Assembly (NCBI GenBank): GCA_947467125.1
Contig: CANIGN010000003.1
Span: 1 to 35,660, forward strand
Length of the DNA stretch: 35,660 nucleotides
Origin: Bacteriovoracaceae bacterium
GTDB lineage: Bacteria; Bdellovibrionota; UBA2428
Direction of reading: 5' to 3'
Part shown: one piece after another, positions 1-35,660 of the stretch
Position numbering within the stretch: position 1 is the stretch's first letter
Layout: every line of letters begins with the position of its first letter
Made by a program: the position numbers and the translations under genes
The notes under the pieces: generated by a model
Seen by the model: the letters and a program-made list of their open reading frames with translations, nothing else
What the model was told of the DNA's origin: nothing
Database searches by the model: none

Positions 1-948
1 ACCCTGAGCGCGAATTTCAAATTTTAAACCAAACTCTTTTCCATTCCAAGGCAAAGAAGCTCGCTCCCAATTCAAAAGACAATAATCAGAATCAGGATCT
101 TCTCCATAACGAAAAACTTTTTTGTTTTGAGCCTTCAAACTCACTGCAATTTTTTCAACACTTGTTGGACGAGGAGCGGACAACTGATCAACGAGCAACC
201 AGCCCTGAGAAGTTAGCTGAGCCAGCTTCAAGAAACTATTTTCAATTTGTTCAACAGTTGAAAAAATATCTGCATGATCAAATTCAATTCCCGTTCCCAC
301 AACCCACGTCGGACGATAGTGTAAAAACTTAGATTCTTTATCCCAATAAGCTGTATCGTACTCGTCGCCTTCACTCACAAAGACACTTGATCCCCAGCGA
401 GAGCCGCATTCAAAGTTTTTAGGAATTCCCCCTATGAAAAACCCTGGGTCTTTTCTTAAAACTTCAAAGGCCCAAGCAAGTAAAGAAGTTGTTGTTGTTT
501 TTCCGTGAGTTCCAGCCACCACAAAACTTTCTCGCTGAGCAATGACAAAATGACCAATCGCCTCGGGAAAGCTCATTTTCTTGAGGAGTCCTTTCACAAC
601 AAGCTTTTCCATTTCTTGCGCTTCTAAATTTGTACGAGAAATGGCATTTCCTACGATCACCACATCCGGATATTTTTGCTCAATTCCCCAGCTAGATCCG
701 CTTAAATTCTCAGGATCAAAAGTTGCCTTCAAAGGAATTTTTTGAGCCTCTAAAAAAGTGCTCATCGGAGGATAAAGTGGTCCATCACTTCCTGTGACTT
801 TTGCACCTGAATTTTTAAAAAGTCCCGCAAGGGCACCCATACCTGTTCCGCCAATAGCTAAGAAATGAACCCAAGGCACTTCACCAGATTTTTTTTGAAT
901 ACCAATAGATGCTAAGTCCAAGATTTTTGATCCGCTAAAGTTTTCCAT
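1..948 (-). CDS. mpl: Mpl/MurC-family Mur ligase, most likely murein peptide ligase Mpl (3' end runs off the window)
   Basis: Absent from the ORF track; translated by hand from ATG at 948 and open to base 1: MENFSGSKILDL...VHFLAIGGTGMGALAGLFKNSGAKVTGSDGPLYPPMSTFL, GNAISR, VVAGTHGKTTTTSLLAW (P-loop), EGDEYDTAYWDKESKFLHY, EFDHADIF. The YPPMST and FDHADIF motifs are Mpl-type. Confidence 0.88.
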   Translation of the reverse strand, partial: MENFSGSKILDLASIGIQKKSGEVPWVHFLAIGGTGMGALAGLFKNSGAKVTGSDGPLYPPMSTFLEAQKIPLKATFDPENLSGSSWGIEQKYPDVVIVGNAISRTNLEAQEMEKLVVKGLLKKMSFPEAIGHFVIAQRESFVVAGTHGKTTTTSLLAWAFEVLRKDPGFFIGGIPKNFECGSRWGSSVFVSEGDEYDTAYWDKESKFLHYRPTWVVGTGIEFDHADIFSTVEQIENSFLKLAQLTSQGWLLVDQLSAPRPTSVEKIAVSLKAQNKKVFRYGEDPDSDYCLLNWERASLPWNGKEFGLKFEIRAQG

Positions 949-1961
949 AATTCTCTTCTATTATTTTGCCAGAGAAGAGAGAAGAATTTTACTCGTAAAT
1001 GACGAATTTCTTCCATTGAAGCTTCTTGGTGAGAAGGATAGATGCGATTCGTTAAAAGCGTTCCACCCATCTTTAGAGCAGGATCCCACCAAAGCGCCGT
1101 TCCCGTATATCCCAAGTGGCCTATAACCGACTCCGCAGAGGCTCCTTTTCCAGCTTGAGTATCCTGACCGGTTGGTCGATCCCATCCACACCAAAAACGA
1201 TGTGTATGCTGAGGAGAAAAATAATATCTTACTTTTGAACTCAGCAGCTCACTTGTCTGCCAATTTTTCATCAACACAAGCCAGCTCCAAACTCCTGCAC
1301 ACGTTCCAAAAAGTCCTGCATGAGGAGCCACTTGCTGCATAAACAAGGCATTGTCATCGTTCACTTCGCCCTCTTGATGACGCTTTTCCGTTGGGCAAAC
1401 TTTAATGTTTCGAATTAACGGACCAAAGAAAAGATCATTTTTGGGAAGATGATATTTAACTTTAAAAGCTTCCCACAACTGTGAGAGATCTTTTTTGGAC
1501 AGCAATTCCAACAAGGCTCCCAAAACCCAAAAGTTGAGGTCAGAATAAATTGTTTCTTTATCTGGTAAGGACTGAATTCCATCGTTATGAATTCTTTTAA
1601 AAATGCTTTCCCACATTTCCTGACGATTTAAAGGCGAGCACTTACGATTTTTGTGAGTACTCAGCTCAATGTGAGGCTTTAAACCAGAACGATGATCCCA
1701 GAGCTGAGCAACCGTCAACTCCGAGAGAGGAGCTTTCAAATGAGGAAGCAAAGAAGCTAGTTTTTTTTCTCTAAACTCTAAAAGGTCGATTGATTTTGTG
1801 AGGCAATAATCAACAAGCAAAGAACCCGTGACAATAACTTTAGTAAGAGAGGCTAAATCAAAAAAAATATCTTTCGCTTCTGCTGCTCGTCCCCAACCGG
1901 CATGAAATTCTGCACGATCTAGGTCCAAACTTCCCGCACAAGCCACCCCTGTTTCGATCAT
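912..1961 (-). CDS. Beta-lactamase-family (class C/AmiE-like) serine hydrolase
   Basis: SxxK motif (ASLTKV), YSD (YxN equivalent), HAGLFG, HLGYTGT, LLTNRIYP. Its 3' end overlaps the mpl start by 37 bp. Confidence 0.85.
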   Translation of the reverse strand: MIETGVACAGSLDLDRAEFHAGWGRAAEAKDIFFDLASLTKVIVTGSLLVDYCLTKSIDLLEFREKKLASLLPHLKAPLSELTVAQLWDHRSGLKPHIELSTHKNRKCSPLNRQEMWESIFKRIHNDGIQSLPDKETIYSDLNFWVLGALLELLSKKDLSQLWEAFKVKYHLPKNDLFFGPLIRNIKVCPTEKRHQEGEVNDDNALFMQQVAPHAGLFGTCAGVWSWLVLMKNWQTSELLSSKVRYYFSPQHTHRFWCGWDRPTGQDTQAGKGASAESVIGHLGYTGTALWWDPALKMGGTLLTNRIYPSHQEASMEEIRHLRVKFFSLLWQNNRRELWKTLADQKSWT

Positions 1962-2036
1962 AATGAATCAGTTAACAGAATAACTCGGGTCCTATACAAG
2001 CGCTAGAGAGACCCAATCAAATAATTGAATACGAGC

Positions 2037-3185
2037 TTAGCTCTTGTAACGTAAAAAAATCATCCGACCACGGCCACTCAAAATCAAAATGCGCTGGCTA
2101 TCTGAAAAAGGACGAGAAACGATTCCCTCACCTAAATACTTTTCTTCAATAAGAGTGCCCTTTTTAAGATCAATCAAATGAACTCCAAAACGTGTTGAAA
2201 CAAACATTCCCACACCTTTCTTGAGTTCCACAATATCACCAGCCAAACCTTTTTGATCTAAAGTCATTTCCCAAAGAAGCTTCTTCGTCGAAATCTGATA
2301 CTTTCGAACGCTTCCATCTTGTGTCGAATAAGTAATACTTCCTTCGTTAAAATCAACCAAAGGCAAGAAACCAGACGCATCTGGAAAACTATCAATCGAA
2401 GAACCGTCCGAAGTTTTTACAACTTGAATGGAAAAATCAGGCAAAGCGACATAAAGAGTGGATCCATCTGGAGAAAGAACGGGCTCAGTATCCGCATCTT
2501 GAAAACGACCCTTGCGATTGAAAGCTCTTTCCCAAATCGTTTCACCCGTTGCAGAATTAAGAGCCAACAGTACCCCGTCTGAAAAACCTAGATACAACTT
2601 AGAACCATCTGCACTTAAAACACCTGCAGTATTTCCTCGAAGAGACCAGTAAAAAGTAGCCGCCGGAGAAGGCCGGCGAAGTGTCCAAAGTTCCTGACCG
2701 CTCTCTGAATTCAACGCCCACAAAACGTTATCTGCAGTTGCGACATAAAGTTTTGAAGCTCCATAAACAAGATTCCCCAAAGATTCAGCACTCAATTTTT
2801 TGCGCCAAAGTTCTTCGCCTTTGTTCAAAGAATAACAATAAACAAAACCATCCAATGCCCCTACAAAAACTCGATCGCCTTCAACAACGGGCCGAGAAGC
2901 GACACCGACTTTATAGGTTTTCTTCCATTTAAAACTGCCGTTTTGAGTATCAAAACGACCAAAAGATCCCCCTATGGTTCCCACAAGGAAGTCAGTCGGA
3001 GACACTTGAACAAGACCTGCAAAAGAGCCTAAATTTGCTCCGCGATTGTTTAAAGCGCCTCTTTCGATCTCAACTTCTCCTAACCCCTGAATGAGAGAGT
3101 GAGGCTTTTCACTCTTAGGAACAGTCAGTTTGTGCGTAGAGCATCCTGTAAAAAGCAAAGCGAAGAGGAAAGAAACTTTCTTCAT
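2037..3185 (-). CDS. bamB: BamB-like PQQ beta-propeller lipoprotein
   Basis: Lipobox LFTGC; repeated PQQ-type blades (G..LW, ALN..TGE.IW); directly downstream of a YfgM-like gene, as in the conserved yfgM-bamB pair. Confidence 0.75.
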   Translation of the reverse strand: MKKVSFLFALLFTGCSTHKLTVPKSEKPHSLIQGLGEVEIERGALNNRGANLGSFAGLVQVSPTDFLVGTIGGSFGRFDTQNGSFKWKKTYKVGVASRPVVEGDRVFVGALDGFVYCYSLNKGEELWRKKLSAESLGNLVYGASKLYVATADNVLWALNSESGQELWTLRRPSPAATFYWSLRGNTAGVLSADGSKLYLGFSDGVLLALNSATGETIWERAFNRKGRFQDADTEPVLSPDGSTLYVALPDFSIQVVKTSDGSSIDSFPDASGFLPLVDFNEGSITYSTQDGSVRKYQISTKKLLWEMTLDQKGLAGDIVELKKGVGMFVSTRFGVHLIDLKKGTLIEEKYLGEGIVSRPFSDSQRILILSGRGRMIFLRYKS

Positions 3186-3895
3186 TAGCGAACCAATCCT
3201 GCCTCATAAACTCGAGCGGCTTGCTCGTAATAAGTTCCCGGAAAATCTACTTCAAGTTTTTTCACAAGAGTCTCAATCTCTTTATCTCTTGAAAGAGCTT
3301 TTAAAATCCTCACTCTTGCAAGAATCGACTCAGCAGCAATCATCGTTTTTTCATTTTTTGAAAGCTCTTCAAAATAACTTAAAGCTTCTGTTTTTTTATT
3401 CATGGACTCAAGGGTGTACCCTTTTCCAAGTTGCGCCGTTAAGGTCAAAACATCAGAAGGCAAATTGTTTCCAAACTTAATCACATCTTCAAAGTTTTTC
3501 AGGGCTGAATCATATTTTGCCTCTAAAAAATCTAGAGAAGCCAGACGTATACGACTTGATTGAGCCGCATTCGTCTTTGGAAATTCTGCAACAATCTCGC
3601 TGAGGGTTTTTCTCATCTTATCTTTTTTATCTTGGGACCATTCCATTCGAAGCTTTACAAATTCTTGGCTAAAAAGACGCGCATTAGACTTGAGTCCTTC
3701 GCCCTCTGCTTTTTCAACTTCAAAAAGCTTTTCAGTCGCTAACTTTTCAGTTTTGTCAGACTGTTCTTTTACAACATATTTCCCAAAAGAGATCGCCATC
3801 ACAAGAAGTGCAGCACCCACAAATAAGGTCCAAAAACGTTTACTCTCTAAAACACTGAGGATGCTTTGTTGAAAAGGTGTCAATTGATTGTCCAT
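3185..3895 (-). CDS. YfgM-like membrane-anchored tetratricopeptide-repeat protein
   Basis: One N-terminal TM helix, then TPR-like helices (EFPKTNAA, DFPGTYY). The start is probably ATG 3895 (MDNQ) rather than 3913. Stop overlaps the bamB start. Confidence 0.75.
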   Translation of the reverse strand: MDNQLTPFQQSILSVLESKRFWTLFVGAALLVMAISFGKYVVKEQSDKTEKLATEKLFEVEKAEGEGLKSNARLFSQEFVKLRMEWSQDKKDKMRKTLSEIVAEFPKTNAAQSSRIRLASLDFLEAKYDSALKNFEDVIKFGNNLPSDVLTLTAQLGKGYTLESMNKKTEALSYFEELSKNEKTMIAAESILARVRILKALSRDKEIETLVKKLEVDFPGTYYEQAARVYEAGLVR

Positions 3896-3967
3896 AAAAT
3901 GCGAGGCTACCATGACATATTCATGCTTTCAGCTAGCCGGGAGTTAAAAAACTTTTCCAAGAATGGT

Positions 3968-3973
3968 TATAAT
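3968..3973 (+). promoter_or_regulatory. sigma70-type -10 box, probable leaderless promoter
   Basis: Perfect TATAAT ending 6 nt before ATG 3980; no Shine-Dalgarno sequence. Confidence 0.5.
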
Positions 3974-3979
3974 AACCCT

Positions 3980-4744
3980 ATGCGGCCTTTTAGAAAGTTA
4001 AAATATTTTCTCCTCGCAGGAGCTTTGCTCAACACCCTCTCCCTTTATGCACAAGAAAACATGAACGGGAATCTCTACGACGACTACACTGCCTTTGACA
4101 GCGACCCTGTGCAACTTGACGAAGAAGTCAGTCGATACTTTGGGCGTTTCTTTGAATCTGATTTTCTTTTAGGTGCGGGATTATTTACAGGCGACCTTGC
4201 TAAATCAAATGCTTCCGGATTTGACCTCGGTGTCCGCTTTGTTTTTTATTTTGATAAATTATGGGGAGGCGAATTAGGCGCTGGATATTTTTCCCACAAA
4301 AGTTTTTACAATCAAAGCAATACAGGTCTTACAAAACTCAACATCAACCTTGATACAGTGATGATCCCCATGAGCCTTGGCCTTCGCTATTCTTTTGACC
4401 GTGACAATTTGCCTCGAGGGATTTCAATGATGAATCCCTATGTCGCTGTTGCAGGCGAGCTTATGTTTCGCAGTGAAGGCGTAAAATATGACTCAAATAC
4501 AGATGCCCTTACCGATGCAGACCTCAAAGCAAAATTTGCTCCAGGCGCCGTGGTTAACACAACAGCTTTTGGTGTGAATATTGGGGGAGGCTTTGCCTTT
4601 GACGTCTACAAAAGCAAGATTCTTTTGGGAATGGACGTACGCTATCACTTTTTATACTGGCCAGACGCAGAGATTATGGTCGGCGCTCTTAGCCGAACAG
4701 GCGGATACTTCACCGCAATGGGACAAGTTTGTTATAATTACTAG
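3980..4744 (+). CDS. Outer-membrane beta-barrel protein
   Basis: Start taken at ATG 3980 (MRPFRKLKYFLLAGALLNTLSLYA, a signal peptide); amphipathic beta strands rich in G/F/Y; aromatic C-terminus (CYNY). Confidence 0.7.
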   Translation: MRPFRKLKYFLLAGALLNTLSLYAQENMNGNLYDDYTAFDSDPVQLDEEVSRYFGRFFESDFLLGAGLFTGDLAKSNASGFDLGVRFVFYFDKLWGGELGAGYFSHKSFYNQSNTGLTKLNINLDTVMIPMSLGLRYSFDRDNLPRGISMMNPYVAVAGELMFRSEGVKYDSNTDALTDADLKAKFAPGAVVNTTAFGVNIGGGFAFDVYKSKILLGMDVRYHFLYWPDAEIMVGALSRTGGYFTAMGQVCYNY

Positions 4745-4777
4745 GATCTTTCTAAGTTAGTTGATTATCATTAAAAT

Positions 4778-5182
4778 ATGGAACTCAAAACGACTCCTAT
4801 TTATGCTGCCATTCTTGGATTATTCTTTGTCTATTTGAGTTTTCTCACCATAAAGGCAAGAAGAAAAAATAAAATCGCAATTGGAGACGGAAACAATTTA
4901 GTCTTACAAAGAGCCATTCGAATCCACGGAAATTTTTCGGAATACGCTCCCCTTACAATTCTATTAGTAAGTTTTGTAGAATTGCTGGGTTACCCTCATT
5001 TTCTAATACACTCCTTAATGTTTGCATTTTTAATAGGAAGAATTTCGCATTTATATGGAGTGAGCAAACCTAAAGAAGACTTTAGATTTAGAGTCTTTGG
5101 AATCGCGACAACATTAAGTGTGATTGTGATTTCTTCAATTCTAATACTAGTAAATTCAATCCTAGTAACCCGCTTTTTCTAA
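4778..5182 (+). CDS. MAPEG family membrane protein (YecN-like)
   Basis: 134 aa with several TM helices; motifs IGDG, RAIRIHGNFSEYAP, GRISHLYG. Confidence 0.88.
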   Translation: MELKTTPIYAAILGLFFVYLSFLTIKARRKNKIAIGDGNNLVLQRAIRIHGNFSEYAPLTILLVSFVELLGYPHFLIHSLMFAFLIGRISHLYGVSKPKEDFRFRVFGIATTLSVIVISSILILVNSILVTRFF

Positions 5183-5254
5183 ATTTGAAATGATCTAAAC
5201 CACTATCTTCAAAAAAACATATAAAAAAACACGCTTAACTCGTTTGATCAGCCC

Positions 5255-5315
5255 CATAACCCCACACCTCAAACCTGCTTATAACAAAGCAATCTTTCTA
5301 TCGCGTAGAGTTATG
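5255..5315 (-). terminator. Long stem-loop between convergent MAPEG and uvrC genes (terminator or stabilising hairpin)
   Basis: On the minus strand CAUAACUCUACGC pairs with GUGUGGGGUUAUG (13 bp, including G-U pairs); inner stem UGCUU/AAGCA. Confidence 0.35.
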
Positions 5316-5334
5316 TTGAAAATATTATCTGTAA

Positions 5335-7047
5335 TTATTTAGGAAGCTGATCTCTTCTTTTGCGATGAAAGCTAATCGCAAAACGATGCGCCTCATCACG
5401 AATTTCCGTTACCAAACGCAAGACCTCAAGACTTTTAACTGCTTTTGGAAGCTTTACACCCGGCAAAAAAATACGCTCCTCTGAAATCTCTAGTTTGTGA
5501 GATTTAAAGCTACGCTCCGTTCGTGCTTTTGCAAGCCCTACAGCTGGAAAATGCACCCCTACTTCTTTCATAGCTAAAAGAACGCTCTCTAGTTGAGCTT
5601 TTCCCCCGTCTACAATCAGCAAATCAGGACGAGGACTATCGGGCTTCCCATAACGCCTTCGAACAACTTCCCTTAAGCTTCCAAAATCATCCTGCCCCTC
5701 GATCCCTTTGATTATATAATTTCGATACTCGGAACTTTGTTTTTTTCCACCTTCAAAAACAACCACGGCTGCAACGTTTTCACTTCCTTGAAAATTAGAA
5801 ATATCCAAACATTCAATGCGATTAACCTTATGATCTAACTTTAAAAACTTTCTCAATTGTTCCACTGAATCGCGACGCTTTTCTCGAAGCTGAAGCTGCT
5901 CTTCACCAACAGATCGAGCGTTCGAAAGAGCCAAATCCCATAGCTTCCACAATTTATCACCACTATCTGGAGCGTTTATTTTTTCAAAAGCGAAAGGGAG
6001 ATCCTGTTTTTCCTCAGAGGTTTTTTTCAAAAAATCAGAAAGCAGAGTTCTTTGCTCTTGAGAAAACTCAGGAGAAATTACAACTTCCGATGGAATCTCT
6101 GCCTTTAAATAATAGCTCGAAAGCAAGCTCACAAACTCCTCTTGGTCCACAAAGCTTTCTTCCGCAAGAATGGGGAAATGTTTACGCCCCCACCACTTTC
6201 CCTCTCGAAACTGAAGCAAAATCAAATCTAAATCAGAATTTTCCTGAGGATTTTTAAAGAAATCAGCGGGCCAATAAGCCCATACATCACGACTTTTTTG
6301 ATCATTTAAATCCACAGCTCGTTGCTCTGTTTGCAAATCATCAAGAGCTTTTAAACGATCCCGAACTTTTCCAGCCTCTTCAAAATGAAGCTGCTCAGAA
6401 AGCAATTCCATTTCTTTTTTCCACTCTTCCTTGAGACTGAGATTCTCCCCTTTCAAAAAAGCAATAAAATCAGAAATCTGCTTTGAATACTTCTCCTTAT
6501 CGACATAACTCACACAGGGAGCTGTGCACTGACCGATCTGATAGCTCAAACAAGGTCTGGAGCGATTGGCAAACTCAGTATCCCTGCAATCACGAATCAA
6601 AAAAGCTTTCGAGGCCAACTGAAGAAGTTGCCTGAGTGCATAAGGATTGGGGTAAGGGCCAAAATAAAGTCCCGAGTTAGCACGAGCTTTTCGAGCATAG
6701 TACGCTCGAGGAAAATCATGATTTGTATCGATCCAAAGATAGGGATAAGTCTTGTCGTCTTTTAATCGGATGTTGTAGCGCGGACGATGTTTTTTGATGA
6801 GCGTATTTTCAAGTAAAAGAGCTTCAATTTCTGTGTCTGTTTGCAAAAATTCTAGCGATTTAATTTTTGAAACGAGCACATGAGTTTTGGCACTTTCATG
6901 TTTGCCACGAAAATAACTCTGAATTCGAAGGCGAATGTTTTTTGCTTTTCCTACATAAAGGATGTCACCCGCTTCATCCTTCATAATATAGCAACCCGGA
7001 GTTTTAGGAGCGTCCGCGATTTGCTCATCTAAAAGTATCCGAGTCAT
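5335..7047 (-). CDS. uvrC: Excinuclease ABC subunit C (lacks the C-terminal HhH2 domain)
   Basis: GIY-YIG domain (PGCYIM, LYVGKAKN, EALLLE, PRYNIRLKDDKTYPY), Cys cluster (C..RPCL...IGQCTAPC), UVR domain (FEEAGKVRD), RNase H-like domain (ECLDISN, DDF, VDGGKAQ, RDEAHRFAI). Start probably ATG 7047. Confidence 0.95.
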   Translation of the reverse strand: MTRILLDEQIADAPKTPGCYIMKDEAGDILYVGKAKNIRLRIQSYFRGKHESAKTHVLVSKIKSLEFLQTDTEIEALLLENTLIKKHRPRYNIRLKDDKTYPYLWIDTNHDFPRAYYARKARANSGLYFGPYPNPYALRQLLQLASKAFLIRDCRDTEFANRSRPCLSYQIGQCTAPCVSYVDKEKYSKQISDFIAFLKGENLSLKEEWKKEMELLSEQLHFEEAGKVRDRLKALDDLQTEQRAVDLNDQKSRDVWAYWPADFFKNPQENSDLDLILLQFREGKWWGRKHFPILAEESFVDQEEFVSLLSSYYLKAEIPSEVVISPEFSQEQRTLLSDFLKKTSEEKQDLPFAFEKINAPDSGDKLWKLWDLALSNARSVGEEQLQLREKRRDSVEQLRKFLKLDHKVNRIECLDISNFQGSENVAAVVVFEGGKKQSSEYRNYIIKGIEGQDDFGSLREVVRRRYGKPDSPRPDLLIVDGGKAQLESVLLAMKEVGVHFPAVGLAKARTERSFKSHKLEISEERIFLPGVKLPKAVKSLEVLRLVTEIRDEAHRFAISFHRKRRDQLPK

Positions 7048-7054
7048 AAGCTCA

Positions 7055-7083
7055 AGAATGCCACGCACTCAAGATCTTCGCAA
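7055..7083 (-). promoter_or_regulatory. sigma70-type promoter for uvrC, probably leaderless
   Basis: TTGCGA(7083-7078)-N17-CATTCT(7060-7055) with an extended TG, ending 7 nt before ATG 7047. Confidence 0.5.
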
Positions 7084-7093
7084 CGAGACTTGT

Positions 7094-7122
7094 TTGCTCC
7101 AAAAAACTTCGCTAACTATGAT
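7094..7122 (+). promoter_or_regulatory. sigma70-type promoter for the glucoamylase-PTS operon
   Basis: TTGCTC-N17-TATGAT, ending 17 nt before ATG 7140. Confidence 0.55.
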
Positions 7123-7139
7123 TCAGTTCCCAGAAACAT

Positions 7140-8489
7140 ATGAATTTTAACTTTCTTAATTTTTTAAATCTCTTTTTTATTTTGCAAATTTCTTTTCTCC
7201 AAACTTCAAATGCAAAAAACATTCAAATCACTCCTGACGATCCTCTTCAAAAAACTTTCGAATCTTCTTTAAAAAATCTTTTTCAAAATCTTGATCGTCA
7301 AGACATTACAAAAGGTGCTGTCATTGCCTCTCCAAGCAAAGTTGCGCCCAATTATTTTTTTCATTGGACTCGAGACGCAGCCCTCACTCACCAAGCTCTT
7401 TTCCACGTTTACTCCCAGACAAAAGACCCTGCCCTTAAGCAAAAAATCAAACAAAGCGCTCTCAATTGGATTGAATTTGAAACAAAAGCCCAAAAAAACG
7501 CAGAAGAAGCAACGGCCTCTCTAGGAGAACCACGCTATCACACCGATGGCAGAGTGAATGTCGACCCGTGGGGTCGCCCTCAAAACGATGGTCCTGCCGC
7601 AAGAGCGATAAGTCTCAGTTTATGGGCACTTTCTTTTCTCGATCAAAACGAACACGCTTTTGTTGAAGAAAAAATTTACCGTGCTGAACTTCCCGCACAA
7701 AGCCTTCTTAAAAAAGATCTTGAATATGTTTCCAAGCACTGGCGTGAGCCTTGTTTTGACCTTTGGGAAGAAGTCAAAGGATTGCACTTTTTTACTCTCG
7801 CCCTTCAAAGAAAAGCTCTCCTTTTAGGCTCAATCCTTGCCGAAAGAATGAACGATCAAGGCGCTGCCCTTTGGTACAAAAGCCAAGCTACTGAAATCAA
7901 AAAAGTGCTTATTTCCTTTATCTCACCTCTCAATCATTCCATAAGTGCAACCCTTTCTCAGACAGAGGGATGGGGACATAAAAAATCAAATCTTGATATC
8001 GCTGTGATTATAGGAAGCAATCACGCTTTTTTTAGCCATGCTTTTTTTGAAGGTGATGAAATTTTTGTGGACTATCAAAAAGAATTTCTAGAAACGACTC
8101 AAACCCTGGAAAATAAATTTAAAGAGCTCTATCCGCTCAACCAGGAAGACCCAAAACTTGCAACAGCTTTTGGTCGTTATCCGGAAGACGTCTATGATGG
8201 AAACGACTTCTCAGGAGGCAATCCCTGGTTTATTGCAACTCATGCAGCAGCTGAATTTTATTGCCAATACTCAAAAAGACTTAAAACTCTAGGAGCTCCT
8301 CTTTCAAACAGAGAGGAATTTCATGCAAAAGGATTAAAATTCCTAGAGCGAAGCGCTCGTCATATCAATCAAGAAAACGGAGAAATGACCGAGCAATTTT
8401 CGCGTTTCAACGGTTATTTAATTGGTGCAAGCCATTTAACGTGGAGCTATGCTAGTTTCATCAGCGCGTATTTAAGCTGCGCCGACTAG
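7140..8489 (+). CDS. Secreted GH15 glucoamylase of the fungal/eukaryotic type
   Basis: Signal peptide (..LQTSNA|K). Fungal glucoamylase motifs: ASPS..PNYFFHWTRDAA, LGEP, WGRPQNDGPAARA, FDLWEEV (catalytic acid), GRYPEDVYDG..GGNPWF, EQF (catalytic base), LTWSYASF. No starch-binding module. Confidence 0.92.
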   Translation: MNFNFLNFLNLFFILQISFLQTSNAKNIQITPDDPLQKTFESSLKNLFQNLDRQDITKGAVIASPSKVAPNYFFHWTRDAALTHQALFHVYSQTKDPALKQKIKQSALNWIEFETKAQKNAEEATASLGEPRYHTDGRVNVDPWGRPQNDGPAARAISLSLWALSFLDQNEHAFVEEKIYRAELPAQSLLKKDLEYVSKHWREPCFDLWEEVKGLHFFTLALQRKALLLGSILAERMNDQGAALWYKSQATEIKKVLISFISPLNHSISATLSQTEGWGHKKSNLDIAVIIGSNHAFFSHAFFEGDEIFVDYQKEFLETTQTLENKFKELYPLNQEDPKLATAFGRYPEDVYDGNDFSGGNPWFIATHAAAEFYCQYSKRLKTLGAPLSNREEFHAKGLKFLERSARHINQENGEMTEQFSRFNGYLIGASHLTWSYASFISAYLSCAD

Positions 8490-8521
8490 GAATACGTAAG
8501 AATACGAAGGATGGACAAAAA

Positions 8522-9241
8522 ATGAATAATCGTTACGAAGAAATTCTTCAGGCATTAGGTGGCTCCGCCAACCTTCCCCAAATCGATGCTTGTATTTCAC
8601 GCCTCAGAGCGACCGTACAAGATACAAAACTTGTAAATGAATCTATTCTCAAATCTTTAGGCGCTGAAGAAGTCATCGTCGCGGGCAACAATGTTCAATC
8701 TATTTTCGGAGCCGAATCAGATCATATTCGTGAAGAAATTCAAAAACTTATAGGGAGTAACCCCACTGTGAAAATCAATCGTCAAATTATTCTTGGCTCC
8801 CCCATAAGCGGAAAAGTCCTCACTCTTTCAGAAGTCCCCGATAAAGTTTTTTCTGAAAAAATTCTTGGCGATGGATTTGCCATTGAACCAACTGAAGGAA
8901 AAGTCATCGCTCCTGTTGATGGAACGATTGTCAATATTTTCAAAACTGGCCACGCTTTGGGACTCGAAACAGAAACAGGTGTTGAAATTCTCATTCACGT
9001 GGGAATCGATACCGTAAAAATGAACGGCGATGGTTTTGAAGCTCTCGTCCTTTACGGTCAAAAAGTAAAAGCTGGACAAGAACTTATTCGCTTTGACCTC
9101 GAAAAAGTTCGAAGCCAAGCAACCTCTACAATTAGCCCTGTCGTTATTACGAACATGGATCGCGTTCTTCAAATTCACAAAAAAGGATTAGAAACAGCTC
9201 AAGCCGGACAAGAAATCGTCAGCTTAGAATTGAATATTTAA
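8522..9241 (+). CDS. PTS glucose-family EIIB-EIIA fusion (no EIIC)
   Basis: N-terminal EIIB (ALGG..N, DACISRLR with the phospho-Cys); C-terminal EIIA (VPDKVFSEKILGDGFAI, HALG, LIHVGIDTV). No TM segments. Confidence 0.92.
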   Translation: MNNRYEEILQALGGSANLPQIDACISRLRATVQDTKLVNESILKSLGAEEVIVAGNNVQSIFGAESDHIREEIQKLIGSNPTVKINRQIILGSPISGKVLTLSEVPDKVFSEKILGDGFAIEPTEGKVIAPVDGTIVNIFKTGHALGLETETGVEILIHVGIDTVKMNGDGFEALVLYGQKVKAGQELIRFDLEKVRSQATSTISPVVITNMDRVLQIHKKGLETAQAGQEIVSLELNI

Positions 9242-9257
9242 AAAAAACTTAAAAGAT

Positions 9258-9527
9258 ATGACACTCGAAAAAACATTTAAACTTGAATCTCAAGACGGAC
9301 TCCACGCTCGACCTGCAGGCCTTTTTGTAAAATGCCTTGCACCTTACCAAGTCACTGTTGAAGTAGAGCTTCGTGGACAAAAAAAGAATGGGAAATCCAT
9401 CATGAGCCTCATGTCTCTCGGAGCTTCTCCCGGAGATGATCTTAAAATTACCGTAACAGGTAACGATGCCGACAGCGCTTTAAAATGTATTGAAGATCTG
9501 TTTGCAAAAAAATTCTCTGCTGAATAG
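9258..9527 (+). CDS. ptsH: Phosphocarrier protein HPr
   Basis: GLHARPA (His15) and KSIMSLMSLGA (Ser46); 89 aa. Confidence 0.96.
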   Translation: MTLEKTFKLESQDGLHARPAGLFVKCLAPYQVTVEVELRGQKKNGKSIMSLMSLGASPGDDLKITVTGNDADSALKCIEDLFAKKFSAE

Positions 9528-9537
9528 GTCGGTTGAA

Positions 9538-11232
9538 GTGCAAGTCCTCAAAGGAAAAGGTTCCTCTCCTGGTTTTGCGTTAGCGCCTGCCTTCATTCTT
9601 AAAAACACAAATCTTCAATTTTCGCATGAGCAGATATTCGATGACATCCACGAATCAAAACGCTGGAAGGCTGCGCACTCACAAGTCGTTCATGACCTGA
9701 GTGAACTTCAAAAAAAGTATTCTCAAAAAGGCCCCCAAGAAAGTGCTGAAATCGCTGAGGCCCACCTCATGATGGCTCAAGATCCAGAATGGATTTCAAA
9801 TATTGAAAGCTTCATGGGTCAAAAACATCAATGCGAATACTCGGTCAACAAAGCAAGCGAAGATTTCGCCAAAATGATCGAGTCTTTGGACGACCCCTAT
9901 CTTCGTCAACGTGCTCAAGACATACGTGATGTTGCGCGAAGAATTTTACGAGCTCTCGATGAACCCAATTCTCATGAAGAAAAAATAACGGGCGACCATA
10001 TTCTTGTTGCCGAAGACCTTCTTCCTTCTGAACTCCTTTCTCTTTACAGTCCTCAACTTAAAGGACTGGTTTTACAAAAAGGAAACCCTACTTCTCACAC
10101 AACCATTCTCGCTCGAACTTTTGAAATCCCTACCATTCTCACCGTGAATGGGGTTATGGAAAAAGTTCGCGCTCACGACGAAATCGCCGTGAGTGGAATG
10201 AGTGGCATCGTCACCATTAATCCAGACGCCTCCGAAAAGAAAAACATTCAAGATAAAATACAAAGAGACCTTTTTGAAAAAGAAGAATTAAAAAATTACA
10301 TCTCTGTTAAATCTGTTACTCGTGATGGCGTGGCCATTGAAGTTGCCTCCAACCTCAACAGCGCTCACGACTTAAATTTTGCTCTCGGAAAAGGCACCGA
10401 AGGAATCGGCCTCTTTCGTACCGAGTTTCTTTTGATGGATCGAAGCGCAGCTCCTAGCGAAGAAGAGCAGTACCAAGTTTATCGGAAAGTCATTGAATCT
10501 GTCTTTCCTCACAAAGCGATCATTCGAACTTTTGATATCGGTGGGGACAAGCAAGTGAATTATCTCAACTTGCCTAAAGAAGAAAATCCCTTTCTCGGCC
10601 TCAGAGGAATTCGCTATTGTCTTAAAAACATCGAACTCTTTAGAACTCAAATCAGAGCTCTTTTGCGAGCCGCTCAACACGGAAATCTCGGAATCATGAT
10701 TCCGATGGTGACCAAAGTAGAAGAAGTTTTGGAATTTAAAAACCTTCTTAAAAAGTTTCAAATCGAACTTTTAAACGAAGGAAAAAAACTCGAAAAATCT
10801 CCTGAAACGGGCATCATGATCGAAGTTCCCTCTGTGGCGATGATTGTCGATCAACTCGCTTCTCATCTTGATTTCTTTAGCATTGGAACCAACGATCTTG
10901 TTCAATACCTTTGTGCAGCAGATCGCATGAATAGCAACGTGGCTGATCTACACGACGCCTATCACCCTGCTGTTTTAAGAACGCTCAAATTGATTTCTGA
11001 TGGCGTCAAAAACACTTCTTGTTGGCTGGGAATGTGCGGAGAAATGGCTGCAAAATACGACTACCAGCCTCTTCTTTTGGCTCTTGGATTCAAAGAACTC
11101 AGCGTTTCTCCAGGCGCTGTCCTTCGAACTCGAAAGCAGATTCTTTCCCTCGACATGGAATCCTGCCACAAGATCCTTCAAAAGGCGCTTTTAGCAGACA
11201 GTTCCGAAAGCCTTAAAGCCGCGCTTTCTTAG
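9538..11232 (+). CDS. ptsI: PEP-protein phosphotransferase (PTS enzyme I)
   Basis: TSHTTILAR (phospho-His), GIGLFRTEF, RTFDIGGDK, EENPFLGLRGIR, FSIGTNDL, CGEMA. Start probably GTG 9538 rather than the track's 9490. Confidence 0.95.
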   Translation: MQVLKGKGSSPGFALAPAFILKNTNLQFSHEQIFDDIHESKRWKAAHSQVVHDLSELQKKYSQKGPQESAEIAEAHLMMAQDPEWISNIESFMGQKHQCEYSVNKASEDFAKMIESLDDPYLRQRAQDIRDVARRILRALDEPNSHEEKITGDHILVAEDLLPSELLSLYSPQLKGLVLQKGNPTSHTTILARTFEIPTILTVNGVMEKVRAHDEIAVSGMSGIVTINPDASEKKNIQDKIQRDLFEKEELKNYISVKSVTRDGVAIEVASNLNSAHDLNFALGKGTEGIGLFRTEFLLMDRSAAPSEEEQYQVYRKVIESVFPHKAIIRTFDIGGDKQVNYLNLPKEENPFLGLRGIRYCLKNIELFRTQIRALLRAAQHGNLGIMIPMVTKVEEVLEFKNLLKKFQIELLNEGKKLEKSPETGIMIEVPSVAMIVDQLASHLDFFSIGTNDLVQYLCAADRMNSNVADLHDAYHPAVLRTLKLISDGVKNTSCWLGMCGEMAAKYDYQPLLLALGFKELSVSPGAVLRTRKQILSLDMESCHKILQKALLADSSESLKAALS

Positions 11233-11266
11233 GCTTTTATCTCTCCTCCTCCGCCTCAATTCCCCC

Positions 11267-11295
11267 TTTACCCGCCCATGAAGCTAGTCTATGTT
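11267..11295 (+). promoter_or_regulatory. sigma70-type promoter of the rpsB operon
   Basis: TTTACC-N17-TATGTT immediately before the conserved leader motif. Confidence 0.45.
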
Positions 11296-11300
11296 CATTT

Positions 11301-11415
11301 GCACAACACACGCTGGGATAAAAATTGAAATAATCCGAGCGTTTGGATCAAGCCAAGCGGGCCTCCGCAAAAGCTTCCCAAGCGTTAAACTCAGCGGAGG
11401 AACATCGGATTATAG
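11301..11415 (+). ncRNA. rpsB 5' leader (t44 / S2 autoregulatory RNA)
   Basis: ACAACACACGCUG...CAGCGGAGG mirrors the E. coli ACACACG...CGUGGAGG signature. AUAAUCCGA (11330-38) is complementary to UCGGAUUAU (11405-13), at the position of the known pseudoknot. Confidence 0.75.
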
Positions 11416-11476
11416 AAAACAAAGTCGCAGCAAGATCGAAAGCTCAAGCATTAGCGAACTTAAAAAAGGAAAAAAC

Positions 11477-12337
11477 ATGGCTACACAAATCACAATGAAA
11501 GACCTCCTCGAGGCAGGCGTTCACTTCGGTCACCAAAAGAGCCGCTGGAACCCAAAAATGAAACCTTACATCTTCGGAGATCGTAACGGTATTTACATCA
11601 TCGACCTTCAAAAAACTGTTCTCTTAACTCGCGAAGCTTTAACATTCGTGACTCAACTTTCTGCAAAAGGAAAAAAAATCCTTTTCGTTGGAACAAAATC
11701 ACAATGTAAAGACGTCGTGAAAGAAGAAGCAGAACGCGCAGGTTGCCCTTACGTAACAGAGCGTTGGTTAGGTGGAACTCTTACGAACTTCCCCACTATT
11801 CAAACATGTCTCGATCAAATGCAACAAATGGACGACAAAATCAGCTCAGGAATGGCTGATCAATTGAGCGCGAAAGAGCGTTCTGCGTTCGACAAAGAAC
11901 ATGAGCGTCTCTTGCGTAACTTAGGGGGCGTTCGTCACATGAAAGACAAACCCGGCGCGATTTTCATTATCGATCCAATGAAAGAACACAACGCAGTTAA
12001 AGAAGCGAAGAAATTGGGAATTCCTATCATCGCGATCACAGATACAAACTGCGATCCAGATGACGTTAGTTTCGTGATTCCTGGTAACGACGACGCTCTT
12101 AAATCAATCAAGCTTTTTGCAGCAGCTGTTGCAGACGCTTTCCTTGATGGCGCTCGTATCCACGAAGAAAAAATCCGTGCTTTCTCTGACAAACGTGAAA
12201 GCGCTCCTGTAGCAGCAGCTCCTAGCGCTCCCGCTATCAGCAAACCTTCAGAAGAATCAACAACAACTGACCGCGAAGGCCGCACAATCAACGTTGAAAA
12301 ACGTCGCAGCATTCGTTCATCAGACGAAAACAACTAA
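11477..12337 (+). CDS. rpsB: 30S ribosomal protein S2
   Basis: MKDLLEAGVHFGH, WNPKM, RWLGGTLTN, DTNCDP, PGNDDA. True start is ATG 11477 after AAGGA; Ala/Pro-rich C-terminal tail. Confidence 0.98.
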   Translation: MATQITMKDLLEAGVHFGHQKSRWNPKMKPYIFGDRNGIYIIDLQKTVLLTREALTFVTQLSAKGKKILFVGTKSQCKDVVKEEAERAGCPYVTERWLGGTLTNFPTIQTCLDQMQQMDDKISSGMADQLSAKERSAFDKEHERLLRNLGGVRHMKDKPGAIFIIDPMKEHNAVKEAKKLGIPIIAITDTNCDPDDVSFVIPGNDDALKSIKLFAAAVADAFLDGARIHEEKIRAFSDKRESAPVAAAPSAPAISKPSEESTTTDREGRTINVEKRRSIRSSDENN

Positions 12338-12349
12338 GAGGAACAACAC

Positions 12350-13003
12350 ATGGCGATTACAGCATCATTAGTAAACGAACTCCGACAAAAAACCGGAGCC
12401 GGCATGATGGATTGCAAAAAAGCACTTGAAGAAAGTGCGGGCGATCTGGAAAAAGCTGTCGAAGTTCTTCGTAAAAAAGGACTTTCAGCGGCTGCTAAAA
12501 AAGCAGGTCGTATTGCAACAGAAGGAGCGATCGGTTCTTACATCCATATGGGTGGAAAAATCGGCGTTCTTTTAGAAATCAACTGTGAAACAGACTTCGT
12601 TTCTCAAAACGATATCTTTCAAGGTCTCGTAAAAGATATTTCTCTTCACATTGCAGCGAACAAACCACAGTACGTTCTTCCTGAAGAAATTCCTGCGGAT
12701 GTTCTTGCAAAAGAAAAAGAAATTGCACGCGACCAAGCTCTTCAGTCAGGAAAACCTGCTGCAGTGGCAGAAAAAATCGTCGAAGGAAAGATCCTCAAGT
12801 ACTACGACGAAGTTTGCTTAATGAATCAAGCTTACCTCAAAGATCCCGAGAAAAAAGTATCCACAATTATCCAAGAAATGGTTGCTAAAATCGGTGAAAA
12901 CATCAAGGTGCGTCGCTTCGTTCGCTGGGAACTCGGTGAAGGCCTTGAGAAAAAATCAAATGATTTTGCAGCAGAGGTAGCAGCACAGGCAGGGTTGAAT
13001 TAG
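12350..13003 (+). CDS. tsf: Elongation factor Ts (short form)
   Basis: [31 protein letters not shown]; 217 aa; GAGG RBS. Confidence 0.98.
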
Positions 13004-13016
13004 CATAAAGTCTGTA

Positions 13017-13856
13017 ATGACACCTGCGACTCAGAAAACAGCTTATAAACGAATCTTACTCAAACTCTCTGGTGAAGCCTTAGCAGGCAAAAGAGAGTTT
13101 GGGCTCGATTCTGCAACCCTCGATTTTATGGCCGAACAAATTAGAGCTGTAAGAGAGATGGGCATTCAAGTCGCCGTCGTCGTCGGCGGTGGCAATATCT
13201 TTCGCGGAATTCAAGGATCAGAAAAAGGCATGGATCGCTCAACGGGCGATTACATGGGAATGCTTGCAACAGTGATCAACGCTCTTGCTCTGCAAGATGC
13301 TCTTGAGCGCCACAACATCGATACGCGCGTGCAAAGTGCGATTCGCATGGAGCAAGTGGTAGAGCCGTACATTCGTCGTCGCGCCACTCGCCACCTTGAA
13401 AAAGATCGTGTGGTTATTTTTGCAAGTGGAACAGGTAATCCTTACTTTTCAACAGACACTGCGGCTGCTTTGAGAGCCATGGAAGTTGAAGCTGATATTC
13501 TTGTAAAAGCCACCAACGTCGATGGTGTTTATGATTCTGATCCACGAAAAAACGTCAAAGCCAAACTTCTCAAAAACATCAATTACATCGACGTCCTCAA
13601 TCGTAATTTAAAAGTTATGGATAGTACGGCGATTAGTTTGTGTATGGATAACAAACTTCCCATTCACGTTCTCAACATTCGCACTCCCAATGCGATTGCC
13701 GAATTTTTAAAAGGCAAAAAAGTGGGAACAACCATCACAGTCGACTGCAAGAGTGATTTCGATGGCGAAAATGACTACACTGGAAAGAACGCTTCTTCGA
13801 GTGTTCACAAAAAACAAACCTCAAAAGAGCCTGCAAAGGCGAGGAGAAAAAAATGA
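13017..13856 (+). CDS. pyrH: UMP kinase
   Basis: [40 protein letters not shown]; about 35 extra C-terminal residues. Confidence 0.98.
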
Positions 13857-14413
13857 GCGAAGAAACAGTTAAAATTACAATTCAAGATACCCGTGAAAAA
13901 ATGGATAAGTCCGTTCAGGCTCTTAAGAACGAACTTGTTAAAATTCGCACAGGAAGAGCAAGCCCCTCACTCGTCGATAGCGTTCGAGTAGACTATTACG
14001 GCACGCCCACTCCCCTCAAACAAATTGCTCAAGTGGCAGTACCCGACGCTAAAACATTACAAATTTCTTGCTGGGATCAGAGCGCTATTCCTTTGGTGGA
14101 AAAAGCTATCGTTGCAGCAAACATTGGACTTACTCCGCAAGTAGACGGCAAGTTAATTCGCCTCAACATTCCTGCTTTGAGCGAAGACAGACGTAAAGAA
14201 ATCGTGAAAACGGTCAAAAAACTTGGCGAAGATTGCAAAGTTCACGTTCGAAATGCTCGTCGTGACGCAAACGAAATCATCAAAAATGACAAAAGCCTTG
14301 GTGAAGATCTTCAAAAGAAAAACCAAGATCAAATTCAAAAATTAACTGACGAATGCACGACTCAAGTCGATGCCATTATCGAAGCAAAGAGCAAAGAGGT
14401 GCTCACAGTTTGA
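13853..14413 (+). CDS. frr: Ribosome recycling factor
   Basis: [33 protein letters not shown]. Confidence 0.98.
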
Positions 14414-15186
14414 GCTCACCTAAAGCGCTTTGGCCTCAGCACGTGGGCATCATCATGGATGGAAACGGTCGCTGGGCGAACACTCGTGGCTGGAAGAGAG
14501 TTCAAGGACACATTCAAGGCGCAGACCTTGTTATGTCTGTTGTAGAAGAAGCCATTTCTCTAAATCTCAAAGCGCTTTCTCTTTTTTGTTTTTCAACTGA
14601 AAACTGGAAACGACCAGATGATGAAGTCAACTTCCTCATGGATTTGATGTACAAGTTTGCGGAATCCCAAATGGAGAGAATGCACAAACTCAACATCAAG
14701 ATTCGTGTGTTTGGACAATACCATCGAGCCCCTGAAAGACTCAGAAAACAACTCGATATTGCTTCTGAACTTACCAAAAACAATACAGGCCTTTCGCTTA
14801 ACTTTTTAGTGAGCTACGGCGGCCGACTCGACATTCTAAAGGCCGCTCAAGAAACAGCCACTCTTGTTCAAGAAGGCAAGATCAAGCCCGAAGACATTAC
14901 AGAAGAACTTTTCTCTCAGCATCTTTATACCAAAGACGTGATTGATCCCGATTTGATCATTCGAACAAGCGGTGAATTTAGAATTTCCAACTTTATGCTT
15001 TGGCAATCAGCCTATGCTGAATTTTATGTCATTGATAAACTTTGGCCTGAGTTTAAACGCGAAGACTTACGAAAAGCGTGCGAATATTTTTCAAATAGAG
15101 ATAGACGGTTTGGCGGAGTGAATACCACCACAAATCAACCAACTTCTTTACAAGACCCCAAAAAAGAAACGCCTCCTCATGTCTAA
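14410..15186 (+). CDS. uppS: Undecaprenyl diphosphate synthase
   Basis: HVGIIMDGNGRWA, FSTENWKRP, YGGR, DLIIRTSGEFRISNF, RRFGG. Probable TTG start at 14410 overlapping the frr stop. Confidence 0.96.
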   Translation: MSSPKALWPQHVGIIMDGNGRWANTRGWKRVQGHIQGADLVMSVVEEAISLNLKALSLFCFSTENWKRPDDEVNFLMDLMYKFAESQMERMHKLNIKIRVFGQYHRAPERLRKQLDIASELTKNNTGLSLNFLVSYGGRLDILKAAQETATLVQEGKIKPEDITEELFSQHLYTKDVIDPDLIIRTSGEFRISNFMLWQSAYAEFYVIDKLWPEFKREDLRKACEYFSNRDRRFGGVNTTTNQPTSLQDPKKETPPHV

Positions 15187-16030
15187 AGAAACGAGAACAC
15201 GTACACTTGTAGGAATCATCCTTGCCGGACTTGCTCTTTGGATGCTTTTTGGAATGAATCCCAAAATCCTTGTGGGAGTTTTATGTATCTGTTCTTTTAT
15301 TGCGTGGTTTGAATATCTTAAAATCTTCAACTTCCCTCCCCGCTCACTCAAAAGCGTTGCAGGAGTTGTTGCTATCAATCTTTCTATTGTTGATTCCTTT
15401 TTATCGAACGCTGTTCACATACGATGGGTTTACATATTCTGGGTTCTTTCGCTTGTGTTTCTTGTCATTGACTCCACTTCGATTGTTCAAAAAAAACCTC
15501 AAAGCAAACCCCTCTCAACACTTCTTAACGAGCAAACTTTTTATTTTGCAGGACTTCTCTACATCTTTTTTCTTTCTGCTTTTTTTGGACCCCTTCTTCA
15601 AAATGCAAAAGCCCCCTATGGAAAAGGCGTTATCTTACTCACTTTTGTCATTGTCTTTGGAAGCGATGTTTGTGCTTATTTTATCGGTCGCCGCTATGGA
15701 ACCCGTCCCTTATGGCCCATTGTTTCTCCCAAAAAAACTATCGAAGGTGCCCTTGCGGGTCTTGCTGGTTCTTGGATTTTTGCGGCAATTTTTACAATTC
15801 TCTGGCACGCCTACGATCAAGCTCCCATACCCTTTAGCAAAATAGTCTTTTTCACTCTTTTTGCAGCTCCCCTTGCTCAAGGTGGAGACTTTTTTGAAAG
15901 TTTTTTCAAACGTGTTTCAGGAGTGAAAGATTCAGGCGACCTGATTCCTGGTCACGGCGGAATTTTAGACCGAATTGACGGACTCGCGTTTACTCTTCCT
16001 CTCGCTTATTTTATTTTCGTTCAAAGTTAA
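15179..16030 (+). CDS. cdsA: Phosphatidate cytidylyltransferase
   Basis: Polytopic membrane protein; SPKKTIEG, GDFFESFFKR..GVKDSG.LIPGHGGILDRID. Confidence 0.96.
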   Translation: MSKETRTRTLVGIILAGLALWMLFGMNPKILVGVLCICSFIAWFEYLKIFNFPPRSLKSVAGVVAINLSIVDSFLSNAVHIRWVYIFWVLSLVFLVIDSTSIVQKKPQSKPLSTLLNEQTFYFAGLLYIFFLSAFFGPLLQNAKAPYGKGVILLTFVIVFGSDVCAYFIGRRYGTRPLWPIVSPKKTIEGALAGLAGSWIFAAIFTILWHAYDQAPIPFSKIVFFTLFAAPLAQGGDFFESFFKRVSGVKDSGDLIPGHGGILDRIDGLAFTLPLAYFIFVQS

Positions 16031-16080
16031 TTTATACTTTCACGAATAGACACGCTATATTCATATGAGAGGATAATCAC

Positions 16081-17769
16081 ATGCTTTACTACATAGCTGG
16101 CATCATGCTTTTGCTCGGAATCTTAGTTTTCATTCACGAATTTGGACACTTCTACGTGGCAAAGCTTTGTGGAATGAAAGTCAAAACTTTCTCCATCGGA
16201 ATGGGGCCTAAGCTCTTTAAATTTACTCGAGGCGAAACAGAGTATGCTCTCAGCCTGATTCCCTTTGGCGGATATGTAAATATCATGGGACAAGATCCCC
16301 AAGAAGACGTTCCGGAGAATGAAAAACATCGCAGTTTTTCTAAAATGCCTCTCCTCAAACGCTTTGCCGTGGTGATTGCAGGACCGACTGCAAATTTTAT
16401 TCTGACCTTTTTGGTTTTCTGGCTTCTTTTTACAAAAGGATTTCCTTCACCCAGTGCGACCATACATTTTATTCAACCTAACAGCCCCGCTGCACAAGCA
16501 GGAATCATTGCTGGAGACAAAATCCTGAGTATTCAAAGTGAGCAAGCTCAGCAAGAGATTCGAGAACTTTCTGATCTTCAAAGATTTTTAAGAACAAGCA
16601 AAGAAAGTCTCTTTAAATTAAAGATTGAACGAGAAGGAAAAACTCAAGAATTAAGCCTTCAAGGACAAATGGGTAAAATGAGCGATTCTCTTTCTGGAAT
16701 TGACAGGGAATCAGTCACTCTTCCAGGTGCAGAATTTCAATCACACCCTCCTATTTTTGCGGTTCAAAAAAAATCACCGCTTTCAAAAAAATACTCAAAA
16801 AACTTCTTTATCGTAGAAGCTTTGAAAGTTGGAGAACAAAAAACTGAAATCGATTCAATCTACCAATTAGAAAACGCTTGGAAACAAAACAAAGACCAAA
16901 AACAAAACCTCTCTCTTATTGTTCACTTCTTAGACGCTCAAAACGAAAAAGAAGCCGAAGCTGAAACACTTGAAATTGGTGTGCCTTCTAGCGACACTCT
17001 CAGCAGCTACGGCTTTGTTCCTGCCCACTTGATGATCACTCAGATTCTTGAAGGCTCAGCAGCTGATAAGCTTGGCCTCAAAAAAGGTGACATCCTTAAA
17101 GAACTCAACCAACAGCCCCTTTGGACTTTTAGTCAATTTAGAAATCGACTCCAAGAAGTTTCCTCTTCTCATCAAAGTTTAAATCTGAAATGGGTAAGAG
17201 ACGGAGAACTCAAAGAGGGATCTTTCACACCTCAATATGTTGAAAATGAAAATCCCATTACACAAGTTAAAGAAAAAAAGTTTCAATTAGGCGCGATGTT
17301 TGTAGGCTTTAGTGAAGCTTCTTTTGAAAAAGTAAAAGCCAAGAACCTCATGGATGGAATTCGCCTCTCTGCTACCAAAACATGGAACATGTCGGCCTCT
17401 ATTCTTGAAAGTTTTGTCTTTTTGGCAACGGGCAAAGTTTCAGTCAAAGCCATGGGCGGGCCCGTTATGATTGGAAAGATTGCAGGCGATAGCTTGAGAC
17501 TAGGCTTTGACTCTTTCATGAAAATGCTTGCCTTCATTTCTCTCAACCTCTGTATTCTCAACCTTATGCCGCTTCCTGTTCTCGATGGTGGGCACATAGT
17601 GCTTTTCGCAATAGAGGGAATTATTCGCAGACCGATTCCTTCTAAAATTATTGAAGGATGGGCGACCGTTGGCGCGTTTATGTTGATTGGACTCGCTCTC
17701 TTTGTAACGTTCAACGATTTGTCCAAATTGAATTTCTTGTCTCATATCTTAAAACTTTTTGGAAAGTAA
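16081..17769 (+). CDS. rseP: RIP metalloprotease RseP (M50) with PDZ domains
   Basis: HEFGH, IPFGGYV, AGP.AN, PDZ motifs (NSPAAQAGI..GDKI; GSAADKLGL..GDIL), NLMPLPVLDGG; GAGGA RBS. Confidence 0.95.
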   Translation: MLYYIAGIMLLLGILVFIHEFGHFYVAKLCGMKVKTFSIGMGPKLFKFTRGETEYALSLIPFGGYVNIMGQDPQEDVPENEKHRSFSKMPLLKRFAVVIAGPTANFILTFLVFWLLFTKGFPSPSATIHFIQPNSPAAQAGIIAGDKILSIQSEQAQQEIRELSDLQRFLRTSKESLFKLKIEREGKTQELSLQGQMGKMSDSLSGIDRESVTLPGAEFQSHPPIFAVQKKSPLSKKYSKNFFIVEALKVGEQKTEIDSIYQLENAWKQNKDQKQNLSLIVHFLDAQNEKEAEAETLEIGVPSSDTLSSYGFVPAHLMITQILEGSAADKLGLKKGDILKELNQQPLWTFSQFRNRLQEVSSSHQSLNLKWVRDGELKEGSFTPQYVENENPITQVKEKKFQLGAMFVGFSEASFEKVKAKNLMDGIRLSATKTWNMSASILESFVFLATGKVSVKAMGGPVMIGKIAGDSLRLGFDSFMKMLAFISLNLCILNLMPLPVLDGGHIVLFAIEGIIRRPIPSKIIEGWATVGAFMLIGLALFVTFNDLSKLNFLSHILKLFGK

Positions 17770-17770
17770 G

Positions 17771-18181
17771 ATGTCGATTCTGGGTTTGGATTGGGGAGCC
17801 CGCTTTGTTGGCTTTGCAACAGCAAGTCCAGATGGCCTTGTGATTACTCCTCGAGGATTTTTCGAAAGAAAAGTTCCTAAGGATAAAATATGGCAACTTT
17901 TTCAAAAAGATTTAGTTGAATTAAAAAAGATTGTCTCTGATTGGGAGATTGAAAAAATAATCCTTGGACTGCCCCTTACGAATTCCCCTCACTCGGAGGA
18001 AACTTCCTCAAAGGTGTCTGCCCTCGCAGAACAACTCTCTCTACAGCTTCAAATTCCCGTACAAATGGTAGACGAACATCTTACAAGCTGGGAAGCCAAG
18101 CAATCCACTCACAACGAACACGCTCAAGCAGCTGCTTTGATTTTAAAAAACTACTTCCATGAAAAGGAAAAAAAGATATGA
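17771..18181 (+). CDS. ruvX: YqgF/RuvX family RNase H-fold nuclease (pre-16S rRNA nuclease)
   Basis: ILGLDWG...GFA, IILGLP, VDEHLTS, AAALIL; conserved pairing with mltG. Start is ATG 17771. Confidence 0.88.
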   Translation: MSILGLDWGARFVGFATASPDGLVITPRGFFERKVPKDKIWQLFQKDLVELKKIVSDWEIEKIILGLPLTNSPHSEETSSKVSALAEQLSLQLQIPVQMVDEHLTSWEAKQSTHNEHAQAAALILKNYFHEKEKKI

Positions 18182-19248
18182 AGAAACTCTCTCTTCTTTT
18201 GTTTTTATTATTTTCTTTGTCGATATCGTATCTGATTTACGATTTTAGCATTTCACCTAATGCTTCCTTACAAAAAGAAAGCATTATCGACCTCAACCCA
18301 GGAACTTCATTTGCAAGCATGCTGAAGATACTCAAAGCAAATGGAATTGAGATCCCCGAAACAGAAGCAAAAATCAGCGCCAAAATTTTTCACTTCGACC
18401 GTAAGGTCAAAGCAGGCGAATATCTTCTCACACCCAACCTTTCTTCACTTGGAATTCTAAAAGCACTCACTTCCAACAAAGGTCTTCAGCACCCCTTGCT
18501 CATCAAAGAAGGTCATAGCAAATGGGACATTGCAGACTCATGGTCACAAGCCTCCAAAAGTTTTGACCGAACTCAATTTTTAAAACTTATTCAAAATCCT
18601 GAATTACTTTCAAAAGCTAAAATACCAAGCGAAAATGAAATTCTTGCATTTGATCATTTACTTGCACTTGATCATTTAAAAGATCAAAAAGTTTCCTCAA
18701 ACTTCAGAAGCCTGGAAGGCTATCTTTTTCCTGAAACTTATAATTTTCAAAAATATGATTCACCTAAAGTGATTGTAGAAGAAATGCTCGCTCAATTTGA
18801 ACGCCGAGCTCGCCCCATTCTCAACCAACACCCATGGGCACAAAGTCCCCTTGGATTTTACCGCCTTCTCACACTTGCTTCGATCGTTGAAAAAGAAACA
18901 GGCAAGAGCGACGAGCAACCCTTTGTGGCTTCTGTTTTTTGGAATCGCTTGAATAAAAAAATGCGCCTTCAATCAGATCCCACAACGATCTATGGACTGA
19001 TGCCCAACTTTGATGGGAACCTTAAAAAGATCCACCTTCAAACATTTTCTATTTACAACACTTATACGATTCCAGAACTCCCCGTGGGGCCTATATGTAA
19101 CCCAGGAGAAAAAGCACTTCGAGCGGTTCTACATCCTGCCGCTTCAGAATATTTGTATTTTGTAGGTCGTGGAGATGGAACTCATGAGTTTGCAAAAGAC
19201 TACGCAACTCACAATCGAAATGTTCAAAAATTCCAATTGAAAAAATAA
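18178..19248 (+). CDS. mltG: Endolytic transglycosylase MltG
   Basis: N-terminal TM anchor; LEGYLFPETY, ASIVEKET, RLQSDPT, YNTY, GPICNPG, YLYFV. Confidence 0.96.
   Translation: MKKLSLLLFLLFSLSISYLIYDFSISPNASLQKESIIDLNPGTSFASMLKILKANGIEIPETEAKISAKIFHFDRKVKAGEYLLTPNLSSLGILKALTSNKGLQHPLLIKEGHSKWDIADSWSQASKSFDRTQFLKLIQNPELLSKAKIPSENEILAFDHLLALDHLKDQKVSSNFRSLEGYLFPETYNFQKYDSPKVIVEEMLAQFERRARPILNQHPWAQSPLGFYRLLTLASIVEKETGKSDEQPFVASVFWNRLNKKMRLQSDPTTIYGLMPNFDGNLKKIHLQTFSIYNTYTIPELPVGPICNPGEKALRAVLHPAASEYLYFVGRGDGTHEFAKDYATHNRNVQKFQLKK
18643..18678 (+). repeat. In-frame 18-bp tandem duplication inside mltG
   Basis: cttgcatttgatcattta / cttgcacttgatcattta (17 of 18 identical), encoding LAFDHL-LALDHL. 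Confidence 0.85.
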
Positions 19249-19259
19249 TTTAATCTAAT

Positions 19260-19880
19260 TTATTTCACTGAACTTATTCGACTCAGAACTTTTTGAAATT
19301 TAAAAAGCCCCTTTGTCAAAGCAAGTTCTAGCTTCGTTAATGACAATTCTAATTCTTTCGAAGCAATTACTCTCAAGTGATCCATCAACTTAGAAAACAT
19401 TTTAAGATTTCTCTTAAACATCAATTTTCGATTAGGTTTGATCTTCGCTAATTCATCAAAGCTAAAATGTGCACGCTGAATAACAGACGTTGCGCTCTTC
19501 CATTTTTGCTGAAAGCCTGGATCCTTAGACTTCATCGTTTCGAGCCTAAAGATACTATTTCCAATACGAATCACATCGCCCGACTTCACTTCCACTTCGC
19601 CACGAACTTCTTCGTTATTTAAAAAAGTTCCATTTGTGGAACCCATATCAGATAAAAAGAACTTTCCTTCTTTCATCAAAATTTGTGCATGCTCACGAGA
19701 AACGCGCTCATCTTCTAAAGGAAGACACGCACGAAAGCTACGACCCAAAATGTTTTTCTTTTTACCCAAAGGAACCAAGGCTCCTTGAGTTAAACCCGAA
19801 GAAACACGCAATGCGTATTCAGGCTTTTTCACTTTGACTTCTTTCTCTTTCACAACTTTTGATATGACGTTCATTTTCAT
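19260..19880 (-). CDS. FHA-domain protein
   Basis: FHA motifs LGR, VSREHA, D.GSTNGTFLN, GDVIRIG; basic helical C-terminus. Start probably ATG 19880 or 19874. Confidence 0.88.
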   Translation of the reverse strand: MKMNVISKVVKEKEVKVKKPEYALRVSSGLTQGALVPLGKKKNILGRSFRACLPLEDERVSREHAQILMKEGKFFLSDMGSTNGTFLNNEEVRGEVEVKSGDVIRIGNSIFRLETMKSKDPGFQQKWKSATSVIQRAHFSFDELAKIKPNRKLMFKRNLKMFSKLMDHLRVIASKELELSLTKLELALTKGLFKFQKVLSRISSVK

Positions 19881-19896
19881 AAAGCATTTCAGATAT

Positions 19897-20069
19897 GCAA
19901 GGAGTGTGCTCAATCGCCAAAAGTCCCGCTGAGGCTTTCAAGAGCCTCTCAGCATTCTTTAGGGGAAATCCCCTAGCCCAAAGCTTAAACAGCGTAGACA
20001 ATTTTGAGCCCTCCTTTGAACGCGGTCAAATTCATGACTCTTCGCTAGCTGCCTGCACCCCGTTCCTGC
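19897..20069 (-). ncRNA. Putative ~175-nt structured RNA (6S-like, or a novel leader of the FHA gene)
   Basis: The 5' and 3' ends pair (GGGGUG/CACUCC; AAGAGUC/GACUUUU), there are several internal hairpins, G-U pairs favour the minus strand, and a promoter-like sequence lies just upstream. Confidence 0.45.
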
Positions 20070-20078
20070 CTTATTCTT

Positions 20079-20107
20079 AAGGTATGAAGAGGCTTACCTT
20101 ACGCCAA
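20079..20107 (-). promoter_or_regulatory. Candidate sigma70 promoter for the structured RNA and FHA gene
   Basis: TTGGCG(20107-20102)-N17-TACCTT(20084-20079) on the minus strand. Confidence 0.35.
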
Positions 20108-20800
20108 GTTATTGCAATCCTTACTCTTTTCGCAGGCTTAAATGCACAAGCTCAAAACTCCCCCTTCTTTCAAACAACTGCGAATTCAGCAGACGTTCTC
20201 ACACCTATAGGTGGCCACCATGTCTTTGGAATAGGTTTTTACGCAGAAAGCACCTACCCACTTTCAAGTGCTTATTCGGCTCGACTACCTTCCGGATCAC
20301 AAGAAGACATGCGCTTTCAAGTTCCTGTAGGTTTTGGACTTGAAGGTTCTTTTGGAATCAATGAGTCCATGGAAGTGGCTGCAAGCTTTGGTTACGATAA
20401 CTTCAAAACTCAGCAATATATCGAAGGATCTGGAAATTCAAAAAAGTTTAACATCGCTCAATACAATCTCTATCCTTTGATGGGAATTTTTCGCTACCGC
20501 ATGCCTCGCAAATCTTGGGCACCCGAAGGAGAAGCTGCAATCGGAACAGCACTCGGTTCCATTGAAGTCAGAGAAACCTCTCAAAATGGAGTAACTCTTA
20601 CAGACAAGGGCCCTTTCTTACGCGGTCATTTAGCAGGAGGATTTGGATTTTCTTGGGCTGAAAACGCTTCTCTTCATTTCTTATTCGGATATGGATTTAA
20701 TCAGCTTGGAAGCAAATCCTACGATGGAACCACAATGCACGTTGAACAAAAAAATCAGCAAGGCGTTTTCTCGAAAGCTTATTTGAAGTTTTATTTTTAA
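20084..20800 (+). CDS. Outer-membrane beta-barrel protein
   Basis: Signal peptide (..LNAQA), amphipathic beta strands, C-terminal YLKFYF. Confidence 0.7.
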   Translation: MKRLTLRQVIAILTLFAGLNAQAQNSPFFQTTANSADVLTPIGGHHVFGIGFYAESTYPLSSAYSARLPSGSQEDMRFQVPVGFGLEGSFGINESMEVAASFGYDNFKTQQYIEGSGNSKKFNIAQYNLYPLMGIFRYRMPRKSWAPEGEAAIGTALGSIEVRETSQNGVTLTDKGPFLRGHLAGGFGFSWAENASLHFLFGYGFNQLGSKSYDGTTMHVEQKNQQGVFSKAYLKFYF

Positions 20801-21360
20801 GAAATCTTCTCAGCAAAATACTTGTGAAAGGGCGATGGAGTTTTAAGAGAAAGCTCAGGGTGAAAAGTTGTCACCATATGCTTTCCCTCTGTCACCCAAA
20901 CAGGATTACCCTTTGTAGAAGCTTTCACTTGGCAAGCTTTTCCTAATTTCTTAAGCAGAGGAGCGCGTATAAAAGAAACAGGATAGGAATCAATCTTTTC
21001 CTCGAAACTATCCACTTGTCGACCATAAGAATTACGTTCAACATCCAAATGCATCAGACCTAAAGATTTTTGCTTTGGATTCGTCACACGAAGAGCCATC
21101 AAAATACTCCCCGCACAAATTCCCCAGTATGGAATTTTTTCAGCGTATTCTTTTAGCACATCCCAAATTTGAAAGTGCTCAATTAATTTAAGCATTGTTG
21201 TGCTCTCGCCACCAGGAAGGATCAAGCCAGAAATGTTCTTAAAATCTTCTGCACGCCGAACTTCCACAAGCTCAGCGCCTAAGGCTTCAATGTGTTTTCT
21301 ATGAGGTTCTACGCAACCCTGAAGAGCCAGCACACCGATTTTCATTTTGGATGCGCTCAT
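20797..21360 (-). CDS. pdxT: PLP synthase glutaminase subunit
   Basis: GVLALQG, ILPGGESTT, GICAG, RNSYGRQVDSFE, FIRAP, FHPEL. Confidence 0.96.
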   Translation of the reverse strand: MSASKMKIGVLALQGCVEPHRKHIEALGAELVEVRRAEDFKNISGLILPGGESTTMLKLIEHFQIWDVLKEYAEKIPYWGICAGSILMALRVTNPKQKSLGLMHLDVERNSYGRQVDSFEEKIDSYPVSFIRAPLLKKLGKACQVKASTKGNPVWVTEGKHMVTTFHPELSLKTPSPFHKYFAEKIS

Positions 21361-21369
21361 GTTTTGCTT

Positions 21370-22332
21370 TTACCAGCCGCGTTCTGCCATCAATTCTTCT
21401 TGAGGAAGAGTTTTGATTTCGAGCCCGCGCATCGCTGCATCTAAATTTCTTGAAGCTGCTAAAACTTCTTCAGGACGATCAAAACCAGCAACAGCTTTGA
21501 CAATCGCTTTTGCAAATTTTTCGGGAGATTCAGATTTAAAAATTCCCGATCCTACGAAAACAGTTTCTGCACCTAACTGCATACATAAGGCAGCGTCTGC
21601 AGGAGTCGCAACTCCGCCTGCTGCAAAATTAGGCACAGGAAGTTTTCCTAGTTTTTTGACTTTCATCAAAAGCTCAAAGGGAGCTCCCAGATTTTTTGCT
21701 TCCGTCATCAACTCACTCTCATCAAGCATTCGAACACGCTTAATGTCTTGAGCTATTTGTCGAAGGTGACGAACAGCTTCCACAACGTTTCCTGTTCCAG
21801 GTTCACCCTTGGTACGAATCAACGCCGCACCTTCACCAATACGCCTCAAAGCTTCGCCTAAGTTTTTGCAACCGCAGACAAAGGGAACTTTAAAAGAATG
21901 TTTATAAATGTGGTACTCATCATCCGCAGGAGTGAGAACTTCACTTTCATCAATAAAATCTACGCCCAAAGCTTCAAGAATCTGAGCTTCTGCAAAATGT
22001 CCGATACGGCATTTTGCCATCACTGGAATACTCACTGAGCTCATAATTTTTTCAACAAGCTCTGGGGGACTCATACGTGCAACGCCACCTTCTTTGCGAA
22101 TATCAGAGGGGACACGCTCCAAAGCCATCACCGCAACAGCACCCGCTTGCTCGGCAATCTTAGCTTGCTCAGCATTCACGACGTCCATAATGACTCCGCC
22201 CTTGAGCATTTGAGCAAGACCCACCTTCAATTCAAAGGTTGGCTTGGGAGCTAAAGTGGGAACAATATTAGCTTTTTTAGTCGCTTTTTTTATCGTTTGA
22301 GCAGTTTTCTTGGTTTTTTTACGGAGACCCAT
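21370..22332 (-). CDS. pdxS: PLP synthase lyase subunit
   Basis: [59 protein letters not shown]; Lys-rich N-terminal extension. Confidence 0.97.
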
Positions 22333-22452
22333 AAATATTGCTCAAATATATAATTGAGTAACAGCATATCTGTCGAGAAAAATGCTCATTTCTGCTATAA
22401 AAACCAAGTCTTTAACGGTCCTTTTTAAAAGACTGTAAAACAAGGTTTAAAC

Positions 22453-24090
22453 ATGAACTTTAATATGAAAATATTTTGGACAGTTCCTTCCCTCAAAACT
22501 CTAACATTAAGCTTTTTAGCAATCATTGGACTTACTCAGCAAAGCTTAGCCGCCGGCACTCATCCTTCTAAAAATGAGAATTGCCGCATTTTACTGAGCT
22601 CCCTTAGAACCGTTACCAACGAGGTTCTTCCCTCCGAAGAAATGAGTCGCTATATATCTCTTCATCGCTGGGCTCGAAACTGGAGAGGAGATCCGATTCC
22701 TCGCGAAGTTCAAATCGGAAAAAACCTCATCACAGAACTCGAAGATGCAATGGTCAACGACAAGTTAACTGTTGCTGTCAATATTGCTCGCACCATGATT
22801 GATGGAGCCGCAATTTCTTTTCGTCAACACGAGCAAGTGACTGCCGCCATGAAAGAGGTTTCAAACCTGCGAGCTCAAATTGAAATCCAAGGAGAAACAC
22901 TTGAGCCTGCCTTTCTCTTAAATCTCCAAGAAAAGTTTTTAGAGAATTTTCAAATTACTGAAAGCACTCACAAAACCAACTCTAAAGTTGCAAAAGAAGT
23001 TCACAGCCTCAACAAGCTCCTTCAAGACGATTACCTTATTTCAAAACAAGAAGTTCTCGATCGACTTTTTAGCATCTACGAACTTCTCGAAACATACGAC
23101 CTCATGCTTATCCAAAACATTGGTCGAAACTTTCCTCTTTACGAATTAGCAAGTCGATACTTGGGCGCTGACTTTGAACACCGCTTTGATTTGTTTTCTG
23201 TTCGCGAAGAAAATCCCAAGAACGAAGTAGAAGAAAAAGCGACTGACAACCAAATCATCGAAGTGACAAATCCAGGATATGAAAAAAGAAAAAAAACATG
23301 GGAAGACGCACGAACATTCCTTCTCAAAGAAGTGGGATGGAGTAAAAGAAAAGGCATTCGCTACCCTAGCCTCAACCAAGGAAACCCAGAAAAAGGTGAG
23401 ATCGAAAAATTTTACGACCAAAATATTTTTGCTCGCGAAGCACATGTTAAAAAAAGCCTCAGACAAGAACTCGTTGCAACCGCAACTCGACAAGCACTTG
23501 ACCTGACCTTGATCGTTCCTCTCGTAGAAGGAATTGTAAAAATTATTGCCAAAAAAGGCCCTGGGTTTTCATCCTTCTTTCGCAACATGATCTTGCTTGA
23601 TGAAAGAGCGACACTTGTTCAGCGAGTCCGTGAAATCGCAGAAAGCAAAGATCCCATTGACCTTAAAGCAAGCCAGCTTCTTGCTTATGCAGCAGACGGC
23701 GCAACAGGCGTAGAGTTTTTGCACATGTTTGCCGCCGATGCAGACCTTACAAGTATCAATACATGGACTGAATTGAGAAATCTTTTTTCTTCAGATTCAC
23801 GTTTTATCAAGTATAAAGAAATGATCGAAAAAGCAGACGAAGCAGCTTCCAAAAGCGGCCCCGTTAGTATCGCAAGTGTGCGCATGACAAACTCAAAAGT
23901 TGTGGGCCTCGTTGTAGGGGTTCCCCTTTGGACAAAAATTGCTCCGATATTATGGAAAGCAGTCGCCATTTACTTCGTCAACAACGCTCAACTTTCTCAA
24001 GAAGACTTAGAGAAAAAACTCAAGGAGCTTGAAGCTGAGCTTGAGAAGTATCAAGTTGAAGAAAACTCAAAACAAGAAAACCCTCATTAA
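22453..24090 (+). CDS. Hypothetical secreted, mostly helical protein with a C-terminal hydrophobic segment and coiled coil
   Basis: 545-aa ORF; signal-like N-terminus (..QQSLA); VVGLVVGVPLWTKIAPILWKAVAIYFV followed by an acidic heptad tail. No family recognised. Confidence 0.7.
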   Translation: MNFNMKIFWTVPSLKTLTLSFLAIIGLTQQSLAAGTHPSKNENCRILLSSLRTVTNEVLPSEEMSRYISLHRWARNWRGDPIPREVQIGKNLITELEDAMVNDKLTVAVNIARTMIDGAAISFRQHEQVTAAMKEVSNLRAQIEIQGETLEPAFLLNLQEKFLENFQITESTHKTNSKVAKEVHSLNKLLQDDYLISKQEVLDRLFSIYELLETYDLMLIQNIGRNFPLYELASRYLGADFEHRFDLFSVREENPKNEVEEKATDNQIIEVTNPGYEKRKKTWEDARTFLLKEVGWSKRKGIRYPSLNQGNPEKGEIEKFYDQNIFAREAHVKKSLRQELVATATRQALDLTLIVPLVEGIVKIIAKKGPGFSSFFRNMILLDERATLVQRVREIAESKDPIDLKASQLLAYAADGATGVEFLHMFAADADLTSINTWTELRNLFSSDSRFIKYKEMIEKADEAASKSGPVSIASVRMTNSKVVGLVVGVPLWTKIAPILWKAVAIYFVNNAQLSQEDLEKKLKELEAELEKYQVEENSKQENPH

Positions 24091-24091
24091 A

Positions 24092-26839
24092 TCAAGCAGC
24101 TACTTTTTTAGGTTCGAGAGTTGTACGTATACCAACTTCAATATCTTTAGCATTCTCTAAAATAAAGCATGTTTCTTTAGATAAAAACGCTTTCATTTCT
24201 TGATTGATCTTTTCTAATTTTCGAATGTTCATACTGTTGGCATCACAACAAACAATTCCAACTTTAGCATATCGAGATAAATCAGAAGCATCTGGCGCCT
24301 CTAAGCATGGACGAGTGTGTAGAAAAATATAATCGTACTGAAGACTTAATTCGATTAATAAATCCTTAAGGTTTTGTGACGCTAATCTATAGACAGAAGG
24401 AACCTGAAGAGGATCTCCAGTGATGACATCTAACCCCTCATTGACCTTAAACGGATAAATATTAACTTGTTCTTTATGCTGATAAAGTTCACTTACCCCT
24501 CCATTGAGAGGAGCTCCAGTGATTTTTTGAATTGAATTATTCGTCAAATCAGACTCTAAAATAAGAACCTTTTTTCCCGTACTTCCAAAAAAAGCACCCA
24601 AGTTCAGGGAAATAATTGCCGATTTCAAGGAATCCTCACTTGAAGTAAAAAGAACGACTTTACCTGCCAATGAGGAGAAAATGTTTTCCAATTTAATTCC
24701 CATACGCAAGTAACTCAAGTCAGTTACGCCATCTACCAGAGAACCTTCCTGAAATAAGTTACTTTTAGTTGAAGGCACAGCTCCTAAGACAGAATTGCCA
24801 CGCTCCTCAAATGATTTAATTGTTGTTAAAACTGGATCACCTAACTCTTTTAAAAAAGAGACACAAAATCCCACAAAAAAGCTTAAAAATAAAGAAATCA
24901 ATAAAAATAAGTAAAGAGAAACTGGTTTCTTTTCTTCTATAGGATCATAAAAAAAACTAATCTTTTTTCGACCCTTAAACTCAACTATTTCCATTTTCAA
25001 AAGAGAGTTTTTTAAAAGTTCTAAAGTTGACTGATTCGTTTTAATATAATCGCTCAACTCTGCTAACTGAGCTTCTTTTGCCGTCTTATCATTGAGCATA
25101 AAAGTTAACTCATCTAAAGCTTTACTTAACTCTAGGACCTTTGCCTCATAGAAAGAATTCTCACCTTTAATTTTCTCTAACGTTTCCCTTTGTTGGTAAA
25201 GTGAAGACTCATCGGGCATATACAAGTCATCAACCTTTAAGTCTTTTAAAGAAATATTTTTTTTCTTTTCTACTTCTTTAGTCGCTTTCTGTAAACTTTC
25301 CGAAACTCGCCTAGCTATGACACTATCCTCATCAACTCCTTGAATCTTTAGTTGATTTTGCAAATAAGCCATATTCGAAATATCTTGAATAGTGGTTGAA
25401 TAGTAATTTTTTTCTATCTTGCTCTTCTCATTTAGTAAATCAAGTTTTTTTTCAATCCCTGAAATCTTTTCGTTAAGCTTTGACTCAAAAAAAGCATTGC
25501 CTTGAATAGCATTCTTTGCCGACTGAACTTTATCTTTTAAATCCCTAATAATTTCTTTACTTATTATAGGGATTGAACTTGATTCATTTGGCTTCGTATC
25601 ACCATTTTCTGGAAAAGTTATATTTAGTGAATTTTTTAATTCTACGCCTAACTCTCGTGTCCCAATCTTTTTATTTAAATAAGAATTAATTTCGTCAAAA
25701 ACATTGTTCAACTCTGAAACCTTTTCTGAATTGAAAGACGAATTTTCATTTTTTCCAGGGACTTTAGATGGACTTTTGGAATTCTCCAAATACTTTAAAG
25801 TATTCGCTAATGAATTAGACAAATTTTTAAAGACAAAACTGTCCTTTTCTATCCCTTGTGCCCTCAACTCACTTTTTTGTTTTGATAAGCCCGCAAGCTC
25901 TTGACTTAACCCGTAAGCGTCGTCATCAGCGCTTCTTATGCCTTTAATCTTTTTTTCGATATCAGTAAGCTTTTCTTGAAACTGTGATTCTAAAACCTTA
26001 TTTCCACTTATAGCCATTTTTGTGGCTTGTAATTGACTTTGCAAAGAATAGATAACCGCCGTATCGACAAGCGGAATAGATTGAGAAAGCTTCAATTTTT
26101 TATCATTACTTTCATTTAAAGTTTTTTGAACATTATCAACCTTTTCTTCGATTATTTTTCGAGCCGCAACAAGCTCTTCCTGATCATTCACTGCAAAATA
26201 GTCCGCAAGAAGTTTCGTAACTTTTTCTGAGTAATTCTTTAATAAAACGGGGTTTTCGTCGTTCAATAACACAGAAAAATTAGATTGAGTGTTTTTTTTA
26301 TTCCTTGACGCTTCAACACTAAAAGTCATTCGACTATTTAAAAAAGACTTTATCTTTTCTTTTGTTCGATCCTCGAAAGAAGCTGAGTTAACTCCTTTCA
26401 AATCAATACCAAATATTTTTGCAATATCAGCATCACCTAAAGCTGCTTTATAGCAAAAACTTAAAAAAGATTCTGACTTCAAACTAGCCAAAGCCTTACC
26501 AACATCAACATCACTTGAATCAATTCCAGTATTAACAGTCATATCCAAGGCGCTAAAAAGAGTATTGTTTTTGGAGTTATTATATATTGCTGTAATATTT
26601 CTTTCGTACCATGTTCCTTTGCAAGCATATAAAAAAGCCAATGCGACATAGAATAAAATAGCTGTAATAAAAAGGAGTTTTTTATGTCTAAAACCTTTCC
26701 GAAGAAAATCACTTACATCAAGATACTCTTCAGAATCATTGTTGTTTTCTTTAAATAGACCTGGTCCAACAACTTCAAATTGTCCAAGAGAACTATGCTC
26801 CGCACTTTTTCTAAGTTCTTGAGTATCTAACTTCTTCAC
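24092..26839 (-). CDS. Wzc/GumC-like polysaccharide co-polymerase with a degenerate BY-kinase domain
   Basis: Wzz-like N-terminal TM, long coiled-coil periplasmic region, second TM, VLGAVP, then a P-loop-fold domain with altered motifs (TSSEDSLKS, ILESDL, FLHTRP). Confidence 0.8.
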   Translation of the reverse strand: MKKLDTQELRKSAEHSSLGQFEVVGPGLFKENNNDSEEYLDVSDFLRKGFRHKKLLFITAILFYVALAFLYACKGTWYERNITAIYNNSKNNTLFSALDMTVNTGIDSSDVDVGKALASLKSESFLSFCYKAALGDADIAKIFGIDLKGVNSASFEDRTKEKIKSFLNSRMTFSVEASRNKKNTQSNFSVLLNDENPVLLKNYSEKVTKLLADYFAVNDQEELVAARKIIEEKVDNVQKTLNESNDKKLKLSQSIPLVDTAVIYSLQSQLQATKMAISGNKVLESQFQEKLTDIEKKIKGIRSADDDAYGLSQELAGLSKQKSELRAQGIEKDSFVFKNLSNSLANTLKYLENSKSPSKVPGKNENSSFNSEKVSELNNVFDEINSYLNKKIGTRELGVELKNSLNITFPENGDTKPNESSSIPIISKEIIRDLKDKVQSAKNAIQGNAFFESKLNEKISGIEKKLDLLNEKSKIEKNYYSTTIQDISNMAYLQNQLKIQGVDEDSVIARRVSESLQKATKEVEKKKNISLKDLKVDDLYMPDESSLYQQRETLEKIKGENSFYEAKVLELSKALDELTFMLNDKTAKEAQLAELSDYIKTNQSTLELLKNSLLKMEIVEFKGRKKISFFYDPIEEKKPVSLYLFLLISLFLSFFVGFCVSFLKELGDPVLTTIKSFEERGNSVLGAVPSTKSNLFQEGSLVDGVTDLSYLRMGIKLENIFSSLAGKVVLFTSSEDSLKSAIISLNLGAFFGSTGKKVLILESDLTNNSIQKITGAPLNGGVSELYQHKEQVNIYPFKVNEGLDVITGDPLQVPSVYRLASQNLKDLLIELSLQYDYIFLHTRPCLEAPDASDLSRYAKVGIVCCDANSMNIRKLEKINQEMKAFLSKETCFILENAKDIEVGIRTTLEPKKVAA

Positions 26840-26850
26840 GACAATTTTAT

Positions 26851-26877
26851 ATTCGGAAGAACCTTTACAAAACTTTA
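26851..26877 (-). promoter_or_regulatory. sigma28 (FliA)-like promoter
   Basis: TAAAG(26877-73)-N16-CCGAAT(26856-51), ending 11 nt before the GTG of the Wzc-like gene. Confidence 0.45.
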
Positions 26878-26942
26878 ACCAAACTTTATTTATCTTATTT
26901 AAAAAACGGCAAGACTTTGATCTTTAATCTTAGAATTAAAAA

Positions 26943-27842
26943 TTAATTCGTAACTTCTTTTTGAAGCTCAAAATAGCGCAAGATTTTTTCAAGATGATCC
27001 CGGTTATGTAAGCTTGAAGACGATTTTATGACAGTACGTAAATCTTGAATAGCCGCCCGATAACGACCCATTCGAGCAAATAAGAAAGCACGTTCACGAA
27101 GAGCTTCTGTGCGTTCCACCGGACATAATTCTGACAGTGCTGTCAACACCCAGTACAAACGTGTGAGATCTTCTTTTTCAAAATAAATGGCACGTAAGTT
27201 TCGAAGCATGCGCGAAACAATTTCACGCGGATGAGCAATCTTTAAAGCCTCAGGACCAAAGGGAATCATTCCCTTTGTCCATGTTTCAAGGCGCTCTTTA
27301 CAATCATCAAGACTTAAAATTTTGGCTCCCTCAAAAGCATCAACAAACCATTCTTCGTTCGACTTTTTTTCAGAAGCTTTTTCACGATCCTTATCTTGAT
27401 CTAAAACTTTCACCAAGAAGTGACCTGGAAAACTAATTCCCGCAGCCTTAAGTTCAACCGCTCGACAAAGCTCCAAAAACACTAAGCTCAAAGTAATAGG
27501 GATACCCTTTCGACGAACAAGAACATCGTTCATAAAGGAATTTTTTACGTTGTAATAATTATTCGTGTCGCCCTGAAAACCCAGAGCCTCTCGAAAAACC
27601 GTCAGCAAAAACTCACTTTGCTCGCGAATAGATTTATTTTTAGGGAAATCCTTAAGAGCAGGCTTGAGCGATTCTCGAAAAGCCATCACCTGAGCCTTCA
27701 CATCAAGCGCGGGGTACTCAAGCTTTGAAACCCACATCCCCAACTCAATAGGATCCCAATCGTCTTTCGTAGGATCCTCAACTTTTTTGAGAAAAGAGGC
27801 CAGAGCTTCGATGGTTTTTTCTAGGGTATCTGGTGCAATCAT
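26943..27842 (-). CDS. SirB1 / transglutaminase-like family protein with a C-terminal TPR
   Basis: LGFQGD..NYY...NSF...VL.RRKGIPITLS, FPGHFLV, RMLRNL, RERAFLFARMG. Confidence 0.88.
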   Translation of the reverse strand: MIAPDTLEKTIEALASFLKKVEDPTKDDWDPIELGMWVSKLEYPALDVKAQVMAFRESLKPALKDFPKNKSIREQSEFLLTVFREALGFQGDTNNYYNVKNSFMNDVLVRRKGIPITLSLVFLELCRAVELKAAGISFPGHFLVKVLDQDKDREKASEKKSNEEWFVDAFEGAKILSLDDCKERLETWTKGMIPFGPEALKIAHPREIVSRMLRNLRAIYFEKEDLTRLYWVLTALSELCPVERTEALRERAFLFARMGRYRAAIQDLRTVIKSSSSLHNRDHLEKILRYFELQKEVTN

Positions 27843-27932
27843 TTTAATCCATTCCTAGGGAAACCCGGCCACCTCGATAATCCCCCTGAACGCTTACATC
27901 TTATCGCTTTATGGAGTATTAATCTACTCACG

Positions 27933-29396
27933 ATGGCGCGGCGTCTTGGCATTTACACACTTGGACATTACTTGAGTCTTCCAAACGCTCTGAGTAAAAA
28001 AATCTGGAATCCCTTACTTAAAAACTATGAGACATGGGAACTGAGCTATCTCGATACGTCAAAAGCCCAAGATAAAGCAAATCTGGAAGAAACGCTTGAA
28101 GGGATGCTTTTAACGCATCAACAAATTCTCAAAGGCTTCTTTCCTCTAGTAGAAAGAGTTGAATGCCTTGAAAGAATAGAAGCTGAATTCTCTAAGAACT
28201 TCAACAACTTGGCTGCGATTCTATCCATGGAAATCCAAAAGCCCACTGCCCTAGCCCAACTTGAATGCGAGCGCTCGCTCGACACAATAAGAGCAACGAT
28301 TGAACTCGGAAGAGAATTACTCAAAAAACCCCTTACAAGAGAAGCCGAAGGTCGAGGCTCTTTTAGAGGATCATCTAGTGCAAGACCTCGAGGAATAGCC
28401 TTGGGCGTTACACCTTTCAATTTTCCCTATAACTTGAGTTTGCATAAAATTGCTCCCGCTCTTTTAGCGGGATCTCCTTTGATCTGGAGACCTTCTGAAA
28501 AATGCCAACTCACAAACCTTGCGCTGGTCGATGTACTTCATGCAGCAAAAGTTCCCGCAGGGCTCATCGCTTTTCTTCCCATGACTCATAAAAGTTTTTG
28601 GAACCTTTTAGAAGATTCACGAATAAATTGTGTTTCCTTTACGGGATCAGAAAAAATTGGCTGGCAAATAAGAGAGAGATTCAAGGGACCTCTTATTTTA
28701 GAACTTGGTGGAACAGCACCCGTCTACCTTGAAAAAATGAAAGACTTAGAACTTCAAAACGCTCTTAAAGAAATCGCAGTAAGTGCTTTTTCTTTTTCAG
28801 GACAAAGCTGCATCTCTGCTCAAAACTTAGCAATCCAAGAAGATATTTTTGAAGAAGCTGTTTCCCTACTCAAAAAAGAAGTTGATACATTTCCATCAGG
28901 AAGTGCAGACGCAGAAAAAGTTTTGTGTTCAGGAGTGATCGATGAAGACGCATACAATCGTATTCAAAAAACTCTCAATCATGCAACAAAAGATGGAGCT
29001 GAACTTTACTCTCAAAAGATATCGCCTCCAGAAAATGTTTTAAATTTTGTAGCCCCTACTCTTATTTTTAACCCTTCTGAGAAATTAAAAAGCGAGGAAC
29101 TCTTTGCACCCTTGCTAAACGTCTTTAAAGTTAAAAACATTGATGAATTTATAACTTTTGCAAATCACCTTCCTCATCGATTACAAGCTGCGATTTACTC
29201 GAGCGACTCAATGTCACTTGAAAAAGCTGAAAGAGAACTCGTCTTTGGAGGCGTTGCGCTGAATATTGCACCCTCTGTGCGCGTCGATTCCCTGCCTTAT
29301 GGAGGAAGAGGGCTCGCTGGATTAGGATCAGAAGATCCGCAAAGCAGTTATGAATTTTTTTCAGCAATGAAAACGATTTATGCAAAAAAGAATTAG
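27933..29396 (+). CDS. Aldehyde dehydrogenase family protein
   Basis: TPFNFP, FTGS, ELGG, GQSCIS (catalytic Cys), EELFAP, PYGG. Confidence 0.9.
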   Translation: MARRLGIYTLGHYLSLPNALSKKIWNPLLKNYETWELSYLDTSKAQDKANLEETLEGMLLTHQQILKGFFPLVERVECLERIEAEFSKNFNNLAAILSMEIQKPTALAQLECERSLDTIRATIELGRELLKKPLTREAEGRGSFRGSSSARPRGIALGVTPFNFPYNLSLHKIAPALLAGSPLIWRPSEKCQLTNLALVDVLHAAKVPAGLIAFLPMTHKSFWNLLEDSRINCVSFTGSEKIGWQIRERFKGPLILELGGTAPVYLEKMKDLELQNALKEIAVSAFSFSGQSCISAQNLAIQEDIFEEAVSLLKKEVDTFPSGSADAEKVLCSGVIDEDAYNRIQKTLNHATKDGAELYSQKISPPENVLNFVAPTLIFNPSEKLKSEELFAPLLNVFKVKNIDEFITFANHLPHRLQAAIYSSDSMSLEKAERELVFGGVALNIAPSVRVDSLPYGGRGLAGLGSEDPQSSYEFFSAMKTIYAKKN

Positions 29397-29404
29397 GAGA
29401 AAAC

Positions 29405-30370
29405 ATGACTTTTAAAAATATAAAATCAACAGCACTTCTTCTTTTAACAATGCAGCTATCTTTTGCAGAAGACATCACTCCAAAGATTGGTTTACTTTTA
29501 CAAACCTGGGCCTTCAACGATACAACTCTTGAGGCAAAGGCTAATTTTCGAATTCGAAGAGCCGAAATAAAATTAGGCGGAAAAACCAGTCCGGAATTAA
29601 GATACTTTGTATCCATTGATCCGGCAAAAAGTTTAAAAGAAGGCGCCGTGTCCAAAGCGAACGATAATAAAATTCTTCAGGATCTCGGTATTGAATACTC
29701 TCTCACTCCAGAATTTAAAATCACCGCAGGACAGTTCAAAGCTCCGAACACAGTAGAAAGTTTTACCTCGTCTTCTGAACTTCTATTAGCAGAACGCGCA
29801 ATCCAAAGCAGGAGCTACGGAGATAACCGTGAAACCGGCCTCATGCTGAGCTTTGAAAACGAAAAACTCAAAACGAAACTCATGCTTTCGAACGGTGGAA
29901 AAACAAACACAAACGATGACAATTCTGCAAAAGATCTAAACGCAAGAATTGATTACATGCCCACTGAAAACATAAGCCTTGGTACTTTTGCTACCTACGT
30001 AGACACAAGACAAAGCAAAGCTTACAGAAATGGTGCAAACTTTAAATTCTCATGGAACTCGTTCACCCTAGCAGCTGAAGGAATCACCGGAAAAGAAGCG
30101 GGTACTCCCTTTACTGGCTATTACGCAGATTTGTTTTATGACTATAAAACAATCCTCTTGCCAGTTGTCCGTTACGAATACCTTGACGCAAACAATCTCG
30201 TCTCACATATTTACAATATTGGACTCAGCTATAAACTTTTAGAATCCAAAGCCAAACTCCAACTTAATTATGCATTCTTAGATAATGCAACAACAGATAT
30301 GGGTTCACCAAAAACATTAAATGCATCAAAGGGAAGCCTCGTGATTGCCAACTTCCAACTCTCTTTTTAA
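29405..30370 (+). CDS. Porin, OprO/OprP-like
   Basis: Signal peptide; FRIRRAEI, AGQFKAP, SSS.L...ER, R..G.M; C-terminal FQLSF; AGGAG RBS. Confidence 0.75.
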   Translation: MTFKNIKSTALLLLTMQLSFAEDITPKIGLLLQTWAFNDTTLEAKANFRIRRAEIKLGGKTSPELRYFVSIDPAKSLKEGAVSKANDNKILQDLGIEYSLTPEFKITAGQFKAPNTVESFTSSSELLLAERAIQSRSYGDNRETGLMLSFENEKLKTKLMLSNGGKTNTNDDNSAKDLNARIDYMPTENISLGTFATYVDTRQSKAYRNGANFKFSWNSFTLAAEGITGKEAGTPFTGYYADLFYDYKTILLPVVRYEYLDANNLVSHIYNIGLSYKLLESKAKLQLNYAFLDNATTDMGSPKTLNASKGSLVIANFQLSF

Positions 30371-30379
30371 GCTCTTCTC

Positions 30380-31846
30380 ATGCAAACTTACGGACAAGTT
30401 CTTGAGCATTGGAAAAAAATTGAAACTCTAGGATCTGCTCAGAGTATTTTATACTGGGACATGGAAACTTACATGCCCGAAGGTTCCACTCCTACGCGCC
30501 AAGCTCACTTAACTCTCATAAGCGGACTTATTCACCAGTGGACAAATGATCCAAAATTTAAAGAAGCTGTCCTTTCTCAAAAAATTAAAGCTTCTAATGA
30601 AATTGAAAAAAGAAATCTGGAACTTTGGACAAAAAGCATTCTTGTAAGTTCTGCTGTAGACGAAAAATTCGTCGCAAAATTTTCTAAGATTTCTACAGAA
30701 TGTAACGTCAAATGGAGAGCAGCCAAAAAAGACTCCAACTTTAAAAGTATTGAACCACTTTTTAAGGAATTAGTTTCACTTTGTCGTGAAAACTTAGAAA
30801 AAATAAAAAACCTTCCTGATCTCAAATCTCGCTATGCAAACAAGAGTCTCTATGGAGTGGCCTTCGATCAATTTGAACCTGGTCTTGATATTACGGAGAT
30901 GGAAAAGCTTCTCACCAATCTCTGCAAAGGAACAAAAGATCGCCTTCCTCAATTCATCGAAAAAGCGCAGAAAAATAAAAAAGATATTCAAATCGACCCC
31001 AAACTCATCAACAAAGAATTCTGCAAAGATCTTATGGGTAAATTTGCTTTTGATTTTACGAAAGGCCGCCTCGATGAAAGCACCCACCCCTTTTGTGGTG
31101 GCACCACAGGGGACGTGCGTCTCACAACAAGGCTCAACCCTACAGATGCCGTAGAGGATTTATTCAGCACTTTGCACGAACTTGGTCACGCACTCTACGA
31201 ACAAGGTCTTCCCGAAAAAACAGCTTACGAGCCTGCCGGAAAAGCTTGCTCGATGGGCGTTCATGAATCACAAAGCCGCTTTCTTGAAAACTTCATTGGT
31301 CGCTCTCGCGCTTTTAGCAATTATCTTGCTCAAAAATTAAACGTTGATGCAGAAGCACTCTATTCACGCCTAAACCCCATCAAACTCGACTACATTCGGG
31401 TTGATTCCGATGAAGTTACATACAACTTCCATATTCTTTTACGTTTTGAAATGGAACGTGACCTCATGGAAGGAAAACTTGAAGTCAAAGACCTTCCTGA
31501 AAAATGGAATGCTCGCTTTCAAGAACTCACAGGACTTAAAGTCACGAAAGACTCCTTGGGTTGTTTGCAGGATACTCATTGGTATTCAGGTTCTTTTGGA
31601 TACTTTCCCTCTTACAGTTTAGGAAATATGTTTGCAGCAGAATTGTTCGTTGATTTTCAAAAAGCTCATCCCGATTGGAGTGAAAAAGTTTCACAGGGCC
31701 ACTTTGAATTTGTGCGCAACTTTATGGCCGATCGAGTGTATCCTCTAGCCGCTCACTACGATTCACCCGAAACAATGCAAAAAATCATTGGCCGCAAAGT
31801 CTCCGAACAAACCTTGCTCCAATATTTTGATAAAAAATTTGGGTAA
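30380..31846 (+). CDS. Carboxypeptidase, family M32 (Taq type)
   Basis: WD...MP, HPFC, DVRLTTR, HELGHALYEQ, HESQSRF, IRVDSDE, GCLQDTHW, GYFPSYSLG. Confidence 0.95.
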   Translation: MQTYGQVLEHWKKIETLGSAQSILYWDMETYMPEGSTPTRQAHLTLISGLIHQWTNDPKFKEAVLSQKIKASNEIEKRNLELWTKSILVSSAVDEKFVAKFSKISTECNVKWRAAKKDSNFKSIEPLFKELVSLCRENLEKIKNLPDLKSRYANKSLYGVAFDQFEPGLDITEMEKLLTNLCKGTKDRLPQFIEKAQKNKKDIQIDPKLINKEFCKDLMGKFAFDFTKGRLDESTHPFCGGTTGDVRLTTRLNPTDAVEDLFSTLHELGHALYEQGLPEKTAYEPAGKACSMGVHESQSRFLENFIGRSRAFSNYLAQKLNVDAEALYSRLNPIKLDYIRVDSDEVTYNFHILLRFEMERDLMEGKLEVKDLPEKWNARFQELTGLKVTKDSLGCLQDTHWYSGSFGYFPSYSLGNMFAAELFVDFQKAHPDWSEKVSQGHFEFVRNFMADRVYPLAAHYDSPETMQKIIGRKVSEQTLLQYFDKKFG

Positions 31847-31858
31847 AGGTTAAAAAAA

Positions 31859-33277
31859 CTAAATAAACTCGGACATGCTCTTTAACAGAAGTCGCTGAGT
31901 GATTTGTTTGATTTTGTTTTGAGCAAGCGAACCATCGCCAAAACGATCTTTCCAAGCAGAAACAGGAATGACAGCCTTCGCCATACTTCTATGCCCACCA
32001 GCCGAACCTAATTTGTCAAAATTTTCTTTAAAAATTTCTCCGCAATGAAGATCGTTTTCCCAGTTTCGACCAGAAATAACAATCGAATCATCCACAATAC
32101 CTGCAGCCGCCGCCAAGCGAACTCCATGAATTTGAGATACAAAATCTGCCGCTTGAGGAATCCAATCTTCAGTAACAATGTCTGGTAGAACAATCACTCC
32201 TAAGCTAGAGCGAATTTTAAAAGTCTTAAGAGACCGTCGCAAAGAATCAATATACCCCACGGGTAGTTCAGGACGTTCTATTTTTCGCAACTGCGGTCCA
32301 TTCACTTTTGGAAAAAGAGTTACAAAAGCTTCAAGATCTTTCTCCGAAACTCCACGATTAAAAAACAAAGTGTCGGATTTGATTCCGTAGTGAAGAGCTG
32401 TCGCCAAACGATGACTCACCTCTACTCCTGCAGCTTCAAGATAGAGAGTAAAAAGAGTTGAAATTGATCCTAGCTCTTCATCAATCTCCACCCACTCACA
32501 CAAATCGAGTGCAGGACTCTCTCCACGAGGATGATGATCGATCACGACATCACAGCGAATATCTCGACCTTTAAAGAAAGAAGGCTGACAATCTACAAAA
32601 ACGATTTTATCAAATTCGTTGATCGTTTTTTCAGTAACACGTTCTACTTCGATTTCAAGAAGTTGAACCATCGCTAAGTTTTCGGGGCGAGAAATACGAC
32701 CAAAAGAAACAATCGGAGCTGTCTGTGCATTTCTTCCCAAAATTTTTCGAAGTGCAAGAGCTCCCGCTAAACCATCTGGATCAGGATCATCTTGTAATAA
32801 AATCGCAACTCGTTCCGCGTCTACTAGTAAATTCTGCAGACCTACAATTTTGGATTGTATGCCCAAAAGATCCAGCTCATGAGCAAAACCCGACTCCATG
32901 AGATCTTTCCAGGCAACACTTCGCCGAACTTGGCCGAGAGCTGTTTTAGAAATTCGAGTTCCAAGTCTGAGGATCTGAATAGTGGGCAGTCGGCTTTTTA
33001 AAATACTTTCAACTTCTTCAGTACGATGAATATCCTCAAAACCTAAAATAGCGACAACATTTTTTCTAGCAGGATCAGGAAGAGAGCACTCTTCTGCAGC
33101 TAAACGAGGACTTTCAACAGAACGACCCACAAAGCTTGATCCGTTTGTAGGAGTGATGATCCAACCGCGGCCATCAATCCAAAGACCCAGAGCACTTTTA
33201 GCAGAGAGAATTGTTGTTATACTTTCAGCAGGCCAGCTCTGATCTGCAAAAACATAATAAAGCGTCGAACGGGCCAC
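31859..33277 (-). CDS. DHH/DHHA1 phosphoesterase (NrnA-like) with an N-terminal extension
   Basis: DDPDPDGLA, FVD, IDHH, GIKSDT, ISGR, AGGH; about 150 extra N-terminal residues. Confidence 0.85.
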   Translation of the reverse strand: MARSTLYYVFADQSWPAESITTILSAKSALGLWIDGRGWIITPTNGSSFVGRSVESPRLAAEECSLPDPARKNVVAILGFEDIHRTEEVESILKSRLPTIQILRLGTRISKTALGQVRRSVAWKDLMESGFAHELDLLGIQSKIVGLQNLLVDAERVAILLQDDPDPDGLAGALALRKILGRNAQTAPIVSFGRISRPENLAMVQLLEIEVERVTEKTINEFDKIVFVDCQPSFFKGRDIRCDVVIDHHPRGESPALDLCEWVEIDEELGSISTLFTLYLEAAGVEVSHRLATALHYGIKSDTLFFNRGVSEKDLEAFVTLFPKVNGPQLRKIERPELPVGYIDSLRRSLKTFKIRSSLGVIVLPDIVTEDWIPQAADFVSQIHGVRLAAAAGIVDDSIVISGRNWENDLHCGEIFKENFDKLGSAGGHRSMAKAVIPVSAWKDRFGDGSLAQNKIKQITQRLLLKSMSEFI

Positions 33278-33335
33278 AATCTAATTTTTATCATCCTCAA
33301 GGAACATGTCCAGACAAGCTGTTCGCGTTCGAGAA

Positions 33336-34157
33336 TTATTCTGCGTTCATTTTCGTTTCATCTAAAGCAGTCTTATTTTCTTTATTTTTAATAGCTGTGT
33401 TCACTAAAAACCTGATTAAATTCGAGCGCTTAGCTCCGCCCAACAAAACCCTTAAATCCTCGTGCAAAGACGCGTCATTGACCAAAGCACCTAAAGTTCC
33501 CTCGCCCTTATCAACTTTCGCCAACACTGAATCCAAGTGAGTGAGGCTTTGATCTAATTTTTGTCCCCAATTGCCTTGAGTGTTTTTTTTCAAATTTGCA
33601 GAAGCTGTCACCATATTTTCTAAAATTTCATCGATTCTTTTTCCAGTTTTTCCACCTTTAAAAATAATCGACATATTCTGGGTGAGTTCGCGAATATTCT
33701 CTAAAGCCTCTCCGCCCTTTTCTAGATATCCTTGAAGTCCTGCGTCTTCATGGCTTCCAACTCGAGCATCTTCTTGCAAAAGATCTCCACCTTCTCCTTC
33801 GAGCAACACTAATGTTTTATCACCCAACATACCCGCTGATGAAATCTCAGCCTTTAGACTGGAACGCAATCGATCACGGTAACGACCCTCAACAGAAAAT
33901 CCAATCAAAACTCCTCTCTCACCAGGAGGCGGAAGCGCTTTGCGAAGGACGCGGCCCACATCCACACCCGACATGTAAACAGGTGCCCCCACGTTTAATC
34001 CACGAGCATCTTTAAAAAGAGCATTGAGTCTTAATTCGCTATTGAAGACTCCACTTCCCCCCATGAAGACAACAAATCCCGCACCCACAATCAGGGTTAC
34101 AAGAACAAATAATCCAACAATGAGGGTTGATGATCCTTTAGCGTTCGGTGCTTCCAT
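33336..34157 (-). CDS. mlaD: MCE/MlaD family protein
   Basis: N-terminal TM; GLNVGAPVYMSGVDVGRV, GMLGDK; helical C-terminal region with GEGTLGALVND. Confidence 0.9.
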   Translation of the reverse strand: MEAPNAKGSSTLIVGLFVLVTLIVGAGFVVFMGGSGVFNSELRLNALFKDARGLNVGAPVYMSGVDVGRVLRKALPPPGERGVLIGFSVEGRYRDRLRSSLKAEISSAGMLGDKTLVLLEGEGGDLLQEDARVGSHEDAGLQGYLEKGGEALENIRELTQNMSIIFKGGKTGKRIDEILENMVTASANLKKNTQGNWGQKLDQSLTHLDSVLAKVDKGEGTLGALVNDASLHEDLRVLLGGAKRSNLIRFLVNTAIKNKENKTALDETKMNAE

Positions 34158-34881
34158 TTGTTACTCCTGTCATAAACTCTTCAATGCGTTTGTCTTTACG
34201 CATTTCTGCAACGGTTCCTGAAACAACTATCTTTCCATCTTTCAAAAGCGATATCCGCTCAGACACTGCAATCGCAGTGGGCATATCATGAGTTACAAGG
34301 ATTCCCGATTTTCCACGTTTTTTGAGATCGAGCATAATATCTTGAATGACGCGAGTGTTGAGGGGATCAAGCCCCGCAGTGGGCTCATCGTACAAAATAA
34401 TTTCAGGATCAAGAATAATCGCGCGCGCTAAACCCGCTCTTTTTTGCATTCCACCAGATAAATCAGAGGGAAATAAGTTTTCGGTTCCCTGCAGACCAAT
34501 CAACTCAAGAATTTCTTTCACGCGTTTCTTTTTTTGTGCTTTTGACAAATTTGTATGCGCATCGAGAGGATAGAGTAAATTTTCTTCGACTGTGAAGGAA
34601 TCAAAAAGCGCTCCGTTTTGAAAAGCATAGGCGATTTCTTTGCGCACTTTAAACCAATCTTCTTCAGAGTAAGAAGACATGTTTTGACCTTTGTAGCGCA
34701 TCGTTCCTGAATCAGGTTTCTCAAGGCCGATAAGAGCTCTTAAGAAAACGCTTTTTCCAGAGCCACTTTGGCCCAATAAGCAAACAATTTCTCCCTTTTG
34801 GAGATTAAAGTTAACACCTTTATGAACCAATTTAGATCCGTAACTTTTTTTAAAATCTAAAACTTCTACAAGAGGATCCAT
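34138..34881 (-). CDS. mlaF: MlaF/Mkl ABC transporter ATPase
   Basis: GQSGSGKS, FQNGALFDS, LSGGMQKRAGLARA, YDEPTAGLDP, VTHD. Start is ATG 34881 after GAGGAG. Confidence 0.92.
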   Translation of the reverse strand: MDPLVEVLDFKKSYGSKLVHKGVNFNLQKGEIVCLLGQSGSGKSVFLRALIGLEKPDSGTMRYKGQNMSSYSEEDWFKVRKEIAYAFQNGALFDSFTVEENLLYPLDAHTNLSKAQKKKRVKEILELIGLQGTENLFPSDLSGGMQKRAGLARAIILDPEIILYDEPTAGLDPLNTRVIQDIMLDLKKRGKSGILVTHDMPTAIAVSERISLLKDGKIVVSGTVAEMRKDKRIEEFMTGVTNGSTER

Positions 34882-34883
34882 AT

Positions 34884-35660
34884 TCAACTCCTCATCATTT
34901 CGTGTTCGATCATCCACAAAAGTTTTGTGAGAACAAAGTCTGCAATCAAAATGACAATAGAAGATTTAACGACAGCATCTGTTGTGGCATTTCCTACTCC
35001 TACAGTTCCACCACGAGCACGATATCCTTCGTTGCAACTAATCGTTGAAATCAAAAACCCAAAGACCAATCCCTTCAACAAACCACCCACAACGTCGCGA
35101 GTGTTGATAATTTCAAACGACTTAAAAAAGTAATCATGTGCCTGAAGCCCTAACTGAGAAGAGGACGCCATCATCCCGCCAAACACTCCAACTAAATCAG
35201 CAAGCAAAGTCAGCAAAGGCGTTACGAGTGTCAGAGCTAAAACCTTGGGTGCAATCACTTTGCGAATAGGATCCGTGCCCAAAGCACGAATCGCATCGAT
35301 CTGCTGGCTGACTTTCATCGAAGCGATTTGTGCAGCCATTCCCGCTCCCACTCGACCCGAAAGCATGAGTGCCGTAAAGATCGGACCTAACTCACGACAC
35401 AAAGAAATCGCAACGATCTTGGGTACGTAGTACTTTGCACCAAAACGCTCGAGACCAAAACCAAATTGAATAGCAAGAACCAATCCCGTTGATAAAGCTG
35501 CGACAAAAACGATGAGGAATGATTGCACTCCGAGCATATTCATTTCGTAAGTCAGTTCTGAAAATGCGGGAGGTTTTTTGATCCACACACGAATCGTCTC
35601 AGCGGTGAGTAAAGAATACTCGCCCAAAGCCTCTATTTGCTGAAAGGTTCTTTTCTTTAA
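34884..35660 (-). CDS. mlaE: MlaE ABC transporter permease (5' end probably outside the window)
   Basis: RELGPIFTALMLSGRVG, MKVSQQIDAIRALG.DP, GVGNATT.AVV. The frame is open to the window edge. Confidence 0.92.
   Translation of the reverse strand, partial: LKKRTFQQIEALGEYSLLTAETIRVWIKKPPAFSELTYEMNMLGVQSFLIVFVAALSTGLVLAIQFGFGLERFGAKYYVPKIVAISLCRELGPIFTALMLSGRVGAGMAAQIASMKVSQQIDAIRALGTDPIRKVIAPKVLALTLVTPLLTLLADLVGVFGGMMASSSQLGLQAHDYFFKSFEIINTRDVVGGLLKGLVFGFLISTISCNEGYRARGGTVGVGNATTDAVVKSSIVILIADFVLTKLLWMIEHEMMRS

Follow-up and report, generated by a model that had tools for sequence, protein, structure and literature searches.

In the enteric layout, ptsH-ptsI-crr form one operon and ptsG, encoding the EIICB permease, lies at a distant locus. 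The Bacillus-type operon, ptsG-ptsH-ptsI, encodes EIICBA, HPr and EI together. On the hydrolase side, GamA, a secreted glucoamylase of Legionella pneumophila, degrades glycogen and starch and is discussed together with the type II secretome (PMC4158876); the review passages that deal with GamA mention no linkage to PTS genes. Here we analyzed a 35,660-nucleotide stretch of DNA (the window) from an uncultured lake bacterium, a relative of Bdellovibrio, in which four closely packed plus-strand genes, encoding a GH15 enzyme, an EIIB-EIIA fusion, HPr and EI, lie between uvrC and rpsB.

5335..7068, minus strand: uvrC, the divergent upstream flank, with Pfam GIY-YIG, UVR and UvrC RNase H domains
7069..7139: uvrC-GH15 intergenic region, with conserved blocks TTGTTT (7090-7095) and GCTAACT (7111-7117)
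7140..8489, plus strand: GH15, 449 aa, PF00723 match
8522..9241, plus strand: EIIB-EIIA fusion, 239 aa, PF00367 and PF00358
9258..9527, plus strand: HPr, 89 aa, PF00381 and TIGR01003
9538..11232, plus strand: EI, GTG start (alternative TTG 9490), three PEP-utiliser domains, TIGR01417
11206..11238, plus strand: hairpin over the EI stop codon, then UUUUAU; MFE -12.5 kcal/mol
11477..12337, plus strand: rpsB, the downstream flank, ATG 11477, PF00318, first of the rpsB-tsf-pyrH-frr cluster

The GH15 of the window and GamA are both bacterial, eukaryote-like, catalytic-domain-only GH15 proteins of ~440 aa, and Coxiellaceae-labelled relatives are found among the homologues of the window enzyme. With fungal glucoamylases (PDB 2vn4, 1ayx, 3eqa and 1agm, among others) it shares the GH15 (alpha/alpha)6 catalytic domain and the motifs WGRPQ(N/R)DGP, LWEE, GRYPED and (S/T)EQ. 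Unlike them, it is bacterial, lies in an operon and, at 449 aa, has neither a linker nor a starch-binding domain. Identity to the fungal enzymes is low, the best phmmer stretch for most fungal entries covering residues ~57–375.

The pts genes resemble the enteric glucose PTS in that the relay operon has no permease, congeners encode an EIICB(Glc) at another locus, and EIIA is soluble. Points of difference are that, among the pts genes, the one containing EIIA comes first, that an additional EIIB domain is fused to the N-terminus of EIIA, that the operon begins with a glycoside hydrolase gene, and that the permease gene has a GH1 gene as its partner. The Bacillus-type order, EIICBA-HPr-EI, is found beside GH15 at 13 loci outside the genus and also occurs elsewhere in the family, in genera g2, g8 and g10; compared with it, the window lacks the ~400-residue EIIC domain and has GH15 within the block. 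Stand-alone EIIB-EIIA(Glc) proteins of 250–330 aa, with PF00367 and PF00358 and without PF02378, are annotated as 'glucose PTS transporter subunit IIA'. Many such database entries, on contigs of 1–3 kb, may be EIICBA fragments; others lie on long contigs (e.g. P0055, P0073 and P0114). All of the gene families are known already, and the GH15-PTS arrangement is a new variant, for which a literature search found no published description.

The four genes and their flanks

ORF calls bore out the first-pass annotation, which had described four co-oriented genes with gaps of 10–32 nt between uvrC and rpsB. The gaps are 32, 16 and 10 nt given an EI start at GTG 9538. The other candidate start, TTG 9490, overlaps HPr, and the EI family model begins aligning at residue 20 of the TTG 9490 ORF; GTG 9538 is the more likely start. 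The true start of uvrC is probably Met8, near 7047, as orthologues align from residue 7–8. Independent sequencing-run contigs span the gene order at 6500–7204 and 7299–11800, and three other MAGs share it, ruling out an assembly artefact as its source. Every domain of the block scored above its Pfam cut-off in a profile search. The catalytic residues had been called intact, and indeed all motif residues, whose roles we take from model enzymes, were found in GH15, EIIB-EIIA, HPr and EI.

PF00723 matched the GH15 protein at 230.9 bits (cut-off 22) over residues 52–444 and profile positions 17–426 of 427. The 449-aa protein consists of the catalytic domain only, and a Pfam domain search found no starch-binding domain and no N-terminal beta-sandwich domain such as bacterial/archaeal-type GH15s have. 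Its motif residues are W144-G-R-P-Q, W209-E210-E211, R346 and E418, presumably with the catalytic roles that they have in fungal enzymes. Residues W144, R146, W209, E210, E211, R346 and E418 are unchanged in 10 GH15 orthologues and line up with 27xj_A. The bacterial-type GH15 model TIGR01577 was not reached (57.1 against a cut-off of 820.7). All 10 PDB matches at E<=1e-5 are either a 438-aa 'glucan 1,4-alpha-glucosidase' or glucoamylase-titled entries, the latter presumably fungal enzymes, which supports the earlier label 'fungal-type'. The best match is the 438-aa chain, 27xj_A (E 5.8e-64, full length), whose title names no organism. The predicted substrates are alpha-1,4-glucans (glycogen, starch, maltodextrin). 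Additionally, a hydrophobic leader at ~residues 1–25 contains the most hydrophobic 12-residue stretch of the protein, and all 10 aligned orthologues have a hydrophobic leader that ends in small-x-small. There is no basic residue in the leader of the window protein itself; the leader of G003 has K2. The enzyme may be exported.

The EIIB-EIIA gene is preceded by an AAGGA Shine-Dalgarno-like site ~10 nt upstream of its start. EIIB occupies ~residues 1–80 of the fusion, with C24 (TIGR00826, 55.8; cut-off 45.75), and EIIA ~residues 90–239, with H144 and H159 (TIGR00830, 162.2; cut-off 97.5). The active Cys of EIIB is retained in 6/6 orthologues. A domain search found no EIIC in the fusion, which is soluble and aligns with residues 408–644 of a 645-aa EIICBA, with ~50% identity to the B-A part. 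HPr has H16 and S47 (TIGR01003, 80.5 bits; cut-off 47.9), and EI has H203 and C516 (TIGR01417, 550.5 bits; cut-off 341.7).

The promoter-like sequence reported ahead of GH15 proved to be weak. Nothing between uvrC and GH15 reached the threshold of a consensus promoter scan, which across 6900–11600 returned just 2 sites against 6.3 ± 2.9 in shuffles. The best match by eye is a weak sigma-70-like sequence near 7093 (8/12 positions). Both conserved intergenic blocks, TTGTTT and GCTAACT, are identical in four close genomes. The hairpin over the EI stop codon, possibly a weak terminator, was not called by a terminator scan and is not significant (z-score -0.72; 43/200 shuffles fold equally well or better). 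Within the block, the scan found no internal plus-strand terminator save one weak match inside GH15. The four genes are predicted to be co-transcribed, although neither a consensus promoter nor a terminator speaks for one transcript.

Linkage of GH15 and PTS genes in the genus and phylum

The association of GH15 with the PTS genes is genuine, conserved as a unit and widespread. Five of the six other genomes of the genus have the same four-gene block, between uvrC and rpsB in G001, G002 and G003 and downstream of topA in G004 and G006. Of five relatives checked, four (G004, G006, G010 and G011) have uvrC and rpsB directly adjacent. The two contexts together with these empty sites make 'inserted', the word used in the first-pass annotation, an apt one and indicate that the block moved as a unit.

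The annotation had also proposed a search of relatives for GH15 next to ptsH/ptsI, and the linkage was recovered beyond the genus as well as within it. Among the best 80 GH15 loci in named genomes, 24 have credible PTS genes in reach. Nineteen of these lie outside the genus, where the neighbour of GH15 is usually a full EIICBA. In a phylum sample of 301 genomes, with GH15-EI co-occurrence and distance tallied by hand, GH15 occurs in 108, EI in 52 and both in 36; GH15 is thus present in 36/52 EI-positive genomes versus 72/249 EI-negative ones. GH15 and EI lie within 10 kb of each other in 17 of the 36 genomes with both, representing seven genera and five families. In 18 of the 36, GH15 and EI are non-adjacent, being on different contigs in 17 and 577 kb apart in G234. 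Because 72 of the 108 GH15 genomes are without any EI, GH15 does not need a PTS.

A tree of EIIC domains contains two deep clades (support 100/100), and the permease clade that elsewhere is the more often linked to GH15 is the one lost by this genus. The EIIC-less B-A proteins are monophyletic (support 100/99), and the EI of the genus forms a clade apart from that of sister genera. The genus GH15 clusters (SH-aLRT 92) with those GH15s whose genes come first in GH15-EIICBA-HPr-EI blocks. Sister genera g5–g7 have the order EIIA-HPr-EI-EIICB, with GH1 next in two of the three (G010 and G011) and GH15 not nearby. The trees suggest that the block derives from a GH15-EIICBA-HPr-EI ancestor minus the EIIC domain. 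From a second operon, EIIA-HPr-EI-EIICB-GH1, the genus would have retained EIICB-GH1 and dropped the relay genes. At depth, the B-A and EI trees lack resolution, so the direction of domain loss is drawn from parsimony and not from a rooted tree.

A permease at a separate locus in congeners

The first-pass annotation had described a phosphorelay with no permease. This is correct for the operon itself, and searches of the operon and of the MAG that contains the window (66.4% complete) gave no EIIC match. For the system as a whole it is unsupported: each of the six other genomes of the genus has exactly one PTS_EIIC gene, at a separate locus. The gene encodes a 512-aa PtsG-type EIICB, with an EIIB domain of its own, and is followed by a GH1 glycosidase gene. 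EIICB scored 616.2 with the glucose-specific model TIGR02002, above the cut-off of 591.8, and 630.1 with NF008301, below the cut-off of 647. Two members of the EIICB clade, L072 and L081, adjoin GH15 and score 714.6 and 690.7 bits with the PtsG equivalog model, above its cut-off of 647. The MAG of the window has neither EIICB nor the neighbour genes of that locus; their joint absence points to an unassembled region, and the complete system is therefore reconstructed from congeners. In G005 (65% complete), the EIICB-GH1 module was found and the four-gene block was undetected. The GH1 protein has no leader and carries a C-terminal FSWLNGYKKRYG, which we take to resemble a 6-phospho-beta-glycosidase signature. 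On this likeness, the substrate of EIICB could be a beta-glucoside and not free glucose.

We searched five genomes of the genus for metabolic genes. Neither type of glucokinase was found (Glk 0/5, ROK 0/5), whereas PFK was present in 5/5 and PGI in 4/5. Each genome has one EI (PF05524 match), the EI of the block. EII-Sor and HPr kinase were each absent from all five (0/5), and EIIA-Ntr appeared in 1/5, where it lies on a small contig and the MAG has a listed contamination of ~5%. The PTS is the sole glucose-activating route detected in the five genomes searched.

Probable glucose uptake from alpha-glucans and competing explanations

We consider it probable that an exported glucoamylase frees glucose, which enters through the distal EIICB and is phosphorylated by the relay of this operon. 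The block would unite GH15 with EI, HPr and soluble EIIB-EIIA, the one PTS phosphorelay of the cell. It would thereby supply half of a single glucose-family PTS whose genes are divided between two loci; the remaining half, elsewhere in the genome, would be the PtsG-type EIICB and, after it, a cytoplasmic GH1 glycosidase. GH15 would be exported to the periplasm or beyond and there release glucose from alpha-1,4-glucans. Glucose would be taken up via EIICB and phosphorylated along the route PEP -> EI -> HPr -> EIIA -> EIIB, and glucose-6-phosphate would enter glycolysis. The phosphoryl group may be handed to the sugar by the EIIB domain of the fusion or by that of EIICB. Overall, the system looks like ordinary glucose uptake in an unusual split layout.

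The adjacency of GH15 and the relay genes could instead be inertia, a historical relic, although we think this unlikely. GH15 would then have been tied to the lost EIICBA, EIIBA-HPr-EI would serve only a beta-glucoside-importing EIICB-GH1, and GH15-released glucose, if used, would come in by another route. No Glk or ROK kinase that could activate such glucose was found in the five genomes searched. The genus permease does belong to a different deep clade than most GH15-linked permeases, and in g5–g7 this EIICB comes before or after a complete relay operon, GH1 lies downstream in two genomes (G010 and G011) and GH15 is not near. The GH1 protein lacks a leader and has a phospho-beta-glycosidase-like motif. 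In G006 the pts genes are intact, but a TGA or frameshift interrupts the block-linked GH15 internally. Yet GH15 stayed in the block through a move between two genomic sites, and its motifs are unvarying throughout the genus, at identities as low as 53%. Additionally, EIICB exceeds the glucose-specific cut-off, and its clade members L072 and L081 also lie beside GH15.

A chiefly signalling role for EIIB-EIIA, HPr and EI, in which they would convey carbon or PEP status (e.g. through EIIA~P regulating other proteins) instead of transporting sugar and GH15 would be co-regulated, is very improbable in view of the cognate EIICB in 6/6 congeners and the 13 loci outside the genus at which a homologous relay stands beside full-length EIICBA. 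The usual regulatory branches are also missing, with no HPr kinase and the single EIIA-Ntr noted above. A signalling role would fit the lack of a permease in the operon and in the window's own MAG. It would also fit the extra soluble EIIB, which is under strong purifying selection (dN/dS 0.02–0.08) even though EIICB has its own EIIB, a hint at a role past simple redundancy. Turning to the hydrolase, the GH15 family spans several activities and papers on GH15 trehalases exist; this clade is known from sequence alone, and the enzyme has no starch-binding domain. A trehalase, glucodextranase or isomaltose glucohydrolase, drawing on a sugar source other than glycogen or starch, is nevertheless improbable given that the PDB matches are uniformly glucoamylase or glucan 1,4-alpha-glucosidase and that the motifs common with PDB glucoamylases are invariant.

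Bdellovibrio-like bacteria are regarded as poor sugar users. A broader proposal, which we put forward tentatively and rate as rather unlikely, is that many of them possess a dedicated module, built on an exported eukaryote-like glucoamylase, that leads from prey or environmental alpha-glucan to glucose and on to a glucose PTS. The genus described here would have become a hybrid by complementary loss in two ancestral operons, and its EIIB-EIIA may act beyond the relay, for example in sensing the glucose flux from digested prey.

The four-gene block and its glucoamylase

Contig C3, which is the window, belongs to an 89-contig MAG of 1.17 Mb with a completeness estimate of 66.4%, and the record titles of its nearest relatives read uncultured Bacteriovoracaceae or Bdellovibrionota. 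Within it, the genes for a GH15 glucoamylase, an EIIB-EIIA fusion (EIIBA), HPr and EI lie between uvrC and rpsB as follows:

5335-7068, - strand: uvrC, upstream flank
7140-8489, + strand: GH15, from the ORF list
8522-9241, + strand: EIIB-EIIA, from the ORF list
9258-9527, + strand: HPr, from the ORF list
9490 (TTG, the listed ORF) or 9538 (GTG, the more likely start) to 11232, + strand: EI
11477 (ATG), + strand: rpsB, downstream flank

The family model for EI aligns only from residue 20 of the ORF starting at TTG 9490, and GTG 9538 lies 10 nt past the HPr stop. With EI started at GTG 9538, we measured intergenic gaps of 32, 16 and 10 nt, in agreement with the 10-32 nt reported in the first-pass annotation. 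All domains of this putative operon cleared their Pfam cut-offs, EI, HPr, EIIA and EIIB also cleared NCBIfam models, and every expected motif residue was found in the operon proteins, which are intact in this respect as had been claimed. Contigs of other sequencing runs span 6500-7204 and 7299-11800, and the gene order is common to three other MAGs. Because these contigs bridge the region and the three MAGs agree, the gene order is not an assembly artefact. Two of the runs (X2 and X3) gave identical contigs, depths and differences despite being filed under separate samples and studies; they may represent one data set and were counted as one support. The four-gene block as observed is confirmed, with the exception of its promoter.

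The promoter-like sequence previously placed upstream of GH15 proved weak. A consensus scan of the uvrC-GH15 gap gave no sigma-70-like site, the region's site count fell below that of shuffles, and the best candidate by eye, near 7093, matches at 8/12 positions. Some blocks of the gap show no change among four genomes with a coding-region dS of about 0.6-0.9; as the divergent uvrC also starts from this gap, the blocks are assignable to neither gene. Folding of a hairpin 3' of EI was no better than that of shuffles (z-score -0.72, not significant).

All ten PDB matches of the operon GH15 at E<=1e-5 are a 438-aa 'glucan 1,4-alpha-glucosidase' or entries titled glucoamylase, and we take these glucoamylase entries to be fungal enzymes. 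The match to 27xj_A (438 aa) covers residues 56-443 at E 5.8e-64, and the score against the bacterial-type model TIGR01577 is far under its cut-off. Apart from a hydrophobic leader in front of it, the protein consists of the catalytic domain alone. A leader is present in 10/10 aligned orthologues, in which the motif residues are invariant at identities down to 33%, and we infer that the enzyme is exported. Among described bacterial enzymes, Legionella GamA is its nearest counterpart; in discussing the type II secretome, a review treats GamA as a eukaryotic-like enzyme that breaks down glycogen and starch (PMC4158876).

A second fungal-type GH15, a 509-aa paralogue about 33% identical to the operon enzyme, is encoded on contig C38 of the same MAG (L022:1162-2691, - strand) and found also in the congeners G001, G002, G003 and G005. 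It has an N-terminal hydrophobic stretch, is flanked by ribose-phosphate pyrophosphokinase and PilZ-domain genes, and is unlinked to PTS genes. In the congener G006, an internal TGA or frameshift divides the PTS-linked GH15 (L027 / L055; about 9712-11062 of L027) into ORFs of 375 aa and 163 aa. This copy may be a pseudogene or the result of misassembly; an unlinked second copy in that genome is intact and 47-49% identical.

Two further ORFs of the window have no Pfam family. One (24092-26839, - strand; 915 aa) adjoins a transglutaminase-like/TPR protein gene and fills a low-GC stretch (GC 0.32-0.34 versus about 0.41 elsewhere). The other (3866-4744, + strand; 292 aa) is located upstream of a MAPEG-family gene, and its N-terminal region is hydrophobic.

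A permease at a second locus in congeners

The first-pass annotation described a PTS relay with no permease. This stands for the operon and for the window's MAG (66.4% complete), in neither of which a PTS_EIIC was found, but not for the system, since exactly one PTS_EIIC is present in each of the 6/6 other genus genomes. In G002 the permease gene is on the operon's contig, about 60 kb away. Relay operons encoded apart from the permease are known from enteric bacteria. The genus permease, EIICB, is a 512-aa protein with its own C-terminal EIIB domain that scores over the glucose-specific TIGR02002 cut-off and slightly under the PtsG equivalog cut-off. Directly after it comes a 466-aa GH1 gene whose product has no leader and whose best NCBIfam model is a plain GH1 beta-glucosidase; its C-terminal FSWLNGYKKRYG motif is, we presume, typical of 6-phospho-beta-glycosidases. 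The EIICB-GH1 module occupies L047:7244-10199 in G002 and is likewise found in L048-L050, L037, L039 and L042-L044, and the pairing of a PtsG-like permease with a cytoplasmic GH1 is an unusual combination.

When the window's MAG was queried with EIICB, GH1 and two neighbour genes from G002, the sole match was the EIIB domain of the operon's EIIBA. In G003, whose GH15 is 97% identical, the contig that carries the module measures about 3.8 kb. Most likely, the EIICB-GH1 locus is unassembled in the window's MAG.

An inventory of five genus genomes (G000, the window's MAG, to G004) points to a single, minimal PTS, with one EI per genome, the operon's own. Neither a mannose-type EIIC nor an HPr kinase was found in these five, and an EIIA-Ntr match occurred on a small G003 contig only. 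PFK is present in 5/5 and PGI in 4/5, and no Glk-type or ROK-type kinase was found in the same genomes. Judged from this gene content, the PTS is the only predicted route able to phosphorylate glucose within the families searched in G000-G004.

Linkage of glucoamylase and PTS genes in relatives

The four-gene block occupies the uvrC-rpsB interval in G001, G002 and G003 and lies downstream of topA in G004 and G006; no operon genes were found in G005 (65% complete). The block had been described as inserted between uvrC and rpsB, and the two genes are indeed direct neighbours, the site being empty, in G004, G006 and two genomes outside the genus, G010 and G011 (in a third, G012, uvrC was outside the locus fetched). 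It follows that the four genes entered the uvrC/rpsB site together, as one block.

The first-pass annotation had proposed a search of relatives for GH15 near PTS genes, and the linkage recurs there, in 24 of the best 80 of 302 GH15 loci in named genomes and in 17 of the 36 genomes with both genes in a phylum sample. A PTS query matched 25 of the best 80 loci, one of which (L106, Sorangium) was left out because its EI-like match is only partial and lies at the edge of the locus. Five of the 24 counted loci belong to the window's genus, and the other 19 are arranged as follows:

Arrangement of GH15 and PTS genes in the 19 non-genus loci
6/19: GH15-EIICBA-HPr-EI
1/19: GH15-EIICB-EIIA-HPr-EI
6/19: EIICBA-HPr-EI-GH15
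2/19: PTS operon convergent with GH15
2/19: fused EIIA-HPr-EI proteins
2/19: cut by contig ends

The remaining 55 of the best 80 loci had no PTS gene in the flanks available, some of which are short.

The phylum sample comprised 301 evenly sampled genomes, with GH15 called at E<=1e-30 and EI by N-domain matches. GH15 was found in 108/301 and EI in 52/301, with both in 36 genomes by hand tally. The two share one contig within 10 kb in 17/36: six of these genomes belong to the window's genus, and the remaining 11 are spread over six genera in four families apart from that of the window. Since the genomes are related, the counts do not represent independent events. G088 is an additional case, in which the GH15 near EI is of the distant 510-aa type. 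GH15 and EI are on different contigs in 17/36 and 577 kb apart in 1/36. The variety of arrangements argues for repeated retention, and GH15 with a glucose-family PTS is a conserved pair in the phylum.

The fused EIIA-HPr-EI proteins adjoining GH15 are both from Bdellovibrionota (L072:8697-11291, - strand, 864 aa; L114:1-2272, - strand, at least 757 aa), and ORFs of 840-927 aa surround the EI N-domain in about a dozen phylum-sample genomes. GH15 and PTS sequences from MAGs labelled Streptomyces griseus (L081), Flavobacteriaceae (L092) and Pseudomonadota (L064) nest among Bdellovibrionota in trees; these contigs may be mis-binned or mislabelled.

Origin and function of the proposed split PTS

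From residue 2, the window's EIIBA aligns to residues 408-644 of a 645-aa full-length EIICBA fusion at 50% identity. The five EIIC-less EIIBA proteins form one clade (100/99) amid the B-A portions of EIICBA, in a tree whose root is arbitrary and whose deeper nodes are without resolution. Two deep clades (100/100) make up the EIIC tree. Clade 1, which clears PtsG cut-offs, holds the genus EIICB, the EIICBs of sister genera, L072 and L081. Clade 2 holds the other 14 GH15-linked permeases, falls under every curated cut-off, and is scored alike by glucose and GlcNAc models. We considered whether the distal EIICB is the detached membrane half of a GH15-linked EIICBA, and its place in a different deep EIIC clade rules this out.

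Sister genera g5-g7 carry EIIA-HPr-EI-EIICB as a single run, with GH1 next in G010 and G011, and their EIICBs are 69-73% identical to that of the genus. In the related genera g2, g8 and g10, EIICBA-HPr-EI is present and GH15 is on a separate contig. The genus EIs form a separate long-branch clade (SH-aLRT 100) that is not sister to the g5-g7 EIs, and the genus GH15 groups (SH-aLRT 92, not starred) with those heading GH15-EIICBA-HPr-EI blocks. Complementary loss from two PTS systems would be the most economical reading of these relationships.

The soluble EIIB looks redundant, since EIICB has its own EIIB. A decaying remnant is ruled out by its dN/dS of 0.02-0.08 across six genome pairs, equal to that of the EIIA domain (0.03-0.06). 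Additionally, the EIIB Cys is kept in 6/6 EIIBA orthologues. The G004 EIIB (L054:11332-12108) reads C-I-S-S-L-R versus C-I-S-R-L-R in the window, and has lost the first Arg after the Cys, presumably an important residue in E. coli PtsG. Other bacteria also encode stand-alone EIIB-EIIA proteins, in some cases on long contigs, so that the architecture, though uncommon, is not unique.

The explanation we favor, and consider reasonably probable, is that an exported glucoamylase would feed a glucose PTS split over two loci. This keeps one part of the first-pass interpretation, the conserved pairing of GH15 with a glucose-family PTS, and gives up another, as the system is not permease-less. The main rival, which we regard as unlikely, holds that the adjacency is a relic in this genus and that the relay has come to be used by a permease for beta-glucosides.

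Amino acids, nucleotides and lipids of the prey are usually named as the nutrients of Bdellovibrio-like organisms. In the portions available, a comparative PTS study records an incomplete or absent EI/HPr chain in B. bacteriovorus and attributes this to lifestyle (PMC2405797), and the Peredibacter genome paper uses phosphotransferase only in a two-component-system context. Literature outside subscription journals and supplements yielded no description of a GH15-PTS linkage, and that on Bdellovibrio and glucoamylase nothing relevant by title or abstract.

The value of the proposed split system is ecological and evolutionary, not mechanistic, because none of its parts is a new protein family. 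The genus layout would illustrate neatly how two redundant operons can be reduced to a single split system. About one third of 301 phylum genomes have an exported-looking fungal-type glucoamylase and one sixth have EI, the two being neighbours in about half of the genomes holding both, and the pair therefore offers a concrete, testable route by which uncultured members of the phylum may use polysaccharide-derived glucose.
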